Below are positions 1 to 64,000 of a DNA stretch of 64,000 bases, in pieces. Every line of letters starts with the position of its first letter. The stretch's first letter is position 1. The notes beneath the pieces are model-generated. The model was given only the letters and a program-made list of their open reading frames with translations. It searched no databases and was not told where the DNA came from. The position numbers were made by a program, and so were the translations under genes. Source of the DNA: Lytechinus pictus (lineage: Eukaryota); assembly GCF_037042905.1 (NCBI RefSeq), contig NC_087251.1, positions 40,550,001 to 40,614,000 of the forward strand, read 5' to 3'.

Positions 1-189
1 CACACCAGAGAAGTGTTAAACAACACCAGATTGGTTTTGGTCTAACACCAGATATGAGTTTATCCAACACCAATTAGTATTAAAACAGCATCGGTTTGAT
101 TCCAAACTGGTGTTATTTCAATACTTCTCTGGTGTGGACAGATATAGATTCCGGGCTGGTGTTAAATCAACACCGGGGTTTTTGCAGTG
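1..189. mobile_element. CACTG-terminated MITE (partial), family shared with 6758 and 25794
   Basis: Ends ...gtttttgcagtg|ta; near-identical to the other two copies. Confidence 0.85.
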
Positions 190-935
190 TAGGTATACAC
201 TGTAAAAAATATTGGGTAAAATTTTAACCAGCACGAGGATGATTAAGTGTCCAAACAATTTGGGGCAGTATTTTACCCAATTGCGAGAAGCATATTGTCC
301 AGTAAGGTTAAAAAATAAGCAGCAATTACTTTAGAATGGGCAAAATTTTCATCAAGCTGGATACATAAAAATGCCCAAAAAGAAATACCCAATGTTGGTT
401 GGACACATAAATACCCTCATGGAGCATCTTTTATCCAATATTCGATCGGCAAAGCAGCGTTCCGCTGGTACAATTTCTTTAGGAAACATTTTACGTCTAA
501 GTTAATCAGTCATAATGGCTGACGTTATAGATGAGACGACAGAAATTACTCTCATGCCTTTTCGGTTAAAGTGTAGATAATGGCCGAGCGGGGATTCGAA
601 CTTATAACCTCACAATCATGAGTCCAATAGACCACATGGCCATTATTTTGGGAAGCACTTTAAGTGAACGCATGGAAGAGGCAATAGTATAAAACAACAT
701 CTGGATCGGAATGGAATAAAACTGATGAATGCCTCAATTTTTCTCGATCCATCAGCTGATTTTTTTCCACCCTTTAATTTCATGTAATTCGTTCAATTTT
801 CAAGAGATGTTAACTTCGATAAATTGACCAAATAACGAAACAAAGAAGTTCCCCTAATAATATCACAATGGTTTACAAACACGTTAATGTTGAACTGAAA
901 GGTTAATAAAAGGATAGAAATTATGGATGACTTAC

Positions 936-1073
936 GTAAGTACACATAGGTATTCCGGCAATACAGAAGAACAAGCAGACAAAGATACAGAAGATTTCAC
1001 GTCGGTGTCCTTTCAGGAGCGTGTTAGGAAACAAGTCCACGATAGTAGCCACGAAGCCTTCTACACCAACAAA
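936..1073 (-). CDS. SLC6 coding exon 9 (end of TM8, TM9)
   Basis: gcattag|TTT GTT; encodes [46 protein letters not shown]; donor TAC|gtaagt; 138 nt. Confidence 0.95.
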
Positions 1074-4000
1074 CTAATGCAATAAAAAAAATGTAGATGA
1101 AAATATATGACGATAATGATATAAAATTCCCCCTTCATAAAAATGATTGTCACCTTTGGATCAACTTGGCAACATCTGCAATTTTACTTTCCGGCTTTAA
1201 AATAATTCTTGTTAGTAGGCCTATGTTTGATGTGTTAAAGATCGTGTAAGGAATGAATATTCAATATCCTTATAAAGCTAGATCAAGCATTTGATGTTGT
1301 TTGTCGTTATATCACAGATGAATGCACATGCAGATATTCGAAATGAAAATGCGAACAATTTGGGGTCATTTTCAATTTTGTCATAAAATTTCATGCTCAA
1401 CAACCATGACAACTTACACAGCACCATGCTGGATGCTGCTGAGTAGGGCCATCCTCCCGTTTTCTATTTATCAATTCACATGTATCATTTTATATGTATT
1501 GTTATCTGTTTTTTTAACGGAAATAAATTCAAATCAATTCAATTGTCCAAATAACGGCTCAAATCCATTCACGATTTGAACCTATAGCAGTAAGAAATGA
1601 TTTTCGATAGGAGCTCGAGAAACCATCACAAGTGGAGCACCTCTGACAGTCTCGCCTGCATTACGCGATTCAATATGGTAGTAGTGCTGACTTTGAAATC
1701 GACAATAATTATTCACAAATAACACCACTCAAATAATAATAAAATACTTTGTTCAATGACCCTAAATGACATTTGACCTTAACCTAAGACTTGAGCAAAA
1801 TGATCAGTGATACTTGTTTACCCTTATGTCCACATTTCATACACTGTATCCACAAACTTTTAAAGTTATGATGGCAATTAAAAAAATACCCCCAATTTGG
1901 CCAAAGTTCATTGACCTTAAATGAACTTTCACCATGGTCATGCTACCTGAAACTCGTGCAGGATGTTCACTGATACTTGATGTCCAAGTTTAAACGTTCA
2001 AAGTTATGATGGCAATAAAAAAAAACAATTTGGCCAAAGTTCATTGACCTTAATGAACTTTGACCTTGGTCTAGAATGTTCAGTAATACTTGATTACCCT
2101 TATGTCCAAGTTTGATGAACTAGGTCCATATACTTTCTAAGTTATGATGACATTAAAAAAAAACTTAACCTTTGGTTAAGATTTCGATGTTGATTCCCCC
2201 ACATGGTCTAAGTTCATTGACCCTAAATGACCTTTGACCTTGGTCATGTGACCTGAAACTCGGGCAAGATGTTCAGTAATACTTGATTATCCTTGTCAGT
2301 TTTTAGTAATGTCTCAATTTGTTATGACTTTCTTTGTTTCATCTTGTAAATCGATGATATAGATATAATTTACCGATTGAGGGCGTATTGCTATTATGTC
2401 TGGTCATGGGAAGGGTGTCGCTTGCCCATAGTTGTTGTTTAATTTCTTTAATTTGGTGATACGAGCCCAATGACGTGAGTATTATTTGTTTATCTTAAAG
2501 TTTATTAGTTATGTTATCAGATAAGCAGAGTGGCATGCTGTAATATGGTATTTAAGTTTAGGAATTGTGTCAAAGTTATGTAGGCCGAGTGAATTTGTTC
2601 AAATGAAAACGCCGCTTACGTGTACATGCATGCATTACATAATGGAAAGCGTACAGTCGTACGTGGCGTAGTTGTGTATGAAAGGCAAGCAACTTGAATT
2701 TGGCGCCTTCAGGCGCGTGAGGAATGCATTGTTATTTACTACGTTAACATTTGAAAGAAGTAAACATTTTAAAGACTTATTTAATTGATTTGCATTAAGA
2801 AAGATGTTTGACAAGAAAGGTGAATTTGACATTCAGTATTAATAGTAATTGATATGACCTTGAAGCATATCAAGGTCACTCTTAGTTGTCGAATAGATTT
2901 GCAAGTTGAAGTGCAAGTCAACATTTACTTGTTTTTGTTTTGGAAATCTGATACAATAGATATATTATTTCTATATGGCATGTTTATGCTCAAGTCCGTT
3001 TACAGTCAATATCAAAATTGCAGATTGAACCGATCACACTGTCTGCATGCATACCGACATGGATGACTAGTGGTGGTCTGATTCTTGGGTCTTTTTTGTT
3101 TGACGTTATCACACGCCACAATCCTTATGTCTAAGTTTCATGAACTAGGTTCGTATACTTAATAAGTTATGATGCCAATTCAGTAGCCAAAGTTTATTGA
3201 CCCTAAGTGACCTCTGACCTTGGTCATGTGGCCTGAAACTCAGGCAGGATGTTCAGTAATATTTGATTACCCTTACGTTGAAGTTTCATTAACTAGGGCC
3301 ATATACTTTCTAAGTTATGATGGTATTTCAAAAACTTAACCTTAATTCGGTTAAAATTTCAACGTTGACGCCGCCGCCGGCGTCGAAAAGTGGCGCCTAT
3401 GGTCTCGCTCTGCTTTACAAACGAGACAATGTCCATGAATGAAATACACGAGCAAATTGATTTATAGAGGATCAATGACTAAATTGTATGAAGTCACAAG
3501 TCATACACAAGATTTAACAAAATATGTCATAAATGAACTAAAAATTACATGGTTTACAATTAAAAAAAAAATCTTCAAATCTCAAATCTGCAACTTCTGT
3601 CAGCATTCTTTTATTATAATTTACGGATAAACAGATTAACGGTTTATCCGTAAATCATAACAAGAGAAGGGGGGCAGACGTAGCAGATTTGAAGAAGTTA
3701 TACCTCGTTCCCACATTCCGATTTGTTACGACCGCTACAATTGGCCCTTCGTAAAAAAAATTGAACCATGCATTTTTTTTCTAGGATCATTACGATTTCC
3801 ACGAGTGATCCGAATCTGATACGATCTGATATGATCACTACGATTACATATTCCGTATAGTTAAAGATTACAACAACGCACATACAAACAAAATGGTGAT
3901 CAGAACTCAGAAGAGGGGAATGTCCTATTAACTGTACATTAGATTTTTCGAATTGAACGCCCAATTATGGTTAAATAGGACCATGGACCCACTACTACTA

Positions 4001-7000
4001 CTGTAGTAGGTCCATGATAGGACAAACTTTAACAAATATTCCTTGTGAAAAAATTAAATTGCTGTAAACATTCAACCTGGCACAAGTTCCAGGCAAACCT
4101 GATACCTTTGTAAACTGATACTAAGTTTTCAAGTTATTTATTAAGTACTTTTTTCTCTTTGTCTCCATCGTCGACGTCCCATACCACTCCACTACGGGTT
4201 CATACACGTCGGAATCTTTAACAATGACGTCACGAAGCCCCCAAATTCTCTGACAGTTTAAATGATGAATAACACATCTAAACAAACTGACAAGACTGAG
4301 ATGAACGATTAGTCCCCTGTTATCAATGAAAATACATGCTCATAAAAGAGAGATTAATCGCGAACATGACATGGATGTCCCCATAGAGTTACTTATCAAT
4401 TAATATTAAAAAAAAAACACGCAGCACTTCACCCACTGGTCAATGGAAACGATCCATTTTAATGACAGATAAAATATTTCTTTCTTCCTTTCTGAGCACA
4501 ATGCCTCCCTTTATATATTTAAAAAGATAATGAAGCCATTACTTATAGGCTAACAAATCGCTTCTCATTTTGAATTATTCATTACATTTACCCACCCCAA
4601 GCTCATTTTAACACCAATAACGTTTTCATTTTTCACTCGACCTTCATTTTTATCCCACTGCATCATTTACAAATAGCTTGTGGATATATACTTCACACCA
4701 ACAATCCATCTCTTAAACACTTGGGATCCAATATATTCTCTCATCTATCCACCTAAGTCATAGATGTCACATTTGGAGCCGATTATTTTTTCGAAAACCT
4801 CACTACAAAACCAACATGCCTTCATCCTCAAAATCCAAGTTCTTTTTTTATCTCTCAGTCTTTGAAATATTATTCGACATTATGAATATGAACAAAGGAT
4901 TTTTGTTGGAAAAAAGAAGGTGCAGACCACTAACTTGAAAATAAAGTCTGAGGTTCGATCCTCGGCCAAAAACAAACCACATTCAAATATCTTAAAACCA
5001 GACTTACTCCCCCTATATAACCAATGCAAGCATAAGAACTTAGAGGGATGAATTAAATGAACCCCCTTATTTAAGGACGTCAATGCTTGAGCAAGGCTAC
5101 TAACTATTGATCAGCTAGACACCACCCTCTCAATGGAAAATTAATGAACTTTTATAATGTTTTCTCTTGAAATGAATTGAATTGAATTCATTGGCTATTG
5201 TATTGGCTTCTCAACATCAAGAAAAAAAAAACAGTGATCGGAATACAAAATGGCGGACAATGAGTATGACCCAAAACCACGCTGAAATGGTGCAATGAGA
5301 ACACCTCTATAGGGGGTAATACTTTAATACACCTTTGGCGAACTTCTTCCACACTTTGTGTCCATAAATTGTGTGCTCAAGATTCGAGAACATAGCATTT
5401 GGAAAAAATATTGGGTTTATACAATTCCCTTCCCATCGGAACTGATAAATTATTCAACAAAGCAATAACTGAAGAGTGGAATTGACATCAATTACGGGAA
5501 TATGTTGCGGAAAGGCATCCCCATAGACCCAATATAGCTAACTCATATTCTACATTCTATCCCCCTTCTATGAAATTCATATTTATCACAATCAATTTTT
5601 TCATAATAGGGGCGATTCCATGCTAGAAAAATCAGCCATTTTCACAACATTTTTCAACCTGCTGTCCAAACGAACGAAGAACTTCAATTTGCTTTGTGGT
5701 AATATTAAAGTCCTTCTGGGTAGACATGCAAAACTGACAACCATCAAAAAGATGTTGTCCATACGTGAATTAGAGCTTAAAATGTTGCGTGTCGTACGGG
5801 ACATCTCTACGTCCCGTACGACACACAACATTTTCACCTATCATTTACCCATAATCATTTTTTTTGTGTTGGTTATTAGTTTTTCACATGACTACCCAAT
5901 ATAGCTTTATCACTGACAAAAAATAATATTTTATTGCTCAAGCATTCGGCTTAGAAACTAGAAATCGTTGTCAAAATGTCCCGTACGACACGTATGGAAT
6001 CGCCCATAGAGTTTCATGTTCTGCGCTATTTTATTCCGATATCGCCTGAATACTCATCAGAGCTTATAATTTTCGCTCCTGCTTTCCAATGTTTGATTCT
6101 GCCTTCTGAATTTCTGATCATTTTCAGCATATTTGAGAGAAGTACGTGTCAAAGGGTGGCTGATTCATTCCCTTATCATTTTAGTGTTAAATGTCTAATG
6201 CAAGATACTCCTCCACCTCTAATAAGTCTTACACTCACTCTAAAAAGACAAAGTAAAATTTTACCCAATACTGAGTAGAAAGGGAACATGCATGTTCGCT
6301 GGGTATTTTTTTAACCCCATATCAGGCTAAATGCATGTTTTAAGGGTAAATTTCAACGCAACATTGCATACAATTTACAAACTATTTGGTATCTTTTTAC
6401 CCAACAAGCATGCATGTTCCCATTTTACCCAATATTGGGTATACTTTTTTAGAGTGTTTCTTTCTTACTTTCTCAAAAGAAAAATATAGTCAAGCAACAA
6501 ATGAGTTGTCAATCCAATAGAGACCTATTTAAACCCTCTCTTCAAACAAAAATGGGAGGAAGGGGGCACTACAACTCAGATTACTAAATGTGCTGTGTCA
6601 AAATGGGAACAAGGATGTCCCCTGTGCCCCTCCCCCCACCCTTTCCCCGAACCCACTGAAATCACCGCGTGTGAAACATTCAGCATCACAAAAAAACAGG
6701 AAACTTCGAAAGTACACTTACATTACACAGACAAATAAATATACTTTGCCAAATATACACTGCGAAAACTCAAGTATTGATTTAAGACCAGCCCGGAATC
6801 TCTATATGTCCACACCAGAGAAGTATTGAAACACCAGTTTGGAATCAAACTTATGCTGTTTTAATACTAAATGGTGTTGTGTAAACACCTATCTGGTGTT
6901 GGACCAAAACGAAACTGGTGTTGTTTAACACTTCTCTGGTGTGGACATATGTAGATTCTGGGCCGGTGTTTAATCAACACCAGAGTTTTTGCAGTGTAGC

Positions 7001-10000
7001 ACACCTTTCCCGCAAGGGAAAAAAAACCGAGGCACAAAATACTAGTACATTCTTACCTGACTGTCTATACCCAGGACTAGAAGACAGAGAAAGAAGAGTA
7101 CAGCCCAAAGAGTAGAAGCCGGCATCTGTGTTATAGCTTCAGGATATGCAATGAAGGCCAGTCCGGGTCCTATAATACAGGGAGATTATTATAGACGAGA
7201 GTTATGGAGACAATCTCAACATCACATTGTTTACAGAATATAGCCAATTGTATTGGCACGATGAATGTGGCACGACTAGACAACATGATTTAGATTTAGA
7301 TTTAGATTTTATTTCCGTTCAACAATTTTTTCAAAATATAATCAAAGTAACAATACATATTCAATATAATCGATAATACAGACAAATCAATTCAAATGTT
7401 GAATATAAATTAAACAAAACTACAATTTGTTGCAGTAATATTATCAATGAAAAGAAACAAGAAATGAACGGAGGGACTTGCCAAGAAAAGCAAAAGCTTG
7501 TAGAGAAGGCAAGCCCCTAAACTTAGTTTCAATACTAATTATAAACAAACTATATATACAACTCTATACAAAAATCGAGACGGACACAGAAGACAAACTT
7601 AAAACAAGTAATCCACAAATATCAAAATAAAACGAATAAGCGACAACAAAAATAAGAGAAAGTAATTCAAATAATAATAATTACAGTGGTAACACACACA
7701 AAAAAAAAGTACTTACAAAATCATAATAGGGAGGGAAAAGTGGCAAAGCAAAGAAAGAGGGAGATAAGGGAGGTGCAAATAAAAAGTGCAAATGAAATAA
7801 GGAACATGGCAGGTGCACAGGTCGTAATGTATTGTATCATGTTGTAGTGTTGTTTTTTTTTTTTATAAGTAAAGTTTGACAAATTTATTGGCAGTTAAAG
7901 GTTAAGTTATTATGTAGTTTTAGTTTAGGTTATGTGTTAGCTTGACTTGTTGGTGTGGAGTATTGACAAATGAGCATCTTTTTAAGTTTGCGTTTAAAAA
8001 TATTAAGGTTTGTAGATTCTTTGAAGTCGTTAGGCAGGGAATTCCAATACACAGGTCCAAAAAAGATAAAAGAGTTTTTCGCTAATATAGTACGGGTAGG
8101 GGGTAGGTGATAACAATTACGTTGTCTCGTTGGGTAATCGTGTATAGAGGAGTTTTTACAGAACATATTTGAACAAATTGTTGGGAGATCATCTTTGTTT
8201 AGTTTATACATAAATTGGGCGAGTTGGAAAAGATATTAATCACTCACTTTAAGAATATTATTTTGGAAGAATAGTATATCTGTGTGTGATCTGAATTGGG
8301 TTTGAAAAATTATTCTAAGAGCCTTCTTCTGCAGCAACAGTATTCTTTGTAATTGTGTTTGGATCGCACAACCCCATGGGCTATTCCACGGTTATTCACG
8401 TTACATTTGGAGACACCTTGACTCATACTTGGAGCTGTAACTCCATTATTATTGATAGGAACTAAACATCTCTTTAATACAACATAGTACGCAGTCTGAC
8501 TATCCTTTGTATAAAAACAAAACTTGGGAAATTTCATTATGCTCCTGGCAAATCTTTGAAATGTGTCGGTTACTCATGTTACATGATTTGGGCATAAAAT
8601 GAAAAGTGGACATAAGTGAAAAGTGTCCTCATGCAAGGCTTTTATGAAAGTTGATTATATCCATTTCAAAGAAGTATATTAGGGAGACAAATTTGTATAT
8701 AATTAAAAAAATAAAGAACACATGGTTTTTACTAGGGGTGCAGATAAAGTGGTTACTCACGTTACGGTTCAGATGGGCTATATGTACAAATACACATTGA
8801 GCTCATGTCCACCAACCTATGGAATTGCCCCCATGCCAAAATGCCATAATTAATGTATGGTAATATTAATGTATAATACAGTGTAAGTAAAGTGTGAGAT
8901 GGGAGAAAATATTTGAGTTTGTTGATAATTCCGATGTTTCTTGAAATTGTTTTGCATGTATTATTGATGTGTGGTTTCCATGATAGCTTATTATCAATAG
9001 TAACCCCCAAAAATCTTGTCTCTGAAACATTTTCAAGAACAGTATTATCAAATATTATGTTATCAGGTATTGTATTTATTCTGTTACTAAAAAGCATAAA
9101 ATTCGTCTTTTGTAAGTTAAGTGATAGTTTATTTGCCTTAATCCAGTCAGTGACATGTATAAGTTCTGAGTTTACAATTCTTACAAGTTGGTTTACGTTA
9201 TCATGAGAAAAGAAAATGTTCGAATCGTCAGCAAACAATACAAATGTTAGTAAATTTGTACTTTTTTTAATGTCATTAATATATGTAATAAAAATAAGAG
9301 GACCAAGTAAACTACCCTGTGGTACTCCACATGTAATAGGAAGAGTAGAAGAAACAACGTTGTTGACTGACACAAATTGAGACCTGTCTGTTAGGTAGCT
9401 CTTGAACCACTCCAAGGCCTTCCCCCTGATACCATAAAAAGAAAGTTTATGAATAAGTATATCGTGGTTAATGGTATCGAAGGCCTTGGAGAAGTCCAGG
9501 AAAATACCAACAGTATGACAACCTTTATCTATGGAATAAGTAATTTTATTAATAAAAGTCAAAATTGCATGCGAGGTGCTATGATTTTCGCGGAAACCAA
9601 ATTGCGAGTTCGAAAAAGTATTGAATTTATTAAAGAACGTAATTGTACGAGTATGTATAAGTTTTTCGAGAATTTTAGATAACGAAGTGAGCAATGAAAT
9701 AGGACGGTAATTAGAAACAAGTTGATTATCACCTATTTTGTAAAGGGGGATGACTTTGGCTATTTTCATTAGGTTAGGTACCTTCCCTGTGTTCATAGAA
9801 ACATTAAATATGTGGACCAGAGGATCGACGATAGTTAAAATAATTTTCTGAAGTATGAAGTTAGGAATACCATCGAAACCTGGGCTCTTTTTGGTCTGTA
9901 GATTATTAACAATATTAATAATTTATCTTGTGTTCGTAGGATTAAAAAATATAGAGTTTGGATTTGGGTTGTCAAGAAAACTGTTGAAAGATTTATGAGT

Positions 10001-13000
10001 TTGAGGGACTTTGCTTGCCAGATTGTTGCCAATGTTTGAAAAATATGAATTAAATTCTTGTGCTATTGAGATGTTGTCGTCGGTAGTTGTATTGTTTACT
10101 TTTATTTTTGAACATGGACTCATATCCTTATGTCAGATTAATTTCTGAATTAAATATGGTAAACTAAACAAGCTTACCGATAAAAGATTTATTCAAAGTA
10201 ATATAGAGGGCAAACATTAAAAAAACACGATTGGGTTTATAACATTTAACAGAAATTAAGAAGATGTACACATTTGATGATGTTGTTCGTTTACAGGGGA
10301 CGATCCAGTTTTCGCTTGTATAGTAGGGGGTGCAGACAAATGTTTTCATCCACATTTTCCTTTATATGTATTTACATAAACAACCACTTTTTCAATTTCA
10401 CACCTGAGCCGATTAAGGTCGGCAAGGTAATCAGGATTAATCTATCATGGTCGGCATCTAGTCTGCTGGGCAAACCCTTCGCTCGAGTTAAGGGTCTGAA
10501 TGTGCAGCCTACTCATGTCTTGTGTACTGAAGGCTCTCTCGCGAAGGCAAGTTTTGTATGTGCTAGTCTTTGCGTGGAGGCACACTTGTTGATCAAAGTT
10601 CCAATGAGGGTCTGTGCCTGCAGACTAGTCGGCATCAGTCTACCCCCACATAACAACCTACTCACATTGTCGACAATCCCGATCAAGGTCGATTAACCCC
10701 GATCACTTGCCGAGCTCGACCGACCCTTGCCGAATATCTTGATCGGCAACGCACGTGAGCACCGAAATGTGGATTTGTGCGCTATATCATTATCATTTTC
10801 TTGTTACAAGAGTGACGAAAATGAACCTCATCTATCATCAAAATCTCCAAATTAACAGAAGGAACAAGGGCATTGGTGTTACTGCCATACATTACCTATT
10901 TAAAAAAAATAAGTCGGCTTCTTATTAGAATTGGGTAAAAATAAAACTGTTCTAACCACCCAAGCCTTCTCTTCCCAAAAGAAACACAAAGGACACTATG
11001 TTACATGAAATTGAACATGGAACTGAACTACATCCATGCGCTCTGCTCATGTACCAGTATTCGGTAATACATACGACACGGTGACTCTTGAAAGGTTAAA
11101 GGTCGTTTTCAATAATATCATTTCGGATTTCAGGATGAAACAAACAAATCCAAACCTGATAACCTCCTACTCCATCAGGTTTATCAAATCATTTTTAGTG
11201 AACCACGGAAGAGCTTATGAGGGTTGCTCAAATCAATTTGTCATACTCATTTTACATTACAAATCGCAGATCTTAACATATTTCAGACCCGGACTTGTAA
11301 GCTATTGCGGTAACTTGAATTGATATAATTTCTCCTCGCGAAAATTCCCCTCCTACAACACAAGACACTTACACGACTTGTTACTTTTAATTCATCACTA
11401 TACTACACTATAAATCGATAGTTGAATGATGCCCACCATCACCCTGATTGAGTTTACTATAATCTGAGATCCTGAGAAGACTCTTCCTCTCTTTTTTCAT
11501 GTGCAAACAGCTTCTTGATCCGTTTTACATTTACTGCGATTGTCTATTCGATCTTCTCCCCCTCTCCATTTCGGAGTGAATTATGATTGCAAACATGGAG
11601 AAGAGGCGGGTGACATGCCCATCTCGAGATAAATCATTTTGCATTATATCCATTTCCCTTTAAAAAGTCTTTCCCATGGATTCTCATATAATCCTTGGAC
11701 CCGGCACTAGATATGGCTAAATAAATGTAGCCGTGACAGCCCATCGCTTGGTGTGTTTGATCTACGATTGGATGTCGTGTTCGCAGGAAACTCTGTCGCT
11801 GTTCAACGATCACGCGCGTACTATGCGAGACCATCGATTGATTCGAACGAAATACGATCGTCTAGAGCAGTGCAGTCGCTCCTTCTTTTTCAATGAGGGG
11901 TATATATCGCTTGAAAAATAAGACATAATTTAGACATGAAACTCGAGCGGACATCGGACACCGTCAGATAAAAGACGAGAGTTAAAAGCTCTTACTTGAT
12001 ACGTTATGATCCTCTTCATACACACTGGGAAGATTATTCTAATATGTTGTGGCTTTAAAAACTTCTCGATCTCCAGAGCAAATTTGATTGTTAAACATAA
12101 TTATCTTCGATCAGATTATTTATTCATTCAGTTTCACATTTACCTATTTGTGATTTTGTATGAAATTATTTGAAAGAGAAAAAGCTACTGGCCGATCGAA
12201 GCAAATTTTCCAAGTTAAAATACTTGAAAAAAAAAACAAATCTATTAAAAAAATATATATCATGACAATGCGCGTCCAGAAGTCACAAAAGAATGAAGAA
12301 CTTGCAAGTTGTCAGATTACTGAGGGGAATCAATAATTCATTACATCTGCTCCTTTAATAATGTTGGGTGCATATTTTGGTAAATAGCTGGTATAACATT
12401 TACTGATTAAGACGGATTTTCTGAATATCCATGTTCTCTTGAGCTATTTTCATGTGGTATAATGGTCGTTACATAAACGATCAGCAAGAATTACCCATAA
12501 TGCCAGAGTAATGGTTTATCGGTATTTCCACGACCTACGCCAAACAGAAACTCAGTTGTGCTGACTGATGAAAGAGTACATACATTTGCTTCTGCGTGCA
12601 GTGCCGGTGTAGCGGCAGATCTGATTCCACCGGCGAATATCCGCCGGCAGGTATCCTCCTTAACCGTTAACGGTAGATATCGTTCTTTACTCGAAACCAT
12701 AATATCTGCCGCGTTGCCACTTTGATTTTATCATTCATTTATGGTTCATTGTATCTTATACCTACCAATAATTTATTCATATACATTTCTATCATTTACT
12801 CTTTTTTTTTGGAAGGGTAGTCACGGCGGAGAATGGTATGTAAGATCATGATGTCTACCAAGAACTTGGATCTCGCTCTGTTTTCGCAATCAGAAACACA
12901 AGTAGGTCCATGGTCTAATTGATACCTTTGGATAGCAGCAGCACGAAAAATTGACACCTCACAAATCCGAAATTTAAGGGAAAATATGTAATAAACACAT

Positions 13001-16000
13001 AATTATTATACATGGCCTGAAAGAGTATGTTCTCCCAAATAATTTGATACCATACTAACGTGGTATGTGCTAACGATTGGATGATCAGGAAGTATTCTTT
13101 GCAGTGATGTAAATTTTGATTTGCGCCAAAGAAAGGCATGACTGCAATGAATGAATCCAAAAGTCAATTATATCATAATCCTACCAGTTGTGTTAACATT
13201 CTATTCAAAACACCTTTTCAATAATTTGCATTATGACTGTTTAATAAACACTTTTTTGAAGTATCGATTCTCAAGTTAATTTCATTGAAAAGGGATATTG
13301 TTGCAAATATGTTTACTAACTCATGAAGGATTATGACACTAAGTTGGCATCTGGGTTCATTCACTGCAGCCATGCCTTACTTTGGCGCAAGTCAAAATTT
13401 ACATCACTGCAAAGAATACGTACTGATTATCCAAGCATTAACACATACCATATAAATATGGTATCGAATTAATTGGGAGAAGCTATACTCTTTCCAGCCA
13501 TAAATGATTGTGTTTATGACATATTTTTTCCTTAAAATGGGGATTTGTGAGGTGTCAATATATTTTTTTTACTCACAAAGTATAGCACTATTTCCTTCAA
13601 AGTTACTCTTAAATAAATTTACTTTTATCATAGAAACAAGCATGAGAGTCATTATTCTATTTTAAAGTAAGAATTTGAAAACTTTTCATCATCATATTGT
13701 GTTTACAACATGTTGACTTGAATTTGAATCATTTTCTCTCTTTTTTTTTGGTATTGTCGCTACAATCTACCCCCTCCCCCTCCCGCGCCCCTACATCATT
13801 CCCTCCGTTAGTATGAATGTTCTATCGATCGGCACGGTTCTCTGGGACGAAGTAAAGAGAACGGTGGTTAGAATTTAAAAGAGCTGGAGCAACATAAACG
13901 GATTGAACGTTATTGAAATAGCTGGCACAGGTCCCCCGAGCAATAATGTCTGCTCTCATCAGCTAAGGTGATAGTTACTAGAGAAGAAATCTCTTTCGTG
14001 TTCTGGTCTTTATTTGAACAGCCGGATCGGTTTTAGACCGATGTTAAAGAGGCCATGAAAATAGAGCAGTTCTTATATGCATCTACACACACCTCTACCT
14101 CTCTCTCTCTCTCACTCCCTGCTTCAAAGAAAGTCAGGTTTTTCTTGGAATATGAAAGAGCTCTGCATTTCGTTACATTCACGATGTCGCCACAATGAAA
14201 TAGGTGTTTGCCAGAGGATTCCCTTGTATCCACCCAATGTGTTATGCATACATGCAGAACGAATAGGGAAATATCCAGAATCATGTGTGATTAGGTTGGA
14301 GGAGACGGTGGGACAATCGGCCAATTTAATCAGTGAAAGTCGCCATTGTTTGATTTTCTCATATTCAATCTCGCAAGAAATGGTTGCATTTAGGGTTTGT
14401 CTAGTAGTGTTGTGTGCTGTGTCCCTGGAGGGGGGGGGGTTACTGGAAAAGACGCCGTTGACGCTTTTTCTCATATTCAATCTCGCAAGAAATGGTTGCA
14501 TTTAGGGTTTTTCTTGTAGTGTTGTGTGCTGTGTCCCTGGAGGGAGGGGGGTCACTGGAAAAGACGCCGTTGACGCTTATTCTCATCGATCATTCCAGAA
14601 CAGGTGATGCTGTTTCACATGACGTCACCCGGCCACACCAATTTATAATGTCTTGGCCTACACTTTCTGCAAATTTTCCCTTTTCACCTGATATGTCACT
14701 AAATTCTTTACCTTATTCATATTTCATAACAAAATTGTCCAATTTTGGTCGATAATTTTTGCATTCTTTCTACATCACAAAACAATATCTGAAATTCTAG
14801 TATTCATAACATAACCTAAACGAAAATATTTAATTTTTAAGACAAAGGGACAGTGAAAAGGGAGAATGAGGTTGAAGAAAGAGAGTTTATCTCTTGTATC
14901 AATATCGTATTTATGATCATCAATAATTTCAATTGCATGCCCCCCCCCCCCCCCATCGCAGGTGTTTGCCTTTAAAGGCAAGATATTTTCGCGTCCTCCG
15001 TCCCGTTTTCGTCCTTACGTTCTGACAGATCAAATTCAAACTTGGTTAAGATACGAGTTAGGAGTGACGTAACGAGGATCTCTATAATAAGGTCAATAGC
15101 TAGAGGTGTTTATATACGTTGAATATATCGTTCTCGAGAAAAATGAAGGAAAAAAAAGATTGAGAGGGGTCTAATTGAAACTTGGGCCATATACGCATTT
15201 TTCAAGTCTTTATTGATCATCCAGTTAAAAAACATATACATAATCTGAAACATAGATAACACGTAATCTTTTAGAATATCACAAAAAATAACATAACATT
15301 ATTGCTATTTGAGTAAAATCATACCATGAGTTACACAATTTACAGAATATAACATTTAAATAATCTAGAACTAGGTATAAATACTTAGTCTAAATATACA
15401 GAATTTATAGCGAAGCGATCGAATGAAATGAATCTAAATTAATATTAAAAAGAATCATGCACCCCAACCGCCCCAACCTCCCCTTACATTTACCCAAATC
15501 CAACACAGAATATTCTATCCAATACAAGAGGTGCATCGCAGTATAAAATACTCTTCCCCACCACATTAAATTATTGGAAAATATAGATTCATTCAAATTT
15601 CAAAAAGGCCTTAAAACACCATTCCTGACTGTTTGTATCCTCAAGTTCAGATATCTATCTTATCTTGTGTATGTATTGCAAATATGTTTCTTCTTAGCTA
15701 TTTGCTAATGTCTATAATGTAAGTCAACTAAGTTTTTCATTTACTGCTTTAACATGTATATCTATGTTAGGGACCTCTTTGTAAAACAGATATGTTATAA
15801 ACGCTGAGTAGGGAAATCCCTCCGTCTTTTGAATGATCTTTTCTTTGTAATTGTAAATATATATAATCATTGTTACCGTTTGAAATTGACGGAAAATAAA
15901 TACAAAACAAACAAATACAAGCGCGGCTTGCATATTGGAAGGAAAAAACCATCTGATCGTGATGTCACGTGGTCAAAGGTCATCATCGATCTGTAGTGAT

Positions 16001-19000
16001 TGTGAACTTGTCGAAAACACTTCGCATGGCGGAGCAGGAATTACATTTTTTTAGGGGGTCAAATTGACCGCCCCTCCCTTAACTCAGGGTTAAATTCCGT
16101 AACATAATTATGTTTACCAAACGAACTATACAGGAATACACGCTGACAAAAATGAAGAGAGGGAGAGAGAGGACAAGGAAAAGCACAGCCATTACGTTTA
16201 TATCAATAGCTCAGGAAAGACTGATACACACTCGTATCTTTTTCAAGCTATTCTTTTTTTTTCAGTCGTATTTGTCCATTCATGCACGCTGTAGATTGAT
16301 ACTGACCTGACTTCGCTACTACTGATACATCTACGCCTTGTTGACCAGCCATAAATCCAAGCACAGCAAAGATGACAAAACCAGAATACAGACTAGTCCC
16401 AGAATTAGCCACAGAAAATATCAAAGCATCCCTGAAAGAAACAAAACGTACAAAACTGAATAATAGAAAATCTCAAATTAAGATGTTTCAATAGTTTAGA
16501 ATAAACATATATTTAGAATCAATACTAAAACAAATATTTATTTTTATACAACTTGCTTTAAATACCCAGACCGGACCCAAAAGTGAAATTGACGAATCAT
16601 TATACCAATCGAAAGCTTATAAACAATAATGCAAGCTTTATGTATTTTCACTGCTTACAAGCTAAGTATTTTGCTTAACCCTTAAAGACTGGAATATTGT
16701 GAAGCATAAGAGGACTGGGGAGCTGATTCAGCCCCTCCCCCCTATTGATCTCGGCCGTCGACCGCGCGATCGCGACGAAAATTGACACGCGCGTTACTCA
16801 CGGCATAATCCGCATAACTGTAGGATCAAATTGTTCAATAAAGATCATTACTATGAGCTTTTACATTTTTTATTTGTTTGTAGGTTTCTCATCAAATATA
16901 CTTTCAAAATATCAAATATCACAATATTTTTATCATGTATTCTATTGTGTTTTTTTATTTCTCGTGTTTTTCTTTGTTTTTCGGCTTATCAAATTAATCA
17001 ATTAAGACCGGGCTCATATTTTTTACGGAAATCATAGACAACTTTATACTGATCATAAAAAGATGAAATTAACCGAGTTTTATGAATTTTGGCAAAAACA
17101 CAGTGCATTGGACTTGTGCACTGATTCATGTTTTGTGCAATTAGGGGTCTGATATGCACTTATGAAATGAATTATTTCAGAACCACGTACCAGGGGGTCG
17201 CAAAAAGTGATCTTAAAAATTGCGCAAGACTTAAAAGTCATGGCACGGCGCGGTACCAGCTTTTCGCGTTTGAGATTCATAGCGGAAAATGTCGAAGGGG
17301 GCTGAATCAGCCCACGCCCCCTATCTCATTACGATTCAGAATAGCTCGAATTATCGAGCTTCGAAAATAAGCTTTATAGTACTTTTCACCGGGCTCATAC
17401 TGAGTTAGAAGCGTTGAGGTTCCATAGGTTTGTACACAGAAAACCTCGGTGATTTTTCTGCTTTTCAGATTACGCATTTTATTTTCTTCACTTCGATCAC
17501 CATAGAGAAAATCATAAATCATAATAAAATTGTTCCCTTTCATTGGAACTCATCTTAATCACGGACTGAATGGAGTTTGGCGGTCAATTATGAGCCATAG
17601 ATACCTATGACCATGGTGACGAGTCTGATACTGGCTAATTAATACAGAGACATGTTCCTAAGTGGGCATAACGGGTTCGAATGGCGACAGTGACACCGTA
17701 AGAAGTTGCTCTTGACTTCAAAGTTTTTCATGAGCACGCCCGGGCGCGTTGTGATGCGAGATAGAGACAAGGGAGGATGGGATGTGTACGAAAAGTGACT
17801 TGTTGTTCACCAAGTCGAATGGAACTGGGCTAAATATCTCTTACATCTCCAGTGACTACTTGAGTCCATTTAAGCAGACTGAAGAGATTAAAAATACCAT
17901 TTTCTTTTTAGAGGGAGAGAGAGAGTCGGGGTGTATAGAAAGGGGGGGGGGGGGAGTGAAGTCATCAATCTCTCCCACGTTTTTATCTGCCGATCTGATT
18001 GTTATTCATGTACTTGTGTGCTTGTGTCGATCGACAGAAAAATCATGGCGAGTACATCAGGGACCCGTCTTACAAAGAGTTATACGATTGATCCGATCAA
18101 TCGCAAGTATGGAAAGCCAGCAACGTCAACATCTAAGATAAATGTTTGTTCAAAATATTTTCTAGAAATGCGGTTTATTCATAGTTACATTCACTGTTTT
18201 CTTGACAATTCGGTATGCTTCGATTTGTTTTCAAAGGACATTGTGCAAATTTCCTATGACACTGATGGATTTCCATAGAGTTATGATTGATTGGATCAAT
18301 TGTAGCTCTTTGTTAGACGGGGCCCTGGAAGGATTCACTGATGATCACTTCAGTAATTTTTCTGAAGATTCAATCAATGTGATAATCATTATTTTGACGG
18401 CGAGATGAGCTTACAAAGTAACTTTTAAAAAGAGGGGATAGACACATCCATCCGAGTTAACGAAAAGATTTCCTTTCATTTCCTTTCATTGTAAAATAAA
18501 CGTATTAAGATGGCATACTAGATTATAAAATCAGGACTGTGCGTCATACACCATGACTGCTTTTAATAAATCGTCTTATGGTAAATTACATCCTCATTCA
18601 CTCAATTTTATCTACTTTACAAAGAATGATCAATGGTTTTCAATCATTACATTATTTTGGTATTTATTCCGACTTCAAATAAGTTCAGTCCCTCCAGTTT
18701 GATATTTGATTTCTCCAGTACATGATGTATTTTCAGAGTTTTTGACTGCCGAAGTAATTAACATCGATAGGTAATCCAGAAGCCTACATGTCGAATCACA
18801 GGTGATATCATTACAGCTTGAAGAGTACTTCTAAACACCAAGTTTGTAAGGTTACACCAAGAACAGTCGAGCAGTGTAGGCTCACTGAGATTCCAAAATG
18901 GCGCAGCTACTATTACGGGTGTATACAAAAATAAAAGAGCTTGACCTTTGAAATTTAGCCGAATGTCACATTTCTCTTGTTCCCTAGAAAGCAATGTTTA

Positions 19001-22000
19001 GCCAGGAAATGCAATATCTAATTCTGAAGCCCGTTGTCTTAATTTATTCTGACCATTCCAATCGCTTGAACTTTTTATAAAGGATATCGGGACCCTTGCA
19101 GAAAGAGATGCCTTTCTCAACAAATAAATCACAAGTCTCTAGTCCGCGCATTTCATTGGCTAAAAATCACGTTGCGATTGATTTCAGTGTTACGTTTGAT
19201 TGCATCTATTTTTGAAACGGACCCCTGGTTTATTGAAATTGCTCAAGCACGAATGCAACATCAGCGTATGCCACTCACAGTAAAACAAAAACCGAAATGA
19301 GAAAAGAATTACGATCTCAAAGAATGAAAAAAAAATTAAAGGCATTTTGACATTTGATTCTGCATTTCAATTTATCTTTCATGATTTTCATTACTCTGGA
19401 AGATATGAGGGTCGCAATGAAATAAAGAACCGAAACTGAATATTCCCCAATACTTACATTAATTCATAATTTATATGTTTTGCTCTCACCATTATATATT
19501 TCGCACGAAACATAAAATCTTAATAGAGCAATTATCCCAGTGCATGAACCGAGATAATTTATCTCATAGACACCATATTCATATAAGATGTAAAACAAGA
19601 ATATAAAACATAATTTCACAAACACAACATACAACTACGTTTGTATTCAGTTAAAAAAAGCACATCATGACAACGTCTAGTTTGCTTCCAAACTTAAAAC
19701 TTTTTTGAAAAAAAAAACATTCCAAATATAGTTTTCTTTAAAAATTCAAATCAATTAAATCACAATCGAGCCATTTGAGACAAACAAATAAAGTACTTTG
19801 GCAGATAATCAAGGCAAAATGACGGCGGGCATACTGAATGATCATGGGAGATTTTAATCAATAGTTAGACCTACAAATGTGATCACAATGAATATGAATG
19901 AGGACCATCTTAAGAAAGGATCAACAACCCTTGGGCTTGATGATCGCATGTGAAAGGCAGGGGGGGCGGGGGGGGGGGGGGGTAGAAAGCCAAGCATAGG
20001 GAAACACTTACTTGAACAATATACACCCTTGGGAGATATTTCAAATAAAAGAACAAAGGTTCGAACCCATCATGATATTGAATGATATCGAATGAATGAG
20101 TTTTTGCTCCATCCACAATAAATGTTTTTGGCTTATTACGCCACCGATCAATATTGGTCATCATTCCAGGTTATATTATTGATTGACCATTTATAATTGG
20201 TATCGAACTCATCGAAATATTTTAGGATCGACTGGTTACCATTTGTAACTGCTATTTTTAAAGTATTGACTGGTCATCATTTATGACTGTTATCGCAGCA
20301 AACTTCGTATAAGCGCAGCAAACTTCGTAAGCGTGATGATATCAAAGTGTTCGGAAACGATTTGATTTAAACGACGAAATAAGGATGACGCCTAAACAAG
20401 TCGGATGCATAATCCCACTCAACTAAATTGTTCTCATGTCGTGACAACCGCATCTTTATCTAAGGCAAATGGAGAGCCAACCATGATAATTTATAGTTCA
20501 AGAAATGTGGTGAAGGGGAGGTAAAAACAAAAACAAAATCCTCGAAGACGAAACACCTCCATCTTCGGAAATGCCTGGTCAATGTCAGTTTATTCAATTG
20601 ATCATTAACACCACGTTATGAAATGGAACCATACGATCGAGAATTAATATTTTAAAAAATATGATGGGAAAAGGATATGCCATTTCCTCGACCATCTTTG
20701 ATCCTACACGATTGTTATTCATACAAATATATTGTTAATTACAAAATGGGCCTGAAGGCGTGCCAATGTTTTGGTTGTCTCTCAATGAGACTCCTCGAGT
20801 GTTCGCTCAATTACGCCGCAGGGAATAGATGGTCTATAAAGAGACTATGAACCTCCTACTTCAAATGATGATGATGTTTTCTTTTAATCTCCATCGATTG
20901 AAGAGAGGTGAAGAATCACGGTAGAGGCTTAAATAAAGAAAGCCTCTTACTTAAAATTAAGAGTGGATGCTTGTGGGGGTGCCGTTATACCGCCGCGACA
21001 CGCGCGAAAATACTCGGCTGACTTCAAAACCACTTACTTTCTCTCGCCCAAAAGACTGGAGGCTTTTGACGTCTGTTATAGCAATGTGCATCTATTTCAA
21101 TGTTTAGACATGTATTCATGCCAGAAGCAAGTACATGCCAATGAAAATGTTTAATCTATCACACAAAGTTCTGATAAGGAGGAGGAGATGGTGGTAGTTG
21201 TGCATTTCATCTTTGATTTTGATTTTAGTGATTTCTTTCGTTTTTAAAGGACTTCACACCTTTCTCTTTAGAGAAGTTCAACCAAATAGAATCTCAATAT
21301 CAATCTCCGTTTCCTTATTTCGGGGATGTAAATAAATCGTGGTTGGCAATCACGTGGGACGGAGAAACCATGTCCTTCCCGCCAATTTCTAAGTTTGGTA
21401 TATTATTTGTTACTATTTTAAGCCAAAATGCTTGCTACTAGAGTGTCGCTAAGGCGAGCAAATAATACGCCCGCCTTTTAACGCGGAAAATGGAGTTATT
21501 GGTCAAGCAAGAAAAGTGGAAGGTAGCGACTTAACCTTTGACCTTCTGACCTCAAAATCAATAAAATTCCTGGGATCTATGCTAGTATCATACACACCAG
21601 ATTATATGAGCCCAGGTTAAGTTAAACTGAAGTTATCGCATTTACATGGACTGCAGAAAGGTATAGATGAAAACATGTCACTGTGACCTTGACCTCAAAA
21701 TCGATTGGCTCCCTGTGAACCATGCTAGTATCATACACACCAAATTATATATGAGCCTAGGTTAAGTTAATCTGAAGTAATCGCGTTTACAAGGACTGCA
21801 GAAGGGTAGGATGAAAACATGTCAGTGTGACCTTGACCTTTGACCTTTTGACCTAAAATCGATAGGCCTCCTGGGACCCATGCTAGTATCATACACACTT
21901 AATTATATGAGCATAGGTTAAGTTAAACTGAAGTTATCGCGTGTACAAGGAAAAGTTAACGGACGGACTCAAATCGATGTTGATGGCAACCGGTACAAAA

Positions 22001-25000
22001 TTTTGCAATCATCATTTTAAGTTTCGTATTCTCTAGCTCTCTATTTACCAAATGCATAAATAATCTGCTGTTACCAAAATCATACCAAGGAGCATAGGCT
22101 TCCAAAAATATTTATACCCCTTTATTAAAAATGTCCAGGATTGACAGTTCCATTGATTTTCCTAGCGTTATCAAGGAAACATCTTTGACAAGACATCTTT
22201 TAAGTCAGAGAATAAATGTTGTGGTCATTCGAAGACCACATTGTTTTTATTCATGACGCATCAATTTTCGTTGGGCCTTATCCTTGCCCCCATTCTACAG
22301 TATATGGGAGGCGCGATAGCTCAGTCGGTATTAGAGCGGGGGTCTCAGATTCCGGGGACCCGGGTTCGATTTCCACTTGGTGCGCGAGTGCCCTTTGGCA
22401 AGGCATTAATCCTCATTTACATTACCATGTCTCTTGAAGAGGACCTTAAGCCATCAGTCCTCTGGTTGCTTGCTTACATGCATTCATGCTTTCTTAGCAA
22501 TCAGGTAAAAAAAAATCGTCACCTTTTACCATTTACCATATAAAAAAAAAACATCTGTTTTTTTTATATGGTAAATGATTCAGTTCAGTTCATTTATTTT
22601 CCATTAAAAACTCAATCAAAATAAATATATACAAAATTCATGAATAGAATTCGGAAGGAACTCAAGAAAAGCATAGCTTGCGAGGATTGTGCCCTTATTG
22701 ACAAAACAAAACAGATATGTTATTACATTAAAAGATTTGAAGAATAAATACTTGGAAGTTGGAACTGTAATTGGAAGGAAATTAAAAAAATAGCTGAGGA
22801 AGAAAATGTGCCTCTACGAGTCTACCACACTAATGGGGCGTTGCAAGAAACTTGCGATCAATCGTAAGTCTATTTTCGTTCCCGAAATCAAGCATATGCC
22901 GTGCAATTAATTGCAAATCTGCAATTGATTGCTATTCTGCTCCATGAAACAAGGATTGTAATCTGATTTGCTGTAGCTAAAAGTGATCAATCAAATGTAA
23001 AATTGCAACAGAATATTTGCGATTGATTGCAAATATTCTCTTGCAACACCCCTTAAGTCTACAAATTAAGGAAATGTTTTTCAATTCAAATCAATTCAAT
23101 TTATTTATTTTCATTTCAAAACAGCTTATGGATTGTTTAATTCATTTCAATTTTTTAGATCAAGTCTGAATTCATTAAAAAAAAAATAGACTCCCGGTGG
23201 AAGTTCTTCGTGTAATACAATTTTTTAAAAAGGAAACTCTTTACACTCATGTTTTGATCAATCCATATGGGGTCAGTTTATCTAATTTTAGATTGATGTT
23301 GCATCCACAATAAAGACCAAATAATGTGCAATGAATCCAATGAATGTTCGAAAGAATGCGACCCATTTAAGCAACTGACTGCATGTCCAGCTGTCAGCAA
23401 TTATCAATGTTTACATTTTGACGAATGGCAAGGGTGATGCGTTCCTATAAACACAAATAAAATAATAATATTGTCCATTTACATAATTTTTATAGCGCAG
23501 ATAGTATATGCATAATACTCTGCTGCGCTTGATACTTGATATCATTATTACCCGGCTGTAGCTACGCCACCATATAAATCCTACCGGGTACCAATTCACC
23601 TCACCTGGGTTGAGTGCAACACATGTGGATCAATTTCTTGCTGAATGAAAATACGTCATGGCTTGGATTCGGACCCACGACCCTCTGTTTCAAAGTCCGA
23701 AGACTGATCCACTGGGCCACAAGGAGAAAGGGGGCACGCCTGAAATATGCCCTTCTTCATGTGAATGCGATTATTTTGTTTTAAAAAATCGTATGTCGAG
23801 CTGAATAAAAAGGTCAAAGCCGCTTATCCAATTGATAATTTTCACTAAATTTATACTGCTTGAAGGTACTGAACACAAGAATAACTACTGAACCCGGAGA
23901 GAATCTCGAATTTTAGAAATTATCACACGTCAGCCTAGTCTGTAGAGTTTGATTAAATTGTTCAGCCATTGAATACCATTGGGTCATGTGGCATATTTAG
24001 TGTGGATTTTCCCACACAGGATTTACAAGAAATTAATAATTTTTCAGGCAAGATGATATAGTCTTTATTTGATGACTTATAAGCTCGGCTACACGACTTT
24101 TAAGAGAAGCACATTAGTATGCCCACAAATGCACTTTCATAATATTCCATGAAATATTTAATATAATCGCGTTTAATAACACTGTCCCTGCTTTGAAATG
24201 TTTTATAGAAACTGGAATGAAAACTGATGATGGAGGTTGGTTCGTTTTTGTGAAATCCATCAAACATGGGTAGTTGTGGTGTATTCTTTGTTGATCGGTA
24301 TTCTGAACTATATAATCTACGGTAAGGCAATTACCTGAATTGATAGGATTCAAATAAATCCTCGACAACGCGCTTTCATTTATTGGCCGCTATCCTCGTA
24401 GGAATATTGCTTTTATCCTCGTACGTTCTAAGGTTTTTTTTTTAACAAAGGTCTAGTCTTTGCTTCATCACTAACAGGCAAATTTACTGAAAGAAAAGTA
24501 GACAGTTTTAAAGACAGATTAATTGTGCTGTATTATTGTAGTGCGCTTGGAGATTTCTGAAAAAAAGGTAAATGATATGCCCTATGTAAGCAAGTATAAT
24601 TACTTTTAATAATTATTCACAAAGCGTTATAATGCATCTTTCCAAAACGGGCATAAAAATACCAACTGGTGGTATATACCGAAACTATCAGATGGTAGCA
24701 TAATTTTTGTCTGTACTTACGCCACCGACAAAAGAGGGCGTATTGATAACTGGTAAAAAACGACGGTGGTGCAAACACTGACAAATAATATCCCATATGA
24801 CAGAAATAGACTAGAATTGTACAGTACAAGGAAACATATTCAGCGACTTGACTTCCATGAAAGGGGGTGGATAAAGAAATCTTGTGAAATGTGAGAATTG
24901 CTGCACCATTTTCATAACGGAAGAACAATATGCGACATATTGAAGTCATAACTTTTCACTTCGGATATACAATATCCATTTGAGGAAACACATACAGGTT

Positions 25001-28000
25001 GAAGAGGTGGGATGGGAGATGGTGACATAGCAGGAGAAGGTGCTGGTTTGTAAACAGAGGAATCTTTTTGAGAAGCGAGAGGGGGATTTAGGTTGAATGT
25101 GAGATATAAAAGTGGCTACCAATTAGCGATTCGTGGACAATTCGAACATATATGCAGACTTACAATCCAGTGTACATACAGACATACAGACGAGAAAATT
25201 ATGAGAAGGACGGGGATCAAAGTACTTCTTATAAAGGTCATGATCACGTGACAAAACCATGCAGAGGGTTTCCAAGATGAGTACCCAAACACTCTTCATG
25301 TCAGTGTGCAGAGTTCATAGCATTCTATACGCCCCTGTGCACCTGCGTTAACGCATCCCTTATTCAAATTTGTTCTCCAGAATACCGGTGGAAAATCGCT
25401 TTCCCGCCAATCAATATCCCATCTCAAGTTAATGTACTCCAAGGCGAGAATATACACCATGTTAGAGAATTGGAAACATGGGTTAGAAGAAATAAAGGCA
25501 ATCTATGAAAACCCAATCATCCTTCGGGTGTAAAACGCACCGTGACAGTTTGAGCGACATACATGCGGATAATTTCCCTCTCATCGAGATACCAATATAC
25601 ACGCGTTGGGGAATTGCTAAAACACGTGTGCACTTGATAATATCTATTGGGACTTTGTCTGGTAAATTAATAGATGTTTGTTCCTCATTATTCCTTCCTG
25701 ATGAAATGAACCATACATTGATTAGGGCAGGCGAGCAACACTAAACAAAGTTTACAACTCCATCACGTGTGGTTCAGCCGCTGCTGCACTATACACTGCA
25801 AAAACACTGGTATTGATTTAACACCAGCCCGGAATATATATATATGTCCACACCAGAGCCAAGTGTTAAACTACACCAGTTTGGTTTCGGTCTGACACCA
25901 GATAGGTGTTTATACAACACCAATTAGAATTAAAACAGCATTGGTTTGATTCCAAACTGGTGATGTTTCAATACTTCTCTGGTGTGGACATATATAGATT
26001 CCGGGCTGGAGTTAAATCAACACCGGAGTTTTTGCAGTGTACTTTCCGCTATGTATTTTAGAACTCACAATGCTCTAATTAACAGAAACAAGATGGGGAT
26101 GTGGAAAATCGATCACTAAGAACAATTATAGGTATCACCAATCAAAAGAATACACGTACTTCCAATACAATACAGGACTTGTTTAATTTGTGTAATCTCA
26201 AAGTTTTTATCTATCCCATGTTATCGTCTCCAATACATTATACTCCATATCGATGATTGTATTACCATTGCAATCCTAATAATGAAGTTATTATCCCCGC
26301 CACATATCTATTCAATGCATTGATTAAAATACAACAGCTTGGTGAAGCAGATCACATGTAGGCCATGACTTTTCCTTTTGTTGCTAAGGTGGTGGATTGT
26401 TTAACCCGTCGCCATAGAGAGCCCGAGTCAACCGGGCATCCCCAGAGGTCAAAGGGCAAGCACACACGAAGAACTACAGCGCCAAATTTAATAGTCACTA
26501 GAAAAGAACACGTGAATTGGTTCGTAAATGGTTAGCCCTCTGCGAATGATGTTCACCAAAACAAATCTACAGTCAACATAATTTTTACTGAGGAAACTAA
26601 CTATTTTCTGTGGAAAGTAAAAATAATCATACACTTTATGATTGTTTCGTTGAAAACAAGTTGGCATTTTTTTAGTACACCAAATCACGTTTTAGAGCAA
26701 TTTTGGGTCCGACGTGCACTTACAAAATTTCAGAACCGCGTAACTGGCCGTCGAAAATTTGGTCCCGAAAGATGCAGTCAGCGAAAGACCCGGTCAAAAT
26801 TTTTTTTCGCTCGGCAGCATAGCCACAATATCGTCGAGGTGGGATCAAACTCGCCCCCCCCCCCCCATTACTGCTTACTTTTCCTTGACCCTTGTGCTGA
26901 ACAATTTTATTATCGGGGGTTACCCACCTTTCGTCACTCCCAATACATTCAATTATTGTTTATATGCTCGTTAATTTTAAGATTAACATGATTAGTTCAT
27001 GGTACATTAGTGCCTGTCCCAGGCGTGGGGATATTCCGACATCCCTTTTATACAGTCCATAACATTGTTATGACAAAATATCGCCGGTTCAAGTTCGGAT
27101 GATTAACTTTTCAAGGCCTTGTATATTATTATCGGTTGTATAAAGGATTGTGCAGTGCTCGCTGACAAAATCAGTATTTGAACCAATTATACTTTGAAGA
27201 TAATTCGGAGTAAATCAGGGACAAATTTCGAATAGTCAAGGCCCAAAATTATGTTTTGAGGATTTTTTTTTGTTTACTCTACTCCAACATAGATTGCGGG
27301 GAAATGATTGATAATGTGACGCGAGCAAACGCAAATTATTCTGAACCGAGACGCATTAAAAACGTCACATTCTAATCACACTGCGTTTATTAAATTTTAA
27401 TTGCGTTATACGAGCATTAAGCCTTGTTATACCAACGTATCGACTCGTTTAACGTGAAAGGTTACCAGACAGGGGCTTATCAAACTTGCACTTCATTTTC
27501 TTAATTAGTCGTTATTACATCAATGCATGCAATACCATAGTTAATTCTGCTTTAAGAATGATTTGATGCAAGAAATAGGCCTACGGAATATTATAGTTCC
27601 AGCCTTCTAAACTTATTAGTAAGTCCCCATGATACATCTTTACCTTGAACATAATGAAGTCAAAGGCGGATCAGTCTGTTTTGTATCACACATTAATTAG
27701 TCTATAAATGAGGTTACTCTCTAGACATAGTACAACATGACTACATACCATTACATATTTGATGGAATCTGCAGACTTGCTTGTTCATATAGCTTTGCAA
27801 GAGGATTAATTAGAGTGAGGAAGCTCAGAGTATATAAATCATAAACAATTGTGTTGTTTATGTTGTTTTGCTTTCTTCAGCATTTCAAACAATCTTTTAA
27901 AAGAATTTTTGTTCTAAATATTTCGTTCTGAATATTTAGAGATTCGATATATATTATTTATGATATATAATGAACACAATAAGTATCACAAATTTTCTAA

Positions 28001-31000
28001 TTCTCAGTTAAACATTGAAATAAATAAGCCCCAGACGTCTCCTTGTTATGCCTCTCTTTTCCCCCTTTTCTTCCGTTTTTGTTTTCATTTTTCCCTCCTT
28101 TCCTCCATTTTTCATAACTTGAAAAATCGCTAGTGATAGTCGACCCAGGCCCCTCCCATGTGCCGCCGCCACCCATGGCAATACACGCAGTGATATATGA
28201 ACAGCTAATGGATTCTCTTGATAAGAATAGATTACCTGATGAAGTTATGCTTGTGTTTATTGTAGCTTCCGAGAGCAATGAGGACTCCTTGACCAAGCGA
28301 GTAAGAGAAGAAGATCTGAGTGGCTGCGTCCATCCATACCTGACAATATAAAGGTACATAATTTCATTCATTATTCAGAAAACTGAGCATTCGACAATCA
28401 TAAAATGAGGTGATAATTATAGAACGTGAAATTATTTATTACTTTATTGCTAAGAAATTTGATCTAGGAGCAAAGGAAGAAACATGTGACACATTTTTTT
28501 TTCGTATAAAGGATTCAGATTATTCAAATATCTGCCTCCCATAATATAGACCTTTTAAAAAGGCACTTCCAATATAGAGAGAATATGAAGTGTCCTTATG
28601 AAATTGATATTACAATAAAGTAATACAATTACGAGTATTTTGTTGAACAGCGATCGCTATTATAAAAAATGTACCCCCTTAAGGAAGGGATAATTATATT
28701 AAAACCGTTATTTATTTTTGCGATTTTCTCGTTACAACACAGAACCGTATGTCTATTTATCATTTTTAGACCCATGTAACGATTTACTCTACTCGAGAAT
28801 TGTTTATTAGCACAGATCTCTGAAGACCAGATAGATGTCGGTAGGACCATTCCATCCTAATCACATACGTCATAAAAAAGGGCTAAATGTGTCCACATAT
28901 AGTGCATGGGAAAATGAAGTATGCCAGGAGAGACTCCACTATTTCATGACCTAATGACCCAGGTGCATTACGGTGCGTTTCCAAATGAATGATTGGAAGA
29001 GTCCGTGAGCAGTTCTTACAGAATCATGAATATAAGAGAATGAACTTTAAAAATAAATTAATAAAAAAAAAATAATGATTTCGTATAACGCACGTATCCA
29101 CCTTCTTGGGTGCTCAAGCGCTCCTATAGCATACTGGCTAATGAGCTAGTCTACCGATTCGGTGCTCGCAGCTTTTTAAGGAATTGCTTCCTGCCGGTAC
29201 CCATTTACTTCACCTGGGTTTGAGTGCAAAATTCGGTGGGTAAATTTCTTGCTGAAGGAAGACACGCCATGTCTGGGAATTGAAAGACTAGACCACGAGG
29301 CCCCCACATCCCAGCTAACAATACCCTCTTTCATCAGCCTCTCACTCCCTCTCATGTCTTACATGGACACGCCCTCTTTCTCCAGCCTCTCATTTCTTAC
29401 ATGGACACGCCCTCTTTCACCAGCCTCTCATTTCTTACATGGACACGCCCTCTTTCACCAGCCTCTCATTTCTTACATGGACATGCCCTCTTTCACCAGC
29501 CTCTTACTCCCTCTCATTTCTTACATGGACACACCCTCTTTCACCAGCCTATCACTCCCTCTTTTTCTTACATGGACACGCCCTCTTTCACCAGCCTCTC
29601 ACTCCCTCTCATTTCTTACATGGAAACGCCCTCTTTCACCAGCCTCTAATTTCTTACATGGACACACCCTCTTTCACCAGCCATTCACTCCCTCTCATTT
29701 CTTACATGGACACTCCCTCTCATTTCTTACATGTACACACCCTCTTTCACCAGCCTCTCATTTCTTACATGGACACGCCCTCTTTCACCAGCCTCTCACT
29801 CCCTCTCATTTCTTACATGTACACACCCTCTTTCACCAGCCTCTCACTCCCTCTCATTTCTTACATGTACACACCCTCTTTCACCAGCCTCTCACTCCCT
29901 CTCATTTCTTACATGTACACACCCTCTTTCACCAGCCTCTCACTCCCTCTCATTTCTTACATGGACACACCCTCTTTCACCAGCCTCTCACTCCCTCTCA
30001 TTTCTTACATGGACGCGCCCTCTTCCATCAGCCTCTCACTCCCTCTAATTTCTTACATGGACACATTCTCTTTCACCAGCCTCTCACTCCCTCTCATTTC
30101 TCACATGGACACACCCTCTTTCACCAGCCTATCACTTCCACTTTTTTCTTACATGGACACGCCCTCTTTCACCAGCCACTCACTCCCTCTCATTTCTTCG
30201 AATGGAAACGCCCTCTTTCACCAGCCTCTAATTTCTTACATGGACACACCCTCTTTCACCAGCCATTCACTCCCTCTCATTTCTTACATGGACACTCCCT
30301 CTCATTTCTTACATGTACACACCCTCTTTCACCAGCCTCTCATTTCTTACATGGACACGCCCTCTTTCACCAGCCTCTCACTCCCTCTCATTTCTTACAT
30401 GTACACACCCTCTTTCACCAGCCTCTCACTCCCTCTCATTTCTTACATGTACACACCCTCTTTCACCAGCCTCTCACTCCCTCTCATTTCTTACATGTAC
30501 ACACCCTCTTTCACCAGCCTCTCACTCCCTCTCATTTCTTACATGGACACACCCTCTTTCACCAGCCTCTCACTCCCTCTCATTTCTTACATGGACACGC
30601 CCTCTTTCACCAGCCTCTCACTCCCTCTCATTTCTTACATGTACACACCCTCTTTCACCAGCCTCTCACTCCCTCTCATTTCTTACATGGACACGCCCTC
30701 TTTCACCAGCCTCTCACTCCCTCTCATTTCTTACATGGACGCGCCCTCTTTCATCAGCCTCTCACTCCCTCTAATTTCTTACATGGACACATTCTCTTTC
30801 ACCAGCCTCTCACTCCCTCTCATTTCTCACATGGACACACCCTCTTTCACCAACCTATCACTTCCACTTTTTTCTTACATGGACACGCCCTCTTTCACCA
30901 GCCTCTAATTTCTTACATGGACAGCCATTCACTCCCTCTCATTTCTTCGAATGGAAACGCCCTCTTTCACCAGCCTCTAATTTCTTACATGGACAGCCAT

Positions 31001-34000
31001 TCACTCCCTCTCATTTCATACATGGACACGCCCTCTTTCACCAGCCTCTCACTCCGTCTAATTTCTTACATGGACACGCCCTCTTTCACCAGCCTCTCAC
31101 TCCCTCTCATTTCTTACATGTACACACCCTCTTTCACCAGCCTCTCACTCCTCATTTCCTACATGGACACGCCCTCTTTCACCAGCCTCTCACTCCCTCT
31201 CATTTCTTACATGGACACGCCCTCTTTCACCAGCCTCTCACTCCATCTCATTTCTTACATGGACGCGCCCTCTTTCACCAGCCTCTCACTCCCTCTCATT
31301 TCTTACATGGACACGCCCTCTTTCACTAGCCTCTCACTCCCTCTCATTTCTCACATGGACACACCCTCTTTCACCATTCTATCACTTCCTCTTTTTTCTT
31401 ACATGGACACGCCCTCTTTCACCAGCCTCTCACTCCCTCTCATTTCTTACATGGAAACGCCCTCTTTCACCAGCCTCTAATTTCTTACATGGACGCGCCC
31501 ATTGTCACCAGCCATTCACTCCCTCTCATTTCATACATGGACACACCCTCTTTCACCAGCCATTCACTCCCTCTCATTTCTTACATGGACACACCCTCTT
31601 TCACCAGCCTCTCATTTCTTACATGGACACGCCCTCTTTCACCAGCCTCTCACTCCCTCTAATTTCTTACATGGACACGCCCTCTTTCACCAGCCTCTCC
31701 CTCCCTCTCATTTCTTACATGGACAAGCCCTCTTTCACCAGCCTCTCACTCCCTCTACTTTCTTACATGGACACGCCCTCTTTCACCAGCATCTCACTCC
31801 CCCTCATTTCTTACATGGACACGCCCTCTTTCACCAGCCTCTCATTACTTACATGGACACGCTCTCTTTCACCAGCCTCTTACTCCATCTCATTTAATAC
31901 ATGGACATGCCCTCTTTCATAATTCAATGAAGCCATTAGTACTCCTACATCCAGGAACCAGGAGAAAAGAGACTTCATTTTTACTTCTTTTTTTTTGCAA
32001 AACTATTATGGAACGATAATATAACGAAATAAAGTTAACATGGAAAGTTTAAATAATTGTCTTTCTGCGAGCAGTGCATCGGTATGCAAGATCATGTATT
32101 GATTGCTTCAAGACACAATCATCGTGAATCGTTTACAACCAATCCAATTATCAACCGTGTGAGAAGCATAAAATAAAAAATGTTCCCATATTATTCGGCT
32201 ATTATGATCAGTGTGAAACAATGAATGCCATCTTAAAATTAATTCATAATTAATACAGGGGCGGCCTCACATTTGGCCCCTATGATTTTTCAAGATGTAA
32301 AAAAATGAGAAAATGGGGTACAAATAAAACAAGAAAGAAGAGTATGAAATAGGTCTGGGCCGTATTCACTCAATAAATCCCTATAACTCATTTGAGAAAA
32401 ACACCTGACGTCACCTTCCGATCATTATCAAATGAAAGCATTTCGTCTCATTTCTCAGAAAAAATATGAAATAAGTCATGATCATTAAAGCATTGTGCGC
32501 TATGCTCAATGATCACTAAGGTCTGAAGTAGATATGCACTATCGCATACAATTATTCATAATCCTGATCATAATTTGCAACTAGGTGCAAAACAAAGGCT
32601 ATACTTTTCCATTTCATATGATATATAATTATTATGATAGCAAAATTAGGACCTTTTTTAGGTTCCAGCATCTTCTCATTTTACATTGTTATATGAAGTG
32701 TACAAATAATTAATTGGGACCCTGTAGACGTTAATGTAATTATGGAGGCCTTCTAGCAACAATCTACTTTTTTTTATTAATAAGGCAAATTTCAAATGGG
32801 ACTTTTTTATCAGCAAACATAATTTGTCGGCAAACGTACCTTAATATTACGTAAAAGCCCAGAGATGGAAAGACATCCTCCGTTGGAAATATTACCATGC
32901 ATTATGGTGAAAGTGTTACTAAGCTATTATTCATGTGGTTCTCGAAATACCTAATGCTATTAAGATCATTATCTGACACATTTGCCTTTGGGGATAAGTT
33001 ATTAAAACTTGAATATGATGGAATCGCATCTTTGCGTCTATTTAAAAAATAGAGTACAAGGATTCGAGTCATCTTAGTACATGTAGCGTATGGACCAGAT
33101 ACTTGAAATCACCAGAAACTGATAAACATTTGGGAGAAACAATTAGGCCTACGATTATGAGAAATAATTTCATCCAACCTTAAAAGTAAGACCAGTCAGG
33201 TAAGAACATGAGGAATTAGTAGTAGCTGATATCACGCAGGGTATGAATGGTATACTGTCAAAACGCTCCACTTTATCATCACTCCATGGGATGCGGTACA
33301 CGTCATCAATTTGCAATCGGACAAAAACAAAACAAGAATGGAGCGGACAAAAATCCTCCAGTTAAGACAGAAGGGGATGGAGAAATCTCATTTAGATATT
33401 GACATGACAAACGGCAGGATGCTCGCTTGTATTACATGTCCTGAAACAATATTGCCTTCATTTCCATCTTGATTTTGAATGTCAACGCTAGGATTATGGC
33501 GGGCCTTTAACAGAAGTAGTGTGCTTCGTCACTACTAGAGACACTCACGATATAACTACACGTAGGGAGTCTACCCTATTATATTTCTCCTACAATAATA
33601 ATGTTTGTCAACCCTGACACATAAAAAGCTGTAGCTGTAGATTAGAGAACATTATCATTATTATTAAACAGGGAAACCTTACAGCTTGAATCTTTAAATC
33701 AATTAAATGGAAATTGATTCAAAACTGGTCAGAGATCAGTTGGTAAATTCCCGGCTTTTTGGATTGAACACCATTCACTGTTGACTTCAACTGGATCGGA
33801 TCGGAGAAAGATATTAATATATATTATTGGCCATCACGATTCCATAAATGTAGTTGTTAAGTCTAGAGTCTAGACGATGAGAAGACGTGAATGAATGTGA
33901 CAGAGCGAGCAATATGGAATATAATTTGAAACGCTTCGTCAGTAGAGTAAAGAGGTTTTGGTTGAGCCACCCCGGATCAGTTACAGTCCGTCGAATGGAC

Positions 34001-37000
34001 GGTTTTAGATGGAGACATCTGCCTCGAAATAACATTTGTGCCAGAGCAATTGCACAGCACTTAACCTTCAAAATGGAGATTATGCTTTCTTAATCAATAA
34101 CAAAAAGATTCACGCCGTATACGCCGTATTCACGCCGTATATCACTAAGCAATAAGAGCTTTGCTTTTCTCTGTATGTTTCTGACATAATACTCTACACA
34201 CAGGAAATACGATGTACATATTTTGTTATGTTACCCTGAAATCATTTCCTTTTTATTCTAAATAGGGATTTTCTCTCTCGTGCTGTCTCTCCCTCTCTAA
34301 ATCTTTCTCTCAATTATCATGAAGGTAAAACACACAGTAATAACGCGATAAATAACATTTTGCTATTACATGTGGGCGAGGTATAACACTATCGAAGTTT
34401 GCACTAACTAATATTATAGTAACGGGGGTAATTTGTTAATGAGGAGTCTGTGCATTCTATATGATTATAAGCATATCAATGAGTAAATCAATATCTTACA
34501 CGAGTAGGCCGTAAAGTATGTAGGGTAGAGTAGGGTTAATAAGGCCCACTTTTTAAAATTTCCAATCATATCATTTCATACAAAGCAGTAGAAACACGAT
34601 TAGACGACATGACCAATAATTATTGATCTGCAATCGATCTACATTATTCTGTAGAAGTGTTAGAAACAGCCGGTCTAATTAGTATATTACTGACTAATGA
34701 ATATCTTTGACCGGTGGACTCATTCACTTCACCGAAATGGGGCAAATGAGCAAATTTCTAAGCAAGTGGAGTGCCTCTGGCAGTCTCGCCTGTATTACGC
34801 GATTCAATGTAGCAGCAGTGCTGACTTTAATAATGACTATAAAATAACTATAAACAAAAAACACCTTTCATATAGTAATATACTACTACGTTCATTGACA
34901 ATAAATGACATTTGACCTTGATCAAGTGACCTAAGATTTGTCAGTGATACTTGATTACCCCTATATCCACATTTCATTAACTATATCCATAAACTTTCAA
35001 AGTTATGATGGCAATTCAACAATTACCCACAACGTGCATGACGTGGCCAAAGTTCATCGACCTTGGTCATGTGACCTGAAACTCGCACAGGATGTTCAGT
35101 GACACTTGATTACTCTTGACTTATGTCCACGTTTTATGAACTAGATCCATAAACTTTCAAAGTTACGATGGTAATTCAACAAAATTAATACCCCCAATAT
35201 GACCAAAGTTCGTTGACCCCAAATGACTTTTGACTTTGGTCATTTGACCTGAAACTCGCACAGGATGTTCAGTGATACTTGATTACTCCTAACATGTCCA
35301 ATTTTTATGAACTAGATCCATAAACTTTCAGAGTTACGATGGCAATTCAACAAATACCCCCAATATGACCAACGTTCATTGACCCTATGACCTTGGTCAT
35401 GTGACCTGAAACTCGCACAGGATGTTCCTCTGAACAAGTACCTCAACAAGTATCTCTATACTTGATTACTCTTATGTCCAAGTTTTATGAACTAGATCCA
35501 TAAACTTTCAAAGTTACGATGGAAATTCAACAAATACCCCCAATATGCCCAAAGTTCAATGACCCTAAATGACATTCGACCTTGGTCAAGTGACCTGAAA
35601 CTCAGGCAGGATATTTAGTAATACTTCATTACCCCTATGTGTAAGTTTCATGAACTAGGTCTATATACTTTTTAAGTTATGATGTCATTTAAAAAACTTA
35701 ACCTTATGTTAAGATTTCGATATTGATTCCCCCAACATGGTCTAAGTTCATTTACCCTAAGTGGCCTTTGACCTTGGTCATGTGACCTGAATCCAAGGCA
35801 GGATGTTCAGTAATACTTGATTACCCTTATGTCCAAATTTCATGAACTAGATCCATATACTTTCTAAGTTATGATGTCATTTCAAAAACTTAACCTTATG
35901 GTTAGGGTTTGATGTTGACGCTGCCGCCGCCGGAAAAGCAGCGAATATAGTCTCGCTCTGCTATGTGCAGGCGAGACAGCAACAACAACATAACTGGACA
36001 TTTTAATAACCTTCTGCATAAAAATTCATAAATAGGGTATTTTCCTCACAAAACATATAATTCGAGCACGAAGTTCGAGCTGAACAATATAAGTTTTTTT
36101 CTTATAAGCATCGTTTGACACAATAAAGAGGTTACGTAGCTCAAGAAATGAATAGTGCGATAGTGAAGCTATAGCTGAAAATTTTGAGGAAAATGGCAAA
36201 AATTGAAATTTCCAACTATTTGTGTTATTTTACAGGAAGCGTATCACCCGCAAGAAATAGGCGTAATGCGCGCGCGAAACGCAAGCTGAAATTTGACGCA
36301 TAAACATGATATATTACCGTGTTTACACTTAATCGGCAATTGGTTCTGAACCAAATGCCGATGCAGAATCGGCATTTGGATTGCGTTTACACGTTGTTAC
36401 AGCTCGCGGTTCAGAACCGCGAGCCGATGCAAAAACCTGAAATGATACGCATACCTACAATATACGTCATAAATAAAGACAACGCTGGATCAGTGCGCTT
36501 ACAATTACGTCACAATGGTAAAGTAATTGAAATGCGCACAAATAGCCGGTGCAGAATCGGCTTTCTGTTTACACGTAGTAAAAAAGCCGATTCTGCATCG
36601 GCTCGCGGTTCAGAACGGTGGTGCAAATTGCCGGTTCTGAACCGCGAGCCGATTCAAGTTGCTCGCGTTTACACGCTATGAAAAAGCCGATGCTGAATCG
36701 GCTCGCGGTTCAGAACCGCGAGCCGATTCAAATGCCGATTAAGTGTAAACACGGTATTGAGGAGTATGCGTCTCATTAATCAAATAATTACCGTGTTTAC
36801 ACTTAATCGGCAATTGGTTCTGAACCAAATGCCGATGCAGAATCGGCATTTGGATTGCGTTTACACGTTGTTACAGCTCGCGGTTCAGAACCGCGAGCCG
36901 ATGCAAAAACCTGAAATGATACGCATACCTACAATATACGTCATAACAAAGACAACGCTGGATCAGTGCGCTTACAATTACGTCACAATGGTAAAGTAAT

Positions 37001-40000
37001 TGAAATGCGCACAAATTGCCGGTGCAGAATCGGCTTTCTGTTTACACGTAGTAAAAAAGCCGATTCTGCATCGGCTCGCGGTTCAGAACCTACTACTTTG
37101 GTGGTGCAAATTGCCGGTTCTGAACCGCGAGCCGATTCAAGTTGCTCGCGTTTACACGCTATGAAAAAGCCGATGCTGAATCGGCTCGCGGTTCAGAACC
37201 GCGAGCCGATTCAAATGCCGATTAAGTGTAAACACGGTAAATGAGAGCGCGAAAGCGCAACCAGAAAATGATTGATACTCATACCGGAAAGGGGCTTTTT
37301 TGAGCAAGGGTGCTGATTCAACATTGTCTTGAGGAGGGGGCGGAATTTTATTTTGTCCATGATGATTTCCCCCAATAGGCTGCTCGGAGAGCTACAAAAG
37401 TTGAAGTTTAGATGCATGTCAGCTTTACTTTTATAAGATAAGTTTGCTTCACAATTTGTTTGTTTTTGTTGAGGGACTTGTCCTTCTGACCCCACCTCTC
37501 TAATCTGACTTCCATGACGTTGTATATTTTTCAAGTTCCAAATACTTTCTCGAAGCGTAAACTTTATTGATACGCGCTGTATGCCAATTCATGAAATTAT
37601 CCAATTCGATATGCATCAGTACTCTGAACAATTTTCCGCAAAGTCAATTTACACATCAAATTAGAGAGCAACTTCTGTTTCCCAGATTGATGATTACATC
37701 AGTTCAATTCTTTATTCCATTTCCATTCAAAACATAATACAAAGTAATATAAAGCAATACAAATCAAATACAATTTTACAGACGAGCATTCTTACTTCGT
37801 AAAACAAAAAAAAACCAGTATAATATTCCACACATGATCCATCTTCCACACATGATCTATAATATTCTCTGCAGTCATAATAACACTCTATTAGTCCAAC
37901 ACTCCTTCATTCACTTCTCACGAATTCTCCTCAATGCTTAAATTCATATGGTAATAGATTATAAACTACACCATGTACACTTACTTGTTAGTTCATTGAT
38001 TTTGGAGCCTTTATTCCGATAAACCAATATTATATCATGAAATAAGCTGCGCATCCCCGCCAACAAAAAAGGAAAAAAAAAGATTGCTAGAAAACTTAAA
38101 CCTCGCTGCAAATGTTTTGACCCCCCCAAAAAAAAAAAAAAAACAACGAGAGGAACGCCTCTGGCAGTCTCTAGCCTGCATTACGCAATTCAATATGACC
38201 CTTGACCTTGTGACCTGAAACTCATGGAAGATGATCAATGATACTTGATTGACCTTATGTTTAAGTTTCATAAACTCGGTCCATATAGTAGTAATGAAAT
38301 TTCACAATCTTAACCTTGGTTAAGATTTCAATGATGACGCCGCCTTCGGAGAAGCGGCGCCTATTATAATAATAGTCTCGCTCTGCTGTATGAAGCAGAG
38401 ACAATAAAGCGAGATGGGCCTTTGAAATTTATATGCAGAAGTTAGAAATCTAAAAATCAGCTTTTAGACTGTGATTATCAAATTCTCTATAAAGCTATTC
38501 TTCAAATTTCAGACTATATATTATGGACCAGTAAATCAAACGCTATCAACACCACAAGATGCGAAAGAAAAGTGTCAAATGCGGCTACAATTATACTTAA
38601 AAAAATCAATTTTCAATCAAATCATTAAGAATTGTCACATATTTTTCGAGATGCATATGTGTAATGACGTCTAAATCTTTGTCACATATTTTTCGAGATG
38701 CATATGTGTAATGACGTCTTTGAAAGATGTGGAGGACATTTCTTATATTTCCTCACAATTTGTCAAATGTAGGTTAATTCTTACATGTAAAGAGCGTCTC
38801 TTTGACTACAAAATGAGTGGTCGTCTTGCGGAAGCTTTCCTTTCCTCGCCCCATCGGCAAAATGTAAGAGTATAATCAAAAGGACTATGTCCCTAGAGGT
38901 ACTCTTATACACTGATCGCACCAGGCGGCTCTTGACAAGAAGGATGGCAAGAAAAAAATCATATCTAAGGGGAAGGAGTGAGATACCGGAGCACTCACTC
39001 TACAGAGGGGGGATATGAAAGATGGGAGCCGGTGGAGGAATGGGGGTATTTATTTTAGAGCGTGTGTACACACCACAACTCTCCCGTTACCGCGAGGGGG
39101 CAAACTGAAGCATATGGAAATTAGAGAACGGAGCAAAAAGCTCAAATGGCGGGTTAAAGACGTTGAAGATGAGAGTGGTGTATATCGATGCTTGTTTGAC
39201 ATCATTCAGGATGTGTTTTAGGTATAGATCGTCGTATCATTTTCTCTCTCTTTCTTTTCAAGTATTGCACCAATATAGTGTAAGCTAAATCATGGGCGGT
39301 TATAGAATCATGCATGCTAAGGCTTCATACTGGTATTTTCGACAGGACAGGTCATATATCAAACTGAATATTGTTTTGTTTCGGGAAAACATTTTTTGAA
39401 AGAGGTTTTGCTTATAATCATAGTGTGCATGCTTGTAGCCAAGGTATGACCATTTTTGTACTGTTCCCTGCTTATCAGTTATAACAATGAATTCCAAAAT
39501 TGTATATATACAGCGCTTTATTATACTATAGAGATACTGCAAAGAAGATTCAACGTTAATAGGCTTTTCAAATCAAAATAAATCATCTATATTAATCATA
39601 ATATCATATGACACAAATTATTAAATATATTTTCCCTGAAACTACTAAAGAGCATTGGCTTTTTTCAAAAAGCGGATATTTTCACTGGATTACTTGACTT
39701 ATTTTACGTTATTTGGGTATCTTCAAAGAAAAAACAAGGGATATATAGGTATATGACTTCCCTTTCAGCGCAGCGTATTTTGATAAATAATTCAATTTAA
39801 ACATTACTTCCCAAATTTACCAAGATAGCAGCATAATGAAATCATCCGTGCCTTGAAGCGAGGTGAGGTATTAAACAATGTCAGGTCAGTCAATAACACT
39901 ACAAAGACCATCTAACCTGTATATCTATTGGCCAACTTCCATCATCGCGGCATGCAATATTAATTCCCATTCTTCAATTTTCATGCAAAGCATATCATTA

Positions 40001-41909
40001 ACATTTCTCATATAAGCTATAGCTGGGAGTCTGGGACTCACATTATTCGTCATAGCATCACTCTCTCCTGTTGGTTTTAATCCGAAGGAAAAATTAAAGA
40101 GGAGCCTTAATAAGTCTGCAGTTGTCGTTATGGCGTACGAGCGATGTCGAAAGAGGGTCACACCATGCCCCTATAATTGGCGGATAGAGGTACGAATAAA
40201 GCCAAGATGATGCGCCTTTGGTAGCGTTCGGAGGCGAATACCGCAAATCATATTCAGATATAGAACGCATCGGTGGAGATCACTACATATAATTTAGATC
40301 AGAATACCACAAAGGGGGTTACGCTAACCCCAAGACATATAGACCCCTAATTGACTTGACCTCTATATCGATGACAATAGTTTGTTGTCGTAAATATTCA
40401 TGGAGCGTCTTTCGCGTCGCCCATTTATTATAACGCACCGTGTGAGGCGCATTCAAACTATTAGCATTTTAAAGCTAAACTTTAAAACCACGATTTTGTA
40501 TGAATGCCTAATTAAGTACATACTACTTCATTTATAAGCAATGGGGTTTTTTCAATTTCAACGGAAGAATAAAATATGTTTGCAAGAAAATTGGCCAGCT
40601 AAAGCGTACTGCGTGGTAGCATATTATCATTCATCACGTAGAATATTTTATCGCAAATCGTAATTTCATCGCACGTTGCAAAAACATGAACGATATTTAT
40701 AATATCCTCGGGGTCACATCACAGAAAGTACAGGTACACGTGTCAACATAATGTTTGTCATCACGCTCGCTAATTATTTTAACATCTTACTCTGATCGAA
40801 ACTCTAGCCGCGTATCCAAATTCCCTTCATATTTCCTACTCTTCTCTGTTTCTAAATAACGGCACAAGGTGAAGTTCTTTAACTATGGTGACATTTGTAA
40901 ATGAGTTTATGTCGCATGTGGTTTAATGAAAACGAATAGTTACGTACATCGTTACTGTAAACTTGTCGTGGCTTGTGCGGTTTTCTCCAGAAATAAGGCA
41001 ATAATCATGGATATCAGTCTTTTACAACAGAATGGAAAGTTAGCTCTAAAAATGTGTGTTCATATCCAATTCATGTCCATCGATAGATCGGCCAGCGGTC
41101 AAATTCACAAATCGCTTTTCGCGATATTAGTGTTGAGGATATTAAGGACGTCAGGGGCGAAATGGTCATGTTCAATCCAATATGACGAGGCCAGAGTCCC
41201 GCATTAAAATGGCGGCATTCTTTTCTTGCCTCCGGCGGGTGTTGCCGTTACAGGCTCAAAGGAGATATGAAAAATGCATTAAACATAATACCTGGACACC
41301 CAGAGGCGGTGGGGATAATTGTCTGACATTCATAGCGAATTGCTTTACGTCTTACGTTACAATGGTATCACTCCCTCTCTTGAGTGGGGCTGACCCTTCA
41401 AACGTCCGATGAAACTGTGTGATCCTCACGAGGAATCCTTAAAGTACATGCCAATGGGTTTAGCTCAATAGAGTACAATTATTCCATGGAGGTAGAACCT
41501 CCATGATTATTCCAAACCCCTTGTAGTTACCACTCTTCTGTATAGGCCTATATTTGTATAACTTGGATTTAAATGTTCACTGGATATCCAGGTGACAGGA
41601 TCTCATTTTACGGTATGAATGACCAAGTCGCTTTTACCTGTCCGTGTCTTCTTTCGCTGTGCTTTTTATCTACTAATTCATCCGCCCAGGGGGCCGTTTC
41701 ATAAAGCTGTTCGTAAGTTAAGAGCGACTTTAAGAACGACTGGTGAACCCTTCTTACGCGCTAAACCATCGCCAATTCAGTATACTATTTATCACAAGAA
41801 AGGATCACCAGTCGTTCTTAAAGTCGCTCTTAACTTACGAACAGCTTTATGAAACACCCACCGGTTTCGTTATCTTTTTACCTTTTTCTTCTCACCTCCC
41901 CTTGTCCCT

Positions 41910-41949
<40 letters not shown>

Positions 41950-44900
41950 CCTCTCACACACGCCTTCTCTTTCCGGGACTGCTAGGTCATTACGAAATCC
42001 AATTATTTATCTGTTATCAATCAAAGCTCTTATTCTTATCCAAAAATATTGTACGAGGGTCCTTCATTTCCATCATTCACCATGCATCTGCCTGATCATC
42101 ACTCAAAATATCATTAAAATTAATGAACGAGATGGAATCCGAGATAATTTGGATAACCGACATAAAATTTAAGTCATAAGGACAGGGAAATATACATGGA
42201 AGAGCAAATAAACTAAGAATAATTCATATAAAAGTAGAAGACAAGAATTGTGACAATCAAAATAATATCGGACAGAGAAATAGAAAGGTAGAGATTTGAA
42301 AATTCGAAAATTGTAAAATGCGTCAATACGATCACATCCGATGTGAATTGGTGATTTTGGAAGTAGATTAAGGAAAAAGTACATTTATGACGAGTAGTAA
42401 TATTAAATAATAAATAAAATAACATAGGCGCATACGGTTTCCCACCTCATTCCTTGTATCCAGATTTTAATAATGTGCACGGCTATACGTTTCGTAGATG
42501 CTTAATAGTTCTGTATTTTACCTTTCAAATTACATTTCCATCAAAGACGTAATGCATAAATATACTAATGATGGGCATGTGCTCTTACCTGACTGTCTCG
42601 TAGTCTTGTGATATCAGGCTTGAGGTAGTAAACTATTCCATCCATAGCATTGGGCAGAGTGACCGCTCGGATTAACAGGATGGTCAAGAGAATGTACGGG
42701 AAAGGAGCTGTGAAGTACACCACCTGGTAGAAAAAAGAGCACAAAAAAGTACAACCCCACCCCAAAAAGTTAGAACTTCTGCCCAAACTAAGATAGCCTA
42801 CAAAAAATGTATTTTTTTACAACTTTATATAAAAGACAAGGAAGCTATGGTCTATAATGGTGACATCGACATGAAAATTGTAAACTTTACTCACCTATAT
42901 GATATGTTATGCCATCTACATTAAAAAAAATAAATAAAGAGAAACACATACACGAAGAAAACTGGGAAATAAGATCAGAACTATGAACTATCACATGTAG
43001 ATACAATGACTGTGTTGGTAATTTTCTGGTGACAGTTTAACTGTTCTAAATGAAGAATTGAAATGTCATGGTATACATTGTAAAACCTCAAACCTTTGTT
43101 TGATAAGCACAGTTGGTTCAATAAAATGATTATACTATGGAAAGCTGAAAATTTGAATGAAAATTTAAGGAACGTTGACTTGACTATCACAATTGTGTCT
43201 TTGTTGGTCAATATTATGATTATGAATACACTTTTTACAATACATGATAGCATGATTTTCGCGGAGTAAACGTATGATGGTGACATATGGATATAGCTGA
43301 CCGTAATTAAAATAGTGATTCTGAATAACGCAATGTTTTACGTTTCTTAATTTTACAGATGAGTACAAAGGCGAACCGTTGAATTAAATGGAATGATCAT
43401 CGCTCGCCTTACGATTAATACTTTAAACTCGTGTCGACAATTATGTCTAATTTATACATAATTTTGATAGAGAGTTCAAGTTTTGCAGAAATGAACTGAC
43501 ACGGTGATTGAAATATTATGGAGTTTGTATTCTATCTGCAGTGGCAGATGAATGGGAAGGTGGAAATTCGGTTTGCTCTTTTTTCCATTCAAACAAACCA
43601 TTGCACAAAATCGTAAGAATGAGCAGCCTCAACTCAAACAAAGAAGAGACAGAGCTTCATTGTTAATCTCACTTTACCCACTGTACTTTCAATATTTTTC
43701 CTTCACCTCCCTCCCTTCCTGTACGGCAGATAGAATCATCCAATAAATTCATATCCAACACTTTATTACACCAATGACGCAAGTTCCATAAGGACATGTT
43801 ACACTCAATAGAGAGCATATCAGAAACACAATGGGTTCACAAAAAGCCCCATAATGTATGAATAGCTTTGACTACATATTTAACACACACCCTCACATCG
43901 TTCTCTCGCACACACATATACGCACACACACAAACATTTCGGAACGCGTTCCAGCATTCACATGCTTCCACTCAACCAGATCATTCATTGTCCCAAATAA
44001 AATTGACATGATTATGGATGTCAAACTGGAGTGGGTAGAAGTAGAATGAGGAATGCTTCTTTGACGGGAGAGGTGTCAAAATTATGGTGCATTGACTCAC
44101 ACTCAAAACAGATGAGAAAATGAAAGAGCGTTTAAAGTAAAAGGGAAGGATATGACTTGTATCGAAAGATTGGTAAGTATAATGACTTTCATTACAAGTT
44201 CTAAATGCTTTTTATTTTTGGTTCTTTAAGCTAAAGTTATACATGATTATCGTAAAGCGGCACTGCAATTCAGCTGTTAAGAATGATGTACTTCCCATCC
44301 GTCAGTCGTTGAATTATTAAAATCATAGTTCTGTAAGTGGTGTGTCAAATCGAGGTGTAATCTTGTGAGACAGCTCTGCAGTTGAGTAGTTGAGTGGTTG
44401 AGTTGATGTTCAGATCTTTCGCGAAAATGTTCAGTGCAGCACAGAAGGTGTTTATAACTACGCTTGACTTGCTGTAGCCTCAAACCATCAGATCCCTTAT
44501 TGCGTGTGGTCATAGAATATATCATTGCGGGATAAGATAGTTTAAGGCACAACAATCACCTTTCGTGTTAGTTTGAATAAAACCACAAACAGAAAGGAAT
44601 GCTTTTTCAAACCATTGCAAGTTCTAGTTTTGGTCAAGTGGAGACTAGATTCGATTGAATGAAAATGTCCAAAAGATGTTTTGAATCATTTTTTTAAAGA
44701 GGTGAGTCCAGCTTAACCCACGCAATCCCTGAAAAGATTAAGATAATAGAACACGTGATTGCTTGGGTCAAACGACTCTGCCAATGAGTAAATTTTCAGT
44801 TTTTGTTCTCCTTGCACCAATATCAAATATTTTTAATCTTGCATTGGTTGCTTTAGTATAGATGAAAGGGTTGATTGCACACAAGCTTACTATCAATTTT

Positions 44901-47900
44901 GCAAAGGTCTTGAGCCGTAAAACATAAAGACCAACATATTTGTCATAATATATATTTAGGTACCACAAAAATAGAAACAATCAAAGTGCTTAACCCCAAC
45001 AATCCCTGAGTTGGTATAACCATATTTCATACGTGATTGTTCGGGTTAAGGCACCACACCTCACACAATACTCTCCTCGACCACCGCCCATGCAAGCAAG
45101 CCTCCACTGAGAAGCAAAAGAAAGCCCACCAGGAAAACTACTAAAAGGGTATCCTCCCGTTTTATCCAACCCATCTTTGCAACAGTCGTTTCCCCTCCCC
45201 CATTCTCCTTCCCTACCTCCCTTTTAACCATACAACTACCTCCCTCCCACCCTACCCAACCAGGGACCTACATCTGAATAGAAAGAGAAAATGATCTGCA
45301 AATCCATTTGATACAGATTTGCTTTTCTTTTAATTGGCTTGTATCCATCTTCGATCGTCCTTGTTTCGGCTTGCATTTTCCTCATCCACAAAGCTTGCAC
45401 ATCGTCACTTTTACCTTTCCCGACGTCTTGACACCTTTACAAATGCAGAGATAGCAGAGAAACCAGGCGAAGAACATGCAGAGCAAAAGCTGCCAGTTGA
45501 TGCCACCGAGGTGCTCAATACCATCCGATAAATGTATCTGGAGGATCTTGCGGCTAGATATGGGGTTAATTTCAATCGAGATGGTTGTTTTCTAAACTGT
45601 TTAACAAAAAAATGTACACTTATAACTACTTTTGTGGAAGGGGTATGTCACTCACGCACTCATATATGCAACACCTAATTCACAACCTTTAACATTACTG
45701 CTACACCAGTACCTCCTCGGTCATCTTGTTAGTTCAGATAACCTCAGTTGGGATTTATGCACTAGAGAGATCACTTCTATACAATTTGCAGAGTCGTTTA
45801 GTTCCTGCATTAGACAGCCGATAGGACTCACCAACCTACCAGCTTTAGTTGAGAGGAAGGGTCTATTAAGAATCTTACAATTATACTCATTCCATTTTGT
45901 AAAAAAAGGGAACAACCTGCAGCGATCAAATTGGACAAGCAAGTAATTCTAATAATAAAGAACGTAAAATAAAGTAATAATTCAATAAAGGAGGGAGGGA
46001 ACAATTATAAACCTACATCAACACAAGCACAATTCACGTGTCTTTTCACACCCTCACATCATTCTGGTGGATAATAACGATCACGTGGCTATAGAGCACA
46101 GGAAGTTTGTAACTTACTCCCAGAATTCAACGGTCGATGAAACTGTTCCATTGCAAGTATCGGTGAGGTTGGTGGAAGGAGTTCCAGTAGGGTCATACGA
46201 CATTGCCGTCGGTGTCATTACAGTGCTGTCATTAGCCGTGTCATTGCCCATACCAAGTCCGGTGGCCAAGCAGCAAGGAGTGTTCCACGCGTTGTCGCAG
46301 TGAGAGTATGGAAGCGTGGACGTGAAGGACATGAACATGTAGTAGAGGGACCATGCCATGATCACGATGTAGTAGGTGTCTAGGAAAAACTGGATGAACA
46401 TCCCAGCACCACCCAAACCTGATGCACAACAAGTTTAGATGTCTATTCAAGCCTACCATAACTACAGATCTCATTTAAAATATTATGTAATTCGAGATTA
46501 ACATGATGTCACGATGACATATTTGCTTCTTCGGCAATAAAAAGAAATTGTATCCCCTTTTCTTTTTTCTGAAGATGAATAAATCCATATCATAACATTT
46601 ATTGCCACTAAAGGTATTCACACCAATACTTCACATATCCAAACAATTAACAAATTGGAGACCTTTTAATAATAATAATATTATTAATTGTGATATCTTA
46701 TTGAACGCACACACCGTCTAGAGACGCTAATGGCGCTAGTCCAGCAACAGTTCCTTCTGAATACTCCTGGAAAGTCTTAAAGACCTTCTATTGCTTAATC
46801 TAACTGTCAAATTTGATCAACGTAACTAAAATACGTCTGCAGCGGCACAATAAAAGAGAGATAACTAACCCTTGAAGATCGGACAGATATCCCATGCAGT
46901 CACCGCAGCCTGGTTTGTCCATTGTCCAAGACCGATCTCCAGAATCAACTGAGGAATCCCTCCAAGAATCAAACAGATGAAGTACGGGATTAGAAATGCA
47001 CCTGGTAAAGAAAATTTAAAAAGATGATAGTAACACTGTCAATGCAGTTGACAGACCAACGACATGCCGGGGAGATACCCTCTTGTCAGTGGATCTATTA
47101 GGGGTTTACTTTGAAATACATGGCACCGCAAAGAAAATTACAAAGTTAAGGTATAACCCGACCTTCATTTAATCACAGAGCAGAATAATATTTATTCAGA
47201 ACATGATTCTTCCAAAGAAAAGGCGTTTATATTTTAAGTATTTTTAATCGTGATTTAAACCTAACGAACCAAAGAAAACCATGAGGATCAGAGGATGGTC
47301 ACGAAGAATATAAAGCTAATTCCTGCCCTCATTAAGATGGCGTCCGCAACATAGCAAGTGGCGAGACATTTGCTTTCTTTTTAACATGCAGAATCCTTCA
47401 TTGGATGAAAAGGTATATGATACATTCGTGATATTAGTGGGAAAAAAGCGTTCAAAACTGTATTATTTCATGAAGTGTTGCTATTCTTCAATATACTCAG
47501 CGGCTTCAACTCGATATCAAATATAAATATCAATGAATGGTAGCTTATAAATCTATAAATAATAGAATAGCAAATTTCTTCTGTAAAAGGAATTATTTAG
47601 CGAGCAATAAATCGTACAATAAAGGCTTTATTGTACGATTATTGTACGATTTATTGCTCGCTAAGTAAGAGCGTTGTCTGATCATGATATGCGTTTTATT
47701 GGTTTTATCAGTGTCCTACATAATACATGTAGTAAAATGAATAAAGAACTATACGATTTGATGTTCAGACAAATAATGGCAATAAATCTCTTCAAGAGTT
47801 CATTAAATTTATATCAGTATATACGCCTCCTGCAAACTAATAACTGACTTTTGGTCATAATCAGAGATGATGTGGGTTTTGTAGATCACTAATTTAAAAC

Positions 47901-50900
47901 CATGCTAATTAATAGTGGGAGAGTTGACTATCACTAGAGGTTGGTAAGGGCTATCAGTATCAGGACTGGCTATTGTTATCTTTCTCATGTGCATTCCTGT
48001 CACATGCAGCCTACTGCGTCAAAGCCAAGGAATGAACGGTATGAAAAATATTTTATCTAAACAATCATTAATGGGTAATAAATATCTCGTCAAACCAATT
48101 AACCATCAATCCGGTCGGACATCAATGTCTATGGTCCGCTGTTTGTGTGTGTTTTTTTTATATGTTTTTCGTAAGAATAGGTCAAGTCCAGCATTCAGGT
48201 TTGGGTTTAGACCATAGTTCAAACCCAGTTCAGTTTAGTTCTAGGTGATATTGGTTTCCGTTAATATTCTGCATGGAGCACGGAAATGCCTTTGGAAACG
48301 AGTAAATCGATTACTGGTAAACATTTGCCAAACGACCTGTCAAACTCTGTCACTAAAACATTTTTTTTTTCCGGAAAGTTAATAACAACCAGGGCCACTG
48401 TAAAGATGGAAATATGTAGAACAAAAATGAAGCAAGTTTAACCCGCAGACAGCTCCTTGGTTATACCCATCTACATTCGTGTTTAGATCAAAGATTGGGG
48501 TCACGGGGTCAGTCTAGGGTAAATCTAGTCTTGATCTGGACGTTGATAGTTATTTGTTTGGAAAACCCTACACTCTCTCTCTCACACACACACACCCTCC
48601 CTCACACACAACCCCAATACCAATGCATCAGTCCGTCCCTTTTTTCACCTTCTCCTACTGATGTATTGGCGTGTGAGTGAGCGTAGGGTTTTCAAAACAA
48701 ATTACTACTAACGTCCAGATCTAGACTAGGGTAAATCGGAAATTGAAAAGGTGCGGCGTGCGGCGCGACCGTGTCTCCAGAACCTTCCAGAAATTCTTCC
48801 CTCTTCAGGTTGAATTATATTGCTTAGACTGTGATCTGAAATATTTTGGAGTTGTTTGGACTTTCATTCCAAAGAGGTTCAGATAAGAAGGTAAGCAAGA
48901 TATTGTGGGCGTTACACTAACACATACCGCACTGTAGTGTAATATCGCTAGATTGCACACACACATCTACACACAGATAAATTTGAATCTCCCGCCTTTC
49001 TTCGGGAACCAATTCCGGTCATGGCCGGGCGCGGGGCTTCCTACGCCCCGCGCGAAGAGCCAACGGTGTTAGATTCTAACGATGATGACGATTTTAGAAC
49101 AGTTACTCACTCCAGATCCTTAAAACAGAGAATTAAACGTAAACGTGAAGGTAGTGTTGAAGTTGAAAACCTATCGCTTAGATCCGATAACTCTTCAGAG
49201 GACGAACATAATATATTTAGCACACCAACCCAAGTAAGACAATCAGAATTTAAAGTACTTATCACTCCCATAGATAGGACCAAATCGCTAAAAAAAATGT
49301 CAACCCCATTACCAGAGCTAGACAAATACGAGAAGCATGTCCAACTATAGCCCAGAATTCGTTAAACCAACCGCTCAGGGCCTTCTCATTAAATGTAGAA
49401 ATGCTAAGCAGCTCAGAGCAATATCCCAAATAAGTGTCATATGAACCATGAAAGCTGTGGAGAAGCAGGTAGTTGAAAAAGGAGTCATCTACGGAATTTC
49501 AACGGAGATGACAGAAAGGGAAATACTAAATGAATTGAAACATCAAGGTGTTGTCGATGTAAAAAGAATAACGAAAAGATCTAAATCAAATGCAGATACA
49601 GGGGAAGACAGTGAATAAAGTGGACCCAAGTTCATTCCAATGACAAGTATCATTCTTAGCTTCAATAAGAACATCCTTCCCAGCTTTGTGACAATTTGTT
49701 TCCAAAGATTTACTGTCAAACAATACATCCCCACGTAAAAAGATGCTTTTGCTGCCAAAGATTTGGACACGGAATTGCCCAGTGTAGGGCAAAGTTAAGG
49801 TGTGTAAGGTGCGGGCAAGACCATAGTTTCGATGAGTGTAATAATAAAGATAATCGGACCTGCCCCAATTGTGGGGGAGACCATTCGGCAGCATTTGGAG
49901 GATGTCCTGAAGCTAAGAGAGCCCAAAAAATACAAACAGTCAAAGTAAAAAACAATGTTACTTATGCAGAAGCTGCAAAACTGTTATCGCAAGAGAAAAA
50001 CTCACGACAAGTACCACCAGAAGTTCCAGTTGAACTACCAAATGATCGGTTAATTAACCGCCAGCAAGAGTCTTTTCCCCTCCCACCCCAACCTATGAGA
50101 ACCGTTCGCCCCAAAATCAACCAGGTAACCAAATCAGATACCCAACCCCGCAACCCCATTCCCCAAACATACAGAAGAAACAATAACAGGGAAGAAACTC
50201 CCTCTCCGGGTAATCTCTTTACCCAAATGAGTAATGAGAACCTTATCTCATTCATCATCCAACTCATTCTTACCTTTACTGTGGGAAGAACTGAAGAGGA
50301 AATTTCATCCTTTGTCAAATCAGCTGCAGATAGACTACTACAACAAAGTGTTCTCTGCAGTGCCAATGATGAACTGGGCTAGTCTAATGCTGATGACTGG
50401 TGCGCTAACCATACTTCAGTGGAACGCGCAGGGGCTGTTAAATCACGGCCCCGAACTTATAAATTACTTGAATATGCAAAAAGACCTTTATCATATTATC
50501 TGTGTCCAAGAAACTTGGTTTAGTGGAGATCACATACTGGCTATCCCAAAATACCTATGTTTTAATAGAAACAGAGAAAATCGTTCTAAAGGAGGTTGCG
50601 CAATTTACATACATGAATCCCTCAATTATGAATACCCCATTAATGATAAAGAAATTGAAATGCAATTTACTAAAATACATATTGCCGGAACAGCGGTCTC
50701 CGTTGTAAATTTCTATAATCCATGCCAAAAAATGGATCATGTTATCTTAAACAAAATCACCAACGGTATAGATAACCTATTCCTTATAGTTGGGGATTTC
50801 AATTGCCACAATCCTGTATGGGGCAGTGCAAAAACAGACCAAAATGGTAAAGTGGTTGAAAACTTCATCCATGAAAGAAACTTTGTATTTTTAAATGATG

Positions 50901-53900
50901 GAACAGGAACTAGAATAGATCCACATACTGGGAAAACTTCTTGTCTCGACCTCAGTATCACATCCCCTCTGCTATCTGGTAAGTGCACTTGGGAAGTTCT
51001 GCAGCACACTTTTGGGAGTGATCATTTTCCCATATCTACCCAAATATATTACTGGATCGAACCAGGCAGGTAAATAATCAAAGGGTCAATGAAGAAATAA
51101 ACTGGTCTTTTAAGAAATTTGATTGGAATTCTTTCACTAGAAAGTGTCAAAGAAGTCTAACAGGAGATAGAGATATCCTAACCGACCAAACTGATATATA
51201 TAGTGATTTTATTAATGAACTAACAAACATTATAAGTGAATTAATGCCCAAGAAGGGCAAGAAGAAACACAACCCCGTTCCTTGGTGGACAGATGAATGC
51301 ACAAAAATCATCAAAGAAAGAAATAGGGCTAATAATAAATTGAAAAGACATATATCCGCATAATATTTGAACATTTATTTAAAGAAGAAAGCAGAAGCCC
51401 AAAAGATTCTGCGCCAATCAGAAAAAAGATATTCGGAAGATTTCTGTCGAAGACTAAATCCCTATGTACCATAATCCATGATCTGGCACACCATTAAAAG
51501 ACTGAAAGGGTCGGTCAAAAACAAACGAAAAAAAAAAACATGCCAATCTTAGTGGTTAATGAAAAGGAAATTTTGTGTGATAAAGAAAAAGCTGAGGCTT
51601 TTTCTTCCTTTTTCCAATCTATAAGTCAAGTAGAAGAATGCACGGGAATAAAAGGCAATGAACACATTGCAATCAAGTCAATGAACCCGGGAATGGAACA
51701 TGTTTTGAATGAACCTTTTACGTTTCAGGAATTACAAAAGGCTCTCAATACTTGTAAACAATCATCCCCTGGGGAAGACAAGATCCCTTACCAGGTGTAT
51801 CAAAAACTTCCGAATGAAAGTAAGAATTATATGCTAAAGGTCATGAATTGGATATGGGACACGGGGGCCATACCCCCAAATATGAAACATTCTATATTAA
51901 TCCCTGTACTAAAGCAGGACCAAGACCCTCATACTGTATCATCATATCGACCCATAGTACTAACTTCGTGCTTTGCTAAGATACTTGAACGGATTGTAAA
52001 GAATAGACTTCAGTGGTACTTGGAAAAGAAAGAAATATTCCCACCTTTATGACAGGTTTTCGCTCCAAACGTAGTTTGGTGGATAATATAATACTTCTAG
52101 AGAACACGATTCAAAGAAGTATTAATGTTGGTGAATATACATTAGTAGTATTCCTTGATATTGAAAAAGCATATGATCGACTCGATATCAAAAGCTTAAT
52201 ATACAAACTATAGCATCATATTATGATATCTCTGGCAATAAGCTACAATTCTTGAATAACTTTTTGAAGGGGCGAACTTTTCATGTAAATATTGGACAGG
52301 AAAAATCAAAATGCCACGAAATATACAATGGTCTGCCCCAGGGTAGTGTTTTAAGTCCATTGCTCTACAATATAATGATGTGTGATATCCCGACTGATGA
52401 ATCTGTTACAACATCCATATATGCGGACGACTGTGCTGTCTGGATATCGGGTGCGGATATAGAGCTCATTTCAAAACAATTACAGTATCATTTGAATAAA
52501 TTGAACAATTTGTTTACCAAATGGGGACTTCGTCTCTCACAGTGCAAAACAGTCCCAGTACTTTTTACTAAGAAGAGGAAAATCAAATATCCGGAGCTCA
52601 GGTTAAACAATGCTGCCCTGACCTTCAAATCTGAGAAAACAAATCTTAGGAATGATAATTGATAAAAAACTGTCATGGAAAAATCAGATAGATATAATCA
52701 TTTCAAAATGTAAACGTAAGATATTTTGAGGTGCTTAACAGGTACGACGTGGGGAAGCTCCTCAAAATCGTTACTGATTGTATATAAAGCACTAATAATA
52801 TCATTATTAGATTTTGGCTGCGAAGCTTATGATAGTGCGCAGTCATAGATTAAAAAATCCTTAGATAATATTCAATATCAGTCTCTGAGAATATGTGCAG
52901 GAGCTCTTCCCCTAACATCACTTGCTGCCTTACAAACAGAATTAGGTGAAATGCCCCTAGACTTACGCAGGCAGATGCTTGCAGATATTCTAAAACAAAA
53001 AATTGCTATACATCGTGATCATCCTGTTAACGTCAAGCCAAACTGGCAAATGGAGATATTAAAACATCAACAAAATTATAAACCTTTTGGATGTAGGACA
53101 GCATTGATGAATGAAAAACCAATTGAAACTTATACTGTATCTTGTCTCCCCCCATGGACAATGATTCTTCCAATAGTTTCTCTAGAATTGAGTGAAGTTC
53201 TGAATAAACAACAAAACCCCTCATATTTAGAACAACGTAGCTTAGAACTTATAGGAAGTAAATGGTCAAATCAGTTGCATATATTCACAGATGGGTCAAA
53301 AGTTCCAAACGATGGAACAGTCTCCACTTCCTTTTATGTACCAGCTTTCTCCATCCATGAAGCAAAAAGGCTGGTGAACCATACATCATCATTCAGAGCT
53401 GAATTAGCAGCCATCGTCCTTGCACTCAACTGGCTCGAGGATATCGATGTATTCGTCGGAATTGTGATTTTCTCTGACTCATTGAGCGCATTACAGGCCA
53501 TAAAAGAAGAAAAGGATATATCCTTTGTCACGGAAATTATAATTTTATCTACTAAATTAAACTATCAAGGGAAACACATCCACCTTGAATGGATCCCTAG
53601 CTATTGTGGTCTACATGGGAATGAAATGGCAGATCATTACGCCATGGAGCTATTAACAGTTAATAGCTCTATGATTACGCCAAAGCTGCACTACAAAACA
53701 ACATTGAAATATTTAATAAACTATCTCTCTCTGAAATAAAGAGTATTATTACGGATAAGTATATCACCCTCTGGCAAGATAGGTGGAATTCATCGCACAC
53801 CTTTCTGAGACAGGTACAACCTGCCGTTAACAAAACACATTTGTATTTTTTAACAAGATTTGAGGAGAGTATTGTTCATGGATTAAGACTCGGAGTAGTA

Positions 53901-56900
53901 GGTTTGAACGAAGATCTTTTTAAATTGAAAATGCATCCAACAGGATGTTGCAATAATTGTAATGGGTGTATTGAAACTGTAAGTCATTTCCTCACTGAAT
54001 GCCGAAAATACATTATAGAAAGGTCTATGTTACTTGTCGAAACCCATATAACTGATACTAAGGAAATAATGACTTTACTGAAAAGTGCACAAAACAAAAA
54101 GCAAAAGTCCATCGTCCGCTTTAAGGACAAAGCGATTGTTTGAGAAACGGTAAATCTAGGTAGCTAGCTATGCAGAATTTTGGTTGCTATCTTGTTCTCT
54201 TCTTTATCAGTTAATTGTCTCATGATTATGAAATTAATATTTCACTGAGAAGACTTTTGTCATCAATGCAAGACTTTTCTGAGGTATTACAAAATGTAAT
54301 GACTTCGTGGCCACCGCTCAATAGCGAAATGATTTTAGAAATATATTTTCTTTACTTAATCATATCTTACATACTACTATATTTGAAAATTTATATATGT
54401 ATATATTTGTGTGGGTATATGCATGTATATATATCAGCTATTGGAAGTTATATAACTATTGCAATTATTATTCATTAACTTAATCAGTCGCGCGTTGGAT
54501 GTACACACGATATATGTTATAATACTTTTTTCATCTCTAACCGCCCACAATATCTTGCAACTAACCTTGGATGATTGGTCGCAAAGCATCCCACACTATA
54601 TAATTTACTGTCAATATTATGCAATGTGATAGATTATGTTTTATCTTTGTTAAAGCTTTGACTTTAAGAAAGAAAAAGGAAGACATCTCCCTGTGTCTTG
54701 CTGGGGTTTCCTTCTTTCTTTTTTCTTTGCAAAAGAGGGAGAGAAGAAAGGATAAATTAATAGTTATGACAAAAAAATATATATTAAAAAAGTAATAGAA
54801 ACAAAATTAAAATAATAAAATAACCACCAAAGTGTATTGACACTTCCCTTTTGTATTTGCTGGATTTCATGTTTGAAGGCTCTTTTTCCATACAGACAAG
54901 TGTCAATCGACTGACTGAGGGTCACAAGGAGGAGGAAGGGCTTCCTCCCACAAGGGCCCCTTTTTATTTTCCATGTAGGTAGGTTAAAGGCGTTTTACCC
55001 TGGAAAGATCAAACCTCAAGATGTTGATGGACCTGAATCCACCGACGGGACAGCCGTAACCCCGTAACTCTGGTACGGGTGTGGGAGGGGGCTCTTCTTT
55101 CTTTGCCTGTCTCTCTTTCAGTCATTTCAAATCAGTTTTTTTTTCCTATCTTATCACTTCTTGATATCATAAATCCTTTCTCTCTCCGTCTTTACTTTAT
55201 GGGTCAATATAACCCCAGGAAATATATCTTAGGCCACTGAGAATATTTGAATTGTAACTAATCAACAACAAAAAAAAAAAAAAAAAAAAAAAGGCTGAAT
55301 ATATCACAAATGGTGCTTGGTACACTAAGAATTCAAAGTACCGAAAAACTTGTTAAAACGTTATCCCCTCTTGTTAGAATGATTTTCTTTTATATAATAT
55401 CTCATAGATCGTCGATCAACAACCTTATCGTTTTCGGGAAGTAATCCCCCTATTGTTTGCTGATATCTTATTCCTCAGTTTTTTGTTTCATATGTATTTA
55501 AATGTTTTTTTTTTTTTAAGGAATGAATATACAAGAAATATTGGAAAAAAGTAATATAAAAATAATAATAATAAATAAAATTGTTACCCTACTTTTCATA
55601 CAGTGGGTGGCAAAAATAGTCAATCATGACTTATTGCCAAATAAAAACAAGGAATGGAATGATGGAATGGAGATGGAGGTAGTTACATTGGTTTTTATCC
55701 ACGTTGGGCCCATTTCTCAACACCGGGACAGGTTAGTCATTTTATCCGACGGAGTTAGCTCCAAACCGTTTCACGTAAGGTTTCCTAACTAGAATCCTCG
55801 ATACTATCGGCATAAAGAGTAGACGATGTGTATTTGAGTTTTGTCAGACGTGTATCAATCAGATATGATTATTTACGTCTGGGTCCGACCTTTAACGTCA
55901 CCATCCGAAAGATGTGACCAGGGCTCGAACCGTGAACCTCTGCATCAATTTGTAACTTCCCCCACATAGCTTGGATTACAGGCGCACGCCACAACGTCCA
56001 GTTAAGGCTACGAGACGTAGCCTTAGTCACAAAATAGCATAATTTTCAAAAAGTAAAACCATGATTAAACTTAATTATTGTGATGAATTGGGGAATGCAT
56101 ATAATACTAATAACAATGATATATAATAATACTAATAATATTAATAATAATACTTGTATAGTAGAGGCAAAATATGCATCATACATACTTAAACCACGGA
56201 AACTTGAGCATTCAATTGCTGAGAAAATGAAATTATGAATAATTCATTTCATGACTCAAAAATCACATGTGAACGCTGAGATGGGTACCCCCGGGATATC
56301 AATTTTTCATAGATCATGGAAGTGAACCATAATTTTTTTTGGTAAAATGGTGGTACTTCTACGCTTTTTATGATTCCAAATATCATCAAAATAGAGTAAC
56401 ATAAATTGTATAAATCCCAAGATACCGATATATAATGATTTGACAAATTTTTATGCATAAAGTAGCGGATAGAATTTATCAAAATCTTGATAAGGGTCTC
56501 AAAACAAAGAATAGCAGTCAAATTATGGATGGCCAGAATCTTTAATTTATCGATTAAAATGAATGGTTTTGTGGCGTTTTATTAAAGGTTTTTATAGTTT
56601 CTATGCATTACATTATCGAATGATCCTACCGGGTACCCCACATGTTTTTGCAATTGAATTTCCACTTCTATGATTGATTACATAAGATTATAATTTGTCA
56701 TATTTCTAGGTACTTCGCATTTGCATGTCATAGTTTCCCCACGTGATGCCACTACGTCATTACCATGGACCTACTACAAGGTCCATGGTCATTCTAAAAG
56801 AAGTTATGACAGGGTTGGAGGTGTCTTAAATACTTCGTCAGTTTGTTGTCCCTGATCTTGGCAAAGAGGGCATCGTAAAACGGTTATCAGACAAGTATAG

Positions 56901-59845
56901 CTCACTATCTCCGATAAAGTCAAAAAGTTAGATTTATGAAGGTGTTGAGAATCGAGCCGTTGGTTTACTAGCAGTGTTTATCAAACCGACTAACCCCATC
57001 ATAGGGAAACGGTAACCCATATCAATTCAGCCCGTTTGCTAAATTTTGGTATATCTGTCCCTCAATTGGGGCTAACTGCCATGGGGTCTAATGCCCAGAT
57101 CGTTTAACATTCGATACGTATCTTGAATTTTTCGCACTCTCTAAAAATGTGGCCCATGAATAGTGCATACATGGACCATGGAGCTGGACCTAGGTCCATC
57201 GTTTATTTAGTCATATAGCCCTATAGACTCATTGGCCCGTATTCTGAAGTCAGGTTTAACTTAGACCATGGTCTAAGTCTGTGCTAAAGTTATGGGAAGC
57301 CAAAAGTGTCAAAATTAATATTGCATTGTATGTTTCTTGTTTACTCTGCTCTTTCCTGGTTCTTTGATTGTGAAGACAATTATCTATTCATAACTCCTAG
57401 ACAATTGAGAATGATTTGAGAGTCAACTGAGCTGAAATATTACATCTCTACTGTTAGTGATTTATGTCACAATTGGCTTTCCATACTTAAACTACAACTT
57501 TAGACCTGAGTTTAAATGAGACCCGAGTTTAGAATACGGGCCATTGATGTTAAAACAAATGGATCAATTAGATGAAATGAGTAGGTTTATTGTCTGACTG
57601 GGAATTAGACAAAACAAAATTATCATAAATGGGCTAACTATATCGAAAAGTATGACATCATTATGATATGGAAAAACACACAAATATAATTAATCTAAAA
57701 GAAACCAAATTCATGAAAATTGTGGTACGTCTTACTCAGGTGCATTGAATGTCTCCCATCGCACGAATGTACGAATCAATTGCTTCCTTAGAAATTTTGT
57801 TACACTTTATAAAAATTGTCTCCTTAACTAAATATGACAATTCCATGGAATATTATTATCGTATATATATAAATTTTGTGGCATATATTGTGTTGACAAT
57901 CACATACTGTGGAAAGAATATATTATATTGTATTTTCAACAAAGGTACCATGTGGAAGTGTAAAAAGAAGGAAAAATAATAAATGGGCTAAGTGGTAATT
58001 GAACCAAATGTTTCTTAGAAGAACTCGGATTTTATCATGATTTGGGATGATTTCAAACGGGAAATGGACAAAGTGCCAAAACTGGTATAGGCCTATGATT
58101 CGAAAACTGTGCAGAGGCCATAGAGAGCGATGTAAGTGGAAAAAAAAATCTGAATATTTCTCAGCTCTACATTACTACTACAACTGCTACTACTATTAGT
58201 ACTACTAATGAATATCAGTAATTAATAACAATATATGATAATAACAATCATAACAGTAATAAAAGTAACAGTAACAATAATGGCAAATTATGTAAAGCCC
58301 ATATTTATCAGATATCCACAGTATTATGGCTTTAATAGTAAGGCACTTCTGCGTTTTATTGTCTCACCTGCAAAGCAGAGCGAGACTATCGACGCCGCTT
58401 TTCCAATGGCGGCGGCGTTGTCAACATTGAAATCTTAACCAAGTTTAGGTTTTTGAAATGTCATCATAACTTAGAAAGTACATGGACATAGTTTATGAAA
58501 CTAAGACATAAGGGTAATAGTGTATCACTGAAGATCCTGCCTGAGTTTCAGGTCACATGACCAAGGCCAAATGTCATTTTAGCGTCAACGAACTTTGATA
58601 ATGTTGAGGGTATTTGAGAATTATCATCATAACTTTAAAAGTTTATGGATCTATACAGTTCATGAAACTTGGACATAAGAGTAACAATGTATCCCTGGAT
58701 GTCCTGTGTGTATTTCAGGTCACATGACCAAGATCAAAGGTCATTTAAGGTCAATGAACTTTGGCCGTTTTGGGGGTATTTGTTGAATTTGCATCATAAC
58801 TTAGAAAGTTCGTGGATCTACACGTATGTAGTTCATTAAACATTGACATAGGGGTAATCAAGTATGTTTTGCACATGTGTTAGGTCACATGACTATGGTC
58901 AAAGGTCATGTTGGGTCAATCGACATAGTATTTTATTATCATACGAGTGTTTTTGGTGAATAATTATTCAATAGCTGTTTTCAAAGTCAGCACTGTTGGT
59001 ATATCAAAATATTGAATCGTGTAATGCCAAAGGCGTTCCACTTGTAATGACTATTTGCTACTACATACATGGGTGGAGTATGGTGATGTAGACCTATGTC
59101 TTGCCAAAGAACCATCGCTTTGAATAGGATATGAACCCCGTGCCATTATCAAATTGACAATAATAAATTTCACTCATTCTATTTTAAGCTATCATCAAAT
59201 GCTATGTGTGAATCATATTTAACACAAGCTGTCACCATTTCATTCAAACCATTTAACTGTATTCTTAAAAAAAACACGTTTGAACAAACAAAAGTACATG
59301 ACAAATACGTAATATAACGTGACAAGGTCTAATCAACAAAAACACTGACAGAAAACAATATTGTGATGTAACGTTGTAGAACCCATTGTAGAAAAGATGT
59401 TTGAACAAACACAATATTTAACGAATAAATAAACGTGATAACGTTACAAGCTCCGTTGTAAATCTTTAAGTTTACCGCCTTTGATTCATCATAGTGGTTA
59501 ATTGTTGATTGTAAACATCAATCAAGGCCTACACCTCAATCACAAGAGAAAATGATCTTGTAAACTAAATTTAGAACCTATATGCAGAAAATATATCTCT
59601 GATTGATCATTGAATACATGATACCTACCTCCGCCATTCTTGTAACACAGATAAGGGAAACGCCAGACGTTTCCAAGACCAACAGATGCTCCTATCAGAG
59701 CGAGCAGAAAGTCCAGTTGACTGGTCCAGGTGCCACGGTCTTTCTTTCCATCTTCCTTCTCCATCTTCTTATTCAGTAGCTCCTTCTCGTTTAGTTCTTT
59801 GGCTACAGGAGCCATTGCCGCAGAGTCGTGGTTCATGTCTCCCAT
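936..59845 (-). CDS. SLC6/NSS-family Na+/Cl- dependent transporter (GABA/taurine/creatine/betaine branch), 9 coding exons in window, 3' end outside window
   Basis: Exons 59845-59629, 47001-46870, 46418-46118, 45553-45415, 42723-42589, 28339-28236, 16431-16307, 7169-7057 and 1073-936 join in frame (1404 nt, 468 aa). All have AG/GT ends and matching phases. Motifs: [78 protein letters not shown]. Confidence 0.97.
1628..3429. mobile_element. Helentron/DINE-1-like non-autonomous element with internal tandem repeats (copy A, split by the solo LTR)
   Basis: Subterminal gtctcgcctgca at one end; (GCC)n plus gtctcgctctgc...cgagac stem at the other; internal tgacc-rich tandem units; homologous to copies B-D. 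Confidence 0.75.
2294..3120. mobile_element. Probable solo LTR nested in a Helentron-like element
   Basis: 827-bp insert starting TGT and ending ACA; 5-bp TSD atcct (2289-2293, 3121-3125). Removal restores the host repeat unit tacttgattatccttatgtctaagtttcatgaactagg. Confidence 0.75.
5610..6005. mobile_element. MITE with GGGCGATTCCAT TIRs and 4-bp TSD
   Basis: gggcgattccat...atggaatcgccc; atag duplicated at 5606-5609 and 6006-6009; internal repeats of gtcccgtacgacac in both orientations. Confidence 0.85.
6236..6456. mobile_element. CACT-terminated MITE rich in ttttacccaa motifs (relative at about 198-442)
   Basis: cactctaaaaag...ttttttagagtg termini; internal ttttacccaata repeats. Confidence 0.65.
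6758..6996. mobile_element. CACTG-terminated MITE with TA flanks
   Basis: ta|cactgcgaaaac...gtttttgcagtg|ta; TIRs of about 70 bp; inverted relative to the other copies; lies 60 bp from the exon 8 donor. Confidence 0.87.
7057..7169 (-). CDS. SLC6 coding exon 8 (EL4-TM8)
   Basis: tattatag|GA CCC; encodes [38 protein letters not shown]; donor CAG|gtaaga; 113 nt. Confidence 0.96.
7288..10110 (-). mobile_element. 5'-truncated L2/CR1-group LINE (RT region plus 3' UTR)
   Basis: ORF 8762-9796 has [27 protein letters not shown] and FADD; the C-terminal part continues at 7930-8377. (AAATCT)n tail at about 7288-7309. Possible 6-bp TSD aacatg at 7282-7287 and 10111-10116. Confidence 0.92.
8378..8830. 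mobile_element. Non-autonomous TIR element inserted into the LINE RT (4-bp TSD)
   Basis: Ends gggctattcca...tggaattgccc; ccat duplicated at 8374-8377 and 8831-8834. Removing it restores the LINE frame [23 protein letters not shown]. Confidence 0.88.
12951..13558. repeat. Long imperfect inverted repeat (arms about 208 bp, spacer about 190 bp), likely old foldback element or MITE
   Basis: 12951-13159 is the approximate reverse complement of 13352-13558 (ttgacacctcacaaatcc / ggatttgtgaggtgtcaa). Confidence 0.85.
14355..14583. repeat. Tandem duplication of about 112 bp
   Basis: ttctcatattcaatctcgcaagaaatggttgc...gacgccgttgacgctt occurs twice. Confidence 0.9.
16307..16431 (-). CDS. SLC6 coding exon 7 (TM7)
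   Basis: ttctttcag|G GAT; encodes [41 protein letters not shown]; donor G|gtcagt; 125 nt. Confidence 0.96.
16676..17325. mobile_element. Degenerate piggyBac-like MITE
   Basis: Starts ttaa|ccc; subterminal palindromic gctga(t/a)tcagccc motif near both ends; right end unclear. Confidence 0.45.
18058..18327. mobile_element. MITE (degenerate TIRs cagggacccgtct / agacggggccctg)
   Basis: Imperfect TIRs of about 35 bp; similar small elements at about 19089-19227 and 22835-23052. Confidence 0.6.
21438..21970. repeat. Related tgaccttgacc tandem-repeat element, about 3 units of roughly 140 bp
   Basis: Repeated tgctagtatcatacacacc...ggttaagttaaactgaagttatcgc; ends in acggacggac. Confidence 0.65.
22308..22520 (+). 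mobile_element. tRNA-derived SINE
   Basis: A box tagctcagtcgg and B box ggttcgatttc, then gtgccctttggcaaggcattaatc and gaggaccttaagcc core; A-rich end. Confidence 0.75.
23500..23720 (-). mobile_element. tRNA-derived SINE with L2-like tail
   Basis: Minus strand: gtggcccagtgg A box, ggtccgaatcc B box, core cagcaagaaatt...gcactcaacccaggtgaggtgaattggtacc, tail aagcgc...ctgcgctata. Confidence 0.75.
25794..26039. mobile_element. CACTG-terminated MITE with TA flanks
   Basis: ta|cactgcaaaaac...gtttttgcagtg|ta; long TIRs. Confidence 0.87.
28236..28339 (-). CDS. SLC6 coding exon 6 (TM6)
   Basis: ttgtcag|GTA TGG; encodes [34 protein letters not shown](R); donor AG|gtaatc; 104 nt. Confidence 0.96.
29080..29300 (-). 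mobile_element. Second copy of the tRNA-derived SINE with L2-like tail
   Basis: Shares ccggtaccca...cacctgggtt...gagtgc...aatttcttgctgaa with the 23500 copy; abuts the minisatellite. Confidence 0.7.
29320..31920. repeat. Minisatellite of about 2.6 kb, 48-bp unit with 38-bp variants
   Basis: Unit tcatttcttacatggacacgccctctttcaccagcctctcactccctc; it produces the repetitive ORFs seen in all three + frames. Confidence 0.98.
34762..35978. mobile_element. Helentron/DINE-1-like element, copy B
   Basis: Same ends (caagtggagtgcctctggcagtctcgcctg ... gtctcgctctgctatgtgcaggcgagac); about 5-6 internal units of roughly 160-190 bp. Confidence 0.8.
36317..36754. mobile_element. MITE with CCGTGTTTACACTTAATCGGCA TIRs, copy 1
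   Basis: Perfect 22-bp TIRs, TA on both sides, internal palindromic cgcggttcagaaccgcg motifs. Confidence 0.9.
36791..37237. mobile_element. MITE with CCGTGTTTACACTTAATCGGCA TIRs, copy 2
   Basis: Near-identical to copy 1, with an extra 10 nt or so around 37090-37100. Confidence 0.9.
38143..38404. mobile_element. Helentron/DINE-1-like element, short copy C
   Basis: Same terminal modules with about one internal unit. Confidence 0.7.
41690..41860. mobile_element. Short hairpin-type MITE
   Basis: Perfect inverted arms of about 50 bp: gtttcataaagctgttcgtaagttaagagcgactttaagaacgactggtga. Confidence 0.85.
42589..42723 (-). CDS. SLC6 coding exon 5 (TM5)
   Basis: ttttctaccag|GTG; encodes [45 protein letters not shown]; donor CAG|gtaaga; 135 nt. 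Confidence 0.96.
45415..45553 (-). CDS. SLC6 coding exon 4 (TM4)
   Basis: tctag|C CGC AAG...; encodes [46 protein letters not shown]; donor AAG|gtaaaa; 139 nt. Confidence 0.96.
46118..46418 (-). CDS. SLC6 coding exon 3 (TM3 and EL2)
   Basis: catcag|GT TTG...; encodes [50 protein letters not shown]...EFW; donor GA|gtaagt; 301 nt; four N-x-S/T sequons (NDT, NDS, NLT, NGT) in EL2. Confidence 0.96.
46870..47001 (-). CDS. SLC6 coding exon 2 (TM2)
   Basis: ttaccag|GT GCA TTT...; encodes [44 protein letters not shown]; donor G|gttagt; 132 nt, phase 1-1. Not in the ORF track. Confidence 0.96.
48526..48728. mobile_element. MITE with TIRs of about 50 bp and exact TSD
   Basis: tagtcttgatctggacgtt...aacgtccagatctagacta; gggtaaatc duplicated at 48517-48525 and 48729-48737 (the TSD reads as 7 bp if the ends are CTAG). 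Confidence 0.88.
49021..50382 (+). pseudogene. LINE ORF1 (gag-like nucleic-acid binding protein), frameshifted
   Basis: Pieces 49021-49350 and 49696-50382; [27 protein letters not shown] and [15 protein letters not shown] knuckles. Confidence 0.9.
50366..54143 (+). pseudogene. LINE ORF2 (AP endonuclease, reverse transcriptase, RNase H), broken by stops and frameshifts
   Basis: [68 protein letters not shown]. RNase [39 protein letters not shown]-terminal CNNC...HFLTEC. Confidence 0.93.
55826..56003 (-). mobile_element. SINE-like element with a 7SL (SRP RNA) Alu-domain-like head
   Basis: Minus strand: actggacgttgtggcgtgcgcctgtaatccaagctatgtgggg, then B box ggttcgagccc and core ctttcggatggtgacgttaaaggtcggaccc. 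Confidence 0.6.
57233..57543. mobile_element. MITE (tggcccgtattct TIRs)
   Basis: tggcccgtattctgaa...ttagaatacgggcca. Confidence 0.7.
58359..59045. mobile_element. Helentron/DINE-1-like element, copy D (opposite orientation)
   Basis: ttgtctcacctgcaaagcagagcgagac...ggcggcggcg...ggcgttccacttgt is the reverse complement of copies A and B. Confidence 0.78.
59629..59845 (-). CDS. SLC6 coding exon 1 (N-terminus, TM1)
   Basis: MGDMNHDS...[36 protein letters not shown]; donor G|gtaggt. An acceptor ttcttgcattttcag lies 8 nt upstream of the ATG (exon starts at 59853), implying an upstream non-coding exon. Confidence 0.95.
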
Positions 59846-60463
59846 TCAGCAAGCTGAAAATGCAAGAAGTCCATAAGCATTCAATCTCAATCTCAAACAC
59901 AGGCCGGCCTATTCACTATCGTTTCATTATATTTGAAATTAATACGTGAATCAAAATAATGCTTCGGCACTTATATAGTCATACTACAATATTAACTTAT
60001 TGTCACTTTCTCAACACCCAATCGCCAGACAAGCAGATATAAGCGGGAAGGAATGGATTATCCTTTTTTTTTCAATAAATCGAAGATGTATTCAGTCATG
60101 ATAAAGTCAAATAGAAGAGGGATATTGGTTACGCAATGAAGAAAATTAATATGCCATTATTTGCAATCAATAAAATAGTCTAATTTGATATTCTAGTATC
60201 AGGAATTTGAACCTTGCTATGAGATATATTTCGCAAACATAAAATTGAAATAAGGAAACATGCAACATTCATGTATAACGCTTCATACCATTACATAATG
60301 TTCTAAGCACTGTGTACTGTTATGCAATAGTTATATAAATTATTCAATACAATTAATGGCAAAACAAAGTAGGCCTATGAATAATGAACAGCCTATGATA
60401 AAGTATCAAACGTCAAATGGTGGGAGGAACCTAGGATAAACGGTTTGTGTCATCACACCCGGC

Positions 60464-60604
60464 CATTTGAGAAAAGGGCCCCCTAAATTCCTGAAAGGTC
60501 AGGTCCAGTTTACCCAATATTTTGTGAAAATTATGAGCCATAGAGCAAGGGGGGCAAACTGGACCCGACCGTTCCGGAATTTAGGGGCCCATTTTATCGA
60601 ATGT
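60464..60604. repeat. GC-rich imperfect inverted repeat upstream of the first coding exon
   Basis: gggccccctaaattcc...ggtccagttt pairs with aaactggacc...ggaatttaggggccc. Confidence 0.7.
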
Positions 60605-61296
60605 TCGGGTTTCGCGATTGCCCGACCGGACGCGACTATTCGATGTGATGGCACATGCCGGACATCGCTTTTAGGGACACAAATTCCACTTCGAAGGATT
60701 GGAGAATAATTTCTTGCTTTTCTCGAGATAGAGGTCATATGCTATATCTTTGGGCCATACTTCCCCTATATAAGCTACAGTGTGGCAACGCCCAATTATC
60801 ATTGTTTCTTCCATCCCACCGCTGCCACCAATTAAAATGTTCATCTCCACGACCTTATCCCAAGTTTCACCACCCTGCGAACTCAACACTTTTAAAGTCT
60901 GTTAAGGTCGTATGGAAACGGGGAATAACGGTCGATCGATCTGCTTTATAACATATGACGTATAGATGTCTATAGTTTCTCTGAATAATCTCTTGTTTGT
61001 TCTGGCAAAAAGGGGACAACTGTTTGCACCTTGAAATATAAAAATAAATTAAAAGATTTGCGATCAATATTGACAGCACTCATACAGATACAAAAAATCA
61101 TAATGTAAAGTGAGGGATATAACTTTATTGCAATTGAAGGGTAATTGCGTTCCTGTAGATACAGCTCTATACAATATAAATGTTCGGCATCATAAAAGGT
61201 GATTGAAAATTCATCGTAAACAAAACGCCCCTTTTCGGTTTACAAATTTACATTTTCTTCCACCATTGTCAATCTACCCAGTACATTACAGATTAG

Positions 61297-61884
61297 TAAA
61301 AGGATAAGTCTACCCCCGACAAAAATTGATTTGAATAAAAAATAAATAATAAAACAAGCATAACACTGACAGAAAAATCATCAGAATCGGATGGGATATA
61401 AGAAAGTTATAACATTTTTGAGTTCTGTTTAATGTTACAAAACATTACATACACATTCTGGTATGTATGCAAATAAGGGGACGTCATCCACTCACCATTT
61501 CTTTTGTTGTTGTTTTATTATATGAAATATTTTAATTTTCTCCTCAATTTTATTATTCCTCCCTGAATATGTGGAAATTGGAATCACCATTTTTCTAACA
61601 TTTGTTGTTCAATCAAGGGTGTCCTTGTTGTCTAATTTGTAAAAATTGAAATAATGTATAATTCAAACAATAAAAAACATAATAGTGAGTGTGAGACATC
61701 ATATATTCTCTTATTTAAATATCACTGAGTTTTGCATATAAGTGTTTTGTGCAAAATAAGTGAAACTTAAATACGTCATATTTTACATCGGATCTTGATT
61801 AAACTTTCAGCATTTTACACTTCTTTGTTTTTTCTCTCTTGATTCAAATCAACCTTTTTTTTCTAGGGTGGACTTGACCTTTAA
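61297..61884. mobile_element. TTAA-associated non-autonomous element (Kolobok-like ends), copy 1
   Basis: aaaggataagtctacccc...gggtggacttgacctttaa; diverged homologue of 62363-62946. Confidence 0.7.
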
Positions 61885-62362
61885 GGATTCTTTTCTTCAG
61901 ATCTTGTTTTGGCACAAAGTAACATGAAGTATTCTTCACAGAATAATAATAATGATGATGATGGCTACTTGTATAGCGCACAGGTCCACCTTTCGGTGCT
62001 CACGGCGCTTCAGGAAAAGTAAACATATAATACACACAAACAATAATTTATTAATTAATGAAAAAGAAAACGAATAAAAATTTGAATCCTCCTGATAAAA
62101 CACACTATTAAACTGTTAATTGGAGAGGGGCAAATAAGTTTTTAGTTGGGACTTCAATGTTCCTGTTGATGAAATTTGGCGTAATTGGATGGGCAGTTGA
62201 TTCCATCGAATTAAGGGGACCGTAAATCATTGGCGGGCGTCTGGTCCTTCCTATCATGTCTCATTGGCACCCTCAGCCAAAAGTGTACAGACATATGATA
62301 CGCATTTGTTTTATTGTCGATTATTTCTTTTGTTAATCAGTGTGGTGCTATATGCTTTTTCC

Positions 62363-62946
62363 TTAAAGGACAAGTCCACCCCAGAAAAAAGTCGATTTGA
62401 ATGAAAAGAGAAAAAGATAACACTGAAAGTTTTATCAAAATCGTATGTAAAATAAGAAAGTGATGACAGTATTTCATAAGACAATTATATGCACATCCTG
62501 GTCGGTATGCAAATTAGGGGACTTATGACATCACCCAGTCACCCACTCACTGTTTCTTATATATTTTAATAATGAAATATGCAATATTCTAATTTTCTCC
62601 TCAATGCCATGAGAAACAAAGTTTTATTCCTCCTGCACATGTAAAATTACATTTGTTTTTGCATTTTATGGTTCGGTCAATTTGATCCTTATAAGTTATT
62701 GTCAAATCTGTAAAAATTGAAATATTGTAATATTCAAACAATAAAAAACAAAAGAAATAGTGAGTGAGGCACACCATTGACTCTCTCATTTGCATCTTAC
62801 CGTGTTTTGTGAAAATCAAGCAAAACTATACAATTTCATAGCTTTCTCATTTTACATCCGATTTTGATGAAATTTTCAGCATTATCCTTGTTTGATTTTT
62901 TCTATTGATTCAAATCAACATTTTTCTGGGTTGGACTTGACCTATA
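62363..62946. mobile_element. TTAA-associated non-autonomous element (Kolobok-like ends), copy 2
   Basis: ttaaaggacaagtccacccc...gggttggacttgacctataa. Confidence 0.72.
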
Positions 62947-63234
62947 AAAAAAACCTAACATAGCGATAGATTACTACACCTGTCATGGTCTGTCAATATG
63001 TTATGCCGGGAATGCTGGAATAGCAGTTTTCTAACTGAAGTAAATAGGTAAATAAAACGTTATTGTTACTATTGGCAGCGACATCGTGTGTGTGATGGGA
63101 GGGCAGTGTTGTCCGAAATTTTAAAATTTCATAACTTTCCTCTTTTACATTCAATAATGATGACATTTTTCGACGTTATGCTAGTTTTATTCTTATCCCA
63201 CATTCAAAGCAACTTGCTCTTTATCAACTTATTA

Positions 63235-63520
63235 CAAGAAAATGTGGTTTCAGCACCTTCTGTAAATTCCTTTAAGAATCGGCTTGATAATCACTGGAAA
63301 GATATTGCTTTTGTTTACGACTTTGAGTAATGGACTTTATGTCTTGCCACATGCAACTACTTGCCATGTGCAACTACTTGCCACATGCTACTACTTGCCA
63401 CATGCAACTAATTGAAACTGATAGTGTGGAGCATACTGTTTATTCCCTTGGATCGATGAACAGGCATAGTCCTACAAGCATCGTTGGATAAAAGTAAAAG
63501 TAAATAAAAGTAAAAGTAAA
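63235..63520 (+). mobile_element. 3' fragment of a CR1-type LINE
   Basis: ENVVSAPSVNSFKNRLDNHW* is a typical CR1 ORF2 C-terminus; the 3' UTR has 4 copies of a 17-bp repeat (cttgccacatgcaacta) and an (AAAAGT)n tail. Confidence 0.75.
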
Positions 63521-64000
63521 CGACCCAGTCTTTTTGTACACCCCTCCCATTTACCATCCATGCCTATGTATTGATTTTAAGGCATCCACCGCGTAAGCTC
63601 AGAAACAGTTCATACAAACATACTGTTTAATGTTTGGCGGGAAGAGAGAGAGAGAAAAAAACAAACATCTGCGTTAATAATTGGATAGTAGTATTCATCA
63701 ATCATGAAGAGTTGTCATAGAATAATATTTTTTCCATGCATGATTCTTCAAAAAAGCGAGGTACCATATCCATTCAGTTACCTTTCACTGCATTGTAAAT
63801 TGCCTTTTCCACATTATATATGTTTGTAAATGCGTTGTCAATATGACTTGATATCGAGAATGAAGCTCCTACCCTGAGAACTTTCGACCCGCCCCACCCC
63901 CCCCCCTTCTCTCTCTCACACACACACACACACACCCTCCCTCACACACACACACCGCTCTCTCTATTCACCCTTTCACTTTTTGGTATACCCATGTAGT

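Follow-up and report, generated by a model that had tools for sequence, protein, structure and literature searches.

A young SINE family with a 7SL-derived head in the sea urchin Lytechinus pictus, apparently the first outside vertebrates

Introduction

SINEs headed by 7SL RNA are listed only from Euarchontoglires, hagfish and a shrew mole in the available text of PMC7245038 and PMC13023118, and all of those listed carry both strands of the Alu domain. Alu, FLAM, B1 and Tu of Euarchontoglires and Urop of the shrew mole (Kosushkin 2026, PMC13023118) begin with the 5' domain of 7SL and have an internal promoter of the RNA polymerase III type, two features shared by the sea urchin element described here. 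They differ from it in having a central 7SL deletion, both Alu-domain strands, a poly(A) tail and L1 as partner. The leftmost unit of tree-shrew Tu, reported to be of dual 7SL and tRNA origin (PMC13023118), is by description only the nearest precedent for a hybrid head.

Like the urchin element, SINE1-1_EBu of the hagfish Eptatretus burgeri (PMC7245038) is 7SL-headed, independent in origin, young and present in a few thousand copies or fewer. As far as the available text of that paper goes, both are also chimeric, one component being an older tRNA-SINE lineage; both end in a microsatellite and have a partner other than L1 (inferred for the urchin). The hagfish element consists of 7SL nt 1-96 plus the 3' strand, that is, the whole Alu domain with its own B box, followed by an RTE-derived body, with duplications of about 17 bp and an (AAC)n tail; the urchin element, in contrast, combines 7SL nt 1-46 with a foreign B box, a Deu piece, short duplications and (CA)n in an invertebrate host.

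The same 46-nt 5' Alu domain, with no 3' strand, is found in the engineered SA46 and AY46 mini-Alu elements (Moldovan, Yin, Moran 2024, PMC11760393). In HeLa cells this domain alone retains 86% of Alu activity, against 13% for the no-Alu control, and it binds SRP9/14. However, SA46 and AY46 are laboratory constructs in which a CMV promoter and poly(A) are combined with human L1, whereas the urchin element occurs naturally, with a B box of its own and a 3' hairpin of LINE type. Finally, the urchin element resembles the DeuSINEs or Nin-SINEs (AmnSINE1, EbuSINE1 and sea-urchin SINE2-3_SP), in which the 5' part of the Deu domain follows a Pol III head (PMC4824008, PMC3747384, PMC5804259, PMC4758252). 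In described DeuSINEs the head is of tRNA or 5S type and the Deu domain spans about 130-140 nt, the comparison with SINE2-3_SP and its like being made by description. Every sea-urchin SINE that PMC3747384 lists has a tRNA head and CR1 or L2 as its partner, and the accessible portions of PMC4758252, PMC3747384, PMC4824008, PMC5786205 and PMC5804259 name tRNA-headed urchin SINEs only, or none.

Here we describe a dispersed repeat of Lytechinus pictus that is almost certainly a SINE with a 7SL head, a copy of which lies in a stretch of 64,000 nucleotides (the window). It defines a real and young 7SL-headed family, apparently the first outside vertebrates. The reading we favor, with a probability of about three in four, is that of a non-autonomous retroposon in which the 5' Alu domain of 7SL replaced the front half of a tRNA-headed Deu-SINE, and whose mobility would involve Pol III, a LINE and SRP9/14.

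Results

The window holds one full copy of the repeat on its minus strand (Table 1). An earlier note, made from the letters of the window alone, had likewise counted one copy there, and the head, B box and central segment that it placed on the minus strand are present as quoted. Of the span it proposed (55826..56003), the end at 56003 stands and the other end lies one base beyond the BLAST boundary. The tail, which it took to be short and unrelated, consists of a significant hairpin and an A-rich (CA)n end. In this copy one substitution disrupts a pair of the first head hairpin and one G is extra.

Other repeats were noted in the window. The sequence directly 3' of the SINE (55640-55826, minus strand) finishes in short (CATTC)-type repeats, possibly as the 3' terminus of a different retroposon, and a 23-nt palindrome (56003-56025) immediately precedes the head. 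A long tandem repeat with strong strand skew occupies positions 29323-31928, and copies of a minisatellite-like dispersed repeat family lie at 1629-3430, 34763-35978 and 58358-59027.

Table 1. Parts of the SINE copy in the window of Lytechinus pictus DNA
Feature	Positions	Strand	Basis
Full-length SINE copy, 177 nt	55827..56003	-	BLAST: other copies 95-97% identical across exactly that span
7SL-derived head, corresponding to host 7SL nt 1-46, 5' Alu domain (closing helix, two hairpins, U-turn)	55954..56003	-	
Putative 7SL A-box position (7SL nt 6-15)	55989..55998	-	Analogy with Alu and SINE1-1_EBu (Kojima 2020, PMC7245038, available text)
tRNA-like 3' half (anticodon loop to T-arm), or 3'-flank piece of a 7SL gene	55917..55949	-	Local alignment
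Canonical B box inside T-arm-like hairpin	55921..55931	-	Sequence, fold
Deu/Nin central domain, 5' piece	55881..55914	-	28/34 columns identical to L117, z 7.1
3' stem-loop, likely LINE-recognition signal	55845..55881	-	-13 kcal/mol, z -4.18
A-rich end and short (CA)n tail	55827..55844	-	No clear target duplication at the window copy

The consensus head is identical to host 7SL at 40 of 46 aligned positions, with 3 gaps; nt 5-31 match the host RNA throughout, and nt 2-32 are 100% identical to a 7SL paralogue (L037, G000:C12:4895279-4895577). Local alignment with 7SL gave z 14.6 against base shuffles; with tRNAs z did not exceed 0.0, the set comprising one tRNA-SINE head and 14 tRNA sequences of the host, each of Lys or Lys-like type. 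The Rfam Metazoa_SRP model matches window positions 56002-55944 (E 0.0014; 22.7 bits, under the gathering score of 70), and the mir-1268 model also matches the head. These comparisons bear out the 7SL-like head of the earlier note and, within the Lys-type genes and the one tRNA-SINE head compared, go against a better fit of the head to a tRNA. Likeness to 7SL ceases at SINE nt 49, equivalent to 7SL nt 46 and to the end of the closing helix and of the 5' Alu domain, close to the 44 nt or so at which similarity had been said to stop. The 3' Alu strand is absent (SINE nt 50 to the end against 7SL nt 255-299, z -1.1, with 488/500 shuffles as good), and with it the pair of Alu-domain strands that Alu, B1, Urop and Ebu1-1 retain after a central deletion. 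As in Kojima's definition of SINE1, the 5' part derives from the 7SL RNA of the host, and a uniform chimeric structure with non-7SL body and tail distinguishes the element from a plain 7SL retrocopy. A dense cluster of tRNA-Lys genes was noted at G000:C4:9700711-9735957.

Given the Alu-like head recognized by the mir-1268 and Metazoa_SRP models, a vertebrate Alu-like element could in principle have arrived by contamination or horizontal transfer. We regard such a source as extremely improbable, given the perfect match of nt 2-32 to the host paralogue L037, the spread of copies over at least 18 large contigs in native flanks, the absence of poly(A) and of the 3' Alu strand, and a body unlike that of hagfish SINE1. 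By eye, the head tracks host 7SL where the hagfish SINE1 head (Kojima 2020 Fig. S1, as available) differs, and body and tail are unrelated to those of the hagfish element; together these observations support the independent origin that the earlier note had proposed.

SINE nt 55-87 resemble a tRNA from the anticodon loop to the T-arm and hold the canonical, tRNA-type B box that had been recognized from the letters. The best Lys-like match covers 25/31 columns at z 7.3 (range z 2.0-7.3 over the 14 host tRNA-Lys-type sequences), and alignment to 7SL 3' flanks reaches z 5.5; neither ARAGORN nor Rfam calls a tRNA in the element. The middle was also tried as diverged 7SL nt 47-105, a candidate rejected as weaker than tRNA (z 2.1, 21/500 shuffles). 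The next segment of about 34 nt, which follows the T-arm, matches the full tRNA-headed Deu SINE of the same genome (Table 1). By eye it also matches the beginning of the Deu alignment rows for AmnSINE1 and EbuSINE (Kojima 2020 Fig. S4; PMC7245038, in its available part). The match is limited to these first nucleotides, and the remainder of the Deu domain is missing. The V/Meta-type central domain suggested for this segment does not hold in its Meta part, since no likeness to the 66-nt Meta consensus of the same figure could be seen by eye; what the segment matches is the 5' piece of Deu/Nin. The genomic Deu SINE itself (L117; G000:C18, near 5156000, minus strand) is a separate SINE with a tRNA head and the complete Deu domain, and may be a relative of SINE2-3_SP. 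Downstream, none of 200 shuffles was as stable as the 3' hairpin, and the (CA)n tail and this hairpin stand in place of the poly(A) tail and L1 association of Alu, B1 and Urop.

The SINE consensus measures 169-176 nt. Pattern counts in the 812-Mb genome yielded 1,347 head matches (at most 2 mismatches) and 966 exact tail matches, with reversed controls of 0 in both cases; the counts are lower bounds, and some of the copies are passive duplicates. A genome search with the window element returned 1,606 candidates, of which 40 were scored to give 51 matches; the best of these were 95-97% identical and nearly all shared both boundaries. The element is therefore multi-copy, and the single-copy outcome that would have counted against the earlier note did not arise. 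Among 100 tail places listed, 60 loci fetched in genome order gave 61 tail matches, 50 of which begin at consensus nt 1-9 and 11 of which are 5'-truncated; none of the 61 has a head other than the 7SL type. From the other end, all 20 head-picked places that had no exact tail match run into the same body, two of them interrupted by later insertions. Altogether, 80 loci produced 85 BLAST hits (68 full, 13 5'-truncated, 4 3'-cut). Median identity to the consensus is 98.2%, with 51/67 copies at 97% or more (one edge copy left out), a distribution biased young because the loci were chosen via exact words; older copies exist. Subfamilies are set apart by 2-nt and 7-nt indels, the longer form being present in 28/68 copies. 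A variant with a strongly diverged middle was rejected as a subfamily, being a single insertion duplicated once (L136/L172). Older or diverged members with a shortened or altered 7SL head (L116, L157, L177, L183 and L185) are usable for dating the family.

The copies terminate in (CA)n and contain no internal T-run. Among 79 copies, from which tandem neighbours and duplicate flanks had been removed, anchored target duplications of at least 5 nt flank 24/79, against 5.1% of shuffled flank pairs, and those of at least 8 nt flank 6/79, against 0.06%. We prefer this anchored test to the unanchored one, in which duplications of at least 7 nt were seen in 10/68 copies against 2.3%. Dispersed, short and present in at least 100 copies, with a simple-repeat tail, 5' truncations and target duplications, the family has the general properties of SINEs. 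The SINEBase rule, according to the portion of PMC3531059 available, asks for at least 60% identity to tRNA, 5S or 7SL across at least 60 nt; here the 7SL overlap is 49 nt and the tRNA-like part about 30 nt, exceeding 60 nt only jointly.

Head-to-tail arrays of the SINE were also observed, with six copies (L016 1336-2347), four (L003/L025) and two (L030), the six-copy array being bounded by one short duplication. In addition, a repeat of more than 3 kb at seven or more places (L039-L044, L083) contains the SINE in dimeric form, or in L040 in monomeric form, indicating that tandem units also change at the DNA level. That larger repeat, together with flanks common to L136/L172, L064/L065, L080/L095 and L129/L130, would be expected if the element did not propagate itself, that is, if the copies were chimeric 7SL retrocopies or a repeat spread passively within larger duplications. 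Uniform chimeric structure in 68/85 hits, subfamily-specific indels, flanks that are mostly unrelated, target duplications, 5' truncations and an own B box make this explanation highly improbable, and we retain that of a self-propagating retroposon.

An RF00017 search returned 25 matches, 7 of which are full 7SL genes (272-283 bits). In six of these seven (L031-L036, G000 C10 and C1) a canonical B box lies 21-45 nt beyond the end of the gene, downstream of the terminator, against a background of 26 in 2,550 50-nt windows, and the flanks that bear it are otherwise divergent. In the C10 cluster this box lies inside a perfect T-arm-like hairpin. The paralogue L037 has no downstream B box but shares a closing-helix pair with the SINE, and it is possibly the donor type or a pseudogene. 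Inside the host genes no B box was matched at the position used by Alu, and a weaker 9-letter match occurs near nt 272 in 6/7. If this downstream box is what drives host 7SL transcription, as may be the case, retrocopies of 7SL would leave it behind, a possible explanation for the persistence of the head only in fusion with a B box. Three 7SL genes of a cluster have SINE copies ending about 40 nt upstream of them (L031 876-1044 and 1289-1457, L035 1293-1461, L036 1314-1461), probably one insertion multiplied along with the cluster.

The flanking boxes bring in another possible source for the middle of the element. A single 7SL gene unit could have supplied both head and B box by losing the segment from nt 47 of 7SL up to and including the terminator, with the Deu piece and tail added later. 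The frequency of downstream boxes fits such a course, as does the alignment of the SINE middle to four B-box flanks at z 3.7-5.5. However, the resemblance of the 7SL flank to a tRNA 3' half makes the two B-box sources hard to tell apart, three of the six B-box genes belong to one tandem cluster, two events are required instead of one, and exclusion of the B-box core lowers the fit of the same four flanks to z 1.9-2.8, the consensus middle then fitting 7SL flanks and tRNA alike (z 2.8 vs 3.0). Furthermore, left of the B box the rare L136/L172 variant is nearer to tRNA, specifically tRNA-Lys (z up to 4.6), than to the 7SL flanks (z up to 2.6). We consider descent from one 7SL unit unlikely, and lean towards a swap of the head of a tRNA-SINE.

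The consensus can form every one of the 13 canonical pairs of the 5' Alu domain, two of them as G-U. In the closing helix two pairs are changed on both sides relative to the common host 7SL; one matches the paralogue L037, and the other is terminal and constitutes weak evidence, its consensus base occurring in just 39/68 copies. Protein-free folding predicts -8.9 kcal/mol for the head vs -15.4 kcal/mol for 7SL, with a closing-helix probability of 4-8% in the head alone and a first-hairpin probability of 12% in the full-length ensemble. The second loop differs among copies, with an extra A and, in about 30/68 of them, the loss of 2 nt, and mutation of inserted copies in the head (2.3-2.9%) is not below that of the tail (1.4%). 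A host SRP14 gene is present, an exon of which is 90% identical to that of Strongylocentrotus purpuratus and 69-76% to those of starfish and brittle star, as befits an echinoid host. Of the earlier claim that the element keeps the SRP9/14-binding 5' domain, sequence and possible pairing are upheld, and binding is putative; we put a working SRP9/14 role of the head at even odds.

The head could instead be a promoter part only, providing A box and start site, with SRP9/14 binding lost or irrelevant and mobility depending, as for conventional tRNA SINEs, on the 3' hairpin of LINE type. The weak predicted closing helix with its competing folds, the variable second loop, the copies with a damaged head (L116, L157) and the loss of the 3' Alu strand are consistent with this. 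However, the stretch of the consensus identical to 7SL (nt 5-31) reaches well past the A box and is almost unchanged even in the variant with the strongly diverged middle, the head boundary coincides with the domain end, and the closing helix is preserved via two-sided changes. A promoter-only head is a real possibility that we hold at somewhat below even.

Discussion

In the origin we favor, host 7SL nt 1-46 would have replaced the acceptor strand, D-arm and A box of a tRNA-headed Deu-SINE, probably via a template switch. RNA polymerase III would read a hybrid promoter composed of the 7SL A box and the captured B box, and the transcript, with no internal T-run, would end in flanking DNA. The reverse transcriptase would come from a LINE, most likely one of the L2/CR1 group, and would recognize the 3' hairpin and prime at the (CA)n tail. 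Short variable duplications, a microsatellite tail and a 3' hairpin fit a partner of the L2/CR1 type. Folded as a 5' Alu domain and bound by SRP9/14, the head would carry the RNA to ribosomes making the LINE protein, a delivery modelled on the 46-nt Alu domain result in HeLa cells.

Genome pattern searches did not recover a tRNA-headed parent with the body and tail of the SINE. A Deu pattern search gave 2 places, the diverged family member L116 and the unrelated tRNA-Deu SINE L117, and a further search gave 59 places, 16 of which were fetched; none of these was tRNA-headed and 2 are probably unrelated. For a partner LINE with the SINE tail, two patterns that demand near identity gave 37 and 14 places; the 16 fetched of these 51 were all truncated or variant SINE copies, and the comparison of the tail with LINE 3' ends proposed in the earlier note thus yielded no LINE end among them. 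A weak-word tail search in 336 kb of DNA met SINE copies and chance hits only, and no look-alikes of the SINE were found in the other genomes compared.

No 7SL SINE of an echinoderm or other invertebrate was found in a literature search covering few subscription papers. No catalogue entry for the family turned up in the papers searched, and a database entry (Repbase, Dfam) may exist; we judge it quite probable that the family is absent from papers, and only slightly better than even that it is absent from databases. The phrase 'downstream B box' for 7SL likewise had no match in a search of titles and listings, and the downstream B box of host 7SL genes constitutes a separate testable point on Pol III promoters.

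As of February 2026, according to the available text of PMC13023118, 7SL SINEs had three vertebrate origins, in all of which the whole Alu domain was kept, a retention regarded as a constraint. An additional, fourth origin in an invertebrate, with the 5' domain only, would provide a natural test of whether SRP9/14 binding helps retroposons generally or just those of the poly(A)/L1 route. The urchin head agrees with the 46-nt minimum established in the laboratory. We tentatively suggest, below even odds, that an invertebrate has independently evolved the minimal Alu, whose 46-nt putative SRP9/14 domain would hijack a non-L1 LINE at the ribosome and whose B box would have been captured because the main B box of urchin 7SL lies outside the transcript, past the terminator. 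Young copies of the SINE are potential population markers, and urchin embryos make the SRP9/14 test practical.
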